Positions 1 through 64,000 of a stretch of DNA of 64,000 nt are shown piece after piece. The DNA comes from an uncultured Dehalococcoidia bacterium (GTDB taxonomy: Bacteria > Chloroflexota > Dehalococcoidia > Lucifugimonadales > CAZEDC01), in contig CAZEDC010000030.1 of NCBI GenBank assembly GCA_964510985.1, positions 1,920 through 65,919 on the forward strand, given 5' to 3'. The notes beneath the pieces were generated by a model. It saw nothing but the letters and a program-made list of their open reading frames with translations. It had not been told where the DNA came from and made no database searches. Positions within the stretch are counted from its first letter, which is position 1. Every line of letters starts with the position of its first letter. The translations under genes were made by a program, and so were the position numbers.

Positions 1-2
1 AT

Positions 3-374
3 CCGAGCTTGCAAAAGCTCCACGCCGCCAACTCGACTGGACTGGTGGGTGATGACGGTGTCGCCCAGCGAGGTCATGAGACCGGCTCTACCGACATGGG
101 GGACCTTTCGAACATCATGCCGGTCACCCACCCTTTTGTCGCTGCGGCCTCGGGCAAGGCCCATGGGATGGACTACGTGGTGGAGGACTATGACCTGGCC
201 GTCCTAACCTCTGCAAAAGCGTTGGCCGCGACCGTGATCGACCTGCTGGCAAACGGAGCGGGACAGGCGCACCGGATAGAGGAATCCTATGAAGCGCCTC
301 TGACCAAGCAGGAGTACCTGGCAACCGTCAGGGGATTTGCCCGGGAAGAGACCTTTTCCGCTGACTCGGCGTGA
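3..374 (+). CDS. M20 family amidohydrolase, C-terminal part (runs off left edge)
   Basis: GSTDMGDLSNIMPVTHP and a downstream H motif typical of the C-terminus of M20D/AbgB-like peptidases; frame is open to the window edge. Confidence 0.75.
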   Translation, partial: PSLQKLHAANSTGLVGDDGVAQRGHETGSTDMGDLSNIMPVTHPFVAAASGKAHGMDYVVEDYDLAVLTSAKALAATVIDLLANGAGQAHRIEESYEAPLTKQEYLATVRGFAREETFSADSA

Positions 375-428
375 GGATGTCTGCCCGGTGACCCTTCGTC
401 GTGGACGACGAACACACCCGGCCCCGCG

Positions 429-514
429 TGATATCATGGAGCCGACTGGCGGTTGGGACTTCCCGGAGCAGCCGTATAGTCGTTACACCGAGGTCACGGG
501 TTCCAGTCGGAACC
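429..514 (+). promoter_or_regulatory. Extended -10 (TGaTATCAT) and structured purH leader, candidate cis-regulatory RNA
   Basis: CCGACTGG (442-449) can pair with CCAGTCGG (503-510); competing hairpin GGTTCC/GGAACC (499-514); GACTGGCG...GGAGC resembles the 5' half of a ZTP riboswitch but the 3' CGCCTGGGC is absent. Confidence 0.35.
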
Positions 515-553
515 GATCCGAAAACCCACCCGCGAGGTTAGAGACCACATCCA

Positions 554-2092
554 ATGAAGGCACTTCTCAGCGTATACGACAAGACCGGCATCGCGGAGTT
601 CGCCCGGGCACTGCGGGACAGCGGGTTCGATCTGGTCAGCACGGGCGGCACCTACGGCGCCATCAAAGATGCAGGGCTGCCGGTGCAGCAGGTCTCGGAC
701 CTGACGGGGTCTCCGGAGATCCTGGACGGCCGGGTCAAGACCCTGCACCCGACCGTCCACGGCGGGATTCTGGCCCGGCGGGATATCGACAGCCACGTCG
801 CCCAGCTGGCCGAGCGCGGAATCGACGCCATCGACCTGGTCGCCGTAAACCTCTACCCCTTTGTCGAGACCGTAGGCAGGCCAGGCGTCATCCTGGAGGA
901 AGCCCTGGAGAACATCGACATCGGCGGCCCCACGATGGTCCGGGCGGCGGCCAAGAATTTTCCCCACGTACTGGTGGTTGTGGATCCGGCGGACTACGGT
1001 TGGATCGGTGAACGTCTTTCCAATGGAGGGAATGACTCCCTGGCCACGGTTACGTTGGGGGAACGAAAAAACCTGGCCCGGAAGGCTTTTCAGCACGTTG
1101 CCTACTACGACACGGCCATAACCGGCTACCTGGGCGGCGGCGGTCTGTCCGGCAATGAGGTTACGCTGGGGTTCACAAAGCAGTACGACCTGCGCTACGG
1201 AGAGAACCCTCACCAGCAGGCGGCCGTATACGCGGCGCCACTGGCGACCGAAGGAATAGCCGGGGCGAAGCAACTCCACGGTAAAGAGCTTTCCTTCAAC
1301 AATTTTCTGGACGCCGACGCCGCCTGGCGCGTTGTCTCCGATTTTTCCGAGCCGGCGGCCACTGTGGTCAAACATACCAACCCCTGCGGCCTGGCTGTCC
1401 ATACCGATCAGCCCACAGCCTATCGCCGGGCCTTCGAGGGCGATTCCACCTCGGCCTACGGCGGTATCGTCGGATTCAATCGTCCGTTGACCGCGGCGAC
1501 CGCGGAGGCGATGCGCGGAGTCTTCTACGAGATCGTCGTGGCGCCGCAGTATGAACCCGAGGCCCTGGAGGTCTTGAGAAAGCGCAAGAACCTGCGAGTC
1601 CTCCAGGTCCACGGCGAGGGGGAGCCATCGGCGGCCGCCACAGACGTCCGCCTGATTTCGGGCGGTGCCCTGTTCCAGACGGCCGATGTCATCGACGAGG
1701 AGCCGTCGTCATGGAAAGCGGTAACCGAGCGCAAGCCCACGGAGGCCGAACGGAAGGACCTGGCCTTTGCATGGAAGGCCGCGAAACACATCAAGTCCAA
1801 CGCCATCGTGGTGATTAAGGACAACGCCCTGGTCGGCATGGGTGCGGGGCAGCCGAACCGGGTGAACAGCGTTCACCTGTCGCTCCGTCTGGCGGGGGAC
1901 AAGGCCGAGGGCGGTGTGCTGGCGTCGGACGCCTTCTTCCCGTTCGCCGACAACATCGAACTAGCGGCCAGCGGCGGCGTCACCGCCATCGCCCAGCCCG
2001 GGGGCTCCATCAGGGACGACGAGGTTATCGAGGCGGCTAACAGGTTGAAAATAGCCATGGTGTTCACGGGGACGCGGCACTTCCGGCACTGA
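554..2092 (+). CDS. purH: Bifunctional AICAR transformylase/IMP cyclohydrolase
   Basis: ALLSVYDKTG, GRVKTLHP, IDIGGPTM, LRYGENPHQ, VKHTNPCG, SDAFFPF, TGTRHFRH. Confidence 0.98.
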   Translation: MKALLSVYDKTGIAEFARALRDSGFDLVSTGGTYGAIKDAGLPVQQVSDLTGSPEILDGRVKTLHPTVHGGILARRDIDSHVAQLAERGIDAIDLVAVNLYPFVETVGRPGVILEEALENIDIGGPTMVRAAAKNFPHVLVVVDPADYGWIGERLSNGGNDSLATVTLGERKNLARKAFQHVAYYDTAITGYLGGGGLSGNEVTLGFTKQYDLRYGENPHQQAAVYAAPLATEGIAGAKQLHGKELSFNNFLDADAAWRVVSDFSEPAATVVKHTNPCGLAVHTDQPTAYRRAFEGDSTSAYGGIVGFNRPLTAATAEAMRGVFYEIVVAPQYEPEALEVLRKRKNLRVLQVHGEGEPSAAATDVRLISGGALFQTADVIDEEPSSWKAVTERKPTEAERKDLAFAWKAAKHIKSNAIVVIKDNALVGMGAGQPNRVNSVHLSLRLAGDKAEGGVLASDAFFPFADNIELAASGGVTAIAQPGGSIRDDEVIEAANRLKIAMVFTGTRHFRH

Positions 2093-2178
2093 TGGCGTCA
2101 GCGATCGCGGAGTGGACAACCGGTTCAATTCAGTCGGCAACACCGACCCTGTAAACAGTCACGCGTCGCTCTGGCAGG

Positions 2179-3437
2179 CTACTGATCTTTCCAGGTCTCC
2201 AGAAACTCCAATAGCGCGTCCAGGTCTTCGGTGTTCAGGGTTGTTCCAAAACCCGGCATCAGCTTTCCATCGACGCCGTTCTTTATTATTGGCTCCAGTG
2301 CCTTCGCCCCACTAGCTGTGACTATTTCGCGTAGAGAGGCTTCGGTGACGAATGTCCCATCGCCCTGTTCGCCGTGGCAGGATGAGCAAAATCCCCGGTA
2401 GACGGCTTCCCCTTTGATCGCTCCGGTCTCTCCAGAACCGGCCTCGGAGGGGGGCACCTGATTGGACTTGGGAGGAAGGGTCCGCAGGTAGCGATATATG
2501 CCTTTGAGATCATCGTCGCTGAGGTCCTTGTAGACGAGCCACGGCATGAACATGGGCATGATGACCGTGCCATCGGGCCTGACTCCGGTACGCATGGCCG
2601 TGATGAAATGCTCTTCGCTCCAGGTGCCGATCCCGGTTTCATCGTCGGGGGTGAGGTTCGGCGGCTGAGTCAAGACCCCATCTTCGTCAAAGGCAATGGC
2701 GCCTCCCTGGAACGGGCGGTCCAGATAGAACCGGCCGGACATCAGGTTCAGTGGAGTGTGGCACTCGGCGCAGCTGGAGAGGTGGCTGGAGAGGTATTGC
2801 CCCCACTCCACCGTGGGGCCCCGGTCCGGGGTTGAGATGGACTCGGTGATGGGAGGCTGGGGTTTAATGACCTTGAAGGCCAGCAGGGCCTTGGGTACGA
2901 AACTGACCCGGTTGGCGGGTATCGGGTTGCGCACCGGTGGTACGCTCTTCATATAGGATATTAGGATATAAGGGCCGCGAGGTCCTCATCGCTCATCTTC
3001 CGGTACCACTCAAAAGGCATGAGTTGGAGGACGCGCCCGTCTCGGCTCCGGCCCTCCCGCAGCGCCCTGAGAATCTCACCATCGGACCAGGAGCCCAGGC
3101 CCGTCTCCTGGTCGGACGTCAAGTTGGAGGCGTAGAAAACACCGAAGCCTCCCGGCGGACCTATATCGCTTAGGTCGAACTCGGTGCCGCCTTCAGCGGG
3201 AGCGTCGATGTCCTCTTCCGAGCCGTGGCAGCCCCAGCAGAGGGCGGTGTACTTGAAGATATACTCACCCCGGGCCAGGGTGTCGGGATCGGTGCGGGTC
3301 GTCACCTGTGGCACAGGGCGGTCATAGAGGCGGTCCCAGGTTATCTGGATGTATATAAAAGCACCAACCAGCACCACGACTAACAGTCCGAGAAGTCCCC
3401 CGAGACCGATGAGAAGGCGCTTCAGCCACTTTTTCAT
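2179..3437 (-). pseudogene. Membrane-anchored triheme cytochrome c, frameshifted by an 8-bp duplication
   Basis: N-terminal TM plus CWGCH (3437-2961) and CAECH, CSSCH (2952-2179); repeated NLT(P/S)D.ETG(I/L)G.WS motifs; TAGGATAT occurs twice in tandem at 2954-2969, and removing one copy restores ...LISYMKSV... Confidence 0.85.
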
Positions 3438-3577
3438 TGCTTACTCCCCTGGACGGAGCGCATCCACGATCCGCTCCGAACTAGTAAGCGGAAGGGTAGA
3501 TGGAAGTGTAGATAAGGTCAAGGCCCTCCGGGGACCTCAACCGAGATTTTACGGGCCTAATGTCCAATGAAACGGCA

Positions 3578-4197
3578 CTAGTCGCTCGCCGACTCCCGGT
3601 AGTATGTGGGCAGGTGTATCCGCTTCTCAGGCGGAGGAGTGTATCTGTACCGGATGATTTGGCGAACGAAGACGGCGACCGCGCCCAGGGGCACAGCGAC
3701 AACGCCGAAAACGTCCCGCGAGATGAGGCCGCCGGCCAAGGCAGTGGCGAACATGAATGCTCCTCCAGACCAGCCCACACTCCGAAACAGGCCGAAGTTG
3801 GCGATACCGATAGGAGCGCCGATCAGGACGCCGATGGGCAGCAAGCCGACGGTAATACCAAAGAACGTGATCATCCCAGTCCCGCCGCGGAAGCGCCACA
3901 ATGTCAGGAAGAGGTGCCCCGCCAGGAGAGCCACCATCGCCAGTAGCCTCACCCACGTCGGTATGCCGAGGACCCACAGCGGGACCGTGGCCGCGGTGCC
4001 CCTGACGAGATCCAGCAGCAAGGCCGTGCTTGCATACTTCGGACCCAGTTCCCTGAAGATGTTGGCGGCCCCGGATTCCCACTCCCCCACTTCCGGATGT
4101 TGACTCCGGAGGTCCGGCAAACCAGATCGTCAGTTGGTACGGACCCGAGAAAGGAGGCTCCAACTACCCAAAGCGCATAGAACCAGGTCGTCTCCAT
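3578..4197 (-). pseudogene. plsY: Glycerol-3-phosphate acyltransferase PlsY-like, frameshifted
   Basis: FLGSVP...NIRKWGSGNPG in one frame continues as AANIFRELG...LLDLVRG...GHLF...FRGGTG in another; one G is missing in a G run near 4069-4072. Confidence 0.8.
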
Positions 4198-4580
4198 CCG
4201 TCGTTCCTCCGCACACGGCCCATTACTTTTAAAACCGCAACCAGCAGTGGATCAGTGCCTGTCCGCCCTGCTGAGTTCCTCCCGCACGACCAAACCCTCT
4301 GAACTCTCCGGGCCAGCGCCCCCCCCGGGCCCACAGGTTGCCCCTGAAACCACCTTCCGCTCACCTTGCGGGAGGAAGGTCGTGGACGTAAAGGACGGTA
4401 TAATAACCTCAGCGACCGCCACCGTCCAACCTGAATCGGCACCTCGGGTTGTCCTGGTTGCCGACACGGTTTCCACCCATGTGGGACTATAATGACGAGC
4501 GGTATCCTGCGTGAAACATGCTGGTAACCATGGTCAAATTGAGATAGAGGTGTTTATAAGAAAGAATATTCAAGGAAAGG

Positions 4581-4657
4581 TGGTCGGGGAGACGGGATTC
4601 GAAAGCATAGCCTCTACGTCCCGAACATAGCACGCCACCAAACTACGCCATTTCACA
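4581..4657 (-). pseudogene. Degenerate tRNA-Pro(CGG) remnant
   Basis: Reverse complement has anticodon arm CTATG-TTCGGGA-CGTAG and an intact 3' end TTCGAATCCCGTCTCCCCGACCA; the 5' acceptor strand and 5' T-stem strand no longer pair. Confidence 0.8.
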
Positions 4658-4905
4658 TATTCGTGTTAGAATTTTTCAGCCGCAGGTAGCAACCGATGTA
4701 CGATAGCCCGAGTGTTTTCGGCAGATTAGCCAAGGGGACGGAGAGCCGTACAACCAGGAATTCCGTTCTACCGGGGGTTTGGAGGTATCCTCCCAGTACC
4801 ACTCGAGGGTGGGTGGGCCGGCAAGAGGGTATCTGTAGTTGACGATGTCAACGGAGCCTGATTGTTGTTGATGCCGTCGCGTCCTCACCACAGGTGTCAG
4901 CAGGG

Positions 4906-5682
4906 ATGAGCGATACCGGAGAGAGAAAACACACCTCGCTGGACGTCGTGTTGCCCGTTCTCAACGAAGAGAAGGACCTGCCGCCGAGCGTCGGTAAGCT
5001 GCATGGCTTCCTCTCCGAAAAGTTGGCGGACTATAACTGGCGGATACTCGTCGCCGACAATGGGTCCACGGACTCGACCCCCGATGTCGCAGAAAACCTC
5101 TCTGAGCAGTACGAAGAAGTCGGCTACATACGCCTGGAGCTGCGAGGTAGGGGCCGCGCCCTGGCCCGTGCGTGGCTGGAGAGCGACGCGGACATCGTCT
5201 GCTACATGGATATAGACCTGGCCACCGACCTGGACGGTCTGCCCAAACTGGTGGAGGCGATTCAAGGGCAGGGGTACGACGTGGCAATCGGCTCTCGACT
5301 GGTGCCGGGAGCCCGGGTCATAGCCCGGCCGCTGAAGCGGGAGATTATCTCCCGGATCTACAGCCTTATATTCAGGAGTATGTTTTTTACGGTATTCCGG
5401 GACGCCCAGTGCGGGTTCAAGGCCGTGAGCCGTCGGGCGGCAAACGACCTCGTGCCCCTGGTCCAGGACAAGGGCTGGTTCTTCGACACCGAGCTTCTCA
5501 TCCTGGCGGAGAAGAACGGTTACCGGATCAAAGAGGTGCCGGTGAAGTGGACCGATGACCCGAACAGCCGGGTGCGGATAGCCCGGACAGCCTATGAGGA
5601 CCTGAAAGGGCTGCTGAGGCTTCGCTTCGGTGGGCTCAGAAAGGCGTCCAAGCTCCTGTCCAGCGGGGGGCGGACGGAATGA
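4906..5682 (+). CDS. GT2 glycosyltransferase (polyprenol-phosphate glycosyltransferase-like)
   Basis: VLPVLNEE, DNGSTD, GRGRA, YMDIDL, DAQCGFK, WFFDTELL. Confidence 0.9.
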   Translation: MSDTGERKHTSLDVVLPVLNEEKDLPPSVGKLHGFLSEKLADYNWRILVADNGSTDSTPDVAENLSEQYEEVGYIRLELRGRGRALARAWLESDADIVCYMDIDLATDLDGLPKLVEAIQGQGYDVAIGSRLVPGARVIARPLKREIISRIYSLIFRSMFFTVFRDAQCGFKAVSRRAANDLVPLVQDKGWFFDTELLILAEKNGYRIKEVPVKWTDDPNSRVRIARTAYEDLKGLLRLRFGGLRKASKLLSSGGRTE

Positions 5683-5790
5683 ACGGCCGGGTATTCGGTG
5701 GCCGCTCTGCCCTTGCGGAATGGAGACCTCCGGGGTACCATGTCGATTCCAGAGGGGAGACTCCCGGCCTCCGGCGATACAGGAGTCGAG

Positions 5791-6324
5791 ATGGGCAACG
5801 TCCTACTGGTAATAGACATGTTGGTCGGTTTCCTGGAGCCCGGCCACGACCTCTACTGTGGCGACTACTCGCGTAAGATAATTCCCAATATCAAGCGGCT
5901 GATAGAGGCCGAGCGGGCCATGGGCTCTGAGGTATTCTTCCTCTGCGACGCACACGACCCCGACGACCTGGAGTTCCAGATGTTTCCGGCCCACTGCGTC
6001 AGGGGCACGGAAGAGGCCGAGGTGATCCCGGAGCTGTCCCAGTATGCGGTGGAAAAGATTCAGAAGCGTCGCTACAGCGCCTTCTTTGACACAGACCTAG
6101 AGGCACGGTTGGCAAGACTGAAACCCGACAAGGTAATCGTATGCGGAGTATGCACCGACATCTGCGTGATGCACACGGCGGCTGACGCGAGGAACCGTGA
6201 CTACGAAGTGGAGGTTCCTACGGACTGCGTGGCCACTTTCGATTCGGAGGCCCACCGGTACGCCCTGAAGCACATGGAGGGCATCCTGGGGGCGAGGCTG
6301 GTGAGTACGGCGCGCCCTATTTGA
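5791..6324 (+). CDS. pncA: Nicotinamidase (isochorismatase family)
   Basis: LLVIDM, DAH, PAHC, KRRYSAF, GVCTDICV; RBS AGGAG; directly upstream of pncB. Confidence 0.8.
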   Translation: MGNVLLVIDMLVGFLEPGHDLYCGDYSRKIIPNIKRLIEAERAMGSEVFFLCDAHDPDDLEFQMFPAHCVRGTEEAEVIPELSQYAVEKIQKRRYSAFFDTDLEARLARLKPDKVIVCGVCTDICVMHTAADARNRDYEVEVPTDCVATFDSEAHRYALKHMEGILGARLVSTARPI

Positions 6325-6347
6325 GGGCGAGATTTGGGTGAGAGATC

Positions 6348-7346
6348 ATGGTAAACTCCGAGTTTGAGATACGTCCCTCGACGCTGGTCGGCGACACGGC
6401 CGACGTTTATCTACAGCGGACCCTGACCGTCCTGAGGAACGAGGGAGTGAATCCCACGGCGACCATGGAATTCCGGCCTCAGAGGGACGGGATTTTCTGT
6501 GGGATCAGAGAGGTGCGGGCGCTGCTGTCCAAGGTGCTCCCTGAATCCGGTAGCGAGGTGTGGGCCCTGGATGAAGGCGAGCCTGTGGAAGCCAGAGAGG
6601 TCGCCCTGCGCATAAAGGCGCCTTACGGCTCGTTCGGCCTTTACGAGACGACGATATGTGGGATTTTAGCGTCCTGTGGCGGCTGGGCCATGGCGGCCCG
6701 GGAGTGCGTGGTGGCGGCGAAGGGGATACCCGTGGTCGCTCTGGGAGCCCGACACGTCCATCCCAACGTGGCGGCAAATATCGATTACGCCTCGGTGGTG
6801 GGTGGGTGCGCCTCCTGCTCTACGATCCTGGGCGCCCGGTTGTCGGGAATCACACCGTCCGGTAATATGCCCCACACCCTGCCGCTGCTGCTGGGAGACA
6901 CGGTTAGGGCCGCCCAGGCCTTCGACCGGCATATGCCCCAGGAGGTCCCCCGTGTGGCGCTGGTCGATACCTTCAGGGACGAGGCCGAAGAGGCGCTGGC
7001 CGTAGCCGGTGCGCTCCGGGAGAGGCTCAGAGGGATTCGTCTGGACACGCCGGCTGAACGGGGCGGTGTAACGGCCGATCTTGTAAAAGAGGTCCGGTTG
7101 AGATTGGACCTGGTCGGCTTCCGGCACGTGGAGATATTCGTAAGCGGCGGCTTCACACCGGACCGTATCAGGCGATTCGACGAAGATGGCGCTCCGGTAA
7201 ATGGCTTTGGTGTCGGCAGCTACATATCCAGCGCCCCTCCCAACGACTTCACAGCCGACATTCACGAGATCGACGGCAAACCCATCGCCAAGAGGGGCCG
7301 GACGCCGGGCATTACTCCCAGTCCTCGGCTCGACCGAGTGATGTAA
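6348..7346 (+). CDS. pncB: Nicotinate phosphoribosyltransferase
   Basis: ADVYL, GARHVHP, GNMPH, LVDT, GIRLDTP, IFVSGG, FGVGS, AKRGR. Confidence 0.88.
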   Translation: MVNSEFEIRPSTLVGDTADVYLQRTLTVLRNEGVNPTATMEFRPQRDGIFCGIREVRALLSKVLPESGSEVWALDEGEPVEAREVALRIKAPYGSFGLYETTICGILASCGGWAMAARECVVAAKGIPVVALGARHVHPNVAANIDYASVVGGCASCSTILGARLSGITPSGNMPHTLPLLLGDTVRAAQAFDRHMPQEVPRVALVDTFRDEAEEALAVAGALRERLRGIRLDTPAERGGVTADLVKEVRLRLDLVGFRHVEIFVSGGFTPDRIRRFDEDGAPVNGFGVGSYISSAPPNDFTADIHEIDGKPIAKRGRTPGITPSPRLDRVM

Positions 7347-7473
7347 TTTTCTGACACCGGTCCGGCAGTTCGGATGCTGTTGCGTTCGGCGGGCCGTTAT
7401 ATTCCGTTTTTACAAATTCTCGGCGATCCGCATAATAACCTGGAACGTCGGTTCCAGGAAACGGAAAGCTGTC

Positions 7474-9003
7474 ATGCTCTACCGGCTGGTTATAGCAGTA
7501 ATACGCCTGGCCCTGGTACCCGCGGACCTGCTCCTGGCCTTCGTCGGGCCAAGATACCGTCTGTACTTCTGGGTCCTGAGAGTCACTCCCCCGTCCGCGG
7601 TTGCCTGGCTGGGCAGAATACGGGCCATCCGCGCCTGCGACAACGCGGAGAGGAAGGTCCCGGGGTACCGGGAGTTCCTGAGGGCCCACGGGACCTCTCC
7701 TGCCGAGATTCTCGGCCTGGGCCTGCCCCCCACCGACAAAGGTAACTACGTCGACGTTTACGGCATCGAGGAGAGGTGTCTCAACGGGGTACTCCCCCAC
7801 CGCGATACAGCCATAGACGAGTCGTCAGGCAGCACCGGGACCCCTTACAATTGGATCAGGTCGCTGAACGAGCGGAACTCCAGCCATATATTTATCAGCC
7901 ACTTTGCGCGGTACTGCTTCGGAGAAGAGCCCTGGATCACCATAAACGCATTCTCCATGGGCGCCTGGGCCACCGGCATCAACATGGGAGTCGCATTACA
8001 GCGCAACAGTATCGTCAAGAGCACTGGCCCGGACCTGGAGAAGATATTCAGCACACTCCAGCTTTTCGGCCCCGAGATCCGTTACCTGGTCTGCGGATAC
8101 CCGCCCTTCTTGAAGCATATGATAGACGTGGCACTGGAGCGGCGGTTCCCGTTGGGAACTTACCGCCTGATGGCGCTGCTGGGCGGCGAGGGCAACTCGG
8201 AAGGCCTCAGGGACTACCTTTACAGCCACTTCCAGCCCGTCTACAGCGGATACGGAGCGACCGACGTCGAAATAGGACTGGCCGGCGAGACGCCCATCAG
8301 CCTGGCGTTTCGACGCGAAGCTCGGACCAACCCGGACCTCCGCCGAGCCCTGTTCGGCAGCGATCCACGCCTGCCCATGGTATTCCAGTACAGTCCGTTG
8401 ACGCACCACGTCCAGGTCAACGAGATTGGCGAGCTGATATTTACGATTACACGCCTGAACGTGTTATCCCCGCGTATCATGTACAACATCCACGATGAAG
8501 GCGGAGTCGCAACCTATGCCGAGCTTGGGGCGAAATTTAGCAACGCAGGCCTGAAGCTGGACGGCTTGTCGACGGATGGGGACGCCAGGCCGTTGAGGCT
8601 CCCCTTTTTCTGGGTGTACGGCCGGAAGGACTCAACGGTCAGCGTTATGGGCGCCAACATCTATCCCGAAGATATCGAGCAGTCCCTCTACAACGAGCCG
8701 GAGTTGGCGCGGGTGACGAACTCGTTTTGCCTGAGCCTCCAGGAGGGCGATGGCGGTTCGGTCCGCCCGCTGCTATCCTTCGAGATATCGGGGCATATCA
8801 CGGAAGACCTCCAGTCCGAGTTCGAGGAGCGAATCCCCCAGCGGCTTCTGGCCCTCAACGCCGACTACCGGGAGGCGTCGCGGGAGTACCGAGAGGCCGT
8901 TGCCCCGGTGGTCCGGTTGCACCCGCTGGGCGACGGGCCTTTTGCCGGCGACAGGGCTAAGATCAAGCAGGCGAGGATTTTCCAGCCGGAGAGCGAGAAC
9001 TGA
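7474..9003 (+). CDS. Phenylacetate-CoA ligase-like adenylate-forming enzyme
   Basis: ESSGSTGTP, GYPPFLK, YGATD, YNIHDEG, GRKD, GANIYPEDIE. Confidence 0.8.
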   Translation: MLYRLVIAVIRLALVPADLLLAFVGPRYRLYFWVLRVTPPSAVAWLGRIRAIRACDNAERKVPGYREFLRAHGTSPAEILGLGLPPTDKGNYVDVYGIEERCLNGVLPHRDTAIDESSGSTGTPYNWIRSLNERNSSHIFISHFARYCFGEEPWITINAFSMGAWATGINMGVALQRNSIVKSTGPDLEKIFSTLQLFGPEIRYLVCGYPPFLKHMIDVALERRFPLGTYRLMALLGGEGNSEGLRDYLYSHFQPVYSGYGATDVEIGLAGETPISLAFRREARTNPDLRRALFGSDPRLPMVFQYSPLTHHVQVNEIGELIFTITRLNVLSPRIMYNIHDEGGVATYAELGAKFSNAGLKLDGLSTDGDARPLRLPFFWVYGRKDSTVSVMGANIYPEDIEQSLYNEPELARVTNSFCLSLQEGDGGSVRPLLSFEISGHITEDLQSEFEERIPQRLLALNADYREASREYREAVAPVVRLHPLGDGPFAGDRAKIKQARIFQPESEN

Positions 9004-9040
9004 CCGCTCTCCGGTCTGGAGTCCGGGTACAGGGGATCAT

Positions 9041-10495
9041 TCAGCGGTCGTCGGACTCGAACGTCATCTTGAGCATGGCGTCTCCGTCATTGGTCACCCT
9101 GGCCCAGTCGGCGATCCGCCATCCCACCACCCAGGCGATGCCTCTGGGCGAGACCACCAGCGGTACGCGGTCCCGCCACGAGCGCGGTACCCGGGAGTCC
9201 ACCATGAAGTCCTGGAGCTTTTTCGCCTGGGCCATCCCCAGTGGCTGGAACCGGTCGCCGGGAGCGCGAGAGCGCAACGACAAACGTCCTCCCAAGTTGT
9301 CGTAGCCAAACCGAGCCGTGTTAGAGTCGGAGGGCTCGTCGGCGGATTTCCGGTGGGCCTGTGGCTCTATCACCTCGGCGGTGACTCGCCACCCGGGAAG
9401 AAAAGTCTCGCCGGGGACGTTCAGGCCGTGCTCGCCCTCCAGGGGCGGCAGCTGGCACCGCTCGGCGTCCAGCGGTGCCAGTGTGGCCTCGGCGTAGCCT
9501 ACGTCGAACAGCATACTGCCGGGCAGGTCCAACGTCCTGCCGGCCGGTCCGGCCATGAGGCGGACCATGTCCTCGACATGGTTCTGCTCCAGGTCCTCGA
9601 CATCGCCCCTGGAGGCCTGCACGGCCCTGCGCAGGACGTAGTGCTGGAGGGCCGGGTCCAAGCCGGAGAAGGCGCCCCGGTCTATGGTTGCCATCTTCTC
9701 GTCCACGCGCACAGTCTGGTCCCAGGTCTTGTCGGTCTCGCTTTCCATGTACGCCAGGTCCCTGGCCGCGGACCGGGACAGCCGCACCAGGGCGTCGCGG
9801 ATGGCGGGATTGTACTGCTCCAGCAAGGGGAGCAGCTCCAGCCTGACCCGGTTGCGGCCCAGGGCGGTCGACAGGTTGGACTCGTCGGTCCGGGGCTCCA
9901 GCTTCAGCGCCTCGCAGTAGTCCACGGTCTCCCGGCGGGCTACACCGAGCAACGGGCGTACCAATACCACAGACCGGCCGCCGATGGTGCGTCGGGTGAG
10001 GGGTTCCATCCCGCGGAGGCCGGTCAGGCCGGCGCCCCGCAGGAGGTGCATCAGGACGGTCTCGGCCTGGTCGTCGGAAGTGTGCCCCACGGCCACGGCG
10101 TCGGCGCCGCATCTGGCGGCGACCCTGGCCAGGAAGTCGTACCTCAGTTCCCTGGCGGCCTCTTCCAGCGAGAGGCGGCGTGCTCTGCGGACCGAGGCCA
10201 CGTCGGCCGCCTCCAGATCGGACTCAATTCCGAGGCCGTGGAAGGTCTCGGCTACGAAACGGGCGTCGGCGTCCGACGCATCGCCCCTCAGGCCGTGGTC
10301 CAGGTGCGCCCCGTGGAGGCGCAGATCCAGGGTCTCTCGCAGGTGGTGGACGGCATGGAGCAAGGCCAGCGAGTCCGGCCCGCCCGACACGGCGACGACC
10401 AGGAGTTTCCCGGGTGCCATGCCGGTCTGCTCCAGCGCCCGGCGTACCTGTCGATTTACACCGGCGATGGTTTTCTGTTCGATGTTCTGTGCCAC
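9041..10495 (-). CDS. tilS: tRNA(Ile)-lysidine synthase
   Basis: VAVSGGPDS, DHGLR, EEAARELRY, GHTSDDQAET, RPLL, DESN, RNRVR; C-terminal GDRF..G..KKLQD. Confidence 0.97.
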   Translation of the reverse strand: MAQNIEQKTIAGVNRQVRRALEQTGMAPGKLLVVAVSGGPDSLALLHAVHHLRETLDLRLHGAHLDHGLRGDASDADARFVAETFHGLGIESDLEAADVASVRRARRLSLEEAARELRYDFLARVAARCGADAVAVGHTSDDQAETVLMHLLRGAGLTGLRGMEPLTRRTIGGRSVVLVRPLLGVARRETVDYCEALKLEPRTDESNLSTALGRNRVRLELLPLLEQYNPAIRDALVRLSRSAARDLAYMESETDKTWDQTVRVDEKMATIDRGAFSGLDPALQHYVLRRAVQASRGDVEDLEQNHVEDMVRLMAGPAGRTLDLPGSMLFDVGYAEATLAPLDAERCQLPPLEGEHGLNVPGETFLPGWRVTAEVIEPQAHRKSADEPSDSNTARFGYDNLGGRLSLRSRAPGDRFQPLGMAQAKKLQDFMVDSRVPRSWRDRVPLVVSPRGIAWVVGWRIADWARVTNDGDAMLKMTFESDDR

Positions 10496-10499
10496 GTGA

Positions 10500-11120
10500 T
10501 TAGTCGGTCCGTCTCAGAGACCGGAGGTGCCATGTCTCGTTGAGGGAGGCCAGCGACACCTGGGAGTCCGAGAGATCCAACCGCGAGACGGAGCCAAGGT
10601 CCTGCTTTAGTCGCCGCCCGTGGTGGAGGGACATTTCCAGCACCCGGCAGATAACGGTCTGAATAGTGAAGTTGTGGGTGACCGCCACCACGGTGTCACC
10701 CGCGTGCCTGCTCATAAGATCGGTTACGACCGCCCAGGCCCGCTGCTGCACCTGGGACAGCGACTCGCCGCCTGGCATCTGCGTGGAGCCCGAGTCCTGG
10801 CTCCAGTGCTCGGCGAACTCGGAGTAGCGTTGTCTCATCTCCTCGCCGGTGAGGCCTTCCAGATCTCCGGCGTCCGCCTCTCGCAGACCGCTCAGCGTGG
10901 TAAGGGGCACCCGTAATGTCTCGGAGACGACAACCGCCGTCTCGAGGGCCCGTGCGACCGGACTGGAGTACAGCGCGAAGGGCAGGTCGGCCTCCAGGTA
11001 CCCGGCGAGGGCGTGGGCCTGGGCATTTCCGGTGGCGTTCAGCGGAGTACCGCCGAGCCCCTGGATCTGCCCGTCTTTATTTAGCTGGGTCTCACCGTGT
11101 CGTGCCAGTATCAGTCTCAA
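10500..11120 (-). CDS. Histidine phosphatase (phosphoglycerate mutase family)
   Basis: LARHGET, SSPVARA, GGES, VTH, LNETWHL. Confidence 0.9.
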   Translation of the reverse strand: MRLILARHGETQLNKDGQIQGLGGTPLNATGNAQAHALAGYLEADLPFALYSSPVARALETAVVVSETLRVPLTTLSGLREADAGDLEGLTGEEMRQRYSEFAEHWSQDSGSTQMPGGESLSQVQQRAWAVVTDLMSRHAGDTVVAVTHNFTIQTVICRVLEMSLHHGRRLKQDLGSVSRLDLSDSQVSLASLNETWHLRSLRRTD

Positions 11121-12396
11121 CCGTTGTACCGCCTTCAGTCGGTCCGGTCTTGGTCACCCTGATGGTCTCAATCTTGAGGCCCTTCATCTCGACGATCTCG
11201 ATCTTCAGGGTGCCGTATTCGAGCTGCTCCCGCTCGGAGGGGATGCGACCCAGGACGTCCAGTACAAAGCCGGCAATGGTCTCGAAGTGTCCTTCCGGCA
11301 GGGTGATGCCCAGCTCCTCGTTGGCCTCATCGAGGCTCATCCCTCCGTCCACCATGTAGGTGTTTTTATCGATGGCCTCGTACTCTTCCTCCGGGCCTGT
11401 GCCCTCCTCACCGACCGGTCCGACCACCTCCTCCGACAGCCGCTTAAGTGTGACCAGTCCGGCGAGGCCGCCGTACTCATCGGCCACCATGGCCATCTGG
11501 TTGCCGGACCGCCTCAGCTCATCGAACAGCTCGGCGATGCGCTTGGTCTCGGGCACGAAGTAGGAGTCCCGTATCACATCCGTGACTGAGTCATTATAGT
11601 CGATGCCCCTGGTCGCCATGGCTTTGAGGATATCCTTGGCCGAGATGATGCCGATGATGTTGTCCGCAGAGCCCTTGTACACGGGAAATCGGGTGTGGGG
11701 AGAGTTGCCGTATATCTCCAGGAACTCACCCAGCGTGGAGCCACGTTCGACCGCCACCATCTCGGTACGGGGTGTTATCACCTCCCGCACCTCCCTGTCG
11801 CCGAAGCGGAATACGTTCTCCAGCATCTCAGCCTCGGCGGGTTCGAAGGTACCCTCAGCCTCGCCGATGTCGATGAGGGTCCTGAACTCCCCTTCGGTGA
11901 TGGACGCGATGGAGCCCGGCCCACCGAAGAGGGCGCTGGCTCGCCGGCTGGCCCACTGGAGGACGAACACCAGTGGCAGTATCAGGGTCTCTACCCACTT
12001 GAGAGGGCGGGCGTAGAAAAAGGCGACACCCTCCGCGTGACGGACCGCGACGCTCTTGGGGATGGTCTCGCCGACAATCAACAGGGCTATGGTGCCGACT
12101 ACGGTCGCCACGATGACACCCCGACCCTCTCCCAGGCGAGTCGTGATCATCACGGTGACCAGAGCGGTGAAGGCCACGTTGACCAGGTTGTTGCCCAGAA
12201 GGATCGTGGCAAGCAGCCGCTCCGGCTGCTTGATCATACCGGCGACCCTCGCCGCACCAGGGACGTCGGTTGTCACAAGATGAGTGATGCGGGCCTTCTG
12301 AAGCGACAGGAACGCCGCCTCCGAGCTGGAGAAGAAGGCTGAGAACAGCAGAAAGACCAGACTCAGAATTATTCCTACCGATTCTCCCTCGGTCAT
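11092..12396 (-). CDS. CNNM/DUF21-CBS-CorC domain membrane protein (hemolysin-like)
   Basis: SAFFSSSEAA, LLGNNLVN, GETIPK, HTRFPV, DEYGG, ETIAG. Confidence 0.92.
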   Translation of the reverse strand: MTEGESVGIILSLVFLLFSAFFSSSEAAFLSLQKARITHLVTTDVPGAARVAGMIKQPERLLATILLGNNLVNVAFTALVTVMITTRLGEGRGVIVATVVGTIALLIVGETIPKSVAVRHAEGVAFFYARPLKWVETLILPLVFVLQWASRRASALFGGPGSIASITEGEFRTLIDIGEAEGTFEPAEAEMLENVFRFGDREVREVITPRTEMVAVERGSTLGEFLEIYGNSPHTRFPVYKGSADNIIGIISAKDILKAMATRGIDYNDSVTDVIRDSYFVPETKRIAELFDELRRSGNQMAMVADEYGGLAGLVTLKRLSEEVVGPVGEEGTGPEEEYEAIDKNTYMVDGGMSLDEANEELGITLPEGHFETIAGFVLDVLGRIPSEREQLEYGTLKIEIVEMKGLKIETIRVTKTGPTEGGTTVETDTGTTR

Positions 12397-12505
12397 GTTG
12401 GTTCCTCCGTCGACCGGCCTAATCGGCCCGGCCGCGTTCTTGATGCCGTGCTAGGTGGTTTTCTTTGGCCAACGTCTTGGGATGCGTGACGCTGGGGTGC
12501 CGCGA

Positions 12506-13009
12506 CTAATGGTCCTCGTCCTCACAGGAAGCGCTGCGCCCGCCTCCGCGACGCTCGTCCAGGAGGCGGGCGATGGTCTGTCGTGTGACCGAGCTACTGA
12601 AGCCCCGGCGCTGAAGATAGCCCCACAGCCTTCGCCGGTAGGTCGAAAGGTCGGCCCGCTCCAGCCTGCGGGCGTGTTTGAGTCCGGCGCGGTAGGCGCT
12701 GTCCATGTCGTCGAGGTCGTCCACCGTACTCTGGGCCAGGTCTCCGGCGACCCCCTTGGAGATAAGCTCTCTCTTGATGGCCGTGGCGCTGCGGGGGTTG
12801 AATGAGTCGCGGCTGTCCCGCCACAGCTTTGCGAAGCTGCTGTCGTCCACCAGGGACCGCTCGGTCAGGTCGTCGATGACCCGGTCGACCACGTCTGCGG
12901 GAAAGGAGCGCCGCAGGCGGGTGCGGACCTCTTCCTTGCTCCGAGGCCTGTGGGACAGGAAGCGAAGGGCGGCGGCGGTGGCTCGTTGATGGGGCTCGGT
13001 GTCGTTCAT
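12506..13009 (-). CDS. recX: Regulatory protein RecX
   Basis: ALRFLSHRPRS.EEVR, LVDD..FA, IKREL..KG, YLQRRGF; downstream of recA. Confidence 0.9.
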   Translation of the reverse strand: MNDTEPHQRATAAALRFLSHRPRSKEEVRTRLRRSFPADVVDRVIDDLTERSLVDDSSFAKLWRDSRDSFNPRSATAIKRELISKGVAGDLAQSTVDDLDDMDSAYRAGLKHARRLERADLSTYRRRLWGYLQRRGFSSSVTRQTIARLLDERRGGGRSASCEDEDH

Positions 13010-13115
13010 CGAAGGCCGAGATGACCTTGGACGGCTACGGAATGACGTGTCCTGGCGGATACGTATAAATGGGGCATCGGTGAAGAGGCCATGGGAAGAA
13101 AGAAGGGTTCGCCGC

Positions 13116-14168
13116 CTACTTGGATTTCTCGGTGGAAGCAACGACCGCCGGCTCGGTCTCCGATTGAGCGGCATCAGGCTCTTCGACTGTGTCTCCCTTG
13201 ATCAGGCGCTCTATCTGCCGGGCTACGTCCTGGTTCTCCCGCAGGAACGCCTTGGAGTTCTCACGCCCCTGGCCGAGCCGGACATCGCCAAAGGAATAGA
13301 AAGAGCCACTCTTGGTCGTTATGCCCATGTCAGCGGACAGGTCGACAAGGTCGCCCTCTTTGCTAATGCCCTCATTGAACATGATGTCGAACTCGGCGAC
13401 ACGGAAGGGCGGCGCGACCTTATTTTTGATGACTCGGGCCCGCACGCGGCTCCCGATTATCTCGGTGCCCTGCTTGATGGACTCGATCCGACGCAGGTCG
13501 ATGCGGACGGAGCTGTAGAACTTCAGTGCCCTGCCCCCCGGGGTCACCTCGGGGTTGCCGAAGAACACCCCCACCTTCTCTCGTAGCTGGTTGATGAAGA
13601 CTACCGAGGTGTTGGAGCGGCTGATGGCCGAAGTCAGCTTGCGGAGGGCCTGGGACATGATCCGGGCCTGTAGTCCGACGTGGGTATCACCCATGTCGCC
13701 CTCCAGCTCGGCCTTTGGAACCAGGGCGGCCACGCTGTCAATAATAACCACATCCAGGGCGCCGCTGCGCACCAGGTACTCGCAGATCTCCAGTCCCTGC
13801 TCGGCGGAATCGGGCTGGGATATCAGAAGCTCATCGACGTTGACGCCGCATTTGCCCGCATAGCTGGGGTCCAGGGCGTGCTCGGCGTCGATGTAGGCGG
13901 CCGTGCCGCCGGCGATCTGGGACTCGGACATGACATGGTAGGCGAGTGTGGACTTGCCCGAGGCCTCGGCGCCGAAGACCTCGGTGACTCGCCCTTTGGG
14001 GATTCCGCCGATCCCCAGAGCCAGGTCCAGAGAGATGGATCCGGTGGGGATGGCCTCGACCCGGGCGCCCTGCATGGCCTGGCCCAGCCGCATGACCGCG
14101 CCGCGGCCGAAGTGGCGGTCGATCTGCCCGATGGCAAGTTCCAGGGCCTTGGCTTTCTCGGTGGTCAT
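13116..14168 (-). CDS. recA: Recombinase A
   Basis: [47 protein letters not shown]. Confidence 0.99.
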
Positions 14169-14366
14169 TTCACTGCTCCGGCCACCCGAGCGGATGGCTG
14201 TACGCTGTTTCAATCTGTCACGCGGCCCGTGTCACCGGTTCCGACGGCTGATTCATCATATCATGGCCGTATTCCCGGTACAAGACCGGTCCCGGTGCAC
14301 GAAACTGCGGTTTTGTACCGGGTCCCGGTTCGGAGTGCGGTCTAATCACCTGCTACGGGCGGCGCC

Positions 14367-14406
14367 ATTCTACCAGGTCTGCACCCATATGTAAACATAT
14401 GTTCTA
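14367..14406 (-). promoter_or_regulatory. recA promoter with LexA (SOS) box
   Basis: Minus strand TAGAAC-ATAT-GTTTA (14392-14406) fits GAAC-N4-GTTY; extended -10 TGgTAGAAT at 14367-14375. Confidence 0.75.
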
Positions 14407-14594
14407 ATCCCGTCGTAGGTACAAGCCCCAAGGCGCAGAGACGGGCAGGCCATAGTCACGGTTCCGTGCGTCTACGGGTCGAGCGGGATTCCGGCGGGTG
14501 ATCGAAACGGCATGGAGTTACAGTCGCTTTACAAGCGATTTCCCAAGGCGTCGTTTTGACCCACGGCAGACCTGGGACGTGACATCGCCTGGTT

Positions 14595-15071
14595 CTAAGT
14601 TTTCCGCACGGTCACCCGGGTGTTCCTGATCTGGTCAGCGTGCTCCAGCATATGGTTGATAACCAGGGACCTGAACCCCTCTTCGGCAGTTCCTCGATCT
14701 GTCCTGGTGCCCAGCGTGTTGGGATCGAGAATTCGAAGAAAACCTCTTGCGGAGCTGTTAGCCTCCCAAAGTCGTCGCAGGATCTTGTCTATATTGTCTT
14801 TGCCGTGGGCTTCTACCTCTGCCGTGCGGCGCTCGACCTCTGCTTCCACACGTTGAAGCTTCGGAATTCGTACGATGTCGGCGATCTTCTCAAGCCAAAG
14901 CGGCTCCATTTCGATTACATGGGCGCATAGCTCTGCTACCGTCCACTCGTTCTCTGCCGGCGCGGTGTGGAGCTCTGAATCCGGTATGTCCTCCAGTGCG
15001 TTGAATATCTCCCGTTGGGCGTCTTCCAGGTCCTGTACGAGGCTATCAACCGACGCGTGGCTGGTGTTCAT
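14595..15071 (-). CDS. DinB/YfiT family protein
   Basis: EWTVAELCAHV and C-terminal HMLEHADQI metal-binding His pattern; RBS GGAGG. Confidence 0.8.
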   Translation of the reverse strand: MNTSHASVDSLVQDLEDAQREIFNALEDIPDSELHTAPAENEWTVAELCAHVIEMEPLWLEKIADIVRIPKLQRVEAEVERRTAEVEAHGKDNIDKILRRLWEANSSARGFLRILDPNTLGTRTDRGTAEEGFRSLVINHMLEHADQIRNTRVTVRKT

Positions 15072-15307
15072 TCTACATAAACCTCCCTTTTAGATATCAG
15101 GATACAGGTTCTAGTCGAAGCGAAGGCAGGTGGCAAATCCGCTTTCCCACGGTCAAGCTCCTGTACATCTCGTAGCCATGGTCTGGACATTATGATCCCG
15201 GAGGTTCTCGTCCGCGTATTCTTTTAGCGTCTCGATGGTACTCCATACTACGTCTAGGAGGCCAGATAGCAAGACCGACGGGAAAAAGGTAGTGAATCTC
15301 GGCCAAT

Positions 15308-15859
15308 TCAGCGTTCCGTGGCCGAAGCTCTCCACTCGCTTTCAAGTAGGCCATAGAGTAGAGTGTCCCACCAGCGCCCCTTGAAGTACTCGTACTCTCG
15401 CAGCCGGAATTCCTGCCGCAGTCCCACCCGCTCCAGCACCCCGGCGGAAGCTGTGTTGTCGGCGATGCACCAGGATGAGATGCGGTCCAGTCTCAACTCA
15501 CTGAACCCGAACTCGACTACGGCCAGGGCGGCCTCGGTGGCATAGCCACGTCCCCAGTGTTCGGGCGCCAGCTCATACCCGATGTCAGCCTCCCGGTCGT
15601 TATCCTCCTTGCGGCGGATGCCGCAACTGCCGATCAGGCGCCCATCGTCCGGCAAAGCGACGGCGAACTGGAACCTGCGGCGCGGACGCTCGTCTTGCCA
15701 GTCCAGAAACGTTTGCACGAAGTCCCGCGCCTGGTTCTCCGTACGTTCGGTCCACGGGTAGTAGCGAAGGTAACGCGGGTCGCGCTGGTAGGCCAGAACG
15801 TCTTGCCAGTCGTCAAATACGAACTCCCGTAGGATGAGCCGTTCCGTGGTTATGCGCAT
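15308..15859 (-). CDS. GNAT N-acetyltransferase (RimJ/RimL type)
   Basis: TERLILR, IGYEL..EHWGRGYATEA, NTAS..VLERVG. Confidence 0.9.
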   Translation of the reverse strand: MRITTERLILREFVFDDWQDVLAYQRDPRYLRYYPWTERTENQARDFVQTFLDWQDERPRRRFQFAVALPDDGRLIGSCGIRRKEDNDREADIGYELAPEHWGRGYATEAALAVVEFGFSELRLDRISSWCIADNTASAGVLERVGLRQEFRLREYEYFKGRWWDTLLYGLLESEWRASATER

Positions 15860-15940
15860 GGCAGTCGGTTGAACCAGGTGTGAAGGATTTCTTTTGCGCG
15901 GTCAACGCCCGGATAGTACCCAGGAATAAGCTACGAATAC

Positions 15941-16321
15941 TCAGCTATCCCACGTGCGGGCGTTTTCTAGGTCGGCATCACTCCAGGTGGGTGCCACACA
16001 GAAAGGCTGGCCAGTGGGATCTTCCATGACCCACCAGCTCTCAATCTGCTCTTTTCTGCGAGCTCCTAGCTTCACCAGTCTCTGCACTTCCGCCTCTAGG
16101 TCGTCGGTCACGATGTCCAGGTGGACTCGGCTCCGGTCTCGCACACGCTGGAGTCTGACGTCCACTGTGACTTCACTCCCTTCGAGGTTCACATACGGGC
16201 TGGTGGGATCATCGCGTTTGAGCGGGACCGTACCAAGCGCCTGGCTCCAGAACCGAACTCCTTTCTCCATGGTGTCCTCACTGCAATCTATCATGATCCC
16301 GATTAGCCGACTACGGTGCAT
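15941..16321 (-). CDS. VOC/glyoxalase-like protein
   Basis: IDC, FWSQALG, RVHLDI, LGA, WWVMEDPTGQPFCV; RBS GAGGAGG. Confidence 0.85.
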   Translation of the reverse strand: MHRSRLIGIMIDCSEDTMEKGVRFWSQALGTVPLKRDDPTSPYVNLEGSEVTVDVRLQRVRDRSRVHLDIVTDDLEAEVQRLVKLGARRKEQIESWWVMEDPTGQPFCVAPTWSDADLENARTWDS

Positions 16322-16434
16322 AGCATCCTCCTCACTAGGAGCGAGATAGCGGTCTTGCCTTGGATTATTCAGCACGCCCGGTCATGTGGCAAGACCCGGT
16401 CTCTATTTGCACTTCTTTTTCCCCTCGAAATGGT

Positions 16435-16480
16435 TTGACCGGGAGGCTAGAAGGGTAGATAATATAGAACAACAGTACTA
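16435..16480 (+). promoter_or_regulatory. sigma70-type promoter with adjacent putative LexA box
   Basis: TTGACC (16435-16440), 17 nt, GATAAT (16458-16463), then TAGAAC-AACA-GTACTA (16465-16480). Confidence 0.6.
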
Positions 16481-16496
16481 TTTTGGGGGCCGAGGA

Positions 16497-16922
16497 TTGC
16501 ACGGCAGGGTCAAGGCGATGGAACTCTGGCGCCGGCACGAGCTTGCCGTTCCGGTGGACCTGAAACGGCTGGCCGAAGAGCTGGGCCTTCAAGTCACGAC
16601 CTTCCCCTTCCGTGGCCGGATCAATGAGATGATCGTCGGCGGCGTCGTGGGCGTCCGGCCCGGGCTTAGCCGCCCCTGGTTCCGCTGGTATATTCCGCAC
16701 GCCATCGGCCACCACATGCTGCACGTGGGCACCAGCTTCTATCTGGAATCTTGGCAGTGGGTCAGTCATGCCAGGGCCGAGCGACAGGCCGAGGAGTTCG
16801 CCGCATGGCTGCTGAGCGGACCCAACGGTGCGCGGTCAACGGCAACCGAGCTGGGGGTGCCGTTGAAAAAGTACCCGCTGATGCTTGAGGACGGGAATGG
16901 GGTCCAGGGCACGGGGCTGTGA
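16497..16922 (+). CDS. ImmA/IrrE (DUF955) family metallopeptidase-like protein with HAxxH instead of HExxH
   Basis: PVDLKRLAEELG, HAIGHHMLH, AERQAEEFAAWLL; start is TTG 16497 or ATG 16518. Confidence 0.8.
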   Translation: MHGRVKAMELWRRHELAVPVDLKRLAEELGLQVTTFPFRGRINEMIVGGVVGVRPGLSRPWFRWYIPHAIGHHMLHVGTSFYLESWQWVSHARAERQAEEFAAWLLSGPNGARSTATELGVPLKKYPLMLEDGNGVQGTGL

Positions 16923-16946
16923 TTAGCCGGCCTGTACCCGAGGGTT

Positions 16947-17315
16947 TTATTCCCCGGCCCCGCGCCTGGTCTTGACGTAGCGGGCGTAGTCTCGGACGGA
17001 CTCCCACTCCTCGTCGGTCAGGTCCTCGATCTCGTTGAGCCGCGCAAGCTGCCCCTCGCCCATGGGGCTCTCGAACTCCTCCGGGGTGATGTAGCCCACC
17101 TCTACGGCCAGTCTGCCGTAGGACAGACCCAGCGCTGAGGACAGCGCCTTCAGCGTCTCCACTGTGGGCCTGAAACGCCCGCTCTCCAGGTGGCCAACAT
17201 ACCCCTGGCTCATCCCCAGCGCCCGTGACAGGTGGCGCTGCGACATGCCCTTCGATCTTCGCGCGCGCCTCACTAGGAACGCCATTGTAGTGAACGGGCG
17301 GTCCGGTGTAGTCAT
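16947..17315 (-). CDS. XRE-family HTH transcriptional regulator
   Basis: RRARRSKGMSQRHLSRALGMSQGYVGHLESGRFRPTVETL. Confidence 0.9.
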   Translation of the reverse strand: MTTPDRPFTTMAFLVRRARRSKGMSQRHLSRALGMSQGYVGHLESGRFRPTVETLKALSSALGLSYGRLAVEVGYITPEEFESPMGEGQLARLNEIEDLTDEEWESVRDYARYVKTRRGAGE

Positions 17316-17542
17316 GGCGTACTCTCGATCTACTGCCTCGGGCGCCGATCCGGTTTTGTCACCTTCATTGTAGCGGAAAGGCGGGGAGGGCGTGGTAAAA
17401 TACCTTCGACAGGCCGATCCTTGCGGCCCCCGGCATACGGGGAGCCGTCGGGTTTGGCCCTTTCGACGTTGGGGCGGGAAGCAGAAAAATCCCGTGTCGG
17501 CGCAGATCTTATATAGATGGTTAGATGTCGGTGGGAGAAAAA

Positions 17543-20500
17543 ATGGACCTGAAAGAGCTAGGCGGACTACTGGAGACTCTCCCTCAGTTCAAAGGCTTAT
17601 GCGACGCGGTTCGGGGCCCATACGCCCGGGCCCGAGTCCAGGTGCTGCCCGCAGCAGTACCCTTCACCCTGGCCGCTCTTCGGCGTGTATCCCAGCTTCC
17701 CATGCTGGTGCTCACTCCCCGCCCTGATGACGCCAGACAGCTTTACGAGCAGCTTATTCTCTGGAGCGATCCGGAAGCGTCGGTCCTCCATTTCCCGGAA
17801 ACCGAGACGCTGCCCTTCGAGCGGCTGGCGTCGGACGTTGAAACGACGCATCAGCGGCTACATACACTGTCGGCCCTGGTCGAGGGCGAGGGCGGCGCAC
17901 CGATCATCGTCGCATCCACCTCGGCGGTGACTCAGAAGACGATATCAAGAGACCTCTTTGAGTCCGGCAGCCACGCGTTGGGTCGGGGGCAGAACGTAGA
18001 CCTGGACGAGCTATTGGACCGGTGGCGGCGCATGGGCTACGGGTTCGAGCCGACCGTCTACGCCCCCGGATTCGCCAGCAGACGGGGCGGCATCCTGGAT
18101 ATCTATCCCGTGGGGTCGCCGTTGCCGGCCCGCATCGAACTCTGGGGCAACGAGATCGATAGCATCAGGCTGTTCGACCCCGTAACACAGCGCTCCAGCG
18201 ACACCGTGGACTCTATCCGGGTCGGCCCGGCCCGAGAGGCGGTGCCCGCGATGATCGACCGGGACCAGATGGACGAGCTGCTAGGCAGGTTGGACATGAC
18301 AAACTGTGACGGCGCGACCCGGGACCGCATCAACGAAGAGCTCGGACTCCTCCTGGACGGATACGAAGTGGAGGAGTTGAGCTTCTACTCCGGTCTGTTT
18401 AACCAGGGCACGCTTTTGGATTATCTCCCGACGGACGGGATCTATGTCTTTCACCAGCCGCTGGAGATCACGGAGGCCGCCCGGGAGTCCGAGGAGCGTA
18501 CCGACAACCTGCGCCGGGTTAAAGAACAGCGGGGCGAGCTACCGCGGGACTTCCCGTCTTCCCATCTCCTCTGGGAGGAGGCGAAGGGGCGAATGGGAGC
18601 AAAGGAGGGACGGCTGGACATCGTGTCGTGGGGAGCCAAAGAGCTGGACGACCTGGGCACGGATGTCCTGCCATTCACCTCGACCCCGACCTTTCTGGGC
18701 AAGCTGGACAGCTTCGTCGCCGAGGCTGACGAGCTGACCAAAGAGGGCCATCGCGTGATCGCCGTCACGTCCCACTCCAGGCGGCTGGGTGAAATTCTGG
18801 CCGATTACGGTGTTGGGGCCGACCTGCCGGCATCATTGGATGCTCCACCCCCGGCCGGCTCCATCACCGTGCTCCAGTCGGAGGGGACCGGGCTGAACTC
18901 CGGGTTCATCTTCTCAGCCCAGGGCCGGCGGTTGGCGGTCTTCAGCGACACCGAGATCTTCGGCGTAACCAAGCAGCGCCGGGGCACCCGTCGGGTCGCG
19001 GCCAGACGCCAGGACCTGCTGTCGGAACTGTCGCCGGGCGACTACGTGGTGCACGTCGAACACGGCATCGGCAGGTTCGCAGGGACCGGCCCCATGGACG
19101 GCGACGATAACGGCACCGAGTACCTGACTCTCCACTACTCGCAGGGAGACAAGCTGTACGTGCCCATGGAGCATCTGGACCGGGTGACGCCGTACCTGGC
19201 CCCCATGGACCGGCCACCGTCCCTGACACGGCTGGGCACCCAGGAGTGGAAGCGCACAAAGGCGCGGGTGGAGCGCTCGACCAGAGAGATGGCTTCGGAG
19301 CTTCTCTCTCTCTACGCCGCTCGAGAGCTGGTGGAGGGGCACTCCCTCAAGCCGGACACGCCGTGGCAGGCCGAGTTGGAGGAGTCATTCCCTCACGAGG
19401 AGACGCCGGACCAGATTGCGACCATCGCCGAGGTCAAGGCCGACATGGAGGCCGACAAGCCCATGGACCGGCTGGTATGCGGCGACGTGGGCTACGGCAA
19501 GACCGAGATAGCCCTGCGGACCGCCTTCAAGACGGTCATGGACGGGCGGCAGGTGGCCGTCCTGGTCCCGACCACGGTGCTGGCCCAGCAGCACTACGTG
19601 ACCTTCTCGCAGCGCCTCAGCGCCTTCCCCACCAGGGTCGATGTGCTGAGCCGTTTCCGGACCGACCATGACCAGAGGGAGATCGTGGAGGCCCTGGGCA
19701 GCGGGCAGGTGGACATCTGCATCGGCACCCACCGGCTGATCCAGAGGGACGTCCGCTTCAAAAATTTGGGGTTGGTGATTATCGATGAGGAACAGCGGTT
19801 CGGAGTGGCCCACAAGGAGCGGCTCAAGCAGATGCGCCGCGAGGTGGACGTGCTCACGCTGACCGCCACGCCCATACCACGGACGCTGCACCTCTCCCTG
19901 GCCGGGGTCCGCGATATGAGCACTATGGAGACGCATCCGGAGGAGCGCCTGCCCATCAAGACCTATGTATCGGAGTTCAGCGACGAGCTGATCAGAGAGA
20001 CTATCCTGCGGGAGTTGGACCGGCAGGGCCAGGTGTATTTCCTGCACAACCGCGTGTACAACATCGATTACATGGCCGGATACATCCGGCGGATAGTACC
20101 GGAAGCCAGGGTGGGCGTCGCCCATGGCCAGATGCCCGAGGGCCAGCTGGAGCGTGCGATGCTGGATTTTTCCCTGGGCAAGATGGACGTGCTGCTGTGC
20201 ACGACGATCATCGAGTCCGGCCTGGACATCCCCAACGTGAACACGCTAATTGTCAACCGAGCCGACACTTTCGGTCTGGCGCAGCTCTACCAGCTCCGCG
20301 GCAGGGTGGGCCGCAGCGCCCGCCGGGCATACGCCTACCTGCTGATACCCAAGGCCAGGGCGCTGACCGATGCCGCACAGAGGAGGCTCAGGGCCATGCT
20401 GGCGGCCACCGAGTTGGGGGCGGGGTTCCGGATCGCCATGAAGGACCTGGAGATCCGCGGCGCAGGCAACATCCTGGGCTCGGAACAGAGCGGCCAGATA

Positions 20501-21142
20501 CACGCCGTCGGCTTCGACCTGTACACCCGGCTCCTGTCCTATGCGGTGGAGGAGCTGCGGGCCCGCAAGGTCCTAGAGGGGGCCGGACAGCCTGTCGATG
20601 CGGAAGAGCCCTCGCCGGATGGCGTAAACCAGCTCGTCGAGCCCGAGGAACTGGATGAGGCCATGGCCCCGGAGGCCGGGGTCACCGTGGACCTGGGCAT
20701 CCCGGCCAGCATCCCCCAGGATTATGTCTCGGACATGCCGACCAGGCTGGGTATCTATCAGCGGGTGGTCCAGCTTGCCGACCTTCACGCGGTGGACGAG
20801 ATGAAAGACGAGTTCGAGGACCGGTTCGGACCCCTGCCCTGGCAGGCCCAGAACCTGCTGTACGTTATCGGGTTGAAGCTGCGGGCCAGGCGGGCTGGGA
20901 TAGAGTCCATAACCAGAGTGGACGAGCAGATAGTGCTGTGGCTCAAGGACGGGGTCGGAGGGGCCAGGCCCGCGCTACAGCGTGTACTAGGGCGCAAGGT
21001 CGCGGTGGGCGACACGCAGATACGGATAACCGACGGCCGCCGCCCCGGAGGATGGGAGGATCTGCTTGTGAGCACGGTGGAAAAGCTGGCCGAGTTCAGG
21101 GAGCGACTGGAAGCCGGGGTCGAAGCAGTGGTGGGTTCGTGA
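17543..21142 (+). CDS. mfd: Transcription-repair coupling factor
   Basis: RGGILDIYP, GDYVVHVEHGIG, CGDVGYGKTE, IDEEQRFG, TATPIPRT, QLRGRVGR, DLEIRGAGN. Confidence 0.98.
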   Translation: MDLKELGGLLETLPQFKGLCDAVRGPYARARVQVLPAAVPFTLAALRRVSQLPMLVLTPRPDDARQLYEQLILWSDPEASVLHFPETETLPFERLASDVETTHQRLHTLSALVEGEGGAPIIVASTSAVTQKTISRDLFESGSHALGRGQNVDLDELLDRWRRMGYGFEPTVYAPGFASRRGGILDIYPVGSPLPARIELWGNEIDSIRLFDPVTQRSSDTVDSIRVGPAREAVPAMIDRDQMDELLGRLDMTNCDGATRDRINEELGLLLDGYEVEELSFYSGLFNQGTLLDYLPTDGIYVFHQPLEITEAARESEERTDNLRRVKEQRGELPRDFPSSHLLWEEAKGRMGAKEGRLDIVSWGAKELDDLGTDVLPFTSTPTFLGKLDSFVAEADELTKEGHRVIAVTSHSRRLGEILADYGVGADLPASLDAPPPAGSITVLQSEGTGLNSGFIFSAQGRRLAVFSDTEIFGVTKQRRGTRRVAARRQDLLSELSPGDYVVHVEHGIGRFAGTGPMDGDDNGTEYLTLHYSQGDKLYVPMEHLDRVTPYLAPMDRPPSLTRLGTQEWKRTKARVERSTREMASELLSLYAARELVEGHSLKPDTPWQAELEESFPHEETPDQIATIAEVKADMEADKPMDRLVCGDVGYGKTEIALRTAFKTVMDGRQVAVLVPTTVLAQQHYVTFSQRLSAFPTRVDVLSRFRTDHDQREIVEALGSGQVDICIGTHRLIQRDVRFKNLGLVIIDEEQRFGVAHKERLKQMRREVDVLTLTATPIPRTLHLSLAGVRDMSTMETHPEERLPIKTYVSEFSDELIRETILRELDRQGQVYFLHNRVYNIDYMAGYIRRIVPEARVGVAHGQMPEGQLERAMLDFSLGKMDVLLCTTIIESGLDIPNVNTLIVNRADTFGLAQLYQLRGRVGRSARRAYAYLLIPKARALTDAAQRRLRAMLAATELGAGFRIAMKDLEIRGAGNILGSEQSGQIHAVGFDLYTRLLSYAVEELRARKVLEGAGQPVDAEEPSPDGVNQLVEPEELDEAMAPEAGVTVDLGIPASIPQDYVSDMPTRLGIYQRVVQLADLHAVDEMKDEFEDRFGPLPWQAQNLLYVIGLKLRARRAGIESITRVDEQIVLWLKDGVGGARPALQRVLGRKVAVGDTQIRITDGRRPGGWEDLLVSTVEKLAEFRERLEAGVEAVVGS

Positions 21143-21186
21143 GGGGGCCGGGGTCGGGTTCGCGGCTTATACCCGACACGTCAGAG

Positions 21187-21300
21187 TGTCATTCTGACCC
21201 CGACTTGTCGGGGGAAGAATCTGAGGTCGAGGTGCTGTGGCCGGTCCCAATGTGTAGATTCCCCAACCACCCCAGACCCTTCGATGTTCTCAGGGTGACA
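21187..21300. repeat. Palindromic MITE/REP-like element
   Basis: TGTCATTCTGA...GAAGAATCT at left and AGACCCTTCG...TCAGGGTGACA at right form imperfect terminal inverted repeats; internal hairpin CCCCGAC-TT-GTCGGGG; lies between convergent genes. Confidence 0.7.
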
Positions 21301-21322
21301 CAAGGCAAGGCCGACGGAAGTT

Positions 21323-22027
21323 CTAATGATCCGCCAGAAGGCCGGGGAGTTCCATCAGGGTCTCGATCCGGGGGCAGCCGCGGTAGTCCCGGTGGTTGCC
21401 GTCGCGGTCCAGCAGCACGGGGTTGATTCCGACGGACCGCGCGCCTTCGACGTCGGAGGTGAGCTGATCGCCGACGTGGATGGTCTCATGGGGCTCGGCG
21501 CCCGCCCTCTCCAGCGCGACCAGGAAGATGGGCGGATGGGGCTTCTCGGCGCCGACTTCCTTGGATGTCACGGCGAAGTCGAGATAGGGCGCCAGGCCTA
21601 GGCTCTCCAGGAGTTCGTCGCCGTCGCGGTTCATGTTGGAGATGAGCCCCAACCTGAGCGCCTGGAGCTTCAGCATGTCGATGGCGGGAAGAACGTCGTC
21701 GAACCGCGTCAGGTCGTAGGGAAGCTGCCGGACCCGGCGCCAGATCTCCAGCGCCTTTTCCGGCGGCACCTCCACTCCGGCCCCCTGTAACACAAGACGC
21801 TCGTACTCGGCGAAGAAGTCGTCGCGACTTTCGGCGTCCAGCCGGCGCAGGGGCCGGACGGCGTTCTGTCGGGCCATGTGGGCGTCGGCTAGGGCGTAGC
21901 CCGCCAGGATACCCTGGGGCGTCACCTCGATGCCGAAGTCGGCGCAGGCCGCACTCTGGATCTCGTACCGAGAAGGGCTGAACCCGGCCAGCGTGCCGTA
22001 CAGGTCGAAGAAAACCGCTGTGATCAT
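21323..22027 (-). CDS. HAD-superfamily hydrolase
   Basis: FDLYGTL, ISN, EKPHPPIF, HVGDQLTSDVEGA. Confidence 0.92.
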   Translation of the reverse strand: MITAVFFDLYGTLAGFSPSRYEIQSAACADFGIEVTPQGILAGYALADAHMARQNAVRPLRRLDAESRDDFFAEYERLVLQGAGVEVPPEKALEIWRRVRQLPYDLTRFDDVLPAIDMLKLQALRLGLISNMNRDGDELLESLGLAPYLDFAVTSKEVGAEKPHPPIFLVALERAGAEPHETIHVGDQLTSDVEGARSVGINPVLLDRDGNHRDYRGCPRIETLMELPGLLADH

Positions 22028-22126
22028 GGCGGGATTATGATAGCATCGACGGCGCTACGGGGCTATTTTTCTGTACAACTCACTGGGCCGTACTGCTCTG
22101 GTGGGATACAAGAGGACGGAGACAAT

Positions 22127-23131
22127 ATGCTGGCGGGGAAATTACCCCTGGACCTGCTGGCCAGGCTCCTGGAGCGAATAAAGATAGATGACCCCAGAGT
22201 CGTACTGGGGCCCAGGACCGGCGAGGACGCGGCGCTCATTGACTTCGGCGACCGGTACCTGGTGGCCAAGACGGACCCCATCACCTTCGCCACCGATCTC
22301 ATCGGCTGGTACGTGGTGCAGGTCAACGCCAACGACCTGGCGGTCATGGGGGCTACGCCCCGGTGGCTCATGGTGACCCTGCTCCTGCCCGAAGGTACGG
22401 CCGCAGAAACCGTTCAGAAGACATTCGACCAGTTGGGTGATGCCTGCGACCGTCTGAAGATAACGCTGGTGGGCGGCCACACCGAGATAACGTACGACCT
22501 GCCCCGGCCCATCGCCATCGGCGCCATGCTGGGCGAGGTAGACAAGGAGCGTGCGGTGTTCACGTCGGGTGCCAGACCCGGCGACGCCGTCGTACTGACC
22601 AAGGGTATCGCCGTGGAAGGCACGGCGCTCCTGGCCCGCGAGTCCGAGGCCGCCCTGCTGACTGCCGGCGTTGACGCCGGGACCATCGAGAGGGCGAAGG
22701 ACATGCTTTTCTCGCCGGGCATCAGCGTGGTCAGGGATGCGGCCATCGCCTGCGACACCGTCCGGGTGCACTCGATGCACGACCCCACCGAGGGCGGCCT
22801 GGCCCACGGACTGCTGGAGCTGGCCGTCGGGGCCGGCGTCGGCGTCACCGTGGACGCCGAAAAGATACCCGTCCTCCCGGACTGCCGTATCCTTTGCAAG
22901 GCGTTGGGACTGGACCCCATGGGCCTCATCGGCTCCGGCGCTCTGCTGGCGACGGTGGCGCCCGAGGAAGCCCCGATTCTCGTATCGGCCCTAGAGCGGG
23001 AGGGGATACCGGCCTACGACATCGGAAAAATCACCCCGCCCGAGGAGGGATTGAAGCTCAAGACCGGTGGGAAGACCGAAGACCTGCCGGTCTTCGAGCG
23101 GGACGAACTGGCCCGTTTCCTGGGTAACTAG
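22127..23131 (+). CDS. AIR synthase-related protein (HypE/ThiL/PurM fold)
   Basis: GEDAA, TDPIT, NANDL, VGGHTE, MHDPTEGG. Confidence 0.85.
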   Translation: MLAGKLPLDLLARLLERIKIDDPRVVLGPRTGEDAALIDFGDRYLVAKTDPITFATDLIGWYVVQVNANDLAVMGATPRWLMVTLLLPEGTAAETVQKTFDQLGDACDRLKITLVGGHTEITYDLPRPIAIGAMLGEVDKERAVFTSGARPGDAVVLTKGIAVEGTALLARESEAALLTAGVDAGTIERAKDMLFSPGISVVRDAAIACDTVRVHSMHDPTEGGLAHGLLELAVGAGVGVTVDAEKIPVLPDCRILCKALGLDPMGLIGSGALLATVAPEEAPILVSALEREGIPAYDIGKITPPEEGLKLKTGGKTEDLPVFERDELARFLGN

Positions 23132-23284
23132 AACTCATCCAAAATAACTTAATGGGGGAGTCCAGAAAGGGAACCCCCAGATATAAAAACCCCTGCGGGT
23201 GGGCGGGTGGGAGGAAACCACCGTGGTTTTTGGTATAGCCTCTCGGGCGGAAGCGGGCCATCCCAGAGCCCTAGTCATAGGCAT

Positions 23285-23314
23285 TTGACACCGAATTTTT
23301 CCCGATGATACACT
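23285..23314 (+). promoter_or_regulatory. Putative nuo operon promoter
   Basis: TTGACA, 18 nt ending in TGa, TACACT. Confidence 0.55.
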
Positions 23315-23337
23315 GACTCTAGTCATGCTGACGGGCC

Positions 23338-23718
23338 TTGGGTGAGCATTTGCCAGAGGGCTTTGACATAAACTGGGCCGTGGTGCTGCTGGTTGGCGGC
23401 ATCGGGTTCGCGGCCATCATTGGGATGTTTCTGGCATCCTATATTTTGGCTCCCAAACGCAAATCAGCCATTAAAGAGACCCCCTATGAATGCGGGATTC
23501 CCGCAGGCCCCCATCGGTGGTCTCAGATCCACATCCGCTACTACGTATTCGCCATCCTTTTTCTCATCTTCGACGTGGAGGCCGTTTTCCTATTTCCCTG
23601 GGCGGTGGTCTTCCTGGACTCCATTGACGCGGTCTTCTACGAGATGCTCATCTTCATAGGCATTTTAGGCTTTGGAGTCCTGTACGGCTGGAAGAAGGGA
23701 GTCCTTGAGTGGAAGTGA
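23338..23718 (+). CDS. nuoA: Complex I subunit A
   Basis: [28 protein letters not shown]. Confidence 0.96.
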
Positions 23719-24254
23719 GTCTGGGCCAGGGCTACGAGCCGTTGCGGGGCAACACACCTGCGCCCAACGTCCTCGAAAAGGTGTTGCCTAGCGTACTAAC
23801 CGGAAAGTCCAACGAGCTGTTCGCCCTGGCGCGCAAGTCCTCCTTGTGGACCCTCTCCTTCGGTCTGGCCTGCTGCGCCATCGAGATGATCAGCACCCAC
23901 GCGTCCCACCACGACCTGGACCGGTTCGGTGTTATCACCTGGCCGTCGCCCAGACAGGCGGACGTGATGATCGTTGCGGGCACGGTGGTCAAGAAGATGG
24001 CCGAGCCCATTAAGCTGCTCTACGAACAGATGCCCGATCCCAAATGGGTCATCGCCATGGGTAGCTGCGCCACTAACGGCGGGCCCTACTACCGGTCCTA
24101 CTCGGTGGTGATGGGGGTGGACCACCTCATTCCGGTTGACGTGTACGTGCCCGGCTGCCCTCCCCGACCCGAGGCGTTGATGTTCGGAATCATGCAACTC
24201 CAAGAGAAAATCGCAAAGGACGCCAAGAATAGTGACCGAACGCCCCAGGCGTGA
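23709..24254 (+). CDS. nuoB: Complex I subunit B
   Basis: [28 protein letters not shown]. Confidence 0.97.
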
Positions 24255-24747
24255 ACCAAAAGTCGCTGAGGCTCCCGTCGCCCTGGACGAAAGGGGCGAG
24301 GCACTATCGGCATTGCTGCCGGAGGTCCTTAAAGATTTCGATGTGGAGTTCGGCGCCGCGGTGGACGAGGTGACCGTAACCGCCAGGCCCGATGACATTC
24401 CCGCCGTCTGCCGCACCCTGAAGACCAACCCCGATCTCGACCTTAGCTACCTGCGCTGTATCTCGGTCGTAGATTACGTGGAGAGGATAGAGGTCGTCTA
24501 CCACCTCTTGTCGCTGGCCAACGGATACAAGGCGGTGGTGAAGACCTCATTGGACCCCGATGCGCCCAGGGTTCCCTCGCTGGTGTCGGTGTGGCCTGGA
24601 GCCGACTGGTTCGAGCGGGAGGGCCACGACCTGTACGGGGTCGTCTTCGAGGGACATCCCAACCTGGCGCCCCTGCTCCTCTACGAGGGGTTCGAGGGCT
24701 ATCCGGGGCGCAGGAGTTTCCCGCTCCACGACTACGACGAATGGTAA
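24232..24747 (+). CDS. nuoC: Complex I subunit C
   Basis: [25 protein letters not shown]. Confidence 0.93.
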
Positions 24748-24757
24748 TTGACAGACG

Positions 24758-24780
24758 AGCTATCAGCCGTCAGCCATCAG
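24758..24780 (+). repeat. Heptamer tandem repeat (NNNTCAG)x3
   Basis: GCTATCA-GCCGTCA-GCCATCA-G in the nuoC-nuoD spacer. Confidence 0.55.
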
Positions 24781-24838
24781 AAAATCCGAGGACCCATGCG
24801 TTGATTGAGAGCGTCCCGCAGGTAAAGATTAGAGATAG

Positions 24839-25963
24839 ATGAGGATTGAGACGCTGGCCCAAGAGGAACACGGTCCCATCGACATGATGGTCAACATGGG
24901 GCCGCAGCATCCCAGCACCCACGGTGTCTTCAGGATGGTGATCTGGATCGATGGTGAGCGCATCGTCGGGATGGAGCCGCACATCGGCTATCTGCATCGC
25001 GGGTCCGAGAAGCTGAGCGAGGGCGAGCAGTACAGCCAGATCATCACGCTCTTCGACCGGTTTGACTACATCGCCAACCTGAACTGCGAGCTGGTCTTCT
25101 GCCTGGCGGTCGAGAAGCTGATGGACCTGGAGGTGCCGGACCGCTCAAGCTATATTCGGGTTATCCTGTGCGAGTTGAACCGCATAGCCAGCCACATGAT
25201 GTTCTACGGGACCTATGGCCTGGAAGCGGGAGCGCTGACCCCCATCCTGTTCGGGTTCCGCGAGCGCGAGCGTATCCAGGCGCTATTCGAGAAGGTAACC
25301 GGCGCCAGGATGATGCATAACTACATCCGCGTCGGCGGCGTCAAGGAAGACCTGCCCGAAGAGTTCGGCCGGGAGATGGCCGTGCTGATGGACCAGCTCA
25401 GGCAGGGGATCGATGAGTGCAACGACCTGCTGTCCAACAACGAGATGTTCCTGGCGCGCACCAAAGGCATCGGGACCATGAGTGGCGAAGACGCACTGGA
25501 GTACGGAGTATCGGGGCCAACCCTGCGCGGAAGCTCGGTCCTGGAAGACGTGCGCATCTCGGAGCCCTACTCGGTATACGACCGGTTCGACTTCGGCATC
25601 CCCGTGGGAGACAACGGCGACTGCTGGGACCGGTACTACGTCCGTCTCGAGGAGATGCGCCAGTCGCTGAAGATCATAGAGCAGGCCATGGAGCAGATTG
25701 AGCCAGGGCCGACAATGGCGAGCGTGCGGCGGATCGCACGGCCACCCAAGGGCGAGGTCTACGTCCGCACCGAGTCCCCGAGGGGCGACCTGGGGGTCTA
25801 CCTCGTCAGCGACGGCGGCGATAAGCCCTACCGGCTCAAGGTGAGGGCGCCATCCTTCGCCAACCTCCAAGCGCTGAACCACATGCTGAGGGACGCGTAC
25901 CTGGCCGATGCGGTGTTGATCCTGGGCTCCATAGACATCGTGATGGGCGAGGTGGACCGGTGA
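24839..25963 (+). CDS. nuoD: Complex I subunit D
   Basis: NMGPQHPSTHGV, GYLHRG.EK, ELNRIASH, ESPRG, GEVDR. Confidence 0.97.
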   Translation: MRIETLAQEEHGPIDMMVNMGPQHPSTHGVFRMVIWIDGERIVGMEPHIGYLHRGSEKLSEGEQYSQIITLFDRFDYIANLNCELVFCLAVEKLMDLEVPDRSSYIRVILCELNRIASHMMFYGTYGLEAGALTPILFGFRERERIQALFEKVTGARMMHNYIRVGGVKEDLPEEFGREMAVLMDQLRQGIDECNDLLSNNEMFLARTKGIGTMSGEDALEYGVSGPTLRGSSVLEDVRISEPYSVYDRFDFGIPVGDNGDCWDRYYVRLEEMRQSLKIIEQAMEQIEPGPTMASVRRIARPPKGEVYVRTESPRGDLGVYLVSDGGDKPYRLKVRAPSFANLQALNHMLRDAYLADAVLILGSIDIVMGEVDR

Positions 25964-27120
25964 GTTTGACCCAGGGCATCTACTACGGGTTGGGCACGCT
26001 GGCCCTCTTCGTCTTTCTGGCCGTTACCGTCCTGGTTCTGACCTGGGTCGAACGCAAGGTACTAGCCCGCGTCCAGATGCGCATGGGGCCGATGCGAGTG
26101 GGTTTCCACGGGGCGTTCCAGCCCATCGCCGATGCGGTAAAACTGGTCATTAAAGAGGACATCCTGCCCTCCTGGGCCGACCGAAGGGTTTACTGGCTGG
26201 CCCCTCTGGCGGTATTCGTCCCCTCATTCCTGCTGTGGGTGACTATTCCGCTGGCCCGCGACCTGGTGCTGGCGAACCTGGACCTGGGCCTGTTCTACAT
26301 AACGGCCTTTTCAGTGTTGTCGGTAATGGGCCTGCTCATGGCGGGCTGGGGATCGGCCAACAAGTACGCCGTCCTGGGCGGACTCCGCGCAGCCGGCCAG
26401 CTTGTCAGCTACGAGATCCCGCTTATCATGGCCATCCTGGCCGTGGCCATGCTGGCCCAGTCGCTGAACCTGGAGACCATCGTGGACGACCAGGCAACGT
26501 GGGCCAATATACTCATTCAACCTCTTGGCCTGTTTATATTTTTTGTGGCGGGACTGGCCGAGCTGGGCCGGACCCCTTTCGATATCCACCACGCCGAGTC
26601 CGAGGTAATAGGCGGTCCGTTCATCGAGTATAGCGGGGCCCACTGGTCCGTGTTCTTCCTGGCCGAGTACATCAACACCTTCACCATATCGGTCCTGGTG
26701 GTGCTCCTCTTCCTGGGTGGGTGGCGTTGGCCGGAGATGCCCTTCGACGGCGCCCTGCATTCGGCCCTCTCCGTCCTGTGGCTCCTGGTCAAGACGTATA
26801 TTGTCGTGCTCGTCATCATCTGGATAAGGGGCACCTACCCCAGGCTTCGGATCGACCAGTTGATGGCCTTCGGCTGGCAGGTGCTGGTGCCCCTGTCGTT
26901 CGTCAACATCGTGATAACTGGAATAGCGCTGTTCTACGGCTGGCCGCTGTGGGCGCTGTCGCTGATGTCCCTGGCGATCCTTGGAGGAACGCTGTACGGC
27001 ATCTTCAGGCACACCGGCACCAGCCTGGAGAGAAAGACCGTGAAGGTGTATCCAGCGCGGGACGCGCGTCGGGGCCCGCCGTCTCCACAGCCGGAGACGG
27101 GCGTGGCTTCGGAAGGCTGA
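25960..27120 (+). CDS. nuoH: Complex I subunit H
   Basis: ERKVLAR, QPIADAVK, SYEIP, RTPFD, EYSG, PRLRIDQL. Confidence 0.97.
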   Translation: MSLTQGIYYGLGTLALFVFLAVTVLVLTWVERKVLARVQMRMGPMRVGFHGAFQPIADAVKLVIKEDILPSWADRRVYWLAPLAVFVPSFLLWVTIPLARDLVLANLDLGLFYITAFSVLSVMGLLMAGWGSANKYAVLGGLRAAGQLVSYEIPLIMAILAVAMLAQSLNLETIVDDQATWANILIQPLGLFIFFVAGLAELGRTPFDIHHAESEVIGGPFIEYSGAHWSVFFLAEYINTFTISVLVVLLFLGGWRWPEMPFDGALHSALSVLWLLVKTYIVVLVIIWIRGTYPRLRIDQLMAFGWQVLVPLSFVNIVITGIALFYGWPLWALSLMSLAILGGTLYGIFRHTGTSLERKTVKVYPARDARRGPPSPQPETGVASEG

Positions 27121-27145
27121 GAATACCCCTGGTCAGAGGCAAGGG

Positions 27146-27769
27146 ATGATAGGTTTCCTGGATGGACTGGTCGTAACGCTGAAAACGGGCCTGCGCCGCT
27201 CGGTGACGGCCCAGTATCCGTTGCCCGAAAAACGGTTGGAGATAGCCGACAGGTACATGGGGTTCCCTGCCTTGACGTGGGACGACGAGGTAGGAGAGCC
27301 ATACTGCACCGGGTGTATGGTCTGCGTCAACAACTGCCCGACCCAGTGCATGAAGGCGGAGATGAAGGACAACCCCCTCCATGCCGAGGGAAAGAGCAAG
27401 CGCCGCAAGATCATCAACGAGTTCGAAATAAATCTGGGCCGCTGTATCCTGTGCGGAATCTGCGTTGACGTGTGCAACTTCGATGCCATCGAGATGAGCC
27501 ACGAGCACGAGCGCAGCAAGTACCAGCGCGACGGTAACCGCGTGGACCTGAAGCAGCTCCTGGCCATGGGCTCAAACTATCAGAAAAAAGTCGGCTGGAG
27601 CCCGAAGCAGCCGGAGAAGAACAGCGGAGTGCCCGTGAAGAAGGAAGCCGCGCCAAAAGTCGGAGCCACCGAGGGTGCGGTGGCCAAAGCGGACGCACCC
27701 AGCGGTGAGGCCGGGACCGAAGGCCGGACCACGGCCGAAGCAAAACCAGAGGAGGCCGAGACCGCCTGA
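27146..27769 (+). CDS. nuoI: Complex I subunit I
   Basis: CTGCMVCVNNCP and CILCGICVDVC 2x[4Fe-4S] motifs; low-complexity C-terminal tail. Confidence 0.95.
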   Translation: MIGFLDGLVVTLKTGLRRSVTAQYPLPEKRLEIADRYMGFPALTWDDEVGEPYCTGCMVCVNNCPTQCMKAEMKDNPLHAEGKSKRRKIINEFEINLGRCILCGICVDVCNFDAIEMSHEHERSKYQRDGNRVDLKQLLAMGSNYQKKVGWSPKQPEKNSGVPVKKEAAPKVGATEGAVAKADAPSGEAGTEGRTTAEAKPEEAETA

Positions 27770-28269
27770 TGGTCGACCCATCGCTGGTACTGTTCTACGT
27801 TGCGGGCGCGTTGACGCTTGGAGGCGCCCTCGGTGTGGTGATGACCCGTAACATCGTGTACGCCGCCTTCGCGCTGCTGGCGGCCCTTATCGGCGTCGCG
27901 GGCGTTTTCCTGCTGGCCTTCGCCGAGTTCCTGGCCCTGGTGCAGGTGCTCATCTACGGTGGGGCCATCGTGATCGTCATTCTTTTCGCGCTGATGCTGA
28001 CGCGGCTGGAGGACTTCCGGCAGCTTTCAGACCACCGCCAGTGGCCCTTCGCGGCCCTGGTGGCGATGGCCGTTTTCGGACTCCTGGCCGCCGCTATCGT
28101 GGGTACCAGCGTTCCGGTGAACGAGGAACGGCAGAACGTGGCGTTCGACGCCCTGGGCGACAGCCTGTTCGCCCAATGGGCCGTGCCCTTTGAGATAGCC
28201 TCGCTCGTGCTGCTGGTGGCGTTGATCGGAGCAGTTGTCCTGGTGAGGACCAGTGGAGACCGCGATTGA
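27769..28269 (+). CDS. nuoJ: Complex I subunit J
   Basis: AEFLALVQVLIYGGAI, PFEIASLVLLVALIGA. Confidence 0.95.
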   Translation: MVDPSLVLFYVAGALTLGGALGVVMTRNIVYAAFALLAALIGVAGVFLLAFAEFLALVQVLIYGGAIVIVILFALMLTRLEDFRQLSDHRQWPFAALVAMAVFGLLAAAIVGTSVPVNEERQNVAFDALGDSLFAQWAVPFEIASLVLLVALIGAVVLVRTSGDRD

Positions 28270-28583
28270 TTGAGCTAGCCCACTTCCAGGTGTTGAGCGC
28301 CGCGCTGTTCGCCATCGGACTCTACGGGATCCTGGCGCGCAGGAGCGCTGTGCTCATCCTAATGTCTATCGAGTTGATGTTGAACGCGGTCAACATCAAC
28401 CTGATCGGGTACGCCGCGTTCGCGGACTTCACCAGTCCACAACGCACCCTGGGTCAGGTGCTGGTGATCTTCGTGATAACCATTGCGGCCGCCGAACTCG
28501 CCCTGGCCGTGGCGATCATTCTGCGGCTGTACAGGAACCGCTCCTCGGTCAACGTGGACGAGATCGACCTGATGAAATGGTAA
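28266..28583 (+). CDS. nuoK: Complex I subunit K
   Basis: LMSIELMLNAVNIN, AAAELA. Confidence 0.96.
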   Translation: MIELAHFQVLSAALFAIGLYGILARRSAVLILMSIELMLNAVNINLIGYAAFADFTSPQRTLGQVLVIFVITIAAAELALAVAIILRLYRNRSSVNVDEIDLMKW

Positions 28584-28697
28584 TCATCTCTGATTGGACC
28601 GGCGAGGATCTAGGGAAACAGGTCGTAGATAGAAAGGTGAAATAATTCCAGGCGCTGGTTGCCTGGTTTTTCCGACTGAAGGATAGAGCGCACAGCA

Positions 28698-30578
28698 ATG
28701 CCTTTTGGCGATAATATAGGAGTGGACTGGGCCTGGGTAATTCCGGCCCTCAGCGCTTCCGCATTTTTCCTGGTCGTCATCTTTGGGAAGTTCCTGCCGA
28801 AGCAGGGCTCCTTCATCTCTATCATCGCGATCTTCCTGGGTTTCCTCCTTTTCTGGTACGTCCTGAACGATCTGCTTAAGAACGGTGATTCGTCCTTCAC
28901 CCTCCACTGGCTGACCATCGGCGACACCGAGTTGAACTGGGGCGTGGACGTTAACCGGCTCTCGGTGACCATGCTGGGCCTGGTCACCTTCGTGGCATTC
29001 CTGATACAGGTCTACTCCCTGGGCTACATGAAGGGCGACCCACGCCTCGGCTGGTACTTCGCCGCCCATTCCATGTTCGCGGCGGCGATGCTGGCCCTGG
29101 TCCTGGCCGACAACCTGCTGTTCGTATACATCTCCTGGGAGCTAGTGGGCCTGGGTTCCTACCTGTTGATAGGTTTCTGGTACGAGCGGCGCTCGGCTGC
29201 CGAGGCGGCCAAGAAGGCGTTCATCACAACCCGTTTGGGCGACGTCGGGCTGCTGGTCGGCATCATACTCCTGTACAAGGCCACCGGCACCTTCGATATC
29301 TCGACGATCTTCCATGTCGCAGCGCAGGGCGGAATCAGCGACACTACCCTTAACGCCTCCGCCTTCCTCATCTTCCTGGGAGCTATGGGCAAGTCGGCCC
29401 AGTTCCCCTTCCACGTGTGGCTGCCCGACGCCATGGAAGGCCCGACGCCGGTCAGCGCACTGATACACGCCGCAACCATGGTCGCCGCGGGCGTGTTCCT
29501 GGTGGCACGAATGATGCCGATATACGAGCTGGCGCCCTCCATTCTCCTGGTCGTTGCCGGCGTCGGACTTTTCACCTTCATCTTCGCCGGCACGATGGCC
29601 ATGGTCATGAGAGACGTGAAGCGGGTGCTGGCCTACTCGACGATCAGCCACCTGGGGCTGATGATGCTGGCTCTCGGCGCCGGGCCGGCCGGCGTGGCGG
29701 CGGCCATTTTCCATCTGGTGGCTCACGGCGTCTCCAAGGCGATGCTGTTCCTGGGCGCGGGCAGCGTCATGCACAGCCTGCACGATGAGACCGACATCTG
29801 GAAGATGGGCGGGTTGCGACACAGGATGCCGATCACAGCCATCACCTTCGCCATAGGTGCGGCGGCGCTGGCCGGGATCGCGCCGCTGAGCGGCTTCTTC
29901 AGCAAGGACGAGGTGCTCCTTTCCGTGTTCGACCACCGCCCTCCCGTGTTCGTCATTCTGGCGTTGGCCGGGGTAGTCCTGAGTGCGCTCTACATGGCCC
30001 GCGTCACCTTCGTCGTGTTCTTCGGAAAGTTGAAAACCGAGAATGAGCAGGCCCACGAGTCGCCGTTCGTGATGACCGTGCCGCTGATGCTGCTGGCGGT
30101 CTTCTCGCTGAGCGTGGGCTTCCTGGCCTTCAACTGGACCGAGGCCTACGGCGGTTTCGGCGATTTCCTGACCGGAGAAGGGGAGTTCCACGTTAAGGCG
30201 TGGCTGACCGGGCTATCGCTGGTGCTGGTGCTGGCCGGGGTGCTCATCGGGTGGCTGACCTACATGAAAGGCAGAATTTCCCACCGGGCCTGGGCCGAGC
30301 GTCACCCAGCGGTCCACCGGCTGCTGGTCAACAAGTACTACATGGACGAAATGATCCAGTGGGGGATAGACCGCATCGTGATGGTCTTCGGTCGTTTCGT
30401 GGCGGTGTTCGACCGAGTCGTCGTCAACGACATCGGCGTGAACGGGTCGGCTTTTACGGTCATGCTGTCGGCCGTCAGGCTGAAGTACGTCCAGTCGGGA
30501 CGTCTTTACAACTATGGGGCGGCCATGGCCCTCGGCGTGTTCGGCCTCGGGCTGATCTGGTGGATAGTGCTGACGTAG
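28698..30578 (+). CDS. nuoL: Complex I subunit L
   Basis: WELVGLGSYLLIGFW, KSAQFPFHVWLPDAMEGPTPVSALIHAATMV. Confidence 0.97.
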   Translation: MPFGDNIGVDWAWVIPALSASAFFLVVIFGKFLPKQGSFISIIAIFLGFLLFWYVLNDLLKNGDSSFTLHWLTIGDTELNWGVDVNRLSVTMLGLVTFVAFLIQVYSLGYMKGDPRLGWYFAAHSMFAAAMLALVLADNLLFVYISWELVGLGSYLLIGFWYERRSAAEAAKKAFITTRLGDVGLLVGIILLYKATGTFDISTIFHVAAQGGISDTTLNASAFLIFLGAMGKSAQFPFHVWLPDAMEGPTPVSALIHAATMVAAGVFLVARMMPIYELAPSILLVVAGVGLFTFIFAGTMAMVMRDVKRVLAYSTISHLGLMMLALGAGPAGVAAAIFHLVAHGVSKAMLFLGAGSVMHSLHDETDIWKMGGLRHRMPITAITFAIGAAALAGIAPLSGFFSKDEVLLSVFDHRPPVFVILALAGVVLSALYMARVTFVVFFGKLKTENEQAHESPFVMTVPLMLLAVFSLSVGFLAFNWTEAYGGFGDFLTGEGEFHVKAWLTGLSLVLVLAGVLIGWLTYMKGRISHRAWAERHPAVHRLLVNKYYMDEMIQWGIDRIVMVFGRFVAVFDRVVVNDIGVNGSAFTVMLSAVRLKYVQSGRLYNYGAAMALGVFGLGLIWWIVLT

Positions 30579-30581
30579 TGC

Positions 30582-30703
30582 CTCCTCCTTCCCCGAGGGG
30601 GAGGAGATGAAATGTGGCACTCGGTAATCGACGGAACTTGGTCACGAATGAGAAGAAGGCTTAAATATCCCTTCCCCCACTGGGGGAAGGTTAGGATGGG
30701 GGG
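30582..30703. repeat. REP-like palindromes in the nuoL-nuoM spacer
   Basis: CTCCTTCCCC-GA-GGGGGAGGAG and CCTTCCCCC-ACT-GGGGGAAGG followed by TTAGGATGGGGG. Confidence 0.55.
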
Positions 30704-30722
30704 ATCCGGCTAGAGAGCGTAA

Positions 30723-32258
30723 ATGGACACCTTTGACAGCTACGTACTCCTCATCCTCATAGTCCTGCCCCTGGTGGGTGCGTTGCTTTTCATGGCCACG
30801 CCCAGCTCCCGGCCGCAGACGATACGCTGGACGGCCACCGTCCTCGGCCTGGTGGTGATGGTCCTGACCTTCTACACCTTCCTGGCCTACGACCGCGGCG
30901 AGGGCGGCCTCCAGTTCGAACGGAGTTTTAGTTGGCTAGACTTCCCGGGCCCCTGGGTCCTGGGCGACTACGCCATCAACCTGACCCTGGGAGCGGACGG
31001 GCTCTCTACGCCGATGCTGATGCTCACGGGCATCGTCATGTTCACCGGTGTGCTGATGTCCTGGAGTATCACCGAACGCAACAAGGACTTCTTTATACTC
31101 TACTTCCTGCTTCTATCGGGCGTGTTCGGCGTGTTCGCCAGCGTGGACATGTTCTTCTTTTTCTTCTTCTACGAGCTGGCGGTACTGCCCATGTATCTGC
31201 TTATCGGGGTGTGGGGGAGCAGCTCGAAGTTCCCCACATTCAACCGTCCCAAGGAGTACGGCGCCCTGAAGCTAATGCTTTATCTGGTGGCCGGCAGCGT
31301 CCTGGTGTGGATCGCTATAATGGCCGTATTCGTCCAGGCCGACCTGGGAACCTTCAACATCCAGGAGATAGAAAGGCTCGCCTCGGACAACCTTTCCGAG
31401 AACTTCCAGCGTGTTTTCTTTCCGTTCTTCATGATCGGGTTCGGCGTGTTGGCGGGCCTGTGGCCGTTCCACACATGGTCGCCCGACGGACACGTGGCCG
31501 CCCCAACCGCGGTCAGCATGGTCCACGCCGGAGTCCTGATGAAGCTGGGAGCCTTTGGAATCCTCCGTGTCGGCATGACCCTGCTGCCGATAGGGGCAGA
31601 GGACTGGATGCCGGTGCTGCTGGGGCTGGCGTCGGTCAACGTGATCTACGGCGCCATCTCGGCCATGGGGCAGACCGACCTCAAGTACGTCGTCGGTTAC
31701 TCCAGCGTCAGCCACATGGGATTCGTGTTGATGGGTATAGCCACCCTCAACTCGGCAGGCCTCGGAGGCGCCGTGCTGCAGATGTTCTCCCACGGGATCA
31801 TGACGGCCCTCTTCTTCGCCGTCGTCGGCGTGATCTACGACCGGACCCACACCCGCGACGTCATGGTGTTGGAGGGCATGGCCAAGCGGATGGGAGTGAC
31901 GGCGGCCTTCTTCGCGGTGGCCGGTCTTACCTCTCTGGGCCTGCCCGGCCTGAGCGGTTTTGTGGCCGAGGTGCTGGTGTTTATCGGGCTGTTCAAGTCG
32001 TATCCCGCGCTGGGCATCCTCGGGATCATAGGCGCGGCCATAACCGCTGTCTACATACTCCGTTTACTGGCCAAGGTCTTCTTCGGACCGCTGGACGAGA
32101 GGTGGAAAGACCAGACCGACGGCTCCCGTGTGGAGAAGCTCGGGACCGCGGTACTGGTCGGATTCATCTTCCTGGTGGGGCTGTTCCCCTTCCCTTTCAT
32201 GCGGGTTATTGACGTCGGTGTCGGCGAACTTCTGACGCGCTTTCCGGGTGCCGCATGA
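30723..32258 (+). CDS. nuoM: Complex I subunit M
   Basis: FFFYELAVLPMY, PFHTWSPDGH, KLGAFG, YSSVSHMG, LPGLSGFVAE. Confidence 0.96.
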   Translation: MDTFDSYVLLILIVLPLVGALLFMATPSSRPQTIRWTATVLGLVVMVLTFYTFLAYDRGEGGLQFERSFSWLDFPGPWVLGDYAINLTLGADGLSTPMLMLTGIVMFTGVLMSWSITERNKDFFILYFLLLSGVFGVFASVDMFFFFFFYELAVLPMYLLIGVWGSSSKFPTFNRPKEYGALKLMLYLVAGSVLVWIAIMAVFVQADLGTFNIQEIERLASDNLSENFQRVFFPFFMIGFGVLAGLWPFHTWSPDGHVAAPTAVSMVHAGVLMKLGAFGILRVGMTLLPIGAEDWMPVLLGLASVNVIYGAISAMGQTDLKYVVGYSSVSHMGFVLMGIATLNSAGLGGAVLQMFSHGIMTALFFAVVGVIYDRTHTRDVMVLEGMAKRMGVTAAFFAVAGLTSLGLPGLSGFVAEVLVFIGLFKSYPALGILGIIGAAITAVYILRLLAKVFFGPLDERWKDQTDGSRVEKLGTAVLVGFIFLVGLFPFPFMRVIDVGVGELLTRFPGAA

Positions 32259-33760
32259 ACAACGACTTCACGCTGCTGCTGCCGGAGTTTCTAGTAGCGG
32301 GACTAGCGTTCCTGGTCCTGACAGCCGACTTTTTCCTGCGGTCCCACCGTAAACACCTGCTGGCATACCTGGCGGTCCTGGGACTTGGCGGTGTGCTGGC
32401 CTTCGCTCTGGTTGACCTGTGGAACACTGAGGACAGTCTGTACGACGGCATTGTCCACATCGATGGGTACGCCCTCTTCTTCAAGGCATTCTTCCTGGTG
32501 CTGGGTGGAATGGTCGTGCTGTCGTCGATGGACTACGTGAAGCGCCACCTGGAACATGGCGGGGAGTACTACGGCATCCTGCTGTTCACGATCGTGGCCA
32601 TGATGATGCTGGCCATGTCCGGGGAGCTGCTGACGGCCTATATCTCGCTGGAGTTGCTGAGCTTCGGGCTGTACGTCCTGGTCTCCTACGACCGCTACAA
32701 TCCTAAGTCCAACGAGGCCGGCACAAAGTACATACTGCTGGGAGCCCTGTCCTCGGCCTTGCTGCTCTACGGGATAAGCCAGGTGTACGGCCTGCTGGGG
32801 ACCACCCGGTTCGACGAAATCAGCGGGGCACTGGCCGGCGCGGGCGATCTCAGTCCGGGGGTGCTGGTGGGGCTGGTGATGATAATCGCGGGACTGGGTT
32901 TCAAGATAGCCGCGGTTCCCTTCCATATGTGGGCGCCCGACGCATACGAGGGGGCTCCGATTCCGGTCACCGCATACCTGGCGGTCGGCTCCAAGGCGGC
33001 GGTCTTCGCCCTGGTACTGCGGTTGTTCACCGAGGCCCTGATGCCGGCGGTGGCTGACTGGCAGCTAATTATAATCATCATGGCGGCGCTTACCATGGTA
33101 GTGGGCAACCTGGGTGCCCTGGTACAGCACAACCTGAAGCGCCTGCTGGCCTATTCCAGCATCGGACACGTCGGGTACCTGCTGGTCGGTGTGGCCGCGC
33201 TGGCTTCGGTGGAGTCCGACGCCAAGGTCTCTGTGGAGCTGACGGCCATGGCCACCAACGGCATAATCCTGCACATCGTGGCTTACGCGGTCGCTAACAT
33301 GGCCGCGTTCCTCTCGCTGAGCGCCATCTATAACGTCACCGGTTCCGACACGATGGATGGCATGACCGGTGTGGCCCGACGCGCTCCATCGGTGGCCCTG
33401 GTATTCACGGTGGCCCTCTTCTCGCTGGCCGGGCTGCCGATTTTCGCCGGGTTCGCCAGCAAGTTCTACCTGTTCAGCGCCGCCGCGGCACAGGGCCTGC
33501 TATGGCTGGCGGGCCTGGCCATCTTCACGAGCCTGATCTCCCTCTACTACTATCTGATGATAATCCGGCGCCTCTACATCGAACCGGTCGAAGAGATGAC
33601 ACGGTTTCCCATACCCCGCCTGACCACCGGCTTGCTGCTCTTACTGATGGGCGCCATCGTATTCCTGGGGGTGTATCCCGCTCCATTGATGGACGCTATT
33701 CAGCACGCCAGCGACGTGATCACGTCGTCGGACGGTGTGCTCCATCTGGTGCAACGCTAG
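32255..33760 (+). CDS. nuoN: Complex I subunit N
   Basis: EAGTKY, FKIAAVPFHMWAPDAYEGAP, KRLLAYSSIGH. Confidence 0.96.
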   Translation: MNNDFTLLLPEFLVAGLAFLVLTADFFLRSHRKHLLAYLAVLGLGGVLAFALVDLWNTEDSLYDGIVHIDGYALFFKAFFLVLGGMVVLSSMDYVKRHLEHGGEYYGILLFTIVAMMMLAMSGELLTAYISLELLSFGLYVLVSYDRYNPKSNEAGTKYILLGALSSALLLYGISQVYGLLGTTRFDEISGALAGAGDLSPGVLVGLVMIIAGLGFKIAAVPFHMWAPDAYEGAPIPVTAYLAVGSKAAVFALVLRLFTEALMPAVADWQLIIIIMAALTMVVGNLGALVQHNLKRLLAYSSIGHVGYLLVGVAALASVESDAKVSVELTAMATNGIILHIVAYAVANMAAFLSLSAIYNVTGSDTMDGMTGVARRAPSVALVFTVALFSLAGLPIFAGFASKFYLFSAAAAQGLLWLAGLAIFTSLISLYYYLMIIRRLYIEPVEEMTRFPIPRLTTGLLLLLMGAIVFLGVYPAPLMDAIQHASDVITSSDGVLHLVQR

Positions 33761-33841
33761 ACGAACCCCCCGCGGATTGGTTAAACTATCTTTCTGTGTT
33801 CTTTAAATAAGTTTGTCTATTTGTCTAATGGGTGCGTGCCC

Positions 33842-33878
33842 GCCTCCAGAGCCCCTGGGACTGGAGGCTGATTTTTTT
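33842..33878 (+). terminator. Putative intrinsic terminator after nuoN
   Basis: GCCTCCAG...CTGGAGGC stem followed by a T7 run. Confidence 0.6.
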
Positions 33879-33965
33879 GACGTAAACGGGATTGATAATA
33901 AAATCTAAGTCCGACAGGATGCCATCGAACCGAATAGGCATCCGTCATCCGCGGAGGGAGAACCA

Positions 33966-34685
33966 ATGAGCCAGGACCAGGAATTCACGCGTGGGATGGT
34001 GGTCGTCGCCCATGCCGACGATGCCGAGTATGGCTGCTCGGGCACCGTGGCCAAGCTATGCGCCGAAGGGTGGGAGATGGTCTACGTCCTCTGCACCGAC
34101 GGCAGCAAAGGCAGCAGCGACCGTGAGATAACGCAGGAGGAGCTTGTCCGCATCCGAGAGGGGGAGCAGATCGAAGCGGGTAAGGTGTTGGGGTTGAAGG
34201 ACGTGGTGTTTCTGCGAAACGAGGACAGTATGCTCCAACCCACCCTGGAGCTTCGAAAGGACATCGCGCGGGAGATACGCCGCTACCGGCCGGACGTCGT
34301 AATCACCACGCACCCTGTTCGGTCGCTGGATGGCGGATGGGGCATCGGCCATCCTGACCACATGGCGGCCGGCGAGGCGGCGCTCGCCGCGGTCTTCCCC
34401 ACGGCCCGCGACCACATGACATACCCCGACCTGCTGGAGGACGGCCTGGAGCCCCACAAGGTGGCCGAGGTGTGGATCATGGGCCACCCTGAGCCCGACA
34501 CCTGGGTGGACGTAACCGAGCACATCGACACGTCTATCAAGGCGCTACTAAGTCACGACTCCCAGGTCAACGGCCACTCCCCGGAGGAGACAGCAAATAT
34601 GATGCGCGAGTGGCGCCGGAAACGAGCCGAGGGCAAGGGCATGCAGTACGCCGAGGCCTTCAAGCGCATCCCGATGAGGCGGTAG
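33966..34685 (+). CDS. PIG-L/LmbE family deacetylase
   Basis: AHADDAE, TDGSKGS, HPDH, HDSQ. Confidence 0.9.
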   Translation: MSQDQEFTRGMVVVAHADDAEYGCSGTVAKLCAEGWEMVYVLCTDGSKGSSDREITQEELVRIREGEQIEAGKVLGLKDVVFLRNEDSMLQPTLELRKDIAREIRRYRPDVVITTHPVRSLDGGWGIGHPDHMAAGEAALAAVFPTARDHMTYPDLLEDGLEPHKVAEVWIMGHPEPDTWVDVTEHIDTSIKALLSHDSQVNGHSPEETANMMREWRRKRAEGKGMQYAEAFKRIPMRR

Positions 34686-34837
34686 GCGGCGTCCTCCGCC
34701 TGGAAGCTGCCCCGCTCTGTTGACGAAGTCAACAGAGCCCCCGTTAGGTACGCACCACCTGAGCAGACACTATAGATGGCGCGTGGCAACCGTCGGGTGT
34801 ACACTTATCCGCTGCAAACCAGAGAGGAGGTGTTTCT

Positions 34838-35212
34838 ATGCCAGCACGTAAACCCCAAGAGGCCAATACACTGGTCGTTCAGGCCATCAACGACGGCGAC
34901 ATGGAAGCTGCGTTGGCCCTCTACGAGCCTGACGCAAGCTTCGTGCCCGAGCCGGGGCAGGTGGTCACGGGGAGGGAGGCTATTCGCCAGGTCTTGGATG
35001 GTTTCATGGCGTTGAAGCCGGCCCTGACCATCGAAGTGCCCACGGTCGTCCAGTCCGGGGACATCGCCTTGCTCTACTCCGAGTGGTCCCTAACGGGCAC
35101 CGACGCAGACGGCGGACCTCTGACCATGAGCGGAAAAGGCAGAGAGGTGGTGCGCCGCCAGCCCAACGGAGACTGGCTGTTCGTGGTAGACGATCCCAAC
35201 GGCGGTGGCTAG
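34838..35212 (+). CDS. NTF2/SnoaL-like (YybH) protein
   Basis: GDMEAALALYEPDA, GREAIR, VVRRQPNGDWLFVVDDP. Confidence 0.85.
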   Translation: MPARKPQEANTLVVQAINDGDMEAALALYEPDASFVPEPGQVVTGREAIRQVLDGFMALKPALTIEVPTVVQSGDIALLYSEWSLTGTDADGGPLTMSGKGREVVRRQPNGDWLFVVDDPNGGG

Positions 35213-35325
35213 GCCATACGAGCCCCAAACCGGCACGGATGATAGACTATTGCGGTCGCACCGCATGACGCTGGTAGCTACCGTGGGTCTAATAGGGCGC
35301 TGATTCCAGCCAGCGGCCCCATCCG

Positions 35326-35925
35326 CTACTTCAGTAAGTCCATACCCTTCTGGAGTGCCTTCCGCCACTCGGGCATGGTGACGACCTCCGGCAACGGTCT
35401 TGGGGGTATTGGCGAGGCGGAAAAACCCTGGAGCGCCAGCTGCCACCAGCCGACATCGTGCCACCGCCCGAGTTTGTGCCCTACGGAACGGTACACGCCG
35501 ATGGGCTTGAAACCAAGTTTCTCGTGCAGCTTAACGCTGGCTTCGTTGGGCAGCGCGATGGCCGCGAAGGCGTTGTGGTACCCCTGGACCCGGAGGCACC
35601 GGCACAGCGCCGTGTAAAGCGCCCGGCCCACGCCCCGGCCCCGCGAGGCAGGGCCGACGTAGACCGTTACCTCGACCGACCACTGGTACGCTGCCCGGGC
35701 ACGGTAGCTCCCGGCGTAGGCATACCCGAGGATTTTCCCGTCCTCCTCGCAGACCAGCCACGGTGTCTGTCGTAGTGTATTACTGACCCGCAACTGGAAC
35801 TCGGCCACCGTCGGTGGCTCCAGCTCGAAGGATATGGCCGTCTCCCGGATGATGGGAGTGTAGATGGCCAGCATCCGTTCCGCGTCCGTCTCCAGGGCCA
35901 GCCTGATTACGGTGTTTGTTGGCAT
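35326..35925 (-). CDS. GNAT, phosphinothricin/arsinothricin acetyltransferase-like
   Basis: TAISFE, GYAYA, AYQWSVE, GRGVGRALY, PNEASVKLHEKLGF, GHKLGRWHDV. Confidence 0.88.
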   Translation of the reverse strand: MPTNTVIRLALETDAERMLAIYTPIIRETAISFELEPPTVAEFQLRVSNTLRQTPWLVCEEDGKILGYAYAGSYRARAAYQWSVEVTVYVGPASRGRGVGRALYTALCRCLRVQGYHNAFAAIALPNEASVKLHEKLGFKPIGVYRSVGHKLGRWHDVGWWQLALQGFSASPIPPRPLPEVVTMPEWRKALQKGMDLLK

Positions 35926-36091
35926 CGTTGTCCCGGTTGGTATCCTCCCACCGAGCTATTCCCGGATGGTCGACGTGCCATATTGTACAGTGGCACGGCT
36001 CCGCGATACAGTCCGCTCTTCCCTGCCGGTTGACAGGTACCATCGGTGGGTAGAGAATTGGCCGCACACCCACCTGCTCCCGAGGCCGTAG

Positions 36092-37351
36092 ATGCCCTAC
36101 CTCGCATTGGAAGGAATCCGTGTCATCGACGCCGCCACCGGTGTCGCCGGGCCCTTCTGCGCCAAGCTGCTGGCCGACTACGGCGCCGAGGTCATCAAGG
36201 TCGAGCGCCCTGGGACCGGAGACTCCAGCCGGGCTACCGGCCCCTTTCCCGACGATCTGCGTCATCCTGAGAAGAGCGGCCTGTTCCTACACTTGAACAC
36301 CAACAAGCGGGGCGTAACGTTGGACCTGGCGAATCCCGCGGGCCGAGACCTGTTCAGGCGGCTGGTACGTGAGAGCGACATCCTTGTCGAGAGTGGCCCC
36401 CCGGGTGAGATGGACTCCCTGGGTCTCGGCTACCAGGAGCTTGCGGTCTCGAACCCCGGCCTGGTGATGACGTCCATCACCCCCTTCAGTCAGACTGGGC
36501 CACATAGCGGTCACGAGTTCACGGAGCTTACCTTGTTCGCGACGACGGGAGCAATGAACAGGGAGGGCATCCCGGTGCGCGAGCCGTTAAAGTACGGCGG
36601 TGAGACGGCCCAGTACTTCGCCGGTAACGCTGCCGCCGCCGCGACCATGGCGGCGTCCTTCGGCTCCCTCCTGAGCGGACGGGGCCAGTGGATAGACATC
36701 TCCATCCAGGAGTGTATGGCCGGTCATCCCCACCAGCTCAGCCGCCGGACGGCCTTCGCATACGCGGCCGATGACGACGCGCGCCAGCAACCCCACACCT
36801 CCTTCTTCTCCATCGTCGGGGAGGCCTACATGGTCGGCACATTCAGGTGTAAAGACGGCCACGTCTCGATCCTGCCAGTGGGCAGCAGCATGTGGCCCAA
36901 CTTCGTCCGCATGGTTGCGAGGCCCGACCTGCTGGACAATCCTCGATTCCGCGATCCAACGGTGAGGGAGCAGCGGCACAAGGAGTTGGAGGCCATCTTC
37001 CAGCCCTGGCTGGACGCCCGGACTAAAGAGCAGGTATTCGAGGCGGCGCAGGAGGCCGGCCTGCCCTGCGCTCCGGTGCTGACGGTGGACCAGGTGATGG
37101 AGGACAGACATCTGGTGGACAGGGGCTACTTCACTGATATCCACCACCCGGACGCGGGCACGCTCACCTACACCGGACTGCCCTTCCATCTGTCCGACGT
37201 CCCCAGGGAAGACCAGCGACCGGCCCCTCGTCTCGGCCAGCACAACCGGGAGGTGTTCGGCGGGATGCTGGGCGTTGGTGATGATGAGATGGTCGCGCTC
37301 GAAGCTCAGATGGTGCTGGGTGAGTCGGGGCCAATAGAACGAACCAGGTAG
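36092..37351 (+). CDS. Family III CoA-transferase (CaiB/BaiF), probably a non-catalytic subunit
   Basis: GPFCAKLLADYGAEVIKVE, NTNKRGVTLDL, GRGQWIDIS, APRLGQHN; Gln (ETAQY) at the usual catalytic Asp position. Confidence 0.9.
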   Translation: MPYLALEGIRVIDAATGVAGPFCAKLLADYGAEVIKVERPGTGDSSRATGPFPDDLRHPEKSGLFLHLNTNKRGVTLDLANPAGRDLFRRLVRESDILVESGPPGEMDSLGLGYQELAVSNPGLVMTSITPFSQTGPHSGHEFTELTLFATTGAMNREGIPVREPLKYGGETAQYFAGNAAAAATMAASFGSLLSGRGQWIDISIQECMAGHPHQLSRRTAFAYAADDDARQQPHTSFFSIVGEAYMVGTFRCKDGHVSILPVGSSMWPNFVRMVARPDLLDNPRFRDPTVREQRHKELEAIFQPWLDARTKEQVFEAAQEAGLPCAPVLTVDQVMEDRHLVDRGYFTDIHHPDAGTLTYTGLPFHLSDVPREDQRPAPRLGQHNREVFGGMLGVGDDEMVALEAQMVLGESGPIERTR

Positions 37352-37391
37352 CAGATTATTCAACGATTATCTTAATCAGGATAGTAGCGGT

Positions 37392-38708
37392 ATGGCCATG
37401 AACGACGCGGAACACCGTCCCCTCGCAGGCATACGAGCCCTGGAGCTGGCCGAGGTCTGGGCCGGTCCGTTCTGCGGGGCCCTGTTGGGCGACATGGGCG
37501 CCGACGTGATCAAGATCGAATCGGTCCAGCGCATCGGCAGGGGGCCGATCCGTCCCCGTGATGGCAATCCCAACTACCCGGATGGGGAGCCGGGCGAACG
37601 CCCCTGGAACCGCGGCGCGAACTTTAACGGCGTGAACCGCAACAAGCTGGGCATTACCCTGGACCTGACCAGTACAGAGGGGGTCGATGCCTTCCTGGAC
37701 CTGGTCAACCTGAGCGACCTGGTGTTCAGCAACTACAAGTTCGGGGTGCTGGACTCCTTTGGCATCGGCTACGATACTCTGCGACGGGTCAGGCCGGACA
37801 TCATCATGCTGGAGATGCCCGGGTATGGCAACACCGGGCCGTACAGAGAATACCGAAGCATGGGGATGACCCTGGACGCCATCATGGGACACTCCTCTCT
37901 GCGCGGCTACCCCGACCTGGACCGGTCATTCCTGACCCCGGTGCACCACCCCGATGCCGTCGGCGGTGTGACCGGAGTGTTCGCGGCGTGCGCGGCGCTG
38001 CACCACCGCGCCCGCACGGGTCATGGGCAGCTCATCGACCTGGCCCAGTCCGAGACCTTCATCTCCCATATCGGGGAGGCCTTCCTTGAGTACGGGATGA
38101 CGGGCCGTGTGAGGGGCCCCAGAGGCAACCGCCATCCTGCCATGGCGCCCCACGGCTGCTACCCTTGTCTCGGCGACGACAAATGGGTCACCATCGCCGT
38201 CCGCGACGAAGACGAGTGGGAGGCCTTCTGCCGGGCACTCGGGATGCCGGAACTGGCGGCGGACCGGCGGTTCGCGACGCTGGAGGCCAGGCTGGAAAAC
38301 CAGGACGAGCTTGACGCCTTGATTGGCCGGTGGACTGCGTCCCAGGACCGGTACGAGGCCACTCGTCACTTGCAGGGGTATGGAATCCCGGCGGGCCCGG
38401 TTCTGGAGGCCGGTGGAGACATCTACGACGACCCCCACCTGCAGGAGAGAGAGTATTTCCAGTTCGTGGACCACCCCGACGCCGGGCCCCACCTGCTCAG
38501 CGGGCCGATATGGAAAATGTCCGGTGCCCCGGAACCCCTCAACAACCCTACGCCGTCGCTGGGCCAGGACAACGAGCGCGTGCTGGGCCGCCTTCTGGGC
38601 CTGCCCGATGAGGTCCTCCAGGGGCTGGAAGAGGAGAACATCATCGGGACCGTCCCGCTGGAGGGCGCGGACCTGGGGGGCGTCCGCAGGCTCGCCAACA
38701 GGACGTGA
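37392..38708 (+). CDS. Family III CoA-transferase (CaiB/BaiF)
   Basis: WAGPFC..LGDMGADVIKIE, NRNKLGITLDL, HPDAVGG (Asp present), TGHGQLID. Confidence 0.92.
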   Translation: MAMNDAEHRPLAGIRALELAEVWAGPFCGALLGDMGADVIKIESVQRIGRGPIRPRDGNPNYPDGEPGERPWNRGANFNGVNRNKLGITLDLTSTEGVDAFLDLVNLSDLVFSNYKFGVLDSFGIGYDTLRRVRPDIIMLEMPGYGNTGPYREYRSMGMTLDAIMGHSSLRGYPDLDRSFLTPVHHPDAVGGVTGVFAACAALHHRARTGHGQLIDLAQSETFISHIGEAFLEYGMTGRVRGPRGNRHPAMAPHGCYPCLGDDKWVTIAVRDEDEWEAFCRALGMPELAADRRFATLEARLENQDELDALIGRWTASQDRYEATRHLQGYGIPAGPVLEAGGDIYDDPHLQEREYFQFVDHPDAGPHLLSGPIWKMSGAPEPLNNPTPSLGQDNERVLGRLLGLPDEVLQGLEEENIIGTVPLEGADLGGVRRLANRT

Positions 38709-38833
38709 GAACGGCCACCGGGCCGCTGTTTCGAAGAAGGCCATCCCCGCCCCCGTCGAGGATGAAAACCTGGGTAGATAATCAATACGGCTTTGCGGAC
38801 TGTCATGCCGGGTACAAATGGAGGTGCAGATTC

Positions 38834-40294
38834 ATGGCAAACCACACAAGAGTGGAACGCCCCAACCTTCTCATCGTTATGTCGGACCAGCACGGGCCGA
38901 TGTTTAGCGGTACCTACGGACACCGCCTGATTCAGACCCCGGCCATGGATAGGCTGTCCGAAGAGGGGGTGACCTTCGACAACGCCTACTGTAACGCTCC
39001 GATCTGTGTCCCCTCTCGCGCCTCTTTTATGACGGGGAAGTACCCATTCCAGATCCGTTCGTGGGACAATAACTGCGCTTTGCCATCGGACACGCCCACC
39101 TGGCCATATCTGTTGCGGTCCCTCGGGTACGATGTGGTGCTCAGTGGAAAGATGCACCTGAAACCCCCTGATGAACTCAATGGGTTTCGTGCACAATTAG
39201 CGGTTGATCTACACGCCCGGCAAGTTGATGCTCGTGTCCGCTGGAAGGATGTGTTCGACAAGCCTGCCCCCATGGAGGACTTTCTGGAGGGCGCGGGGGC
39301 GGGGATAACGGAGGAAATCCGGGCGGACGAATCCGCTGAGGCCGCCGCTTTGTCTTACCTTCGTGATAAAGACCGTAAACGAAATCCCTGGGCAATCTGT
39401 GTTGGTTTTCTCGCACCCCACTCCCCCTTGGTCGTGCCCGAGCCATATTTCTCGATGTATTACCCTGACAACGTCGACCTTCCCGTTATTCCGCCTGGGC
39501 ATGTGGACGAAATCTCACCCCAGGCAAAACGATTACGGGACTTTCTTGGGCGGGGCGGCGATCTCCCCGAGGACATGGTGCGCAGAGCTAGGGGCGGTTA
39601 TTACGGACTGGTCACATGGATGGATGCCAAGATCGGGCGTCTTCTGGATACCCTGGACGAGGAGGGTCTAACGGACAGTACCGTGGTGATTTACGCGGCC
39701 GACCACGGTGAGATGTTGGGCGAGCACGGAATGTGGGCGAAACTGAACTTCTACGAGCAGTCGTCAAGGGTGCCTTTGCAGGTGCGATGGCCTGGAAGAA
39801 TCCGGGGTGGGCAGAGAGTCCCAAACCCGGTTTCATTGATCGATGTCACGGCGACGATTCTCGACATAGCGGGCTTGGACGAAGAGCAACGCCGGGGCTT
39901 TTGGGACATGGAGGGCGATTCCTTATGGCCTCTTCTGAACGGTCGAACCTCGGGATGGAAGGATGAAGTCTTCTCTGAGTACGAAGGGCCCGGTACAGAC
40001 CGTGTGCTGGGTATGATCAGGTCCGGCAAGTGGAAACTGTGCTATGGCCATGGCGACCCGCCTGAACTGGAACTCTACGATCTAGAAAAAGACCCTGGAG
40101 AGTTTGGGAACCTGGCAGACCGTCCCGAATACCAGGAGATACGAAGCGGTCTTTTCAATCGCCTTCTACGTGGGTGGGATCCCGACCTGGTGACGGCCCA
40201 GGTTCTGCGCGACCAGGAGATAAAGGCCGTTCTGCGCAGCGTAAGTCCACCCGCGACAGACGAGATATTCAACAAGTTTTATTCTGCACCATAG
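38834..40294 (+). CDS. Cys-type sulfatase (choline sulfatase-like)
   Basis: PNLLIVMSDQH, CVPSR, GKMH, APH, ADHGEMLGEHG, LYDLEKDPGE. Confidence 0.92.
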   Translation: MANHTRVERPNLLIVMSDQHGPMFSGTYGHRLIQTPAMDRLSEEGVTFDNAYCNAPICVPSRASFMTGKYPFQIRSWDNNCALPSDTPTWPYLLRSLGYDVVLSGKMHLKPPDELNGFRAQLAVDLHARQVDARVRWKDVFDKPAPMEDFLEGAGAGITEEIRADESAEAAALSYLRDKDRKRNPWAICVGFLAPHSPLVVPEPYFSMYYPDNVDLPVIPPGHVDEISPQAKRLRDFLGRGGDLPEDMVRRARGGYYGLVTWMDAKIGRLLDTLDEEGLTDSTVVIYAADHGEMLGEHGMWAKLNFYEQSSRVPLQVRWPGRIRGGQRVPNPVSLIDVTATILDIAGLDEEQRRGFWDMEGDSLWPLLNGRTSGWKDEVFSEYEGPGTDRVLGMIRSGKWKLCYGHGDPPELELYDLEKDPGEFGNLADRPEYQEIRSGLFNRLLRGWDPDLVTAQVLRDQEIKAVLRSVSPPATDEIFNKFYSAP

Positions 40295-40448
40295 TCCGGC
40301 CTATTTCCTCGCCGTCGTTCCCAGGAGAAGCCTACCGCAGTGTTCGCGTCACGACGGTCTTCACTTGACCTGACCCCCGGAAATCGGTCGCGCGAAGAGT
40401 TGGCCTTGAGATCATCAGCCCTGGAATATGTGCCCCTGGGAGGAAAGA

Positions 40449-42386
40449 TTGGATGAACAGCGCGTAGCGCCCTACGGCTCCTGGAGGTCTCCGATAACGT
40501 CCGATCTTATCGTCTCCGATGCGGTGAGGCTCAGCCAGGTCACGCCCCACGGAGGGGATGTCTACTGGATAGAGGGCCGGCCGCAGGAACGTGGCCGCAA
40601 CGTGTTGGTCCGGCGGGCGCCCGACGGCCGGACCGTCGATGTTACCCCGCCGCTGTTCAACGTGCGTACCCGGGTCCATGAGTACGGCGGTGCTTCCTTC
40701 GTCCTGTCGGGCCGGACTGTTTTCTTCTCCAACTTCCAGGACCAGCGGATTTACCGGCAAGACCTGGACGGGCAGCCCGAGCCGATCACACCCGAGACCG
40801 ACCTGCGCTACGCAGACGCCGTCATCGACCGCCGGCGGGACCGCATGGTCTGCGTGCGGGAGGACCACACGGCTGAGGGACGGGAGGCGGTCAACACCCT
40901 GGTGGCCATCGACCTCGACCGGGGCGGCCCGGGCGAGGTGCTGGTGTCGGGCAAGGACTTTTACTCCTCGCCCCGCCTCAGCCCCAACGGCTCCACGCTG
41001 GCGTGGATCGAATGGCGCCACCCAAACATGCCCTGGGACACGACGGAGCTGTGGGCCGGCGAGCTGGACGCCGCCGGCGCCGTGACTCGAAAACAGTTGG
41101 TGGCGGGTGGGGACGATGAATCGGTGCTCCAACCACTGTGGTCGCCCGACGGGGTGCTCCACTTCGTCTCGGACAGGACGGGATGGTGGAACCTGTACCG
41201 CTGGAGAGACGGCGAGGCCGGGCCGTTGTGCGAGATGGAGGCCGAGTTCGGCGGGCCTCAGTGGGTCCTCGGCGCGCCGCAATACGCCTTCGAGTCGGCC
41301 CGGCGGATAATCTGTGCCTACACGGCACAAGGGGGCTGGCGCCTGGCGGCTCTGGATACCGTGACCGGCAGGATCGATCCTATCGACACGCCCTTTTCCG
41401 ACATGTCGAGAGGCGGGGTCCGAGTACATGACGGACAGGCCTTCCTGGGCGCAGGCTCGCCGACCGAGTTCTTTTCAGTCTTAAAAGTGCAGCTTACGAC
41501 AGGTCGGACCGAGGTTTTACGACGTACCAACGAGGTCGGTGTTGACGAGAAATACCTGTCCGGCCCAGAGGCCATCGAGTTTCCCACCGAGGGCGGCCTG
41601 ACGGCCCATGCCTTCTTCTATCCGCCCGAGAACAGCGACTACAAGGCTCCCCCCGGTGAGAAGCCGCCTTTGCTGGTGATTAGCCACGGCGGCCCCACGG
41701 GCGCCGCCTCGACCTCGCTGGACCTGTCGGTGCAGTACTGGACCAGCCGGGGGGTAGCGGTCCTGGACGTGAACTACGGCGGCAGCACGGGCTACGGCAC
41801 TGCCTACCGCCGGCGGCTGAACGGCAACTGGGGAGTCGTGGACGTGGACGACTGCGTAAACGGCGCACTATTCCTGGTAGACCAGGGCCGGGTTGACGGG
41901 GACCGGCTGGCCATCAAAGGAGGGAGCGCGGGTGGTTACACCACCCTGTCGGCACTGACCTTCCGGAACGTTTTCAAGGCGGGGGCCAGCTACTACGGCA
42001 TCAGCGATCTGGAGGCCCTGGCCCGGGACACGCACAAGTTCGAGTCCAGGTACCTGGATACGATGGTCGGCCCCTACCCGGAGAGGCGGGACCTGTACCT
42101 CCAGCGCTCACCCATCCACCACACCGACGGCCTCTCGTGCCCGATAATCCTGTTTCAGGGTCTGGAGGACAAGGTGGTGCCGCCCAACCAGGCGGAGGAG
42201 ATGCTTGAAGCATTGCGCAGGAAGGGCCTGACCGTGGCCTACGTCCCGTTCGAGGGCGAGCAGCACGGCTTCCGCCGCGCCGAGAGCATCAAGCGTTCGC
42301 TGGACGGCGAGCTGTACTTCTACTCGCGGGTCTTCGGATTCGAGCTCGGCGACCCTGTGAAGCCGGTGCCCATCGAGAACCTCTAA
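40449..42386 (+). CDS. S9 family prolyl oligopeptidase/acylaminoacyl peptidase
   Basis: [33 protein letters not shown]. Confidence 0.93.
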
Positions 42387-42396
42387 GACCCACCCC

Positions 42397-42777
42397 TTAG
42401 TCGGGCAGTAGCACCACCGCCTCTATCTCTATCTTGAGGTTGGGGAGCACCAGACCCGCTACCTTTACCAGCGTGCTGGCCGGCCACGTGTCGCCGAAGT
42501 AGCGCACCCGGACTTCGGACACCTCTCCGAGCCTGTCTAGCTCCGTGACGTATACCGCCACCTTGACGATATGCTCAAACCCCAGGCTCTCGGCCTCCAG
42601 GATGGTCTTGATCTGCTCCAAGATGGACTCGGTCTGGGCAACGATGTCACCGTTTTCCGCCGGTGTGCCACCGGCGGTGAACCCGGACAGGTACAGGAAG
42701 GAGTTGGCCCGTACCGAGTGATAATAGGCTCCGGACGGGACCTTCAGTCCCGGGTAGTTCTTTCGCGAGATATTCAT
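42397..42777 (-). CDS. RidA/YjgF family protein
   Basis: LYLSG, IVKV.VY, PASTLV.V, IEIEAV. Confidence 0.9.
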   Translation of the reverse strand: MNISRKNYPGLKVPSGAYYHSVRANSFLYLSGFTAGGTPAENGDIVAQTESILEQIKTILEAESLGFEHIVKVAVYVTELDRLGEVSEVRVRYFGDTWPASTLVKVAGLVLPNLKIEIEAVVLLPD

Positions 42778-42814
42778 GGATACTCCTCCAATCGGGTTGG
42801 ATTGACTGGCGGTC

Positions 42815-43609
42815 CTATCGGCCCAGAGCCTTGGCGAGGGCGCCGCCCTGCTCCTTGCACCACTCGTAGATGACGGCCACCTCCCACCCGATGCAGAAGT
42901 CCTTGACGCCCATGTCGATGTAGGGCGCCGCCTCCTCGTAGCTGCTGATCTCCACCCGCGGAGCTATCCCCATCTTCAGTGCTGTCTCGATGGTGCGCTT
43001 CTCGGCCGCCTTGATCCTGGGATCGTCCCATTGGCCGGGGATGCCGAGGCTCATGGAGTAGTCGGCCGGGCCGAACTGCACCATGTCTATGCCGCCGACC
43101 AACAGTACTTCTTCCAGCTGATCCACGGTCGACGCCTTCTCGATCATCAGCGCCACCACGCCCTCTTCCAGGGACTCGACGTAGTCGGCCGAGCCCGGGC
43201 CGATCACGTAGCCCACGTCTCGTCTCATACCGGCGCCGGCGATACCGCCGGTCTTGGGTGTCTCCGCCCTGGCGGCGGCCACGGCCTTCCGGGCCTCCTC
43301 GGGCGACCGGACGTCGGCGAAGAGCAGGTTCTGTATGCCCGAGCCCACCGCTCGGACAGCCAGGTAGCTCCTGGGCTCCTGCTCGATCTTCATCATAGCC
43401 GACATGTGGTCGAAAAGGTCAATGGCCCGGCCGAAATTCTCCAGCGCGTACAGATCGTAAGGGGCGTACTCGCCCTGGAACTCCACGTAGTCCATGGCGC
43501 CGCTGTGCCCGATCACCTCCACCATTCCAGGCCACGTGGAATGGATGTGGGTGCCTATCGTCGGTTTACCCTCGTTCAAGAGCTGGCGAAGCACGTTCTT
43601 TTTCTTCAA
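42815..43609 (-). CDS. HpcH/HpaI-family class II aldolase
   Basis: MIEKAS, FGPADYSMSLG; TTG start with GGAG RBS. Confidence 0.85.
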   Translation of the reverse strand: MKKKNVLRQLLNEGKPTIGTHIHSTWPGMVEVIGHSGAMDYVEFQGEYAPYDLYALENFGRAIDLFDHMSAMMKIEQEPRSYLAVRAVGSGIQNLLFADVRSPEEARKAVAAARAETPKTGGIAGAGMRRDVGYVIGPGSADYVESLEEGVVALMIEKASTVDQLEEVLLVGGIDMVQFGPADYSMSLGIPGQWDDPRIKAAEKRTIETALKMGIAPRVEISSYEEAAPYIDMGVKDFCIGWEVAVIYEWCKEQGGALAKALGR

Positions 43610-43778
43610 ATCTCACTCCTTTTTGAACTTATTGGTCGCCGTCCCACATCATACGCCATCGAGTGTGGAGACGCGATTTTTTCATTCCGCGCCGGCGAGT
43701 TCCGGCAGTTGTGCTATATTCTCTCAGGTCGAGTGGGTTGCGGATGCCTAGGACCATGCGAAAGTTACCGGAGGTCTG

Positions 43779-43950
43779 GTGAGCGCGGACGCTCTGAAGT
43801 TTGCTGCGGCGATGGCCGGCGATGCATCTCTTCTGGCCTGGGTCTGGCTCGTGTTCGCCCGAGGCATGTTCTGGCGAACCGATCTGCGGTTGGCGTCCGG
43901 CGACGGCCGGCACCCCGATTTGCCCGAGGTCGGCGTAATAGTGCCGGCCG
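43779..43950 (+). pseudogene. N-terminal stub of an HpnB-like glycosyltransferase
   Basis: SLLAWVWLVFARGMFWRTDLRL...PEVGVIVPA, then similarity stops before the expected R(N/D)E. Confidence 0.6.
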
Positions 43951-44234
43951 GCTCCTCTGCTTTGGGCTCTTGCATGTCGGGCGATTTTGGGATTGAGTGT
44001 ACCTCCAAGTTTGGCCTATAATCGGGCCATAGGACAGGTGCAGTCTTCGGATTTATCGCTCGGTTGGTTCCACTGGGCACCCCGTATGAGACATCGGTGT
44101 ACACGGACACAAACTTCCCCGGTCTCTCAAGTCCACCACAGATGTGACAAACCTGTCCAACCCTGACGCCAAGTCACCGCATCGAGACTGCATCAGCGGT
44201 TCCATCAAGTGACCCGGTCGAAAGGACCGATTTC

Positions 44235-45134
44235 GTGGGGCAGTCACCGCCATTTGTAATAATCATGGCGCTCGTCGCCACCGTCGTCGGCGCTGTATTC
44301 TACTACGAGACGCGCCGAGCCTGGGTCCTGTACCGACAGCGGATGTCGGTATTACGTGATATCCCCGGATACTGGTTCCCGCGCGGTCTCGCAAACAAGA
44401 GGTCAAGTAACCTCGATCGAGCGATTGAGGACTTCTCCAGGGTGATTCATGCCGATCCTCAGAGCCTGAGACCCTTGACCGATGAGTACAGGCTGTTGGC
44501 CCTGTATGAACGTGGCCAGCTCTGGGCGCAGCGGGAACCGGACTCTCACGATTTAGCGGTCGAGGACTTGAGTGAGGCCATCCGTCTTCATCCCGGACCA
44601 GGGTCTCCGAAGGCCCCTGAAACGGAACAGGACCTCGGCGGCCGGTACCCAAGCATCGGCGAACTTTTCCACCGCAGGGGGCAGTCCCATGTGGCCCTCG
44701 GAATGCTCGAGGAGGCACTGGAAGACTATTCTGCGACGATAGAGTTCATGGTCGCCACAGCGGCCGATTCGAGCGGCCGGTTTCCCGATCCGGCTGTCGA
44801 GGACGATTTGTACTTCCTGTTTTGTAACCCCTATTTCGATAGGGGAAGTGTCTACAAGGACCTCGGACGGTACGAGGAAGCTGTTGAAAACTTCACACAG
44901 GCGGAGGACTTTTTCAAGCGCCATGACCCGGAAGCAGTTGCAGGGGCCTATCACGATAGAGGCCTGGCATATCTGGAGTGGGGTAAATACGCAGAGGCCC
45001 TAGCGGACCTGGACGTGGCCATCTCGGAATATGAACGGGACAGTTCACCGGAGGCACCACCGGAAATCTACGCCGAACGTACGGCGTCGTTGAAATCTCT
45101 TGGCCTGATAGCTGAAGCCGAGAGCGACGGCTAG
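44235..45134 (+). CDS. TPR-repeat protein with N-terminal TM segment
   Basis: Repeated Y/F..RG......G.YEEA..D(F/Y)S.AI patterns. Confidence 0.8.
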   Translation: MGQSPPFVIIMALVATVVGAVFYYETRRAWVLYRQRMSVLRDIPGYWFPRGLANKRSSNLDRAIEDFSRVIHADPQSLRPLTDEYRLLALYERGQLWAQREPDSHDLAVEDLSEAIRLHPGPGSPKAPETEQDLGGRYPSIGELFHRRGQSHVALGMLEEALEDYSATIEFMVATAADSSGRFPDPAVEDDLYFLFCNPYFDRGSVYKDLGRYEEAVENFTQAEDFFKRHDPEAVAGAYHDRGLAYLEWGKYAEALADLDVAISEYERDSSPEAPPEIYAERTASLKSLGLIAEAESDG

Positions 45135-45191
45135 CGAGCGGCGAGGTCTACAGAGAGCGCCGGGGATTCCCGACGGCCGGCCTGAACGCGG

Positions 45192-46274
45192 TTAGGCGTC
45201 GGCCAGCTTCTTCACCATCGCCTCGTCCAGCTCAATCCCCAGGCCCGGGCCGTCGGGTACGTCCATGTAACCGTCCTTTACCTCCAGGGGTGTCTTGAGG
45301 ATAGGCCACTCGTCCCGGATCGAGATAGGCTCGATGTTGTTCTCCTGGGAGTAGACGGTGTTGGGGTGGGCGGCGCAGAAATGGAGGTGGGCAGCGGTGC
45401 TGATGATGGGCTGGGTGTTGTGGACGGTGATGGGCCGGTTGAATGTGGACGCCAGGTCGCCGATTTTCTGGATCTCGGTGAAGCCCCCTGTTTTCACGAT
45501 GTCGGGCTGGATGATGTCCACACGTCCACGGAGGATCAGGTCCCGGTACTGCCACCGATTGTAGATCATCTCACCCGATGCAATGGGTATTGCCAGGGTG
45601 TCGGCGATTGCGGCCAGGCCATCCAGGTCGTAGTTGGGCCGGGGCTCCTCGAAGTGGAACGTCCCCAGGTCCTCCAGGGCTTTTCCGACCTCGATGGAAT
45701 GGTGGACCGAATAGGCCCCGTTGATGTCCACCAGTATGTCGATGTCGTCGCCCACGGCTGCGCGCACCTCCCGCACCGTGTCGACGGTGTGGTCGGCCGG
45801 GTCGTCGATGGCCCCCGGCACAGCAGAATGCAGCTTGTAGCCGGTGTAGCCCTGCTCGACGAAGGACGCGGCGCGACGACCCTCCTCGACGGGCGAGAGA
45901 TCCCGGCGCATGGAGCTGGCGTACATCCGAATCTTGTCCCGGACCTTGCCGCCCAGGAGCGCGTATATGGGGAGGCCAAGGGCCTTGCCCTTGATGTCCC
46001 AGAGGGCGATGTCCACGCCGGCTATCGCGATGAAGATGGAACCCCCCAGCTCCAGGGCCTCACCCGCTTTGGCCATCTCGTTCCAACGCACCTCGGTCTC
46101 CAGGGGGTCCTTGCCTAGCAGGACAGGCTTGAGGATGGCGTCCACCACGGGCTTGGTGATCTCGGGGAAGCGGCGGAAGCACTCGCCGATGCCGACAAGC
46201 CCCTCGTCGGTGTAGACACGGACCAGGGGAAAGGTGCTGTCCAGGACCAGGCACTCGACATCGGTGATCTTCAT
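45192..46274 (-). CDS. Mandelate racemase/muconate lactonizing (enolase superfamily) enzyme
   Basis: DIALWDIKGK, VDIN, FEEP, GE, IIQPD, GPGLGIE. Confidence 0.92.
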   Translation of the reverse strand: MKITDVECLVLDSTFPLVRVYTDEGLVGIGECFRRFPEITKPVVDAILKPVLLGKDPLETEVRWNEMAKAGEALELGGSIFIAIAGVDIALWDIKGKALGLPIYALLGGKVRDKIRMYASSMRRDLSPVEEGRRAASFVEQGYTGYKLHSAVPGAIDDPADHTVDTVREVRAAVGDDIDILVDINGAYSVHHSIEVGKALEDLGTFHFEEPRPNYDLDGLAAIADTLAIPIASGEMIYNRWQYRDLILRGRVDIIQPDIVKTGGFTEIQKIGDLASTFNRPITVHNTQPIISTAAHLHFCAAHPNTVYSQENNIEPISIRDEWPILKTPLEVKDGYMDVPDGPGLGIELDEAMVKKLADA

Positions 46275-46452
46275 GTTTTTGGCCTCCTTAAATAGCCGTT
46301 CCGATACCCGATTCTCCTCCGGACAAGACCGGAGCCTGGATCAGGGTACACCCTGTATCGGGCCCGGGCAACGGCCCCCGTTCGGTTGAACGTCACGCCA
46401 CCAGGGGCTACAATATCTCGGTGCCAGCGTGATGTTGCGGCGGCGATAGACC

Positions 46453-46540
46453 GGAGGGGTGGCCGAGTGGCTTAAGGCGCCGGTCTTGAAAACCGGAATC
46501 CCGAAAGGGAACGTGGGTTCGAATCCCACCCCCTCCGCCA
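46453..46540 (+). tRNA. tRNA-Ser(UGA)
   Basis: GGAGGGG/CCCCTCC acceptor stem, CCGGT-CTTGAAA-ACCGG anticodon arm, long variable arm, GTTCGAATC, encoded CCA. Confidence 0.97.
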
Positions 46541-46677
46541 CGGATTCATCAACGACAGACACTGACTTATTCCCGTTGGACCGTTCACGTGATCTCTTCG
46601 GCGCCGTGAGCCGATGACAGGTCTGACGGCAACGGAAATGTCAGGGGAGCCATCGAAATGACCGGGTCAGAAAAAGT

Positions 46678-47835
46678 ATGAAAATCCACGAATACCAGGC
46701 TAAAGAGATTCTTGCCCGGTACGGCGTGCCCATACCAAGGGGAGGCGTGGCCTCCACGCCCCAGGAGGCGGCCAGCATCGCCGGCGACCTGGGCGGCCGT
46801 GTGGTCGTCAAGGTACAGGTCCACGCCGGGGGCCGTGGTAAGGCCGGCGGCATCAAGCTGGTAGAGTCCGCCGAGGAGGCCGAGAGAGCGGCCTTCTCCT
46901 TCCTCGGCTCGAATCTCGTTACGATTCAGACCGGCCCTGAGGGGATACCCGTACGCCGCGTGCTGGTGGAGGAGGCGGTGGACGTGGCGAACGAGCTATA
47001 CCTGGGCCTGGTTATCGACGGCGCGGCCGGGGGAGTCGTCGTCATCGCCAGCGAGGCGGGCGGCATGGAGATCGAGGAGGTGGCGGCCAGCACTCCCGAA
47101 AAAATACTGCGGGCCCAGGTGGACCCTGTACTGGGACTCCAGCCGTATCAGGGGCGCAAGCTGGCCTACGGGCTAAACGTCGAGCCCGGTCTGGTCAGGC
47201 CCGTCGCCGGGATGATCGACAGTCTCTACAGGGCCTTCGTGGCCCACGACTGTTCGCTGGTCGAGGTGAACCCCCTGGTGATAACCGGGGACGGCAAGGT
47301 CCTTGCCGTGGACGCCAAGCTGAACGTGGACGACGACGCGCTGTTCAGGCAGTCCGAAATCCAGGGCCTGCACGACCCTGAGCAGGAAGACGGTCGCGAG
47401 GTCGAGGCCCGGAAGTACGACATAAGCTACGTAAAGCTGGACGGCGATGTGGGCTGCATGGTCAACGGCGCCGGCCTGGCCATGGCCACAATGGATGTCA
47501 TAGGTGACGCCGGGGCCGCACCCGCTAACTTCCTGGACATCGGCGGCGGCGCCGACGAGGAGAAGGTGGCCCAGGCGCTGACGATCATCCTCTCGGACCC
47601 CAGCGTCAAACGGGTGCTGGTCAACATATTCGGCGGCATCCTGCGATGCGACATAGCCGCCCGCGGCCTGCTGATGGGCTCCGAGGCGATGCCCAAAGCG
47701 GCCCGTCCCATGGTGGTACGGATGCTGGGCACCAACGCCGAAGAGGGGCGCAAACTGCTGTCCGATTCCAGCCTGGACGTGATGCTGGTGGACAACCTGG
47801 GCCAGGCCGCCGAGGCGTTGCAAACCACCGGCTAA
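46678..47835 (+). CDS. sucC: Succinyl-CoA synthetase beta subunit
   Basis: [47 protein letters not shown]. Confidence 0.97.
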
Positions 47836-47870
47836 GGCCAGCCCCGATCAGGAAAAATGAGAGCGAGCGA

Positions 47871-48749
47871 ATGAGCATTCTGGTGAACGAAAAAACCCGG
47901 CTGTTGGTGCAGGGAATCACCGGCCGCGAGGGCAGCTTTCACGCAAAGCGATGCAAGGAGTACGGCACCAACCTGGTGGCGGGCGTTACGCCTGGCCGGG
48001 GCGGAGTGCAGTTCGACGACGGCGTACCTGTGTTCAACACCGTGGAGCAGGCGGTCGCCGAGACCGGGGCCAACACATCGGCGATCTTCGTGCCGCCGGC
48101 CTTCGCCGCCGACGCTATAGCCGAGGCGGTGGACGCCGGTATTGCAACCGTCGCGTGCATCACCGAGGGCATCCCGGTAATGGACACAATCCGTGTGGTC
48201 CGGTACGTCAGAGACAAACCAGTGACCCTCATCGGCCCCAACTGTCCCGGCGTCATCTCTCCGGGCGCCCGGTGCAAGGTGGGCATCATGCCGGGAAACA
48301 TCCACCTGCCGGGCAGGACTGGCGTCGTGTCCAGAAGCGGCACCCTAACCTACGAGGCCGTGGGCCAACTAACCGAGTTGGGCATCGGGCAGTCAACTTG
48401 TGTGGGTATCGGCGGCGATACGGTCAACGGCTCGTCCTTCGTGGACATCCTGGGGATGTTCCTGGAGGACCCCGACACGGACGGAGTCGTGCTGATCGGG
48501 GAGATAGGCGGTACCAGGGAGCAGGAGGCCGCCGAGTATATAAAGAGCGAGTTCACCAAGCCGGTGGTGGCACTGGTCGTCGGACAGAGCGCGCCGCCGG
48601 GCAAGCGGATGGGGCACGCCGGAGCCATCATAACCGGAACTGCGGCCCGCGCCGACGAGAAGGTCAAGGCACTGTCGGCCGCGGGCGTCGCCATCGCCCC
48701 ATCTCCCGCCAGGATAGGCGCGACCGTGCGGGAGGTGATGGGGGGATAA
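47871..48749 (+). CDS. sucD: Succinyl-CoA synthetase alpha subunit
   Basis: [27 protein letters not shown]. Confidence 0.97.
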
Positions 48750-48855
48750 TCCGTCCGGAGTAGGGTTTGCCCGAAAACTTAACCTAACCTTATCCCTCCG
48801 GTGGCGGAAGGGAGTTCGTCCGGAGCGAGGAATCTCCCTTCTAAGTCTGAAAAAC

Positions 48856-48889
48856 ATAAGGGGCTGGCCCCCTCGGGCCAGCCCCTTAT
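48856..48889. terminator. Bidirectional hairpin terminator
   Basis: ATAAGGGGCTGGCCC-CCTC-GGGCCAGCCCCTTAT, a perfect 15-bp stem between convergent genes. Confidence 0.8.
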
Positions 48890-48912
48890 TATTGGCCAGT
48901 GTTCGCAGGGTT

Positions 48913-49641
48913 CTACTTGAGGATGTCCCACAGGCGCGTGGACTGCCAGCGCAGCACCCGCACGATTGTCGCCAGCGCCAGACCGATGCCTGTCAACAGC
49001 AGGGCCATGCCCGCGAACTTGAAGGGCTCCAGCCACAGCTTGACCGCGTTGATGGTACCGAGATCGGCCAGCAGGCCGCTCGTCGAAGGGTTGAGCTGAG
49101 TGGCGATGGAGTGGTTCCAGTAGTCGTAGGTCAGGGTGGCCAGGACGATGCCGATGATCACCGATGCGACCAGGAGCATCATGCCCATCATCATGAACAT
49201 GGGGAACAGCTGGGCGGTCATGGGAGGTTTGATGATCTTCACGTCAACGCCCAGGGCCTCCTGGACCCTGCCGCCGCCGGTCCTGAGCGCGCCCAGAATG
49301 GTGGCTAGCAGGAAGGTCACTCCGCCCAGAATCATCCCCAGGCCCAGGAATTTGAGCGTGGGGAGCCACACCTTGGTGGACTCGATGAAGGCCTTCTTGG
49401 TGGCCAGATCGGAGCCTGTACCCGCCGCCTCGCGAACGGACTTGGAGAAGCTGAAGTAGTCGGCGGCGGCGCTGGAGGCGAACAGACCGATGATAAAGGC
49501 CACCACCACGATCATGAACCCCATGCCGATAAAGGGCATCCACATCTTGCCGGCCATGGCCTGCATGCCGGTCACCTTTACCGGCAACTTGTCGCTGGTA
49601 AACAGAACCTCTGAATTGACTATCGTGGCATTAGCTGCCAT
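48913..49641 (-). CDS. Uncharacterised 4-TM membrane protein with internal duplication
   Basis: Two copies of TM-DY(F/W)..S-loop-I...K.WL...KF.G...L.G....LATI...LR; RBS AAGGAGG. Confidence 0.85.
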   Translation of the reverse strand: MAANATIVNSEVLFTSDKLPVKVTGMQAMAGKMWMPFIGMGFMIVVVAFIIGLFASSAAADYFSFSKSVREAAGTGSDLATKKAFIESTKVWLPTLKFLGLGMILGGVTFLLATILGALRTGGGRVQEALGVDVKIIKPPMTAQLFPMFMMMGMMLLVASVIIGIVLATLTYDYWNHSIATQLNPSTSGLLADLGTINAVKLWLEPFKFAGMALLLTGIGLALATIVRVLRWQSTRLWDILK

Positions 49642-49690
49642 TTTCGATTCCCTCCTTGGATTGCGTTTTCACTTTAGTTAACAGTCCGGG

Positions 49691-50083
49691 TTAGGCTTCC
49701 GACGGGTTGTCCCGGAGCGCCTTGAGCGCCGGCAGTGCGGCGGCCATGGTGTTGCCCCGGAGCCTGACGTTTCTCAGGATGTTGGCGAAGGCGACGCCGA
49801 AGCCCAACAGGAAGGTAGCCAGCCCAAGGAATGCGAAGGGCAATACCCAGTCCTTGACGGCCTCGATGCTGCCCAACTGGGACAGGATTCCGGTCTCGTC
49901 CGCGTCCCGGACCGCCTTGCTGTTGGTGAAGTAGTCGCCTGCCATCACGGCCAGGACTATCCACGTTACCGCGGATATCATGACAAACATCAGGCCCGCG
50001 ACCCAGAGCGCCCCGGCTATTTTTATGTGCGGCGCCGGTCTCTGGGCCTGTGCTCTCAGCTCATCGTTGCTTGGAATACTCAC
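49691..50083 (-). CDS. Uncharacterised 2-TM membrane protein, single copy of the same repeat
   Basis: GDYFTNSKAVRDA...IEAVKDWVLPFAFLG...ANILRNVR; GTG start after AAGGAGGT. Confidence 0.85.
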   Translation of the reverse strand: MSIPSNDELRAQAQRPAPHIKIAGALWVAGLMFVMISAVTWIVLAVMAGDYFTNSKAVRDADETGILSQLGSIEAVKDWVLPFAFLGLATFLLGFGVAFANILRNVRLRGNTMAAALPALKALRDNPSEA

Positions 50084-50218
50084 TTTTACCTCCTTAAACA
50101 ATTGGGATCACGGTGCGGGCCGCCTTAATATCTGGTTGGCGTCATGTCTCACCTCGTTATACGTTTTTTACAAAGGGCTCCTGATCGTTCGATACCTTCC
50201 ATGGTCGTGGCTGGTTCA

Positions 50219-50689
50219 TCAGTTAAAGGCCGTGTAGAATGCGCCCACCAGGACCCCGAATAAGATGTGGAGCATGAGGAAGCCCATCGCGGTCAGAGGG
50301 GGATAGCTAAGTGCAAAAACGCCCGGAGCGTCTATCTCCCTGTGTCTGATAGCGGGGTGCATCATCGGCAGCATGCCCAGGCCCATGCCCGAGACCATCC
50401 AGTGCACGAGCCCGAAGAGGATTCCCCAGGCGGCCAGCGAATCCTCTACGTCGAAGGCAACAAAAACGGCCACGTGTATCAGGCCGAACACGATGCTCAT
50501 CACAGCGTGTATCATCGCCCCGGCCATGTAGGCCATCTTGCCTTTTCTAAACATCATGGTCCCCAGCATGAGGAACAGGTTCATCCTCATCTGTCGGGGC
50601 ATCATGGCGATTCCCATATAGAGGAGCGCGCTCATGAGCGCTCCCCCTAATAGTCCCGCCAGAACGGCGGCTCCACCGTCAAAACTCAT
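50219..50689 (-). CDS. Met/His-rich 4-TM membrane protein
   Basis: 156 aa with 21 Met and 6 His by hand count; GAMIH, GLVHW and LHILFG within TM segments; RBS AGGAGG. Confidence 0.85.
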   Translation of the reverse strand: MSFDGGAAVLAGLLGGALMSALLYMGIAMMPRQMRMNLFLMLGTMMFRKGKMAYMAGAMIHAVMSIVFGLIHVAVFVAFDVEDSLAAWGILFGLVHWMVSGMGLGMLPMMHPAIRHREIDAPGVFALSYPPLTAMGFLMLHILFGVLVGAFYTAFN

Positions 50690-50769
50690 TCCGGTTCCCT
50701 CCTGACAATCGCTCCGGTCTACCGGTGCGCTGTCATTAAATGTGATGTGGTCGAGTTGCCCGGCGGTTC

Positions 50770-50785
50770 TGTGGTCTTGCATACA
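50770..50785. promoter_or_regulatory. Candidate Crp/Fnr-family operator in the divergent spacer
   Basis: TGTG-GTCTTGCA-TACA resembles TGTG-N8-CACA. Confidence 0.35.
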
Positions 50786-50853
50786 AAACATGCGCAACCT
50801 CAACCGGACATGGCACCGTATATCCATTTCCGTCGTCCGGCATCTAAGGGGAT

Positions 50854-51120
50854 GTGAAAGCATCATTGGGCGTGCTGAAGGTATTCATATCCGCGGGGTG
50901 CCGCGGTTGCAGGCGAGCCCTGGAACTGGTGGAGTTGGTGCGGAGACAGAGACCGAGCCTGAGCATCCAGGTGATCGATCTGTCTAAAGTGCCGGAGGCG
51001 GGGCTTGGCCTGGTATTCGCGGTGCCGACGTACGTTTACGAAAACAGGCCGATCTTCCTGGGCAACCCCAGCAGACAGGAACTCGAGGCCTGGCTGAACA
51101 CGCTTGGCGCGGAGGTGTGA
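50854..51120 (+). CDS. Small thioredoxin-fold protein (CxxC)
   Basis: VFISAGCRGC, VIDL, AVPT (cis-Pro position), FLGNP. Confidence 0.75.
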   Translation: MKASLGVLKVFISAGCRGCRRALELVELVRRQRPSLSIQVIDLSKVPEAGLGLVFAVPTYVYENRPIFLGNPSRQELEAWLNTLGAEV

Positions 51121-51123
51121 GTT

Positions 51124-51882
51124 ATGTGGCCGCTGCTGGATAAGGGCAGTAGCCGGTCGAAGGCGAACGTAGGCCCCGCACTGGAGCCCTCTCCGTTCGA
51201 GGCCGGCAAGGTGGAACTCCTGAGCGCCATGGACATCTTTCAGGACCTGGCCGAGCCTGAGATCGAGGCGCTGATGAGCGACGCCCCCATGCTTACCGCA
51301 CGCAAGGGCACCAGGTTTTACGGCGCCGAAGACGGCCCCGAGGTGCTGTTCCTGCTTAAGTCCGGCCGGGTCGAACTCTACCGCGAGTCACCGGACGGCA
51401 AGAAGCTCACGCTGGCCGTCGTGGAGCGGGGTACGTTCTTCGGGGAGATGTCGTTGGTGGGCCAGCGTCTGGTGGGGACGTGCGCGGTCGCCCTCGAGGA
51501 CAGCGTCATCTGCGCCCTGAGCCGCCACGACGTGCAATCCCTGACACTGGAGCACCCGGCGGTGGCATTTCGGATCATCGAGGTCATGGGCCGCCGGTTT
51601 CAGCAGGCCCGGAACGCCTTCCAGGAGATGGCCTTCAACGACCTGACGGGACGAGTCGCCGGCCTGCTGCTGCGGCTTGCCGACGATGGGACCGACGTTG
51701 TGGAAGGATATTCGCACCGAGACCTGGCAGCCATGTTAGGATGCCTCCGCGAAAGCCTCACGGTGGCCCTGGACCGGTTCAAGGAGAGCGACGCCCTGGC
51801 CATCGGCCGCAAGCGGATCGAGATAATCGACCGCGCCCAGCTCGAGAGGGTGGTCGGCCAGAGGACCGGTCTATCGGGCTGA
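51124..51882 (+). CDS. Crp/Fnr family transcriptional regulator
   Basis: LKSGRV, FFGEMSL, RVAGLLL, HRDLAAMLGCLRESLT HTH. Confidence 0.92.
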   Translation: MWPLLDKGSSRSKANVGPALEPSPFEAGKVELLSAMDIFQDLAEPEIEALMSDAPMLTARKGTRFYGAEDGPEVLFLLKSGRVELYRESPDGKKLTLAVVERGTFFGEMSLVGQRLVGTCAVALEDSVICALSRHDVQSLTLEHPAVAFRIIEVMGRRFQQARNAFQEMAFNDLTGRVAGLLLRLADDGTDVVEGYSHRDLAAMLGCLRESLTVALDRFKESDALAIGRKRIEIIDRAQLERVVGQRTGLSG

Positions 51883-52638
51883 CGGGCTCCTGTGCCATTG
51901 GGGGTTCCAGGGCGCGGCCAATCCGGCGACGTTCGAACCCTGCCCCAGCTCGTCCAGAGTACGCGACTCGGTCTCCCAGCCGAAGGCCTCCCCGAAATGA
52001 CGGTCCAGCACGGGGATGACCTGCCGGACCTCGATCGGACTCCCCAACTCGGCGGCCCCCAACTCGGCGGCCATGGAGGTCACGGGGGCGTCGGGCATCC
52101 CGCAGGGGACGATGTGGTCGAAGTAGGAAAGGTCCGGGTTGACGTTCAGCGCGAAGCCGTGCATGGTTACACCCCGGCTGACCTTGACGCCGATGGCGGT
52201 TATCTTGGCGTCGCCGACCCAGACGCCTGTCGGCCTGTCGTCGCTCTCGCCTCTGATGCCGAACTCCGCCAACGTGGATATGAGGGACCGCTCCAGGGTC
52301 CGTACGTATGCGAGCGGCCCACCCCCCCAGGCGCGAAGGTTGACGATGGGGTAGCCGACGAGCTGGCCGGGGCCGTGGTAGGTGACCTCGCCTCCCCGGT
52401 CTATGTGGTGGACCTGAACCCCCAGTTCCGGGAGCTCTTCGGGATTTGCCAGGATGTCCGACGCCACGCCCCTGCGGCCAAGGGTGTAGACGTGGGGATG
52501 CTCCAGCAGCAGGAGCAGGTTGGGCAGCCGCCCGCCGGCCACCTCTCGATGGAGTTTTTTCTGTTGCTCCCAGGAGGCTGAGTACTCGACCAGACCCTGG
52601 GATATTACGACGCAGTTGTCTGGCATTTCGTCCTTCAT
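51871..52638 (-). CDS. lipB: Lipoyl(octanoyl) transferase
   Basis: LEHPHVYTLG, RGGEVTYHGPGQLVGYP, KITAIG, HGFALN, IVPCG. Confidence 0.96.
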   Translation of the reverse strand: MKDEMPDNCVVISQGLVEYSASWEQQKKLHREVAGGRLPNLLLLLEHPHVYTLGRRGVASDILANPEELPELGVQVHHIDRGGEVTYHGPGQLVGYPIVNLRAWGGGPLAYVRTLERSLISTLAEFGIRGESDDRPTGVWVGDAKITAIGVKVSRGVTMHGFALNVNPDLSYFDHIVPCGMPDAPVTSMAAELGAAELGSPIEVRQVIPVLDRHFGEAFGWETESRTLDELGQGSNVAGLAAPWNPQWHRSPSAR

Positions 52639-52657
52639 CGGATCGAGTGGCCGTTGT

Positions 52658-53923
52658 CTAGTAGATCTCGGTGTCGGGCCCGATAGCCCCGAGCCGCTGT
52701 TTGACGGTGCGAGTGAAGGCGCCGGCCTCCGCGCCGTCCATGATCCGATGGTCGAATGTGAGGCACACGTTCATCATGGAGCGAATCGAAATGGCGTCGT
52801 TGACGACAACCGGTCGTTTGACGATGGACTCGGTGGCCAGGATAGCGGCCTGGGGGTAGTTCACCAGCGGACGCGACATGAAAGAGCCCAGTGGGCCCGT
52901 ATTGTTGAGGGTGAACGTGCCGCCCTGGACATCGGATAGCGTGAGCTTGCTCTCCCTCGCCCTGGTCGTAAGGTCATGGACCGCCCTGGCCAGCCCCGTG
53001 ATGCTCAGTGAGTCGGCGTCGTGTATCACCGGGACGACCAGCCCGCCGGGCGCCGCCGCGGCAATCCCGATGTTGATGCGTCGTTTGAGGATGATAGCGT
53101 CGGCGTCCCAGGTGGAGTTGAGCAGCGGGTGCTCCTTGAGGGACTCGGCCAGCACGCTCAGGACGAAGGGCAGGTAGGTGAGGTTGATGCCTTCTCTCTG
53201 CTGGAACCCGTCCTTGAGCGACTCTCTGCACTGTACCAGGCCGGTAACGTCCACCTCCACGATGCTCCAGGCCTGGGGAATCTGAGTGGAGCTTTTAACC
53301 ATGTTGTCGGCTATCATGCGGCGGACCGGGGTAAGCGGCACCCGCTCTTCGTCGTCGGCCGTGGACGGAGGCGGCCCGGCAGCAAGCTCACCGGCCGATT
53401 CAATATATAACTGGACATCCTTCCGTGTAACGCGGCCGCCCATGCCCGTCCCGGTAACCCGGGCCAGATCAACCCCGTGCTCCTGGGCGAGCCGCTGGAC
53501 CGCGGGCGAGTGGCGTTGTCGAGACGGCCCGACGGCAACCTCTCGGCGTGTGTCCACAGCGGGGACACCCGCACCGGTCGGACCGCCGGGGGCATCTCCC
53601 TTCAGCAGGACCCCCGTCGTGTCGATGGCGCCGGTTTTGGGGGCGGGAACCACGGCGGGCGTCTCGCCGGCGGCGGCTCCCTCGTCCTCGCCATCCACCT
53701 TGATGTCGGCGATGATCCCGCCCATGGGGACGGTCTCCCCCTCCTGGGCCAGGATGCCGGTCAGCACGCCGGAAACGGGGGACGGCATCTCCATGTTCAC
53801 CTTGTCGGTGACGACCTCCACCAGCAGGTCGTACTTCTCGACCCGGTCGCCGATCTTCACCAGCCACCTGCCGATGATACCCTCTGTGACGGACTCGCCT
53901 ATCTGTGGCAACTCGATCTTCAT
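52658..53923 (-). CDS. 2-oxoacid dehydrogenase E2 (dihydrolipoamide acyltransferase)
   Basis: TDKVNME lipoyl motif, SPAVQRLA..GTGMGGRVT, DHRIMDG. Confidence 0.95.
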   Translation of the reverse strand: MKIELPQIGESVTEGIIGRWLVKIGDRVEKYDLLVEVVTDKVNMEMPSPVSGVLTGILAQEGETVPMGGIIADIKVDGEDEGAAAGETPAVVPAPKTGAIDTTGVLLKGDAPGGPTGAGVPAVDTRREVAVGPSRQRHSPAVQRLAQEHGVDLARVTGTGMGGRVTRKDVQLYIESAGELAAGPPPSTADDEERVPLTPVRRMIADNMVKSSTQIPQAWSIVEVDVTGLVQCRESLKDGFQQREGINLTYLPFVLSVLAESLKEHPLLNSTWDADAIILKRRINIGIAAAAPGGLVVPVIHDADSLSITGLARAVHDLTTRARESKLTLSDVQGGTFTLNNTGPLGSFMSRPLVNYPQAAILATESIVKRPVVVNDAISIRSMMNVCLTFDHRIMDGAEAGAFTRTVKQRLGAIGPDTEIY

Positions 53924-53932
53924 GGGTTGATA

Positions 53933-53991
53933 TTAGCTATCAGGATTCAGCGATCAGATTTCAGCCCTGACGGCTGAGAGATGATGGTTAA
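53933..53991. repeat. Heptamer-periodic inverted repeat array
   Basis: TTAGCTA-TCAGGAT-TCAGCGA-TCAGATT-TCAGCC followed by CTGACGG-CTGAGAG-ATGATGG. Confidence 0.6.
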
Positions 53992-53995
53992 ACTC

Positions 53996-54979
53996 TCAGT
54001 AACGGGCAAGGCGGCGGACGGCATCGGCGATCTTGGCGGAGTTGATCATGAACATGTCCTCCAGCGGCGGACTGAAGGGCATGGCCGGAACCTCCGGTCC
54101 TGCCAGGCGGGTGACAGGGCCGTCCAGGTGATCGAAGGCCTCCTCCGATATAATGGCGGCCACTTCGGCCCCGATTCCTCCGGCTTTGTTGTCCTCGTGG
54201 ACTATCAGCGCCTTGCCCGTCTTCTTCACCGATTCGAGCATCGTCTCTTTGTCCAGTGGCCGGACGGTCCGCAGGTCCACTACCTCGGCGTCGACGCCCT
54301 CCCCGGCCAACTCGTTGGCCGCCTCCATGCAGTGGTGGACCATGAGGCCGTAGGTTATCAGACTGACATCGGCGCCATCACGCTTAACGTCGGCCGCTCC
54401 GAGAGGCACCGTGTACTCAGATTCCGGGACCTCTCCCTTGACCATGCGGTAGGTCCGCTTGTGCTCCAGAAATATTACGGGATCGTCGCTTCGTATGGCG
54501 CTCTTGAGGAGGCCCTTGGCGTCGTACGGAGTGGCCGGGGTTACAACGGTCAGCCCCGGCGCGTGGGCGAAGTAAGCCTCCACGCTCTGGGAGTGGTAGA
54601 GCGCTCCGCGCACACCGCCGCCATAGGGCGCCCGGACCACCAGGGGGACGCAGACCTGGCCGTTGGAGCCGTAGCGGATTCGGGCGGCCTCTCCCACAAG
54701 CTGGTTGATTGTAGGCCAGATGAAGTCGGCGAACTCGATCTCGGCGATGGGTCGCATGCCGTTGACCGCCGCGCCGACGGCGATACCGGCGATAGACGAC
54801 TCGGCCAGCGGGGTGTCGATCACACGGGCCTCGCCAAACCCGTCCAGAAAACCGTCGGTTGCCAGGAAGACGCCGCCCCTGGCGCCTACGTCCTCCCCCA
54901 TGACGAACACGCGCTCATCCAGGACCATTTCCTCGCGCATGGCCTCGCGGACCGCCTCCAGCACCGTCTTGACCGCTAT
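53996..54979 (-). CDS. 2-oxoacid dehydrogenase E1 beta (branched-chain-like)
   Basis: GEDVG..GGVF, DTPLAE, EFADF, HSQS, FLEHK; start is ATA at 54979 or GTG at 54964. Confidence 0.95.
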   Translation of the reverse strand: MAVKTVLEAVREAMREEMVLDERVFVMGEDVGARGGVFLATDGFLDGFGEARVIDTPLAESSIAGIAVGAAVNGMRPIAEIEFADFIWPTINQLVGEAARIRYGSNGQVCVPLVVRAPYGGGVRGALYHSQSVEAYFAHAPGLTVVTPATPYDAKGLLKSAIRSDDPVIFLEHKRTYRMVKGEVPESEYTVPLGAADVKRDGADVSLITYGLMVHHCMEAANELAGEGVDAEVVDLRTVRPLDKETMLESVKKTGKALIVHEDNKAGGIGAEVAAIISEEAFDHLDGPVTRLAGPEVPAMPFSPPLEDMFMINSAKIADAVRRLARY

Positions 54980-56016
54980 GGCGCACCTCCCGGCGGCGAG
55001 TAGACGTGGTCGTAAAATCCTTCGGTCCCGGTATAGGCCGCCGCCTCGACGGACTCAGTGGCCTCGTTGACCTCGCGCTTGGCGTCGTCGTGCATCACCT
55101 TGTCCGTTTCCTCGGTCAGGATGCCCTGTTCCATGAGCTGCTCCTTGAATATCTTGAGCGGGTCGCTCTTGCGGGCCTCCTCGATCTCCTCTTTGGTCCT
55201 GTAGCGGAGGTCGTCGTCGTCGCTGGTGTGAGGCAGGTACCGTTCTACCATGGCCTCTATCAAGGTCGGCCCCTGCCCGCTCCTGGCCCGGCTAACGGCC
55301 TCCGACGTGGCCTCGAACACGGCGAGGACGTCGCGGCCGTCCACCTGCACGCCAGGCATGCCGTAGCCCTCGGCTCGGTGGGCGATGCCGTCCACCGCCA
55401 TCTGCTTGTAAAGCGGGACGGAGATGGCGAACCTGTTGTTCTCGCAGAAGAATATGACCGGGAGTTTATGGACACCGGCGAAGTTCATGGCCTCATGGCA
55501 GTCCCCCATGCTGGATGCGCCGTCGCCGAAGTAGACGACGACGACTGTGTCTTCACCGCGCATCTTCGACGCCAGGGCGGCGCCTACGGCCTGAGGTATG
55601 TGGGTTGCCACGACATTGGAAAAGTTGTAGATACGGTGCTTGGGGTATGCGCCATGTGTGGGGAACTGGCGGGCGCCGCTCAGGGGTTCGCCGGCCTTGG
55701 CCAAAAAGCCCAGCATGATCTCTCTGGGGGTCATGCCGGCGCTCAGCAGGACGGCCAGGTCCCGGTAGTAGATGTAGAGATGGTCGTGTCCGAGGCGGAG
55801 CGCCCAAACGCTGCCAATCTGGGCCGCCTCATGGCCCTGGGACGAGGCCACGATGGCCGCCTTGCCCTGGCGGTTCAGCATCCAGATGCGCTCGTCCAGG
55901 GTGCGGCACAGCACCATCTGGCGGTACATCTCCTGCAGCTTGTCGTTGTCGAGACTCGGGGCGTCGCCCCGGCTGGGCGAATCCAGCGCGGTGATATCGC
56001 TCTCGCCATCTGCCAT
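54976..56016 (-). CDS. 2-oxoacid dehydrogenase E1 alpha (branched-chain-like)
   Basis: GHEAAQ, YYRD, GDGA...ENN TPP-binding motif, HTSDDD. Confidence 0.95.
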   Translation of the reverse strand: MADGESDITALDSPSRGDAPSLDNDKLQEMYRQMVLCRTLDERIWMLNRQGKAAIVASSQGHEAAQIGSVWALRLGHDHLYIYYRDLAVLLSAGMTPREIMLGFLAKAGEPLSGARQFPTHGAYPKHRIYNFSNVVATHIPQAVGAALASKMRGEDTVVVVYFGDGASSMGDCHEAMNFAGVHKLPVIFFCENNRFAISVPLYKQMAVDGIAHRAEGYGMPGVQVDGRDVLAVFEATSEAVSRARSGQGPTLIEAMVERYLPHTSDDDDLRYRTKEEIEEARKSDPLKIFKEQLMEQGILTEETDKVMHDDAKREVNEATESVEAAAYTGTEGFYDHVYSPPGGAP

Positions 56017-56243
56017 AACTGGTCCCTTGGATTGGTGTAAATAGGTTGGAAACCCGTTGCCCACCAAGCCCATTATATGCGGCTTTTTCGCCCTCCGTCA
56101 AAATATTTTATGGATGACGTGGCCATGGTCGCTCGGCCTGAGAGCCGGCCCCAAATTACAGGGAGCGGTTCTTGGACAAGCCTAGAGGGGCTGTGTGAGA
56201 CTATGGCTGGTTAATCGGATGGTGTCCCACTCGTATTTGGGTT

Positions 56244-56280
56244 AAAAACAGAGCGGACCCCGACCAGTCAGGGTCCGCTC
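56244..56280 (-). terminator. Intrinsic terminator after the class IV aminotransferase
   Basis: GAGCGGACCC...GGGTCCGCTC stem followed by TGTTTTT on the minus strand. Confidence 0.7.
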
Positions 56281-56308
56281 CATGGGCTTGACTCAGGTGA
56301 AAACAGCC

Positions 56309-57217
56309 CTACTCCAGCCGGTCCAGGTATTGACCCACGATGTCCGTGCCCACCAGGCCGCTGTAGGCCTTCTGGAGCCGGTCGGTGACCGACCCCGGTA
56401 CGCCACCGTCCCCGACGGGCGAGCCGTTTATCGATGAGACGGCGCAGATACAGAAACTGGTCGAAGTCACGAAGACCTCGTCGGCGATGTAGGCGTCGTA
56501 GAGGTCGATGTCAGCCTCGTGAATCTCGATGTTCAGCTCGTGGGCCAGGTCTATCGCAGTCTGGCGGCTGATTCCGGCCAGTATGTACTGCTCCTTGGGC
56601 GTACTTATCACGCCATCCTTGACGAGGAACAGGTTGCTGCCCGGGCCCTCGGCGAGGTTCCCGTTGACGTCCAGTAGGATGGGCCATGCATCCGGGTTCT
56701 GCGCCTTGACCTCCAGTTCGGCCAGCACCAGGTTTATATAGTTGTTGACCTTGGCTCGGGGGCTTATTGCCTCGGGTGGAGTCCGTCTTATCGACGGCGT
56801 GACCACGGGGAGGCCGTCCCGGTAGTACTTGGCCCTGGCCACGAAGGGCAGAGGGGTACATTCGATGATAACAGAGTGCCTCGACGGCTCTCCGGGTCCT
56901 CCAGGCACCCCTCTCGTCACCCGTTGGGTGACCCAGTAGTCGTCGTTCTCGCCCAGAAGAGGTGTGTTGGTATCCAGCACCTGCATGGTGAGGTCCGCCA
57001 TCTTTTCCTTGGTCATGCCGGGGTCGATGCGCATGTACTTCAAGGAGTTGTAGAACCGGTCCAGGTGTCCGCCCAGTTTGAATATACGTCCCCCGAATGT
57101 TCGAGTCGTATCGAAGACCGCATCACCGTGGGTGAAGCCCTGGTCCCTGAACGATATTTTCCCCTGGCTCTCTGGGACGATCTCGCCGTCGATGTACACG
57201 ACCCTCTCGGTGGCCAT
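56309..57217 (-). CDS. PLP class IV aminotransferase (IlvE/Dat-like)
   Basis: DQGFTHGDAVF, HLDR, AK..NY, EGPGSN, LAGISR, ADEVF.TST. Confidence 0.92.
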   Translation of the reverse strand: MATERVVYIDGEIVPESQGKISFRDQGFTHGDAVFDTTRTFGGRIFKLGGHLDRFYNSLKYMRIDPGMTKEKMADLTMQVLDTNTPLLGENDDYWVTQRVTRGVPGGPGEPSRHSVIIECTPLPFVARAKYYRDGLPVVTPSIRRTPPEAISPRAKVNNYINLVLAELEVKAQNPDAWPILLDVNGNLAEGPGSNLFLVKDGVISTPKEQYILAGISRQTAIDLAHELNIEIHEADIDLYDAYIADEVFVTSTSFCICAVSSINGSPVGDGGVPGSVTDRLQKAYSGLVGTDIVGQYLDRLE

Positions 57218-57415
57218 TTCCAATACCTCCATGTTGCCGCTCCGTATAGAGCGGTATAACTTGAGCAGACGACACTTGGCCTGGTGGCTAAGGAGATTGG
57301 GATCTCAGTCGGTAAGACGGCCCTTCGATTGCTGCTCCGCCATAGACGCGTTCGAATCCGGCCTCAACTATAGCACAACCGAATTTGCGCAGCGACAGGC
57401 GATGGGCATTTACGA

Positions 57416-58129
57416 CTAAGGACCGCGAAAGCGATATCCCACGTTCCAGATGGTCTCGATGAAGGAGTGGCCGGCGTCCTCGATCTTGCTGCGAAGCCGC
57501 CGGATGTGGACGTCTACGGTACGGGTCCCGCCGAAATAGTCGAAACCCCAGATCTGGCTGAGTAGCGCCTCTCGAGTGTAGACCCTGCCGGGGTTGCTCG
57601 CCAGGAGTCGGAGGAGCTCGTACTCCTTGAACCGGAGGGTGATGCGCCTCCCCCTGAGTGTGACCTCGTAAGTTGTGGGGTTGATGACCAGGTCTCCCAT
57701 GCGGATAGAGTCGGCGTCGCCCGGCGACCTGGTCCTGAGAAGAACCCGCCGGGCCCGGGTGGCGACCTCTCCGGGCCTGGCCGGGACTATCGCGAAATCG
57801 TCGATACCCGGAGGCAAGTCCACGATATCTACCCTGTCCTCTGGGACCAGCGATATCACCGATATCTTCAGCTGCGCGCATCTCCGGACGCAGCGTCTGA
57901 CGTCGCCGTGGCTCATGGAAGACATGTCCACCAGTGCGAGTTGGGGCGGCGAGTCCCCGGAGATGGAGTCCAGGTCCTCTTCGGAAGACACCACCACTGC
58001 CTCTATCCCCTGCTCGTCGAGGGCGGCAAGCATTTCAGCCCGTGGCGAGCCGTCACCTGCCGGATGTATTCGCTCGATAGTCATGCGGCGCCTCTTGGAT
58101 ACTCGGCCGGCGATGGTCCGCCGGTTCAA
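57416..58129 (-). CDS. Orphan OmpR-type regulator, GlnR-like
   Basis: KEYELL, WGFDYFGGTRTVDVHIRRLRSK, GYRF; degenerate receiver domain; alternative start at 58084. Confidence 0.85.
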   Translation of the reverse strand: MNRRTIAGRVSKRRRMTIERIHPAGDGSPRAEMLAALDEQGIEAVVVSSEEDLDSISGDSPPQLALVDMSSMSHGDVRRCVRRCAQLKISVISLVPEDRVDIVDLPPGIDDFAIVPARPGEVATRARRVLLRTRSPGDADSIRMGDLVINPTTYEVTLRGRRITLRFKEYELLRLLASNPGRVYTREALLSQIWGFDYFGGTRTVDVHIRRLRSKIEDAGHSFIETIWNVGYRFRGP

Positions 58130-58134
58130 TCATC

Positions 58135-58995
58135 CTATGGTGTGGCGTCGGTCTCGATGGGCACGCCCACCGAGTTGCCCCACTCTGTCCAGGAGCCATC
58201 GTAGTTGCGGGCCCTTTCGTAGCCCAGGAGGTATTTCAGTACGAACCAGCTGTAGGAGGCCCGTACCCCGAGGCGGCAGTAGGCAACGACCTCCTGGTCG
58301 GGGGTCAGTCCCTTCTCCCGGTACATCTCCCGGAGCACGTCGATGGGCTTGAAAGAGCCATCTTCCGCACCGCCGTCGTCCCATGCCACGTGGATGGCAC
58401 CCGGTATCCGGCCCTTTCTATAGATGTCGGGCTGTGGCGTCCCCGGCGCCGAGTTCAGCGTCCCTGCGTACTCCTCGGCCGTCCTGGTGTCCAACAGCTT
58501 GAGATTCGGGTCGCGCAGGTTGCGGGCTATGTACTCTTTCGTTGCCCTCAGGGTCTGGTCCGGCATGCCTGCCCGGTAGGTCCGAGCCATGGGGGTCGGC
58601 GTTTCGGTTGAGAGGGGGCGGCCCTCGGCCATCCACCTGGTGCGTCCCCCATCCATGAGCCGAACGTCACGGTGACGGTAGTACTTCAACACCCAGAATG
58701 CCCAGGTTGCAGAACGGTTGTTGCCGTCACCGTAGAGCACGACGACGGTCTCGTTGTCGATGCCCGACCTCCCCAGGAGGCCCTCCAGCCGCGACACCGT
58801 GGGGATATCTCTCCGTACCTGGTCCTCCAGGTCGATGTGCAGACCCCAGCCTACGGCTCCCGGAACGTGGCTCTGACGGTACCCCGCATCCAGGTCCGTG
58901 TTCACCTCGGCGATGACGATAGAGGAGTCGTGGAGGTGTTCCGATACCCAGTCCGGGCTTACAAGGACATCGTGATGGGCGTGGGATACTGACAT
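58135..58995 (-). CDS. Tandem-domain sulfurtransferase (rhodanese, CysA/SseA-like)
   Basis: HVPGA, GRIPGA, YCRLGVRAS, YDGSWTEWG. Confidence 0.93.
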   Translation of the reverse strand: MSVSHAHHDVLVSPDWVSEHLHDSSIVIAEVNTDLDAGYRQSHVPGAVGWGLHIDLEDQVRRDIPTVSRLEGLLGRSGIDNETVVVLYGDGNNRSATWAFWVLKYYRHRDVRLMDGGRTRWMAEGRPLSTETPTPMARTYRAGMPDQTLRATKEYIARNLRDPNLKLLDTRTAEEYAGTLNSAPGTPQPDIYRKGRIPGAIHVAWDDGGAEDGSFKPIDVLREMYREKGLTPDQEVVAYCRLGVRASYSWFVLKYLLGYERARNYDGSWTEWGNSVGVPIETDATP

Positions 58996-59212
58996 TGGGC
59001 GGCTCCCTGTTGAACTGTACACACGAATATAGAGTAGCCGGGCGGTCAAATCAAGCGTGGCTTCGACAGGCTGTTCCGATTTCCCGGGACATGTCCTCGC
59101 TCCCCTGCTTATAGGGCCGAAATACTTTGATTTATTGCATCTTTTCATGTAATATGGTTACGGTGTTAGTGCCTATAAGGCCGTTAGCAGGGTGGATTAC
59201 CCCGGAGGCGGA

Positions 59213-61060
59213 ATGAGTTCCCGGTGGATGCGAAATAGTCTGATATATCTTCTGATAATCGTGGCCGTTATGGCCATCTTCTTCACGCTTTTCTCCGAAC
59301 CGCTGGGTGGCTCGACAGAGGTGCCGTTCAGCGATGTCATAACCATGGCGGCCCGAAACCAGCTTGAAGAGATCGAGATCAGGGGCGACAAGCTGACACT
59401 GGTCACGACCGGCGGAGAGAAGCTGACCTCTCGCAAGGAAGAGGGCGCCAGCGTGGTCGAGATACTGGAGCAGTCGGGCGTGGACCCGGTCGCCAGCAAC
59501 ATGCAGATCTCGGTCAAGGGATCGGGCGGGCTGAGCAGCTTGTTCGGTATCCTGATCAATTTCCTGCCGCTGATATTCTTTGGGGCGATCCTACTGTTCA
59601 TGATGCGGCAGGCCCAGGGGAACACCAACCAGACCTTCAGCTTCGGCCGAAGCCGTGCGCGGATGTTCGTCGGCAACAAACCGGCGGTTAGCTTCTCCGA
59701 TGTCGCCGGGGTCCAGGAGGCCAAAGAGGAGCTGGAGGAGGTCGTCGAGTTCCTCAAGTTTCCAGAGAGGTTCCTGTCATTGGGGGCGAAGATACCGAAA
59801 GGCGTACTGCTGGTAGGGCCGCCCGGTACAGGGAAGACACTGCTGGCGCGGGCGGTGGCGGGAGAGGCCGGCGTGCCGTTCTTCTCGATCAGCGGCAGCG
59901 AATTCGTGGAGATGTTCGTCGGCGTTGGTGCGTCTCGCGTCCGCGACCTGTTCGATCAGGCCAAGCGGAACGCGCCGTGCATCGTGTTCGTTGACGAGAT
60001 AGACGCCGTGGGACGCCACAGGGGAGCGGGCCTGGGCGGAGGACACGACGAGCGCGAACAGACGCTGAACCAGATCCTGGTGGAGATGGACGGCTTCGAC
60101 ACCAGCACCAATATCATCGTACTGGCCGCGACCAACCGTCCCGACATCCTGGACCCAGCTCTGCTACGCCCCGGCCGGTTCGACCGGAGGGTGACGCTGG
60201 ACGTACCAGACGTTAGAGGGCGGATTGAGATACTGAAGGTACACTCTAAAGGGAAGCCCCTGTCAGAGGACGTGGACTTCGAGACGGTGGCCAGGCAGAC
60301 CATCGGGTTCAGCGGGGCGGACCTGGCGAACCTGGTGAACGAGGCGGCGATCCTTGCCGCACGTCGGAGTAAAAAGGAGACCGGCCGGTCGGAGTTCGCC
60401 GAGTCGATAGACAGGGTCATAGCCGGTCCGGAGAGGAAGAGCAGGGTAATCAGCGACCGCGAGAAAGAGCTTACGGCATACCACGAGGCCGGCCACGCTC
60501 TGGTTGCGCACCTGCTTCCCCATGCCGACCCACCGTTCAAGGTTACGATCGTGGCGCGAGGCAATACCGGCGGACACACACGGTACCTGCCGGAAGAGGA
60601 CCGTCGCCTCTGGACAAAGAACCAGTTCGTGGATATGCTGGCGGCGGCCTTGGGGGGACGTGTGGCCGAGGAGGTGGTGTTCGACGAGATGACTACGGGC
60701 GCCAGTAACGACCTGGAGCAGGCGACGAATATCGCCCAGACCATGGTAACCCGTTACGGGATGAGCGAGAAGCTGGGCCCTCGGACCTTTGGCAAACGCG
60801 AGGAGCTGGTCTTCCTGGGCCGCGAGATCTCGGAGCAGAGGAACTACGGCGATCGGGTCGCCGAGACTATCGACGACGAAGTGCATGGGTTGATCGACAA
60901 CGCCTACCGTACTGCCAAGCGGCTGCTGACGGCCAACGTCGACAGCCTTACCCAGGTGGCAAAATACCTGATCACCAACGAGACTGTGGAGGGCGACGCC
61001 CTGAACGAGCTGTTCAAGTCGCCGGGACCTGGCTTGCCTGACGCCGCATCTGCCGGCTAA
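59213..61060 (+). CDS. ftsH: ATP-dependent zinc metalloprotease FtsH
   Basis: Two TM segments, [26 protein letters not shown]. Confidence 0.98.
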
Positions 61061-61080
61061 TATTCACGTCGACCGAACGA

Positions 61081-61113
61081 GAAACCGCCCCGATCATCGG
61101 GGCGGTTTTTTTT
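61081..61113 (+). terminator. Intrinsic terminator after ftsH
   Basis: AAACCGCCCCGAT-C-ATCGGGGCGGTTTTTTTT. Confidence 0.88.
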
Positions 61114-61151
61114 AACCCTCTGCACATGCCGAGTTGGACGGGGTCCCCTGC

Positions 61152-61397
61152 CTAAGAGAAGCCCACCTGGGGCAGGACAACCACCAGCGAGTCGAGGACA
61201 TCCTGTATATCCTCGGCCGTCGTGTATCCCATGTGGCCGACGCGGAATATCTTTCCGCTTAAAGACTGCTGTCCGCCCGCCAGGACCACCCCGTGCTCCT
61301 CGCGCATTAGTCCGAGGAGGCGCTGGGCATCGACCCCCTCCGGAACGTTCACCGCCGAGACGGAGTTGGAAGCGATGCTCTCTTCGGGGAAGACAGA
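61152..61397 (-). pseudogene. C-terminal fragment of a class V (AGAT/SPT-like) aminotransferase
   Basis: FPEESIASNSVSAV...GVVLAGGQ.SLSGKIFRVGHMG; in-frame TGA immediately upstream and no N-terminal PLP domain. Confidence 0.8.
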
Positions 61398-61640
61398 TCA
61401 GAGTGTTCGAGTACTGTCCCCCAAGGCCAACCTAAGCGGATTCGAGCCTTCAGTGCGACACGTTGCAGGTAATGCCCAGCTTATCCTATCTTAAGCTTGC
61501 CAATACCCACAAACGTAGCCAGAAATACTGCATGTATTGCTGTGCTTGGCCTTGGACAGGGTCACCGTGAGCAGGTAGTATTTGGGTAATGACGGTTCGT
61601 ATGATTCGTGGTACGGTGCATTCTTTTGGAGGATTTCACA

Positions 61641-62945
61641 ATGGTGGCAATGAACTCTCAAGCCGAGGACCTCAACCGCATAATAACGGACAATAACCCC
61701 GTCGTGTACGAGCTGCTTTCAGAGAGGGGTAAGGCGATTTATTTTCCCCGGATGGGAATACTTGCCCAGGGCGCCGCGGCCAAAGGTAAGGAGATAAACG
61801 CCACCGTCGGCACCGCTTACGAAGACGATGGCGATCCTATGGTACTGCACAGTATAGCCCACGGCTTCGACTTGGACAGCAAGGACTCTTTTCCCTATGC
61901 CCCAAGCGAAGGCATAAAGCTGCTGCGGGACAAGTGGCAAGAACTCATCAGGACGAAGAACCCCTCTCTGGGCAAGACTGAGATTAGTATGCCAGTCGCG
62001 ACCTGTGGCGTTACCAATGGCCTGAGCATGGCCGGATACATGTTTACCGGAGACACGGACGAAATCATAATTGCCGACCTCTACTGGGAAAATTATGACT
62101 TGGCGTTCACCAACGCCTATGGCGCTGAATTGAAGTTCTTTAATTTCTTTAAGAACAGGCTGTTTGACATCGACTCATTCCGGGAAACTGTCAATGCCGG
62201 CCCCCCCGGCAAGAAGGTGGTGCTGCTGAATTTCCCGAATAATCCATCTGGTTACACTCCAACCAAGGCCGCCAGCAGGGAGATTATCAGTGTTCTAAGC
62301 GAATCCGCCCAAGCTGGCAATAGACTGGTGGTTATGTTGGATGACTCCTATTTCGGGCTTGGCTTTGAAGAAGACATTCAGACTGAATCTCTTTTCTCCG
62401 AACTGGCTGGCTGCCACGAGAACTTACTGGCCGTCAAACTTGATGGCATCACCAAGGAGGAGTACTCCTGGGGTTTACGGGTTGGGTTCGTTACCTACGG
62501 CATCAAGAACGGCAGCAAAGAGCTGTATAGAGCCATTGAGGATAAAACTGCCGGGGCGATAAGGGGTAACATATCAAACGCGTCTCACCCAGCACAGTCC
62601 CTTTTCCTGAATGCATTGAAATCAGTAGAGCACGAGAAAGAAAAAGAGAGAAACAATCTGGTAATAAGGGAGCGCTACCAAAAGGTAAAAGAAGTGCTTG
62701 ACAAGCATGCGGAGTACGAGAAGTACTTTGAAGCTCTGCCGTTCAATTCCGGGTATTTTATGTGCGTTAGGCTGAAGGGATTGGACCCGGATAGAGTCTG
62801 GGACGTCCTGCTTAATAAATACAGCACCGGGGTGGTGTGCATCAGCGAAAAGAACCTGTTTCGAATCGCCTTCGCCTCAACGCCAACGGGCCAGATAGAA
62901 AAGCTGTTCGGCAACATCTACGCGGCGTGTAAGGACTGCGCTTAG
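61641..62945 (+). CDS. PLP class I/II aminotransferase
   Basis: NATVG, NFPNNPSGY, DDSY, DGITKE...GLRVG; DNA is visibly more AT-rich than its flanks. Confidence 0.9.
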   Translation: MVAMNSQAEDLNRIITDNNPVVYELLSERGKAIYFPRMGILAQGAAAKGKEINATVGTAYEDDGDPMVLHSIAHGFDLDSKDSFPYAPSEGIKLLRDKWQELIRTKNPSLGKTEISMPVATCGVTNGLSMAGYMFTGDTDEIIIADLYWENYDLAFTNAYGAELKFFNFFKNRLFDIDSFRETVNAGPPGKKVVLLNFPNNPSGYTPTKAASREIISVLSESAQAGNRLVVMLDDSYFGLGFEEDIQTESLFSELAGCHENLLAVKLDGITKEEYSWGLRVGFVTYGIKNGSKELYRAIEDKTAGAIRGNISNASHPAQSLFLNALKSVEHEKEKERNNLVIRERYQKVKEVLDKHAEYEKYFEALPFNSGYFMCVRLKGLDPDRVWDVLLNKYSTGVVCISEKNLFRIAFASTPTGQIEKLFGNIYAACKDCA

Positions 62946-64000
62946 CCCGGAGTGGCCGTCAGCCTGAGCCAGCGTCTACGCCCGACCCGTATGACGTCAC
63001 CGGTACGTAGCTTGGCCGCCGGGTAGTCCGTCTCGGCCCGCTCCTCGTTCACCTGCACCGCTCCCTGCTCCACCAGCCTCTTGGCCTCACTGGAGCTCGC
63101 GGCCAGCCCGGAATCGACAAGAATCCGGCTCAGCCGGATACCCTCCAGTCTGTCGGAAGGCGGCAGGTCATAGGTGGCGATGTCCTCCGGGACCTCCCTC
63201 CTCTGGACCGTTCGCTCGAAATGGGCCTGGGCTTGCCGGGCCGCGTCGCCGTCGTGGAACTGAGCGACTAGCTCATCGGCCAGGCGTTTTTTCAGGTCCA
63301 TAGCGTTCACGGCCTGATTCTCCGTTGCCGTATCCATTTCGACGAGGTTTTCGTCCGGGACGTCGGTCAGGTTCCGAAAATACGGGATAATCATCTCGTC
63401 GGAGAGGGACATGACCTTGCCGTAGATCTCGTTGGGGGGCTCGTCTACCCCGATGTAGTTGTCCAGGCTCTTGCTCATCTTCTGGACGCCGTCGGTGCCC
63501 ACCAGCATGGGCATCAGGAAGACCTGTTGGGGGCGCTGGCCCGTCATCTCCTGGAGGTCGCGTCCCACCAGCAGGTTGAACTTCTGGTCGGTGCCCCCGA
63601 ACTCAACGTCGGCCTCGATGGCCACCGAGTCGTAGGCCTGGAGCAGCGGGTAGAGCAGCTCGGTGATGGCAATGGGCTGGTTGGTGCCGAACCGGGTCGC
63701 GAAGTCCTCCCGCGCCAGGAACTGGGCGACCGTGAACCTGCTGGTGAGGCGGATCACGTCGGCGAGCGAGAAGGACCCGAACCACTCGCTCTGCCACCGG
63801 GTCTCGGTCCTGTCTTTGTCAACGATCTTGAAGAACTGGGCCAGGTAGGTTTCGGCGTTCCTGGCCACCTCGTCGGCGGTCAGCATGGGCCGAGTCTGCG
63901 ACCGGCCGCTGGGGTCGCCTATCTGCGCGGTCCAATCCCCAACAATGATTACGACCGTGTGCCCCAGCTCCTGGAGTTGCCTCAGCTTGCGCAAGCCCAC
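62942..64000 (-). CDS. tyrS: Tyrosine-tRNA ligase (5' end beyond window)
   Basis: IGDPSGR, YPLLQAYD, GGTDQ, KMSKS, C-terminal S4-like domain. Confidence 0.97.
   Translation of the reverse strand: MGLRKLRQLQELGHTVVIIVGDWTAQIGDPSGRSQTRPMLTADEVARNAETYLAQFFKIVDKDRTETRWQSEWFGSFSLADVIRLTSRFTVAQFLAREDFATRFGTNQPIAITELLYPLLQAYDSVAIEADVEFGGTDQKFNLLVGRDLQEMTGQRPQQVFLMPMLVGTDGVQKMSKSLDNYIGVDEPPNEIYGKVMSLSDEMIIPYFRNLTDVPDENLVEMDTATENQAVNAMDLKKRLADELVAQFHDGDAARQAQAHFERTVQRREVPEDIATYDLPPSDRLEGIRLSRILVDSGLAASSSEAKRLVEQGAVQVNEERAETDYPAAKLRTGDVIRVGRRRWLRLTATPG

Follow-up and report, generated by a model that had tools for sequence, protein, structure and literature searches.

Two convergent genes lying between recA and mfd in an uncultured member of the Dehalococcoidia encode a small protein of the ImmA/IrrE/CapP (M78) fold and an XRE-family repressor. 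The best explanation of this pair, to which we give a probability of about 0.6, is that it is the orphaned immunity switch of a phage-derived element and is wired to the SOS response, with LexA repressing the M78-like gene and the product of that gene inactivating the XRE protein. The window analyzed here is the whole stretch of 64,000 nucleotides, and the features under discussion are collected in Table 1. Proteases of the ImmA/IrrE/CapP type are the standard means of removing, after stress, those XRE repressors that are unable to cleave themselves. A large, multiphylum clade that lacks the textbook catalytic Glu of these enzymes, has kept the metal site, and has gained a Glu elsewhere bears on their annotation, their mechanism, and their SOS wiring. 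In uncultured Dehalococcoidia, sequence comparison suggests that a phage-type antirepressor is under LexA control, as is a zinc-ribbon/LigD unit in a sister group; the present case would show a regulatory pair outlasting its decayed phage-like cargo.

Table 1. Features of the M78/XRE locus and its surroundings (positions in the window; residues counted from ATG 16518)
Feature	Position	Strand	Basis or remark
recA	13116..14213	-	Pfam RecA, E 3.2e-128
SOS-type box of recA, TAGAACATATGTTTAC	14391..14406	-	Overlaps the -35 of a TTTACA-17-TAGAAT promoter
Sigma-70-type promoter of the M78-like gene, TTGACC-17-GATAAT	16435..16463	+	Direct reading: TTGACC at 16435-16440, 17-nt spacer, GATAAT at 16458-16463; same TTGACA-17-TAnAAT architecture at orthologous loci
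LexA-type operator TAGAACAACAGTACTA (TAGAAC-AACA-GTACTA)	16465..16480	+	Starts one base past the -10
M78 (ImmA/IrrE/CapP-fold) protein of the Glu-less clade	16497..16922	+	141 aa from TTG 16497 or 134 aa from ATG 16518
Codon of E37, motif GRINE	16626..16628	+	Glu specific to the Glu-less clade
HAIGH, residues 61-65	16698..16712	+	Both His ligands kept, Ala for the catalytic Glu; aligned to AHELGH of CapP
ERQAEEFA, residues 88-95	16779..16802	+	E88 is the third-ligand Glu of E-x-x-A-x-x-F-A
XRE-family repressor, 122 aa	16947..17315	-	Five-helix HTH plus helical C-terminal tail; Pfam HTH_3, E 2.3e-14; PHROG transcriptional repressor/regulator families
XRE C-terminal tail, residues 75-118, LARL.E..DL..EW..V..FARYV	16962..17093	-	Conservation; helix 87-98, loop, helix 101-119 (AF2)
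Putative -10 of the XRE gene, CTACAAT	17367..17373	-	Proposed because many relatives have CTACAAT equally far upstream of XRE
mfd	17525..21142

The M78-like protein and its possibly remodeled metal site

Assignment of the protein to the M78 family rests on fold and profile evidence because the Pfam match is weak: Peptidase_M78 (PF06114) gave 15.4 bits (E 0.016), below the 22-bit cutoff, and none of the NCBIfam models matched. A precomputed PF06114 match is present in some homologs. The AF2 model (pLDDT 83.3) superimposed on CapP (7t5t) with a Z score of 12.3 and an rmsd of 2.6 over 119 of 134 residues at 24% identity, on IrrE/PprI at Z 8.8 to 9.3, and on PrpR of Mtb at Z about 9, with the next family at Z 5.1, and Foldseek matched it to the M78 fold with a probability of 1.00 and TM scores of 0.60 to 0.65. 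At the profile level, the protein matched the metallo-protease family phrog_87 (E 4.7e-8), and a weak alignment to CapP (E 0.82) paired AHAIGH with AHELGH and ERQAEEFA with EAQADLFA. Such proteins are currently labeled "Zn-dependent peptidase ImmA" or "hypothetical." Translation likely starts at TTG 16497, since orthologs conserve TTGCACGGC.

The predicted metal ligands H61, H65, and E88 are invariant and align with CapP and with the canonical M78 motifs, and the Glu that should follow the first His is missing throughout the family. Among 120 listed homologs, a tally by eye of those with H-x3-H gave HA in 112, HG in 7, HS in 1, and HE in none, and HExxH was likewise absent from the 78 of 80 genome loci that could be scored, down to 31% identity (no motif was found at the other 2). 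The 150 best representatives drawn from 1.84 billion proteins had A at the catalytic position in 76 cases, G in 34, and E in 8. This family-wide absence rules out decay of an HExxH motif in a single strain and bears out the preliminary description of this DNA, which had read Ala in place of the catalytic Glu of this protein.

A second acidic residue distinguishes the Glu-less proteins. Position 37 was occupied by E in 86 and by D in 5 of 92 Glu-less representatives; of the 10 HExxH relatives, 7 had G there and 1 each had S, A, and E, the E coming from a poorly aligned row. These counts would not be independent if the swap, as may be the case, was one ancient event. The surrounding GR[IV]x- context is common to both groups, and 12 canonical M78 domains from genomes of the same order had G or A in 4 cases each and S in 1. 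In a Daviesbacteria-type subfamily, E37, H61, A62, H65, and E88 occurred together in 68 of 72 proteins. Because the Glu-less clade has Glu exactly where HExxH relatives have Gly, the reciprocal exchange suggests a relocated carboxylate, and it argues for a site that was remodeled rather than one that is dead.

The preliminary description had favored a binding-type antirepressor. On that reading the protein would be a pure pseudo-protease, induced by LexA and acting stoichiometrically by binding the XRE tail and blocking oligomerization or DNA binding, with the metal site serving only stability. The canonical catalytic Glu is missing in every close homolog and the XRE tail shows interface-like conservation, as this reading would predict, and the M78 fold is used without proteolysis by PrpR of Mtb, which the model matches at Z about 9. 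A noncleaving COG2856 antirepressor also exists in Rir/Crh, described in the available part of PMC6868357. Dead enzymes, however, usually relax around the old active site, whereas here both His residues, E88, and E37 hardly vary between phyla; the exchange with the Gly of HExxH relatives is reciprocal; and nearly all residues at position 62 are small (A in 55, G in 28, C in 3, S and V in 2 each, and T and M in 1 each of 92 Glu-less representatives), which would fit room for another side chain. A pure pseudo-protease is, on balance, a serious candidate that we judge somewhat improbable. We lean slightly, at close to even odds, toward a remodeled, working metal-dependent site that would cut the XRE tail. 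A wider proposal, which we put forward tentatively and consider rather doubtful as a whole, is that the Glu-less M78 proteins form a "Glu-swapped" clade spanning several phyla (Chloroflexota, Patescibacteria, and Actinomycetota are represented in it) in which the general-base carboxylate would have moved from the HExxH helix to a rim strand, GRIxE, and the remodeled zinc site would still cut or specifically clamp the XRE tail; in the Dehalococcoidia, the switch would have been rewired to LexA, would outlive its phage-like cargo, and would have been reused to make host genes, LigD among them, respond to damage. Among the literature matches listed, none relevant to Glu-less or inactive COG2856/DUF955 proteins was found.

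An SOS-type operator and its predicted binding protein

The promoter of the M78-like gene and the box behind it read as the preliminary description had claimed. A consensus scan gave the promoter 10 of 12 matches and found 3 promoter-like sites between positions 14000 and 17700, against 0.9 expected. Scored with a matrix made only from relatives' boxes (21 distinct boxes from their loci), the operator is the best match of the whole window at 18.2 bits, with the runner-up at 11.8. The core TAGAACNNNNGT occurs four times in the window, against 0.8 expected, a number reached in 0 of 100 shuffles; one copy lies upstream of recA, one upstream of the M78-like gene, and two are intragenic. Conservation of the box, which had been named as a check, was found at close relatives: TTGACA-17-TAnAAT together with AG[ACT]AC-N4-GTTCT is kept at 24 of 27 close loci, compared with 0.034 expected per 170 nt. 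Among the remaining, non-close loci, a box upstream of the M78-like gene was present at 1 of 53.

The motif shared by the M78-like gene and recA also proved to be that of the relatives' lexA and recA operators. In 3 of 5 complete relatives the matrix scored highest immediately upstream of lexA (14.2 to 19.6 bits), and at L004 and L007 it did so upstream of recA; the recA box of the present genome is a moderate match, at 9.3 bits (the 99th percentile of the background is 9.0 per 400 nt). Among eight genomes of the same order that lack the pair, seven have the box upstream of lexA (13.3 to 21.1 bits; background 99th percentile, 9.0), a distribution that identifies LexA as the predicted binder and leads us to reject the XRE protein in that role. 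The lexA gene itself was found in 18 of 20 relatives from the same order and in all 5 complete genomes with the pair. It was not found in the present assembly, where the sole LexA_DNA_bind match is HrcA and tblastn with the LexA of a relative gave E values above 5; the assembly is 92% complete and in 185 contigs, so the missing gene is probably an assembly gap. The LexA control proposed earlier for the M78-like gene is in this way upheld as to the operator, which matches those of lexA and recA in relatives, and lacks its regulator gene in this assembly.

A LexA-independent circuit like that of DdrO and IrrE, in which the XRE protein would bind the TAGAAC-N4-GTNCTA boxes upstream of both recA and the M78-like gene, to be relieved by the M78-like protein, would account for the failure to find lexA in the assembly and for the position of the pair next to recA, both here and at L004 and L007. 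This circuit is nevertheless very unlikely indeed, given that the motif lies behind the lexA promoter in the seven genomes without the pair, that lexA occurs in those 18 relatives, and that the HG subgroup has a near-identical XRE recognition helix yet no box upstream of its M78-like gene. The motif, moreover, fits the GAAC-N4-GTTC box bound by LexA in Gram-positive bacteria and in Dehalococcoides.

Elsewhere in the genome, the best other matches to the box belong to a five-copy promoter-plus-hairpin element that had no Rfam match. When the top-scoring boxes of the whole genome were inspected for SOS genes downstream, a DprA-like gene and this five-copy element came up, and no clear regulon. 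Contigs from RNA libraries contain parts of the M78-like gene, at low depth, in 4 runs belonging to 3 studies, and of the XRE gene in 1; as one contig also carries the promoter, they are evidence neither of transcription nor of where it starts.

The XRE partner and the phage genes of relatives

The XRE gene (AF2 model, pLDDT 82.6) converges on the M78-like gene, with 24 nt between the stop codons. The linkage of the two genes, a further check named in the preliminary description, is conserved: an XRE gene is adjacent at 63 of 80 loci, convergent at 35 and codirectional at 28. Between these two arrangements, the C-terminal tail is far better conserved than the HTH and the recognition helix differs, and the tail is likely the contact or target of the M78-like protein. 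No operator of the XRE protein could be defined. In relatives, an element GAACATATGTGTCAAT lies between the XRE gene and a zinc-ribbon gene, overlaps the -35 of the latter, and resembles a weak LexA box; it was not found in this window.

The surroundings of the pair in relatives point to a phage-derived origin. There the pair flanks a zinc-ribbon gene, divergent from XRE at 30 loci, together with terminase, portal, and capsid genes or LigD. Terminase and/or portal genes lie within 4 kb of the pair at 15 of 80 loci and LigD at 9, and one genome (G004) has terminase, portal, head protease, and major head protein. Cultured phages gave no match by tblastn (E up to 1e-3), and IMG/VR viral contigs gave none to two peptide patterns, a search limited to those patterns. 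In the present genome, the pair is flanked by recA and mfd, the interval between them also including DinB-family, GNAT, and glyoxalase genes (Pfam). No phage structural or integration genes stand beside the pair, the window neighbors scanned being all housekeeping genes; zinc-ribbon, terminase, and portal genes were found neither in the window nor in this assembly, and no CBASS genes were found in the window.

The pair is also patchy, occurring in 17 of 80 genomes of the same order. This patchiness, and the position of relatives' copies beside phage genes or LigD, speak against the second-tier SOS circuit of the preliminary description as a core function. Its suggestion that the pair might be domesticated survives only if the word is taken to mean a phage-type switch that has been orphaned. 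Patchy distribution, and a pair standing alone as it does here, would also suit a type II toxin-antitoxin-like cassette, a selfish or stress module with an XRE antitoxin and a COG2856 toxin and no relation to a phage switch. XRE/COG2856 pairs are classed among toxin-antitoxin-like mobile stress modules in the available parts of PMC2701414 and PMC10538038. The genes of the present pair converge, however, and have separate promoters, so that they do not form one cotranscribed, autoregulated operon; one of the promoters carries an SOS operator; and in relatives the XRE gene is divergent from terminase, portal, and capsid genes, which is the arrangement of immunity repressors. We regard such a cassette as quite unlikely, and the orphaned immunity switch of a phage-derived element as the probable identity of the pair.

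The immunity switch would work as follows. LexA bound to the operator at 16465-16480, a site assigned by comparison and directly behind the -10, would keep the M78-like gene off. The loss of LexA upon DNA damage would allow the small ImmA/IrrE/CapP-fold protein to be made, and this protein would then inactivate the neighboring XRE repressor via the repressor's highly conserved helical C-terminal tail. Transcription of the induced gene would probably continue antisense into the XRE gene, since no terminator-like site was found between the convergent genes. In the Glu-less clade, the His-His-Glu metal site is kept and the fourth acidic residue would have moved from the HExxH helix, where Ala or Gly now stands, to the strand motif GRIxE. 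In relatives, the XRE gene diverges from a zinc-ribbon gene, behind which lie either terminase, portal, protease, and capsid genes or LigD; in this genome, the two regulators alone remain, among housekeeping genes. The nearest candidate targets of the XRE protein here are its own promoter and mfd.

Comparison with known systems

The pairs ImmA/ImmR of the Bacillus subtilis element ICEBs1 and XkdA/Xre of PBSX resemble the present one in combining a short, single-domain M78 protein with an XRE protein that has a helical C-terminal tail. Distant relatives of the present pair share with them the order of XRE followed by M78, divergent from the genes of the element, and in PBSX, terminase and portal genes follow the switch, just as they do in relatives here. 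The present pair differs in having HAIGH in place of HExxH, together with a Glu at position 37, in its convergent genes, in the LexA-type operator that the M78-like gene has of its own, and in the loss of all mobile-element genes from this genome. ImmA is controlled via its activity and is not known to be under LexA control.

IrrE (PprI) and DdrO of Deinococcus share with the present pair the fold of the M78 protein (Z 8.8 to 9.3) and a link to DNA damage, the pair here adjoining recA. IrrE differs in its extra GAF-like domain and its HExxH motif and acts independently of LexA, in contrast to the single domain found here, and DdrO binds the motif of its own regulon, whereas the motif here appears to be that of LexA. 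The part of PMC6868357 available describes ImmA/ImmR, IrrE/DdrO, and the noncleaving Rir/Crh and places the regulatory region of the XRE partner of IrrE in the loop between its last two helices. The CapP/CapH pair of CBASS provides the best structural match of the M78-like protein, and its partner is likewise an XRE-type HTH protein, 7t5u being among the profile matches of the XRE protein here. CapP, which senses DNA damage, differs in having HExxH and in extending further at its C terminus, the solved chain comprising 278 residues.

A noncleaving antirepressor of the COG2856 family is already known from Rir/Crh of the Streptococcus thermophilus phage TP-J34: according to the available text of PMC6868357, Rir inactivates its XRE repressor without cleavage, by blocking oligomerization. 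This is the binding-type mechanism that the preliminary description had proposed for the M78-like protein; by the same partial account, which makes no mention of LexA control, Rir differs in keeping HEXXH and in belonging to an active temperate phage. The same logic is seen in Tum of coliphage 186, the Gifsy antirepressors, and MpaR of the Listeria monocin, in all of which the SOS response produces or activates an antirepressor that inactivates a phage-type repressor unable to cleave itself. Tum is a LexA-controlled antirepressor, and the Gifsy and 186 antirepressors differ from the present protein in not being M78 proteins. LexA control of the Gifsy prophage antirepressors is described in the available part of PMC3121763. 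In that of PMC6872733, MpaR is an SOS-activated M78 protein with an intact metal-binding motif that cleaves its repressors.

The locus and its LexA-type operator

The pair, a convergently oriented M78-like gene and XRE gene, lies among housekeeping genes in the metagenome-assembled genome (G000) of a member of the Dehalococcoidia (Chloroflexota). The preliminary description placed a TTGACC-17-GATAAT promoter immediately before an SOS-type box upstream of the M78-like gene, and both were borne out, the box being the 16-mer TAGAACAACAGTACTA. The conservation of TTGCACGGC in orthologs of the M78-like gene indicates that translation probably starts at TTG 16497 and not at ATG 16518, from which residues are numbered here. 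In the window, TAGAACNNNNGT occurs 4 times, versus 0.8 expected. RNA-library contigs from runs X1 and X3 reveal a close strain with GATAAT-A-CAGAACAACTGTACTG in the same position, in which the -10 element is unchanged and both box half-sites are altered, at their outer bases only.

Features of the locus and of the compared loci (L) and G000 contigs (C)
Sequence	Feature	Position	Strand	Remark
Window	recX, recA, DinB-family, GNAT, and glyoxalase-like genes		-	in that order
Window	recA box TAGAACATATGTTTAC	14391-14406	-	overlaps -35 of a TTTACA-17-TAGAAT promoter
Window	promoter-like TTGCCA-17-AATAAT	16364-16392	-	divergent; serves glyoxalase-like gene; 43 nt from -35 of M78-like gene
Window	X1/X3 RNA-library contigs	16407-16486
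Window	M78-like gene promoter	16435-16463
Window	M78-like gene box	16465-16480
Window	M78-like gene	16497-16922	+	follows glyoxalase-like gene
Window	XRE gene	16947-17315	-
Window	mfd		+	follows XRE gene
Window	HAD hydrolase gene, purM-like gene, nuo operon			beyond mfd
L018	doubled promoter and box	~3885-3985
L028-L034, L038	XRE/zinc-ribbon/LigD (NHEJ ligase) unit	~4750-8300 in each
L007	DNA methylase gene	954-1709		adjoins recA
L021	XcyI-type restriction endonuclease gene	5677-6618		near the module
C38, C54, C98, C124, C9	~65-bp unit (L093-L097)	5305, 15136, 1673, 7411, 1559
C4	near-perfect box and ORF	315-1462

Of the 27 closest loci, 24 have a box (at most 2 mismatches to AGAAC-N4-GTTCT; background, 0.034 per 170 nt) no more than 150 nt upstream of the M78-like gene, compared with only 1 of the other 53. 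The layout TTGACA-17-TAnAAT-box-RBS-TTG is kept across loci although the flanking sequence diverges. In L018 and L019, the two ends of one contig, the M78-like gene is preceded by two tandem copies of the whole promoter and box (AGAACAGTCGTTCT), spaced 85 nt apart.

Several loci are near-duplicates, leaving 21 distinct boxes, from which alone a matrix was made. Its best match in the whole 64-kb window is the site at 16465 (18.2 bits; runner-up, 11.8). The top match falls 40 to 55 nt upstream of lexA in three of the five complete relatives (14.2 to 19.6 bits), the remaining two having weaker variants there, and sites also precede recA in L004 and L007. The reading of the box as an operator of the XRE protein was rejected because the motif also precedes lexA in same-order genomes without the pair, with 13.3 to 21.1 bits just behind a TTGACA promoter in 7 of 8 (99th percentile of background, 9.0 per 400 nt), the region scored in the eighth probably lying inside coding sequence. 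GAAC-N4-GTTC is the LexA box of Gram-positive bacteria and Dehalococcoides, and the motif resembles it. Judged from these sequence comparisons, the motif is the LexA operator of this order.

lexA itself was not found in G000, where the sole LexA_DNA_bind match is HrcA (C69), no S24 match reaches the cut-off, and a tblastn search with the LexA of a relative gave only E > 5. Of 20 same-order relatives, 18 have the gene, as do all five complete genomes carrying the pair. An assembly gap probably explains its absence, G000 being 92% complete and split into 185 contigs.

G000's best matches to the SOS-type box include five copies of a conserved ~65-bp unit, in which CTTGAC(A) and a box (yAGAACA-N2-CGTGCTA) fused to a TATAAT/TATTAT -10 element are followed 8 to 10 nt past the -10 by a GC-rich hairpin with a T6 run. 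The unit had no match in Rfam; the copies could be tiny transcripts or attenuators under SOS control, or else the ends of a repeat element. On C4, the box TAGAACGTATGTACTA immediately follows a TTGACA, with the start of an ORF, DprA/Smf-like by eye, ~230 nt downstream.

An M78-like family lacking the catalytic glutamate

The M78-like protein scores 15.4 bits against Pfam M78, under the 22-bit cut-off, and had no match in NCBIfam; in PHROGs it matches phrog_87, "metallo-protease" (E 4.7e-8). Its AF2 model (pLDDT 83.3; 33 homologs used) resembles CapP 7t5t (Z 12.3; rmsd 2.6 over 119 residues), IrrE/PprI (Z 8.8 to 9.3), and Mtb PrpR (Z ~9), the next family having Z 5.1. A profile alignment of the family with CapP, weak at E 0.82, pairs AHAIGH with AHELGH and ERQAEEFA with EAQADLFA. 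Together, these matches identify the protein as a single-domain member of the ImmA/IrrE/CapP fold. Both histidines and E88, the Glu of the E-x-x-A-x-x-F-A motif, are kept.

The replacement of the catalytic Glu by Ala, remarked on in the preliminary description, recurs throughout the homologs: the 120 listed (60 to 99% identity) comprise 112 HA, 7 HG, 1 HS, and no HE at the family motif, and H[A/G/S]xGH is present in 78 of 80 genome loci, down to 31% identity, the motif not being found in the other 2. A private defect of the window protein is thereby rejected, as the Glu is missing family-wide. Because the 80 loci were retrieved by means of two peptides, ERQAEEFA and WFRWYV[AS]H, conservation of ERQAEEFA among them is partly ascertainment. 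A profile search of 1.84 billion representatives returned 467 proteins at E <= 1e-3; in the best 150 of these, the first His is followed by A in 76, G in 34, and E in 8. A distant Glu-less subfamily, whose members are annotated "Zn-dependent peptidase ImmA" or "hypothetical," occurs in Candidatus Daviesbacteria, with a further relative in Candidatus Aquicultor. P0270, a relative of P0156 in the Daviesbacteria-type subfamily, has both HEQGH and the strand Glu described below and may have reverted naturally or represent an intermediate carrying both carboxylates.

When the Glu-less proteins were set beside the HExxH relatives nearest to them, a reciprocal difference emerged at position 37, in the strand motif GRINE. 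Of 92 Glu-less representatives, 86 have E and 5 have D at this residue, whereas the 10 HExxH relatives comprise 7 with G and 1 each with S, A, and E, the E row being poorly aligned; the GR[IV]x- context is common to both groups, so the alignment at this position is not in doubt. HMM alignment of 12 canonical HExxH M78 domains from same-order genomes gave G 4, A 4, S 1, gap 1, and E 2, both E rows adjoining large insertions, and all 4 Glu-less proteins in that set have E. E37, H61, A62, H65, and E88 are all present in 68 of 72 Daviesbacteria-type proteins. Position 62 is nearly always small in the Glu-less set (A 55, G 28, C 3, S 2, V 2, T 1, M 1).

In thermolysin-like zincins, the upper rim of the cleft is built from the penultimate strand ahead of the active-site helix. 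By analogy, a Glu on this strand could lie within reach of the metal-bound water or of the metal. The pattern of the swap speaks against a simply dead site, although it may have originated in a single ancient event.

The XRE partner and phage-type neighborhoods

The XRE linkage described for the window proved common: 63 of 80 loci have an XRE gene adjacent to the M78-like gene. The two genes converge in 35 of these, from closer relatives; in the other 28, from more distant relatives, XRE lies upstream in the same orientation, which is the order of immR-immA. The recognition helix differs between the two groups, and the C-terminal tail, LARL.E..DL..EW..V..FARYV.S.R, is nearly invariant between them. 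The AF2 model of the XRE protein (pLDDT 82.6) is a five-helix HTH followed by helices 78-82, 87-98, and 101-119 at lower confidence. An acidic E-I-E-D-L-T-D-E-E in the tail is the counterpart of the regulatory loop between the final pair of helices in the excerpted text of PMC6868357. The best PDB sequence match to the XRE profile is 8bny, "immunity repressor protein" (E 7e-10), which carries a similar tail motif (...L.D.TGLTE...); the one paper citing 8bny concerns the repressor Rco of plasmid pLS20.

The XRE gene diverges from a ~93-codon double zinc-ribbon gene in 30 convergent loci, 7 of which have terminase large subunit and portal genes behind it. Terminase lies beyond XRE on the opposite strand in 7 co-directional loci, 4 of them also with portal, and one further locus has portal without terminase (15 of 80 loci with either or both within 4 kb). 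One complete genome has a cluster with, in order, terminase, portal, IS transposase, head maturation protease, and major head protein; another has a partial portal and then ordinary genes. In the HGIGH subgroup, LigD directly follows the zinc-ribbon gene in 9 loci (one partial), and 5 loci carry a LexA-like box, AGAACAATTGTGCG, upstream of XRE on the side facing the zinc-ribbon gene; this arrangement may be a damage-controlled LigD unit. The neighborhoods of the pair vary widely among genomes.

The pair is patchy, occurring in 17 of 80 other same-order genomes and in 1 of 2 in several genera. Cultured phages, and IMG/VR in a pattern-limited scan, yielded no relative, and zinc-ribbon, terminase, and portal genes were not found in G000. 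These observations are most simply read as an old phage-derived element, variously decayed, whose two regulators persist in G000.

Proposed mechanism and relation to known systems

By comparison among genomes, the operator is LexA's, and the pair, the metal ligands, and E37 are conserved. Loss of LexA would switch on the M78-like gene, and its product would inactivate the XRE protein via the C-terminal tail. Inactivation might proceed by binding, for which the non-cleaving COG2856 antirepressor Rir/Crh is a precedent; cleavage at a remodelled site is slightly favored. The convergent genes have no terminator-like site between them, so transcription, once induced, may in addition disturb the expression of XRE.

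A literature search returned no work on Glu-less COG2856 proteins among the matches listed. Tum of phage 186 is an SOS-controlled antirepressor against a phage-type repressor. Antirepressors of this kind are also described in the excerpted texts on the Gifsy phages (PMC3121763) and on MpaR of the Listeria monocin (PMC6872733). Such antirepressors and M78/XRE pairs are thus already known; what is new is a multiphylum Glu-less clade with a reciprocal Glu/Gly swap, an M78-like gene apparently wired directly to LexA in Dehalococcoidia, and a pair that has outlasted its cargo.

Follow-up and report, generated by a model that had tools for sequence, protein, structure and literature searches.

A divergent Crp-thioredoxin gene module and its small membrane hairpin proteins in a marine Chloroflexota genome

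What might a Crp-type regulator, a miniature thioredoxin and three anonymous membrane proteins be doing side by side? The question is raised by a five-gene module lying between sucCD and lipB of a marine Chloroflexota genome, in the window analysed here (the whole stretch of 64,000 nucleotides). The minus-strand genes for M242 (48913-49641), M136 (49691-50083) and MH156 (50219-50689) diverge from trx88 (50854-51120, plus strand), which is followed by crp252 (51124-51882, plus strand), and a 164-bp control region (50690-50853) separates MH156 from Trx88. On the left, a hairpin with a 15-pair stem (10 GC pairs) and a T-run stands between the convergent sucD and M242 genes and probably acts as a bidirectional terminator (48856-48889). 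All elements were found at or near the coordinates given by the first-pass annotation, and the gene calls, the hairpin and the identities of the flanking genes checked (sucC, sucD, lipB, E2 and E1-beta) uphold its description of a self-contained layout from sucD to lipB with a terminator on the left. The exact locus is present in seawater metagenomes from 13 studies; no description of the module was found in the literature searched.

Sequence comparison shows that a single kind of 2-TM hairpin unit makes up both M136, which has one copy, and M242, which has two. M242 (242 aa, RBS AAGGAGGG) has four TM-like segments forming two hairpin repeats; its halves match one another (E 1e-15) and it gives two matches to the unit HMM. 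M136 has two TM segments, hence a single hairpin, and matches the M242 halves with E-values of 7e-14 and 5e-19. A 2-TM repeat protein beside a 4-TM double-repeat protein, as described earlier, is thus what the locus encodes. The M136 reading frame reaches a TTG at 50101, and the product is likely 130 aa from the GTG at 50083, because AAGGAGG precedes this GTG and 130-aa forms occur in the 90% cluster of M136. For neither protein did Pfam, NCBIfam, PDB sequences, PADLOC or PHROGs offer a match: M242 hit no Pfam family at E <= 1, its profile hit no PDB sequence at E up to 10, and Pfam gave nothing better than E 0.15-0.19 for M136. None of 20 distant family members carries a Pfam family over the hairpin region, the three matches obtained (PDZ_2, OCD_Mu_crystall and DUF898) lying outside the hairpin core or below cut-off. 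M242 has 414 homologues, the best 120 of which are all named 'hypothetical protein', and the family, with 486 clusters among 1.84 billion representatives, is conserved with at least 70% identity in many marine Chloroflexota. M136 and M242 therefore belong to a family not yet described in the libraries searched by sequence, and for these two proteins the earlier failure to recognise any family stands.

The relatives of M136 and M242 suggest how the two may work together. A one-hairpin gene is followed by a two-hairpin gene in 31 of the 39 related Chloroflexota loci retrieved with the M242 profile, and Actinomycetota-type proteins of ~319 aa unite M136 and M242 in this order within one chain: residues 20-116 of the fused form, its first hairpin, are covered by the M136 profile (96.8% probability, E 3e-10), and residues 132-318 by the M242 profile (100% probability, E 2.9e-44). 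The fusion argues that M136 and M242 form one complex. A word-based, hence weakly sensitive, search returned no longer (fused) homologue at E <= 0.001. Downstream of the first M242-like stretch a second one occurs in 66 of the 77 Actinomycetota-type loci, and in most loci scored with the unit HMM the two lie on separate adjacent reading frames. These loci would encode a fused gene and a further two-hairpin gene, i.e. about five hairpins in a 3+2 arrangement; this count is read from the profile alignments to the fused form and from locus L140, since the first hairpin of the Actinomycetota proteins is divergent and is undercounted by the unit HMM, whose '2+2' and '1+2' scores for them are therefore not to be trusted as they stand. 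Other arrangements are 1+2+2 (L035, L075), 2+1+2 (L050) and five-hairpin single chains (L044, L045); protein P0205 gives five unit-HMM matches, and collinearity between the single chain with five hairpins and the 3+2 arrangement received a probability of 57%.

A paralogous hairpin pair lies behind a UbiE/MenG methyltransferase gene, with no Crp, in 8 of the 39 loci. The pair could then be a housekeeping membrane scaffold for a quinone or respiratory function, Crp and Trx being a lineage-specific regulatory add-on: the methyltransferase gene (Ubie_methyltran, E down to 4e-64) immediately precedes the pair on the same strand in L032, L034, L038 and L040, and some genomes (G187, G032) hold both Crp-type and UbiE-type pairs. 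However, the link is limited to seven loci of near-identical layout (UbiE 69-100% identical) plus one further MAG, and the hairpin family is present in 19 of the 301 genomes of a class sample, which suits a core respiratory part badly; we consider this explanation very unlikely.

The third membrane protein, MH156, stands apart. Its reading frame runs to 50866 and its start was set at the ATG at 50689 by the RBS GGAGGG and the homologues, giving a protein of 156 aa with about four TM segments, 13.5% Met and 6 His, in which five His are invariant and many Met inside the hydrophobic segments nearly so. A comparison by hhalign (probability 0.2%) ruled out that it consists of two diverged hairpin units, and it matched no PDB sequence and nothing in PADLOC or PHROGs. 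Its ESM-Atlas neighbours carry families of the DUF6789/DUF1440/DUF2938 group, and of 23 MH156 relatives two match DUF6789 (best E 1.4e-6) and seven match DUF1440 weakly; with 16.8 bits against a Pfam DUF1440 cut-off of 34.7, MH156 itself may be a fringe relative of DUF6789/DUF1440. The earlier claim that no family is recognisable does not wholly hold for MH156, and of the single complex then proposed for all three membrane proteins, the gene fusion retains M136 with M242 and leaves MH156 out.

Handling of copper or heme, as suggested earlier, or of a gas is a speculative role read from the Met/His content of MH156. Its residues invite a metal reading, of copper type, in which Cu(I) would follow a path lined with Met and His through the protein, or the protein would serve as a heme-binding subunit, with the hairpin proteins as its membrane partners and the thioredoxin as a means of keeping metal-binding thiols reduced. 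Besides the Met content, the invariant His and the near-invariant Met, this reading could draw on a second copy of the module's 20-bp box (one mismatch, see below) some 90 nt upstream of a Met-rich lipoprotein gene in L058, on L108, where a relative of the lipoprotein gene stands at a distance of 3 kb from the hairpin genes, and on a CcdA-type DsbD_TM gene with a redoxin gene in L035; thiol-reducing pathways of the CcdA/redoxin kind serve copper insertion elsewhere. Against this, MH156 is present in only 8 of the 39 loci, copper ATPases, chaperones, CopC/D, multicopper oxidases and copper regulators are all missing from the neighbour clusters, the regulator of the module is Crp-type and not CsoR, CueR or CopY, and the L058 lipoprotein query was unmatched in the window's genome (92% complete). 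Copper handling is thus an unlikely purpose for the module.

The regulator provides an entry to the signal. Crp252 joins a cNMP-binding-type beta-barrel (cNMP_binding, PF00027, 7.6e-17) to a C-terminal Crp-type helix-turn-helix (HTH_Crp_2, PF13545, 4.6e-13), both above cut-off, and has 55 solved Crp-family chains as relatives at E <= 1e-5, so that it belongs to the Crp/Fnr family. In cAMP-responsive Crps, an Arg-Ser/Thr pair binds the cAMP phosphate. Where Thermus Crp has R-S and GlxR has R-T, Crp252 has Val-Gly in the alignment, and no Crp252 orthologue has Arg at the phosphate column; CRP proper was rejected on the missing pair and on 61.8 bits against the NCBIfam CRP equivalog (cut-off 266). 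To judge from these residues, Crp252 is not a cAMP receptor. FNR, the oxygen-sensing 4Fe-4S member of the family, has an N-terminal cysteine cluster, and was rejected because the Cys of Crp252 are only at 120, 130 and 207 and the NCBIfam Fnr score is 27.8 bits (cut-off 228). Of these cysteines, Cys130 is widely conserved and Cys120 is not, while Cys207 precedes the recognition helix and is kept only among close orthologues. NtcA was likewise discarded (43.1 bits, equivalog cut-off 244.95), the NtcA operator consensus TGTA-N8-TACA resembling the module's box in form only. Pycsar-type anti-phage defence gave weak matches (2e-5 to 9e-4) confined to the cNMP domain (Crp252 residues 48-167); it is further countered by the helix-turn-helix, by the lack of a cyclase nearby and by the lack of PADLOC matches for the membrane proteins. 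We also dropped a CprK-type reductive-dehalogenase reading and an NnrR/NnrS-type reading, as no neighbourhood contained RdhA, NnrS or denitrification genes.

Where Crp252 may act is indicated by the control region. The TGTG-N8-TACA site noticed earlier in the spacer (50770-50785) is indeed there, and turned out to be part of a conserved, longer 20-bp box at 50766-50785 on the minus strand, TGTATGCAAGACCACAGAAC, with the consensus TGTATGCAAGACyACmGAAC and the dyad TGTA-N8-(C/T)AC(A/C). A strict CRP-like palindrome as the conserved unit was abandoned: it matched the window only, and it was the alignment that brought out the longer, imperfect box, with 14 invariant positions in 8 aligned spacers. 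A second conserved block (CACATC..A, 50741-50749, minus strand), perhaps a promoter element, follows 18 nt downstream of the box, towards the membrane operon, with C107, T109, C110 and A113 of the aligned spacer invariant. Ten further loci carry the box with 0-1 mismatch upstream of their membrane genes, always in the same orientation relative to these; the search gave 16 matches against 4 for a reversed-pattern control (1.4 Mb), and the box matches once in the 2.67-Mb genome. We infer that Crp252 binds this candidate operator. Rfam gave no match on 48600-52000, and a riboswitch reading of the conserved spacer is therefore without support.

Could the genes instead be chance neighbours, the conserved box serving another factor or being a plain promoter element? 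Binding is deduced from sequence, and the consensus promoter scan, which found no sigma-70-like site in the region, was uninformative. However, the box tracks Crp: it is present in all nine loci whose Crp is at least 54% identical, and among the other 30 loci it lies upstream of the membrane genes only in L053, where the contig ends just upstream, and L050 (two mismatches); L072 has a two-mismatch match ~4.7 kb away. Within ±5 to 7 kb of the hairpin genes, Crp is the largest neighbour cluster (22 loci), hairpin genes themselves and one antisense-ORF artefact being left aside. Crp-family genes occur near the hairpin genes in 11 of the 39 and 21 of the 77 loci, thus in two phyla, even though genomes have about two Crp genes each (only two HTH_Crp_2 genes score above cut-off in the window's); the available DNA of the remaining 28 and 56 loci holds no Crp, and many contigs are short. 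The linkage is conserved far beyond chance, and mere coincidence is hardly credible.

This neighbourhood check, which the first-pass annotation had called for, upholds the link between Crp and hairpin genes and not its picture of five genes as a fixed unit: the M136-M242 pair alone is constant, Trx88 being present in 6 of the 39 loci and missing from three of the nine close-Crp loci (L046, L051 and L057). The same proximity could be read the other way round, with the hairpin proteins as the input of Crp, i.e. a sensor or anchor in the membrane by which the regulator would be held back or set free. In several Actinomycetota-type loci (among them L086, L118, L128, L155, L149 and L152) no more than a few hundred bases separate the crp gene from the hairpin genes, and the strand is often the same; moreover, the most conserved hairpin residues lie in the segments after each hairpin (LR-GGG-VQ-ALG), not in the TM cores. 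A box upstream of the membrane genes in fixed orientation is rather the arrangement of a target promoter, and the hairpin pair often has no Crp nearby; we give the input role little probability.

The most plausible signal is thiol-redox state. As reported earlier, the gene 3 nt before crp252 encodes a CxxC protein of thioredoxin fold: the Mj0307-like mini-thioredoxin Trx88 matches Pfam Thioredoxin_3 (28.8 bits, cut-off 24.8), has CRGC at residues 16-19 and has solved relatives in 1fo5 and 1nho (E 6e-4 to 8e-4); it is not an MJ0307 thioredoxin equivalog (TIGR00411, 25.5 bits, cut-off 92.75). The CxxC is kept in seven of eight aligned orthologues, the eighth having CxxR. In L049 and L055, a Grx-TrxR fusion gene immediately precedes trx-crp; the fusion forms the next-largest neighbour cluster after Crp (12 loci); in the window's genome it is found elsewhere, among housekeeping genes, and may simply be the general reductase. 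The distant locus L042 has Crp, then Thioredoxin_3, a radical-SAM gene, a methyltransferase and Grx-TrxR, and in L035 the 1+2+2 hairpin cluster is surrounded by Thioredoxin_3, DsbD_TM, a redoxin, Crp and DUF3179. DUF3179 has a CxxC, or a UxxC with an in-frame TGA, and is listed among selenoprotein families in PMC9312934. In L044, the gene at 10675-11682 looks CcdA-like by eye only, and Pfam gave no match for it. The Trx, TrxR, CcdA-type DsbD_TM and DUF3179 genes of the relatives point to thiol-redox control, and the redox-responsive regulon proposed earlier is therefore a reasonable reading. The hairpin proteins, with no Cys and one His only, cannot themselves do thiol chemistry.

We thus propose, with a probability of about one half, that the module is a local divergent regulon in which a thiol-sensing, non-cAMP Crp acts on a small membrane hairpin assembly. 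The trx88-crp252 and mh156-m136-m242 operons would share the control region and its dedicated operator. Crp252 would most likely report thiol-redox state. The co-translated mini-thioredoxin would hold its cysteines in the reduced form, joined in relatives by the Grx-TrxR fusion. Its target would be a hetero-oligomer of M136 and M242, of which fuller family versions would have five hairpins and 10 TM segments; MH156 would be a facultative third component, probably binding metal or heme through its five invariant His. Such an assembly may serve envelope redox or oxidant defence. A bolder idea, doubtful for now, is that M136 and M242 found a new superfamily of modular 2-TM hairpin proteins, whose functional unit would be a five-hairpin (10 TM) ring or bundle encoded as 5, 3+2, 1+2+2, 2+1+2 or, for marine genomes of the SAR202 type, 1+2 with M242 serving twice. 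It would be a new channel or scaffold which, in Chloroflexota and Acidimicrobiia that are abundant in the ocean, is coupled to a thiol-sensing Crp of its own and to a thioredoxin - CcdA - DUF3179 (seleno)protein pathway. An anonymous gene pair now has a partner set, a single 20-bp candidate operator, a non-cAMP regulator and a candidate thiol-redox signal, all of which make it testable. Should the five-hairpin reading be true, a 2-TM module would be used here in a new way to build up a membrane protein of 10 TM segments; should the redox link be true, a membrane output would join the small set of thiol-controlled Crp/Fnr regulators, and neighbours such as the DUF3179 selenoproteins would gain a first functional handle.

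Among known regulators, Crp252 is closest in kind to CprK of Desulfitobacterium and PrfA of Listeria, which also combine cNMP_binding and HTH_Crp_2 without cAMP ligands, with a Cys beside the recognition helix and a connection to thioredoxin; by analogy, Crp252 may carry a thiol switch. The dehalobox and the PrfA box differ in sequence from the module's box. According to PMC5487381, CprK is inactivated by a Cys11-Cys200 disulfide switch, and PrfA, which TrxA binds, is under thiol and thioredoxin control. Unlike in these systems, the thioredoxin of the module is a dedicated gene ending just before that of the regulator, and the putative target is a set of small membrane proteins. With the Grx-TrxR fusion, Thioredoxin_3, DsbD_TM, an AhpC/TSA-type redoxin and DUF3179, the relatives' loci also hold parts matching transmembrane reducing pathways of the Scs/TlpA type (TrxR - Trx - CcdA/DsbD - extracytoplasmic CxxC protein), whereas the window's module holds only the small thioredoxin, and the hairpin proteins, unlike the electron carriers of such pathways, are devoid of cysteine. 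MH156 resembles the small 4-TM proteins of the DUF6789, DUF1440 (YagU) and DUF2938 group in length and TM count, the five invariant His being a feature of its own subgroup; we know of no established function for these families, YagU having a role in acid resistance. Finally, MscL and CorA are homo-oligomeric 2-TM ring channels which, like our family, use a 2-TM hairpin as building block with a unit count of five. The likeness is one of architecture only: the profile search of PDB sequences found no sequence relation, the ring is hypothetical for the hairpin proteins, and the hairpins of M136, M242 and their relatives, unlike those of MscL and CorA, are fused or split into one, two, three or five per chain.

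The interval between sucC/sucD (window positions 46678-48749, plus strand) and lipB (51871-52638, minus strand), flanks confirmed by Pfam, as were the E2 and E1-beta genes farther out, holds five genes, three on the minus strand and two on the plus strand. The minus-strand genes encode the membrane proteins M242 (48913-49641), M136 (49691-50083) and MH156 (50219-50689). The M136 open frame extends to a TTG at 50101, and the GTG start at 50083 has AAGGAGG 5 nt ahead of it and is matched by 130-aa forms in the M136 protein cluster; the MH156 frame extends to 50866, and its ATG start at 50689 is set by the ribosome-binding site and by all homologues. The divergent genes encode a thioredoxin-like protein, Trx88 (50854-51120), and a Crp-family protein, Crp252 (51124-51882), whose start lies 3 nt past the Trx88 stop. 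M242 and the convergent sucD have a 15-pair hairpin between them (48856-48889), and the GC fraction dips to 0.56-0.59 across 49500-51000 versus 0.62-0.67 in the surroundings. The first-pass annotation, which proposed a five-gene Crp/thioredoxin-regulated membrane module here, was therefore correct in its genes, layout and hairpin, and wrong at two gene starts. A tRNA-Ser gene (anticodon TGA; 46453-46540, plus strand) lies just upstream of sucC, and the 3' ends of the convergent lipB and Crp252 frames share 12 nt (51871-51882).

M242 and M136 are built from one 2-TM repeat, the hairpin unit. M242, with four TM-like segments, is internally duplicated (E 1e-15); M136, with two TM segments, matches each M242 half (E 7e-14 and 5e-19). 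Both proteins are Cys-free. Pfam gave no family for M242 at E <=1 and only matches at 0.15-0.19 for M136; NCBIfam, PADLOC and PHROGs gave no match for either, a 23-sequence profile had 0 matches to PDB sequences at E up to 10, and no Pfam family covered the hairpin region in 20 diverse members scanned. At E <= 0.001 there are 414 M242 homologues; the best 120 (69-100% identical, from Chloroflexi or SAR202 records) are each named 'hypothetical protein'. Of 1.84 billion cluster representatives searched exhaustively with a profile, only 486 matched (E <= 0.001). The ESM Atlas holds an M242 model (pTM 0.79) whose nearest structural neighbours are unnamed Actinomycetota proteins (TM 0.73-0.75), with no named family over TM 0.58.

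A hairpin-unit HMM was applied to all loci, the relatives being without exception metagenome-assembled genomes. The M242 profile retrieved 39 loci, in 31 of which a one-hairpin gene precedes a two-hairpin gene; the others are arranged as 2+1+2 (L050), 1+2+2 (L075) or 1+3 (L079), split 1+1+1 (L053 and L062), interrupted (L063) or truncated (L082 and L084). Elsewhere, 1+2+2 hairpins occur in genome G296 (L035), single five-hairpin chains of 600-616 aa in two genomes of another family (L044, L045), and five unit-HMM matches in P0205 (584 aa). A second set of 77 loci, most of them in Acidimicrobiia and other Actinomycetota and some in Chloroflexota, encodes a protein of ~319 aa that is an M136-M242 fusion with gene order kept: its first hairpin, tail motif included, aligns with the M136 profile (96.8% probability), and the remainder with the M242 profile (100% probability, E 2.9e-44). 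In 66 of these 77 loci the first M242-like stretch is followed by another, and in most loci scored with the unit HMM the two stretches are separate adjacent reading frames. Gene adjacency plus fusion is strong evidence for a putative assembly in which M136 and M242 work as one, and the recurring five-hairpin total suggests that the 1+2 form may use M242 twice.

The five genes, first described as a self-contained module, do not form a fixed unit across the 39-locus set: Crp is present at 11 loci, Trx88 at 6, MH156 at 8 and sucD at 5, with a UbiE/MenG-type methyltransferase directly upstream at 8, and only the hairpin pair is constant. The 77-locus set has a Crp-family gene at 21 loci, DUF3179 at 12 and a Grx-TrxR fusion at 4. 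Label-free clustering of ORFs within +/-5 kb of hairpin genes (L046-L162; hairpin genes and an antisense-ORF artefact set aside before ranking) placed Crp first (22 loci), then the Grx-TrxR fusion (12), an AMP-binding enzyme (10; family assigned from an earlier annotation of the same locus) and PPK2 (9), with MH156, DUF3179 and the UbiE-type methyltransferase at 7 each (MH156 and UbiE labels borrowed from separate locus annotations or counts). Because many contigs are short, these neighbour counts are lower bounds. The hairpin pair is thus the constant part, and Crp, Trx and MH156 are frequent yet facultative companions. That the neighbourhood is due to chance is very improbable: only two HTH_Crp_2 genes exceed the cut-off in the window's 2.67-Mb genome, so that chance adjacency would be well under 1%. 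In some genomes a second hairpin pair lies behind UbiE without Crp; the reading of the hairpin proteins as a quinone-linked scaffold seems to us quite unlikely. Paralogous pairs lie directly downstream of the methyltransferase, on the same strand, at L032:8358-10510, L034:8134-10235, L038:2388-4813 and L040:3816-6028, and G187 and G032 hold both a UbiE-type and a Crp/MH156-type pair.

Crp252 has the Pfam domains cNMP_binding and HTH_Crp_2, and its closest solved relatives, by PDB sequence comparison, are Thermus Crp, GlxR and mycobacterial Crp. In such proteins an Arg-Ser/Thr pair binds the cAMP phosphate; Crp252 has Val-Gly at the aligned position, and the Arg is restored in none of the aligned orthologues. 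The FNR-type cysteine cluster is absent from Crp252, whose only three cysteines are Cys130, retained even among distant relatives, Cys207, before the recognition helix (GCLRES) and retained in close orthologues only, and Cys120, variable among orthologues. Trx88 scores above the Pfam Thioredoxin_3 cut-off, is similar to the small archaeal thioredoxins 1fo5 and 1nho, and its CxxC is retained in 7/8 orthologues.

The TGTG-N8-TACA site reported in the MH156-Trx88 spacer is indeed present, at 50770-50785. A strict palindrome search found it in none of the orthologous spacers because the conserved element in the spacer alignment is a longer, imperfect 20-bp box, TGTATGCAAGACyACmGAAC (14 positions invariant, 8 loci aligned), with a second short block, CAtC..A, 18 nt past it on the membrane-gene side. 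At <=2 mismatches, loci L032-L162 (1.4 Mb) gave 16 matches versus 4 for the reversed pattern. At ten loci (L046, L047, L049, L051, L052, L053, L055, L057, L058 and L060) a box with at most 1 mismatch precedes the membrane genes, and its orientation relative to them never varies; these ten include all nine loci with a Crp >=54% identical to Crp252, the tenth being L053, whose contig ends just upstream of the box. The window's own genome has a single box; the module region has no Rfam match, and a sigma-70 scan found no promoter there. This pattern is the signature of a putative dedicated local operator, for which Crp is the obvious candidate. With the box so placed, it is improbable that the hairpin proteins are instead the sensor input to Crp.

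In L058:1-1190 (minus strand) the box recurs with 1 mismatch, ~90 nt ahead of a Met-rich lipoprotein gene to which Pfam assigns no family. L108 carries a 32%-identical relative of this gene 3 kb from hairpin genes, and the gene as query found no match in the window's genome. MH156 is itself 13.5% Met, with H61, H72, H96, H111 and H141 invariant in 23 homologues; it is a fringe relative of DUF6789/DUF1440 and, by profile alignment, not related to the hairpin unit. A copper-type metal module, the alternative on which this composition bears, strikes us as rather unlikely, and MH156 is among the facultative companions.

Around the relatives, thiol-redox genes lie near the hairpin genes. L049 has the operon order Grx-TrxR fusion, Trx, Crp, and L055 the same order with transposase-like ORFs inserted (two, in or beside the Grx-TrxR gene upstream of trx-crp, L055:4742-5966, minus strand). 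After the Crp (31% identical) of the distant G068 locus come Thioredoxin_3, radical-SAM, methyltransferase and Grx-TrxR genes, and beyond the hairpin genes there lies a classical thioredoxin. In G296, Trx_3, DsbD_TM and redoxin genes lie 6-8 kb away on one flank of the 1+2+2 cluster, and the other flank has Crp, DUF1684, another Trx_3-like gene and DUF3179. One strand of G262 carries an MH156-like gene, two uncharacterised genes, DUF3179, two small genes, a five-hairpin protein and a DsrE-like gene; one of the two uncharacterised genes is CcdA-like by eye only, without a Pfam match. In L044, the gene separating the MH156-like from the CcdA-like ORF (11859-12869) includes masked bases, seen as X in its translation. 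DUF3179 has a CPLC motif, and the in-frame TGA at the first Cys position in L068 fits the tabulation of DUF3179 as a UxxC/T selenoprotein family in an excerpt of PMC9312934. Paralogues with one in-frame TGA (G000:C106:41274-42167, G000:C117:9-452 and L068:1992-2900) are candidate selenocysteine forms. The window genome's Grx-TrxR lies elsewhere, amid housekeeping genes, and DUF3179 has about eight copies in that genome, both of which caution against over-reading the redox context. Radical-SAM genes with an HMPTM-type N-terminal zinc ribbon occur near distant hairpin loci (L042:2574-4031, beside a methyltransferase, and L044:13561-15120).

The most economical reading, to which we give a probability of about 0.5, is a local divergon with a thiol-sensing Crp, its own thioredoxin and a hairpin-assembly output. 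Crp252, having presumably lost cAMP binding and kept conserved thiols, would be a thiol-redox sensor that Trx88 resets; through the 20-bp box it would control the membrane operon and probably also its own operon. The output would be the M136-M242 assembly, joined facultatively by the His/Met-rich MH156, a potential binder of metal or heme. Precedents for the proposed thiol control of Crp252 are found in an excerpt of PMC5487381, where PrfA binds reduced TrxA and a Cys11-Cys200 disulfide inactivates CprK.

Follow-up and report, generated by a model that had tools for sequence, protein, structure and literature searches.

A membrane-hairpin repeat present in three copies over two adjacent genes of a marine Chloroflexota bacterium, and its possible assembly into a five-hairpin complex

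The window, a stretch of 64,000 nucleotides from an uncultured Dehalococcoidia bacterium, carries two neighboring genes, S and L, on the reverse strand. Their host is a marine Chloroflexota bacterium. Gene S (49691..50083) encodes a protein of 130 aa with two membrane helices and one hairpin unit. The GTG at 50083, preceded by GGAGG, is most likely its start and matches the end coordinate implied by the original prediction; in the ORF list, the reading frame extends further to a TTG at 50101, and the 422 homologues of S (about 126 aa) start at the position equivalent to the GTG. Gene L (48913..49641), whose ATG follows GGAGGG, encodes 242 aa with four hydrophobic segments that form four membrane helices and two hairpin units, L1 and L2. 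A terminator-like hairpin on the same strand (48856..48889; 15 pairs, 10 of them G-C, then a T run) lies directly 3' of the L stop codon and is likely to be the end of the operon. The likely first gene of this operon is located upstream of S on the same strand (50219..50689) and encodes a membrane protein of 156 aa that is rich in Met and His (21 Met, 6 His) and belongs to no known family. No terminator-like hairpin was found between this gene, S and L. Two genes diverge from the operon on the forward strand: one encodes a small thioredoxin-like protein (50854..51120; Thioredoxin_3, CxxC) and the other a Crp/Fnr-family regulator (51124..51882; cNMP_binding and HTH_Crp_2).

The original prediction that a single helical hairpin occurs three times over two genes, in a 2+1 arrangement, is confirmed. 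The two ORFs are present, the three peptide stretches on which the prediction relied are all found in S and L, and the three units are homologous by BLASTP: S shares 42% identity with L2 over 79 aa (E 4e-17) and 33% with L1 over 96 aa (E 2e-11), while L1 and L2 share 32.5% over 80 aa (E 4.4e-11). Furthermore, Smith-Waterman scores range from 121 to 154 across unit pairs, for a shuffle mean of 29 (sd 5.5), and the observed score was reached by 0 of 1000 shuffles for every pair; composition-only shuffles flatter membrane proteins, and the conserved polar loop motifs of the units are not a composition effect. The three-unit alignment, together with BLASTP, places the units at 49751..50020 (S), 49270..49557 (L1, the first in L) and 48916..49224 (L2, the second in L), all on the reverse strand. 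Conserved Met positions are found where the first membrane helix of L1 begins, and a Met cluster (M150-M155) where that of L2 begins. Since the first membrane helix belongs to the unit, the repeat (about 95 aa) is longer than the stretch that had been noticed at first. Seventeen columns of the alignment are invariant, and these include all the shared residues predicted originally, i.e. DY, S, K-x-W, F-x-G, G, A-x-I and R. The Lys predicted ahead of the second membrane helix of two units is carried by L1 and L2 and not by S.

S and L belong to a large family that is found in marine Dehalococcoidia (SAR202-type) and in Acidimicrobiia. We take this family to include S, L, fused S-L1-L2 proteins, a two-unit partner of the latter and five-hairpin chains. 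Its members share a significant match to the unit profile, a two-helix hairpin, a W before the second membrane helix, the F-x-G motif and a terminal R or Q. Family searches returned 414, 422 and at least 899 matches, so that membership is well over a thousand, in bacteria that are plentiful in the ocean. All named homologues of S and L are annotated as "hypothetical". Searches of Pfam, NCBIfam and PADLOC assigned no family to S, L, the fused protein and its two-unit partner, a five-hairpin chain (P0341) or the Met/His-rich protein: at E<=1, Pfam proposed no family for L and only the sub-threshold DUF3040 and DUF7315 for S, and NCBIfam gave no match for either. A relation to known membrane effectors of anti-phage defence is not supported, as 0 PADLOC families were matched by S and L, by the Met-rich protein or by P0390 and P0391. 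Comparison with PDB sequence profiles gave 0 matches for one family alignment and only compositional matches to designed coiled coils for another. Matches in the ESM Atlas were restricted to unnamed clusters from Chloroflexota and Actinomycetota. In the full-text literature, nothing relevant to the hairpin family appeared among the titles listed, although a description of the family may still exist.

Profile comparison revealed proteins with one, two, three (fused) and five hairpins, where the original prediction had proposed a search for forms with one to three repeats. The fused S-L1-L2 protein (313 aa) defines a large sister subfamily of at least 899 members, and the S profile matches its N-terminal hairpin and tail (hhalign probability 94.3%, E 1e-7). 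P0251 resembles a second S-L fusion. The outward-loop motifs DY and SK-VR-D/E are absent from the fused subfamily, which indicates that they are not essential to any core mechanism common to the family. In two-unit relatives, the first units match L1 of the window best in 29 cases out of 29 and the second units match L2 best in 26 out of 29; the duplication within L is therefore old and the order of the units is fixed. A tree of 112 units did not separate S, L1 and L2 into clean clades (22 label changes for a minimum of 2) and only 13 of its 109 branches were well supported; gene fragments among the single-unit rows are part of the reason.

Among related genomes, searched with P0313 as query, S directly precedes L, with both on one strand, in all 15 loci. 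This linkage and the natural S-L1-L2 fusions argue for a joint function of S and L in a single complex. Judging from these gene arrangements, the two proteins are probably parts of the same complex, and the hetero-oligomer of the original prediction thus receives indirect support, to which P0251 also contributes.

The pseudo-threefold symmetry that had also been predicted is not established and is probably incomplete. In all 13 fused loci that we examined, the fused gene is followed by one with two units (3+2). In addition, one locus (L010) has the organization L'-S-L (2+1+2), with L paralogues that are 65% identical. Two proteins, P0341 (584 aa) and the product of a 593-aa ORF in genome G451, carry five hairpins on a single chain, with 10 hydrophobic segments each, and are read as L-L-single unit. 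All these five-hairpin arrangements (2+1+2, 3+2 and single chain) keep one cyclic order: S, L1, L2, L1', L2'. The number of hairpins per assembly could therefore be five throughout the family. The whole genome from which the window derives (92% complete) contains only three units, all in S and L; with five hairpins, this organism would combine one S with two L. In our judgment, a five-hairpin assembly has an even chance at best.

The alternative is that one S and one L form a closed six-helix bundle of pseudo-threefold symmetry that is the whole functional unit, the additional two-unit genes found elsewhere being accessory or separate. The 1:1 gene ratio of the window and of the 14 split-type loci out of 15 that carry 1+2 units only fits this alternative equally well. 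Moreover, S-L1-L2 occurs as a single polypeptide, and the AF2 model of this fused chain alone is a compact bundle (pLDDT 84.7, pTM 0.84) whose structural neighbors include a designed helical barrel (8qkd_A, Z 12.5) and a five-helix version of the gp41 trimer of hairpins (3o3x_A, Z 10.5, rmsd 4.6 over 190 residues), both below the significance level for helical bundles. However, a three-hairpin unit would leave unexplained why five hairpins recur through three gene arrangements: the two-unit gene that adjoins the fused gene at every fused locus, the duplication of L around S in L010 and the two single chains, which carry five hairpins and not three or six. We regard the three-hairpin bundle as a serious though rather unlikely possibility.

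In the five-hairpin explanation, S and L would be subunits of one integral membrane complex made of homologous two-helix hairpins. Each unit would begin with a membrane helix and continue with an outward loop (about 35 aa, including a short helix) and a second membrane helix that is rich in Gly and Ala and has Arg at its end. A short beta-strand and a Met-rich helix start, both predicted on the cytoplasmic side, would come before each L unit. The hairpins would be arranged next to one another in a closed ring or bundle, most likely with five hairpins per ring according to the architectures of the family and with the composition S1L2 in this organism. The AF2 models of L (pLDDT 89.1, pTM 0.81) and of the fused protein are consistent with this layout, being confident all-helical hairpins with linker strands.

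Structural comparison did not connect these models with any known fold. With Foldseek, neither model had a PDB row at E<=0.001. A wide structural search (VIA) retrieved generic or designed helical bundles, with best Z-scores of 10.3 and 12.5 that are below the informative level for helical proteins. The top Foldseek row for L was the V-ATPase K ring of Enterococcus hirae (2bl2_A; E 0.084, TM 0.23/0.33, not significant). The proteolipid c/K subunits of F/V/A-type ATPases have one, two, three or more hairpins per chain, split or fused according to the lineage, and in every hairpin the C-terminal helix keeps a carboxylate that binds the ion. The S/L family recalls them in its repeated two-helix hairpins and in its paralogues that differ in hairpin number, so that an ion-translocating ring of the rotor type can be considered. 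This reading is extremely improbable: besides the non-significant fold match, there is no ATP-synt_C match at E<=1, no ATPase gene lies near the loci and, unlike in c/K subunits, the long conserved loop is predicted to face outward. Neither the alignment of the three units nor the L and S families have a conserved acidic residue in the second membrane helix (E191 and E277 are confined to the fused subfamily), which argues against a rotor-ring mechanism. More generally, no charged residue in the middle of the membrane is conserved across all units.

Two other systems offer parallels. MscL assembles as a homopentamer whose subunits are two-helix membrane hairpins. It resembles S in its size (about 130 aa) and in its succession of a membrane helix, an outward loop, another membrane helix and a cytoplasmic tail (a predicted topology for S), and it resembles the proposed five-hairpin ring in its 10 membrane helices. 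In contrast to MscL, the S/L ring would be heteromeric and partly covalently linked. We found no Pfam or NCBIfam match to MscL, which is not among the fold matches listed, although this does not exclude the fold. Furthermore, among the FliP, FliQ and FliR export-gate proteins of type III secretion, which build one helical complex, one protein has a single hairpin, another has two, and another has three and resembles a fusion of the other two. The hairpin family differs from them in that it has no Bac_export match and no flagellar or injectisome genes nearby, and these proteins are not among the fold matches listed.

If the hairpins form a ring, this ring might enclose a transmembrane conduit. 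Its outer mouth would carry the conserved Asp-Tyr and Lys-x-Trp residues and its inner half would be lined by the conserved Met positions. Such a channel, conduit or transport function is the guess that we prefer for the complex, although it is on the doubtful side. The Met columns where the first membrane helices begin (M150/M153/M156 and M229/M240/M245) are conserved at 93-100% in the fused family and at 51-75% in the L family. In L1, the conserved Met residues follow the spacing i, i+4, i+11, i+14 at the start of the first membrane helix.

These Met positions are the part of the originally proposed analogy with Ctr-type copper channels that stood. A Ctr subunit has three membrane helices, of which the second carries MxxxM and the third GxxxG, and Ctr proteins form homotrimers that conduct Cu(I). 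As in Ctr1, Met is conserved on one face of a membrane helix in S/L, and an oligomeric pore is proposed. Homology did not stand: membership of the Ctr family is not supported by any Pfam or NCBIfam match (none at E<=1 in Pfam for L), the units have two membrane helices and not three, the Met positions lie where the first one begins, and copper genes are absent from the neighborhood. Met motifs of a comparable type bind Cu(I) in Ctr1, CusA, CopC and SilE. It can be imagined that soft metals (Cu+ or Ag+) are handed across the membrane by Met ladders of the hairpin ring together with the Met/His-rich partner. The Met columns of L1, the Met cluster of L2, the Met content of L (6.6%) and that of the Met/His-rich neighbor (13.5%, with HxM/MxxxM-type strings) point in this direction. 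On the other hand, neither Ctr nor any other copper family is homologous to these proteins, and none of the 159 neighboring ORFs that were scanned against Pfam (35+23+21+41+35+4) belongs to a copper-handling family. The single-chain five-hairpin proteins have no obvious Met ladder and Met enrichment in the family is moderate (mean 5.1%, range 0.4-9.8%). A copper conduit thus appears quite improbable.

The Met/His-rich protein, which has four membrane helices, is closely associated with the hairpin family. Its gene adjoins both the split and the fused versions and is present in 10 of 13 hairpin-positive genomes versus 11 of 138 hairpin-negative ones, in a sample of the order whose relatives are not independent. 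Five His are conserved among five aligned homologues. One homologue, in G446, contains seven in-frame TGA; an alternative genetic code was rejected for this copy, which is frameshifted. The entire module, i.e. Trx-Crp, Met-rich and hairpin genes, is also found in another genome (G510), with the fused 3+2 version and a Crp protein that is 71% identical. In our proposal, the complex would be made from the three-gene operon together with the Met/His-rich four-helix protein.

This neighborhood can also be read differently: the hairpin proteins may be structural or anchoring subunits, and not a channel, in a module for redox or oxidative-stress functions at the membrane. The core of this module would be the Met/His-rich protein, possibly a haem- or metal-binding electron carrier, with thioredoxin-like partners. 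Besides the conserved His and the strong co-occurrence with the hairpin family, Thioredoxin_3 genes recur beside the module (in the window and in L002, L004, L006, L009 and L069), AhpC/TSA-type genes adjoin the Met-rich gene in two of eight further loci, and molybdoenzyme genes are found beside two loci (a Molybdopterin oxidoreductase gene at L010; Fer4_11, a NarJ-like gene and EB_dh at L040). However, conserved His or Cys residues that could bind a cofactor are lacking in the hairpin proteins, the Met-rich gene is missing from three of the 13 hairpin-positive genomes, both the Met-rich and Trx genes are absent nearby at many loci, including most of the fused ones, and the molybdoenzyme link concerns only two of about 39 loci. 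A redox module of this kind is unlikely. Beyond the module, gene content varies and the neighborhoods gave no clue to a substrate.

The intergenic region between the divergent Trx-Crp and Met-rich-S-L genes contains a TGTA-N8-(T/C)ACA site (50770..50785, reverse strand; here TGTATGCAAGACCACA), within an almost invariant block of about 21 nt. One copy of this site is found in each of 10 distinct loci, and a Crp gene adjoins it in all eight loci whose flank is long enough to judge, those of L005 and L044 being too short. A riboswitch or leader RNA was rejected, since no Rfam match was better than E 1.9 and the consensus structure has 0 pairs. We read the block as acting at the DNA level and the site as a candidate operator of the neighboring Crp-family regulator, which would probably control the operon. 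The exact copy is unique in the genome of the window, where a regulon search gave 12 matches at 3 mismatches, not above the reversed-pattern control (20).

Our best explanation as a whole, a multi-hairpin S/L complex that forms a five-hairpin conduit and whose operon is under Crp control, is held with somewhat less than even confidence. Repeat homology, gene linkage, the fusions, the series of architectures, the conserved module and the conserved DNA site are observed, and physical assembly, the 1:2 stoichiometry, topology, a pore and regulation by Crp are inferred from them. In its boldest form, which we think rather unlikely, it amounts to an unrecognised family of modular pseudo-pentameric complexes with 10 membrane helices, encoded as 1+2 with the two-unit subunit used twice, 2+1+2, 3+2 or a single chain, that would provide a Met-lined conduit with a Met/His-rich partner under a Crp/NtcA-type regulator. 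If this is true, marine SAR202 and Acidimicrobiia widely possess a channel or transporter of a new class, which, if the complex is a conduit, would be added to the biology of deep-ocean Chloroflexota. The design principle of duplicated, split or fused helical hairpins is familiar; the family itself matches no named family, solved structure or function. The series 1+2, 2+1+2, 3+2 and five-in-one provides ready-made constructs to study how a heteromeric ring fixes the order and number of its subunits, and the conserved regulator beside the genes, with its candidate operator, offers a way to test what triggers them physiologically. The datasets listed for the sequence include none of RNA and are DNA datasets from seawater and marine metagenomes.

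The window encodes one helical hairpin three times over two adjacent minus-strand genes. L (48913-49641), which carries two units (L1, then L2), encodes 242 aa from an ATG preceded by GGAGGG, and S (49691-50083), which carries one, encodes 130 aa if translation starts at a GTG preceded by GGAGG. The ORF listing gives a TTG at 50101 as a longer alternative start for S; in the homologue alignment, the N-termini of S homologues coincide with the GTG. The three-unit repeat, originally recognized by eye, is borne out by BLASTP, which aligns S with the second half of L (42% identity, 79 aa, E 4e-17), S with the first half of L (33%, 96 aa, E 2e-11) and the two halves of L with each other (32.5%, 80 aa, E 4.4e-11). 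Furthermore, local alignments of unit pairs score 121-154, whereas shuffled sequences average 29 (sd 5.5) and reach the observed score in 0 of 1000 cases; aligned together, the three units share 17 invariant columns that include every motif initially listed. Each unit is about 95 aa long and has two membrane helices, the second rich in Gly/Ala and ending in Arg, joined by a loop of about 35 aa that contains a short helix. These are the only three copies in the genome (92% complete). Among two-unit relatives, the first unit is closest to L1 in 29/29 and the second to L2 in 26/29. Therefore, the internal duplication of L is old and the order of its units is fixed. In a tree of 112 units (96 columns), S, L1 and L2 are not cleanly separated (22 label changes; 13 of 109 branches well supported), and many of its single-unit rows are probably gene fragments.

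In 15/15 related loci, L is immediately preceded on its own strand by an S-type gene. Some copies are damaged: there are frameshifts in L005 and L011, and in L012 (4357-6025) an insertion encoding a 441-aa DDE transposase (DDE_Tnp_1_4, E 1e-62) interrupts the L gene. Hence, the system is dispensable in at least one lineage. Moreover, a distant and larger subfamily (at least 899 matches, from Acidimicrobiia and Dehalococcoidia) consists of six-helix membrane proteins of about 313 aa. Of the three hairpins in each, the last two resemble L1 and L2, and the first, together with its tail, is where the S profile aligns best (hhalign probability 94.3%, E 1e-7). On sequence grounds, these proteins are natural S-L1-L2 fusions, in the same order as the window genes. 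The homologue P0251 looks like a second fusion, inside the long-loop branch. In the protein P0269 (274 aa), an S unit seems to follow the N-terminus of a receiver domain, either as a true fusion or as an artefact of read-through. At L039 (4473-8529; G250:C36), an S/L pair is preceded on its strand by genes for a GAF histidine kinase and a response regulator. Two lone ORFs far from the main locus, at L054 (3437-3763; G451:C9; 108 aa) and L055 (2367-2654; G408:C1; 95 aa), each carry a single L2-like half-unit and could be either solo hairpins or remnants of genes.

The hairpin proteins form a real and sizeable family that has no name. L has no Pfam or NCBIfam match, and S matches two sub-threshold domains of unknown function and nothing else in these databases. 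PADLOC gave no match, profile searches against PDB sequences gave no meaningful one, and full-text literature listings contained nothing relevant. Homologues (414 for L, 422 for S) are all unnamed or "hypothetical" and come from Chloroflexi/SAR202. Only 268 of 1.84 billion representative proteins match the unit profile at E<=0.001; together with the two window proteins, the best 149 comprise 94 with one near-complete unit, 33 with two and 24 with fragments only. The distribution is patchy: the unit profile finds the family in 4 of 401 genomes sampled from the phylum and the L profile in 13 of 151 from the same order.

AlphaFold2 predicts confidently for L alone (pLDDT 89.1, pTM 0.81) four long helices, two short loop helices and a short strand preceding each unit. 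For the fused relative P0390 (pLDDT 84.7, pTM 0.84), six long helices and linker strands are predicted. Neither model has a Foldseek match in the PDB at E<=0.001, and the best hits of an exhaustive structural aligner, with Z scores of 10.3 and 12.5 that are below the informative level for helical bundles, were designed or generic helical bundles. None of the searches run detected kinship to solved structures or curated families. Lys/Arg counts made by eye favor cytoplasmic N and C termini, weakly for L. The best-conserved columns of the L family are G41, W92, P94, F98-L99-G100, G102, P140, G153, W203, G211 and Q233. Met columns mark the starts of the first membrane helices in L (M26/M33/M40/M43 and M150-M155), and matching positions of the fused family (M150/M153/M156 and M229/M240/M245) are Met at 93-100%, with an invariant His140. 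Met makes up 6.6% of L (family mean 5.1%, range 0.4-9.8%). In the split family, the outward loop motifs DY and SK-VR-D/E are strong, R59 and D60 being invariant in S; the fused family has shorter loops without these motifs.

The number of hairpins per assembly can be approached from gene arrangements. A two-unit gene lies directly downstream of the fused gene in 13/13 fused loci examined (one cut by a contig end, one frameshifted), which gives 3+2 units. The close relative L010 has the order L'-S-L (2+1+2), its L paralogues being 65% identical. In addition, two single chains, P0341 (584 aa) and a 593-aa ORF of genome G451, carry five hairpins each, with 10 hydrophobic segments and the arrangement L-L-single unit. 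The cyclic order S, L1, L2, L1', L2' is common to these three forms. Because five arises through three different gene arrangements, we favor an assembly that would contain five hairpins, L being used twice where a single L gene exists. A main rival is the closed three-hairpin bundle of the original prediction, which would account for the 1+2 units that alone are encoded in 14 of 15 split-type loci and in the window's genome, and for the compactness of the fused chain by itself in its AlphaFold2 model. The original interpretation is partly supported: the linkage and fusions of S and L lend their joint action indirect support, and the 3+2, 2+1+2 and five-in-one forms make a strict threefold reading doubtful. 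Duplicated, split and fused hairpins are already known as a design principle of other membrane assemblies; there is a substantial chance that the present family is a new class of five-hairpin complex.

The third gene on the S/L strand (50219-50689) specifies a Met/His-rich membrane protein, whose 156 residues include 21 Met (13.5%) and 6 His. It belongs to no known family (weak DUF1440 match, E 0.014); the five aligned homologues have in common five conserved His and several HxM/MxxxM strings. In the 151-genome sample of the order, it occurs in 10/13 hairpin-positive versus 11/138 hairpin-negative genomes (Fisher p 6e-8, overstated since relatives are non-independent). It adjoins split-type hairpin genes in the window, L001, L002, L003, L005, L008 and L044, and fused-type ones in L068 and L069. 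One homologue, at L067 (1501-1959; G446:C3), contains 7 in-frame TGA; an alternative genetic code was rejected, this copy being doubly frameshifted.

Divergent from this gene, on the plus strand, are a small thioredoxin-like gene (Thioredoxin_3, 50854-51120) and a Crp/Fnr-family regulator gene (51124-51882). The intergenic region (50690-50853) contains a TGTA-N8-(T/C)ACA site (50770-50785, minus strand), which is reminiscent of the NtcA-type consensus GTA-N8-TAC. The site belongs to a block of about 21 nt that is almost invariant and occurs once per locus in 10 distinct loci. A Crp-family gene adjoins it in all 8 whose flank is long enough to judge. In L004, L006 and L009, which lack the Met/His-rich gene, the block lies upstream of S. 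The block matches nothing in Rfam and shows no consensus RNA fold; in the window's genome, its exact form is single-copy. We read it as a candidate operator of a dedicated local Crp-family regulator, possibly serving both divergent promoters. Crp-family genes (23-33% identity) also flank the hairpin genes in L029, L037 and L038. Genome G510 (L069) keeps the window arrangement, thioredoxin then Crp (71% identical to that of the window) divergent from Met-rich then hairpin genes, the latter in the fused 3+2 version. Therefore, split and fused encodings appear interchangeable in one genomic slot. At the other end, a terminator-like hairpin of 15 pairs followed by a T run (48889-48856, minus strand) lies directly 3' of the L stop; between the upstream genes, no site of this strength was found, the other sites of the scan being stems of 5-6 pairs.

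Our best guess is that the hairpins would form a multi-hairpin ring acting as a conduit and made together with the Met/His-rich protein. Gene context and searches name no substrate, and no copper-handling family was found among 159 neighbor ORFs scanned against Pfam. Further main rivals are a soft-metal conduit and a membrane redox module in which the hairpin proteins would not act as a channel; thiol-redox genes do recur, with Thioredoxin_3 adjoining the module and AhpC/TSA-type genes beside 2 of 8 further Met/His-rich loci, DUF3179 genes also being beside 2 of these 8. A rotor-type ring of hairpins is unlikely, since the second membrane helix has no conserved carboxylate. The window otherwise carries housekeeping and SAR202-type genes (complex I subunits, sucCD, a 2-oxoacid dehydrogenase complex, lipB, a sulfatase and CoA-transferases), and its DNA is present in seawater metagenomes; the related loci come from metagenome-assembled Dehalococcoidia/Chloroflexota genomes. 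Two hairpin loci, too few to call a link, lie beside molybdoenzyme genes: a molybdopterin oxidoreductase gene is directly upstream of the hairpin genes in L010 (2591-4279), and a Fer4_11/NarJ-like/EB_dh (ethylbenzene-dehydrogenase-type gamma subunit) cluster is convergent with them in L040 (36-4093).
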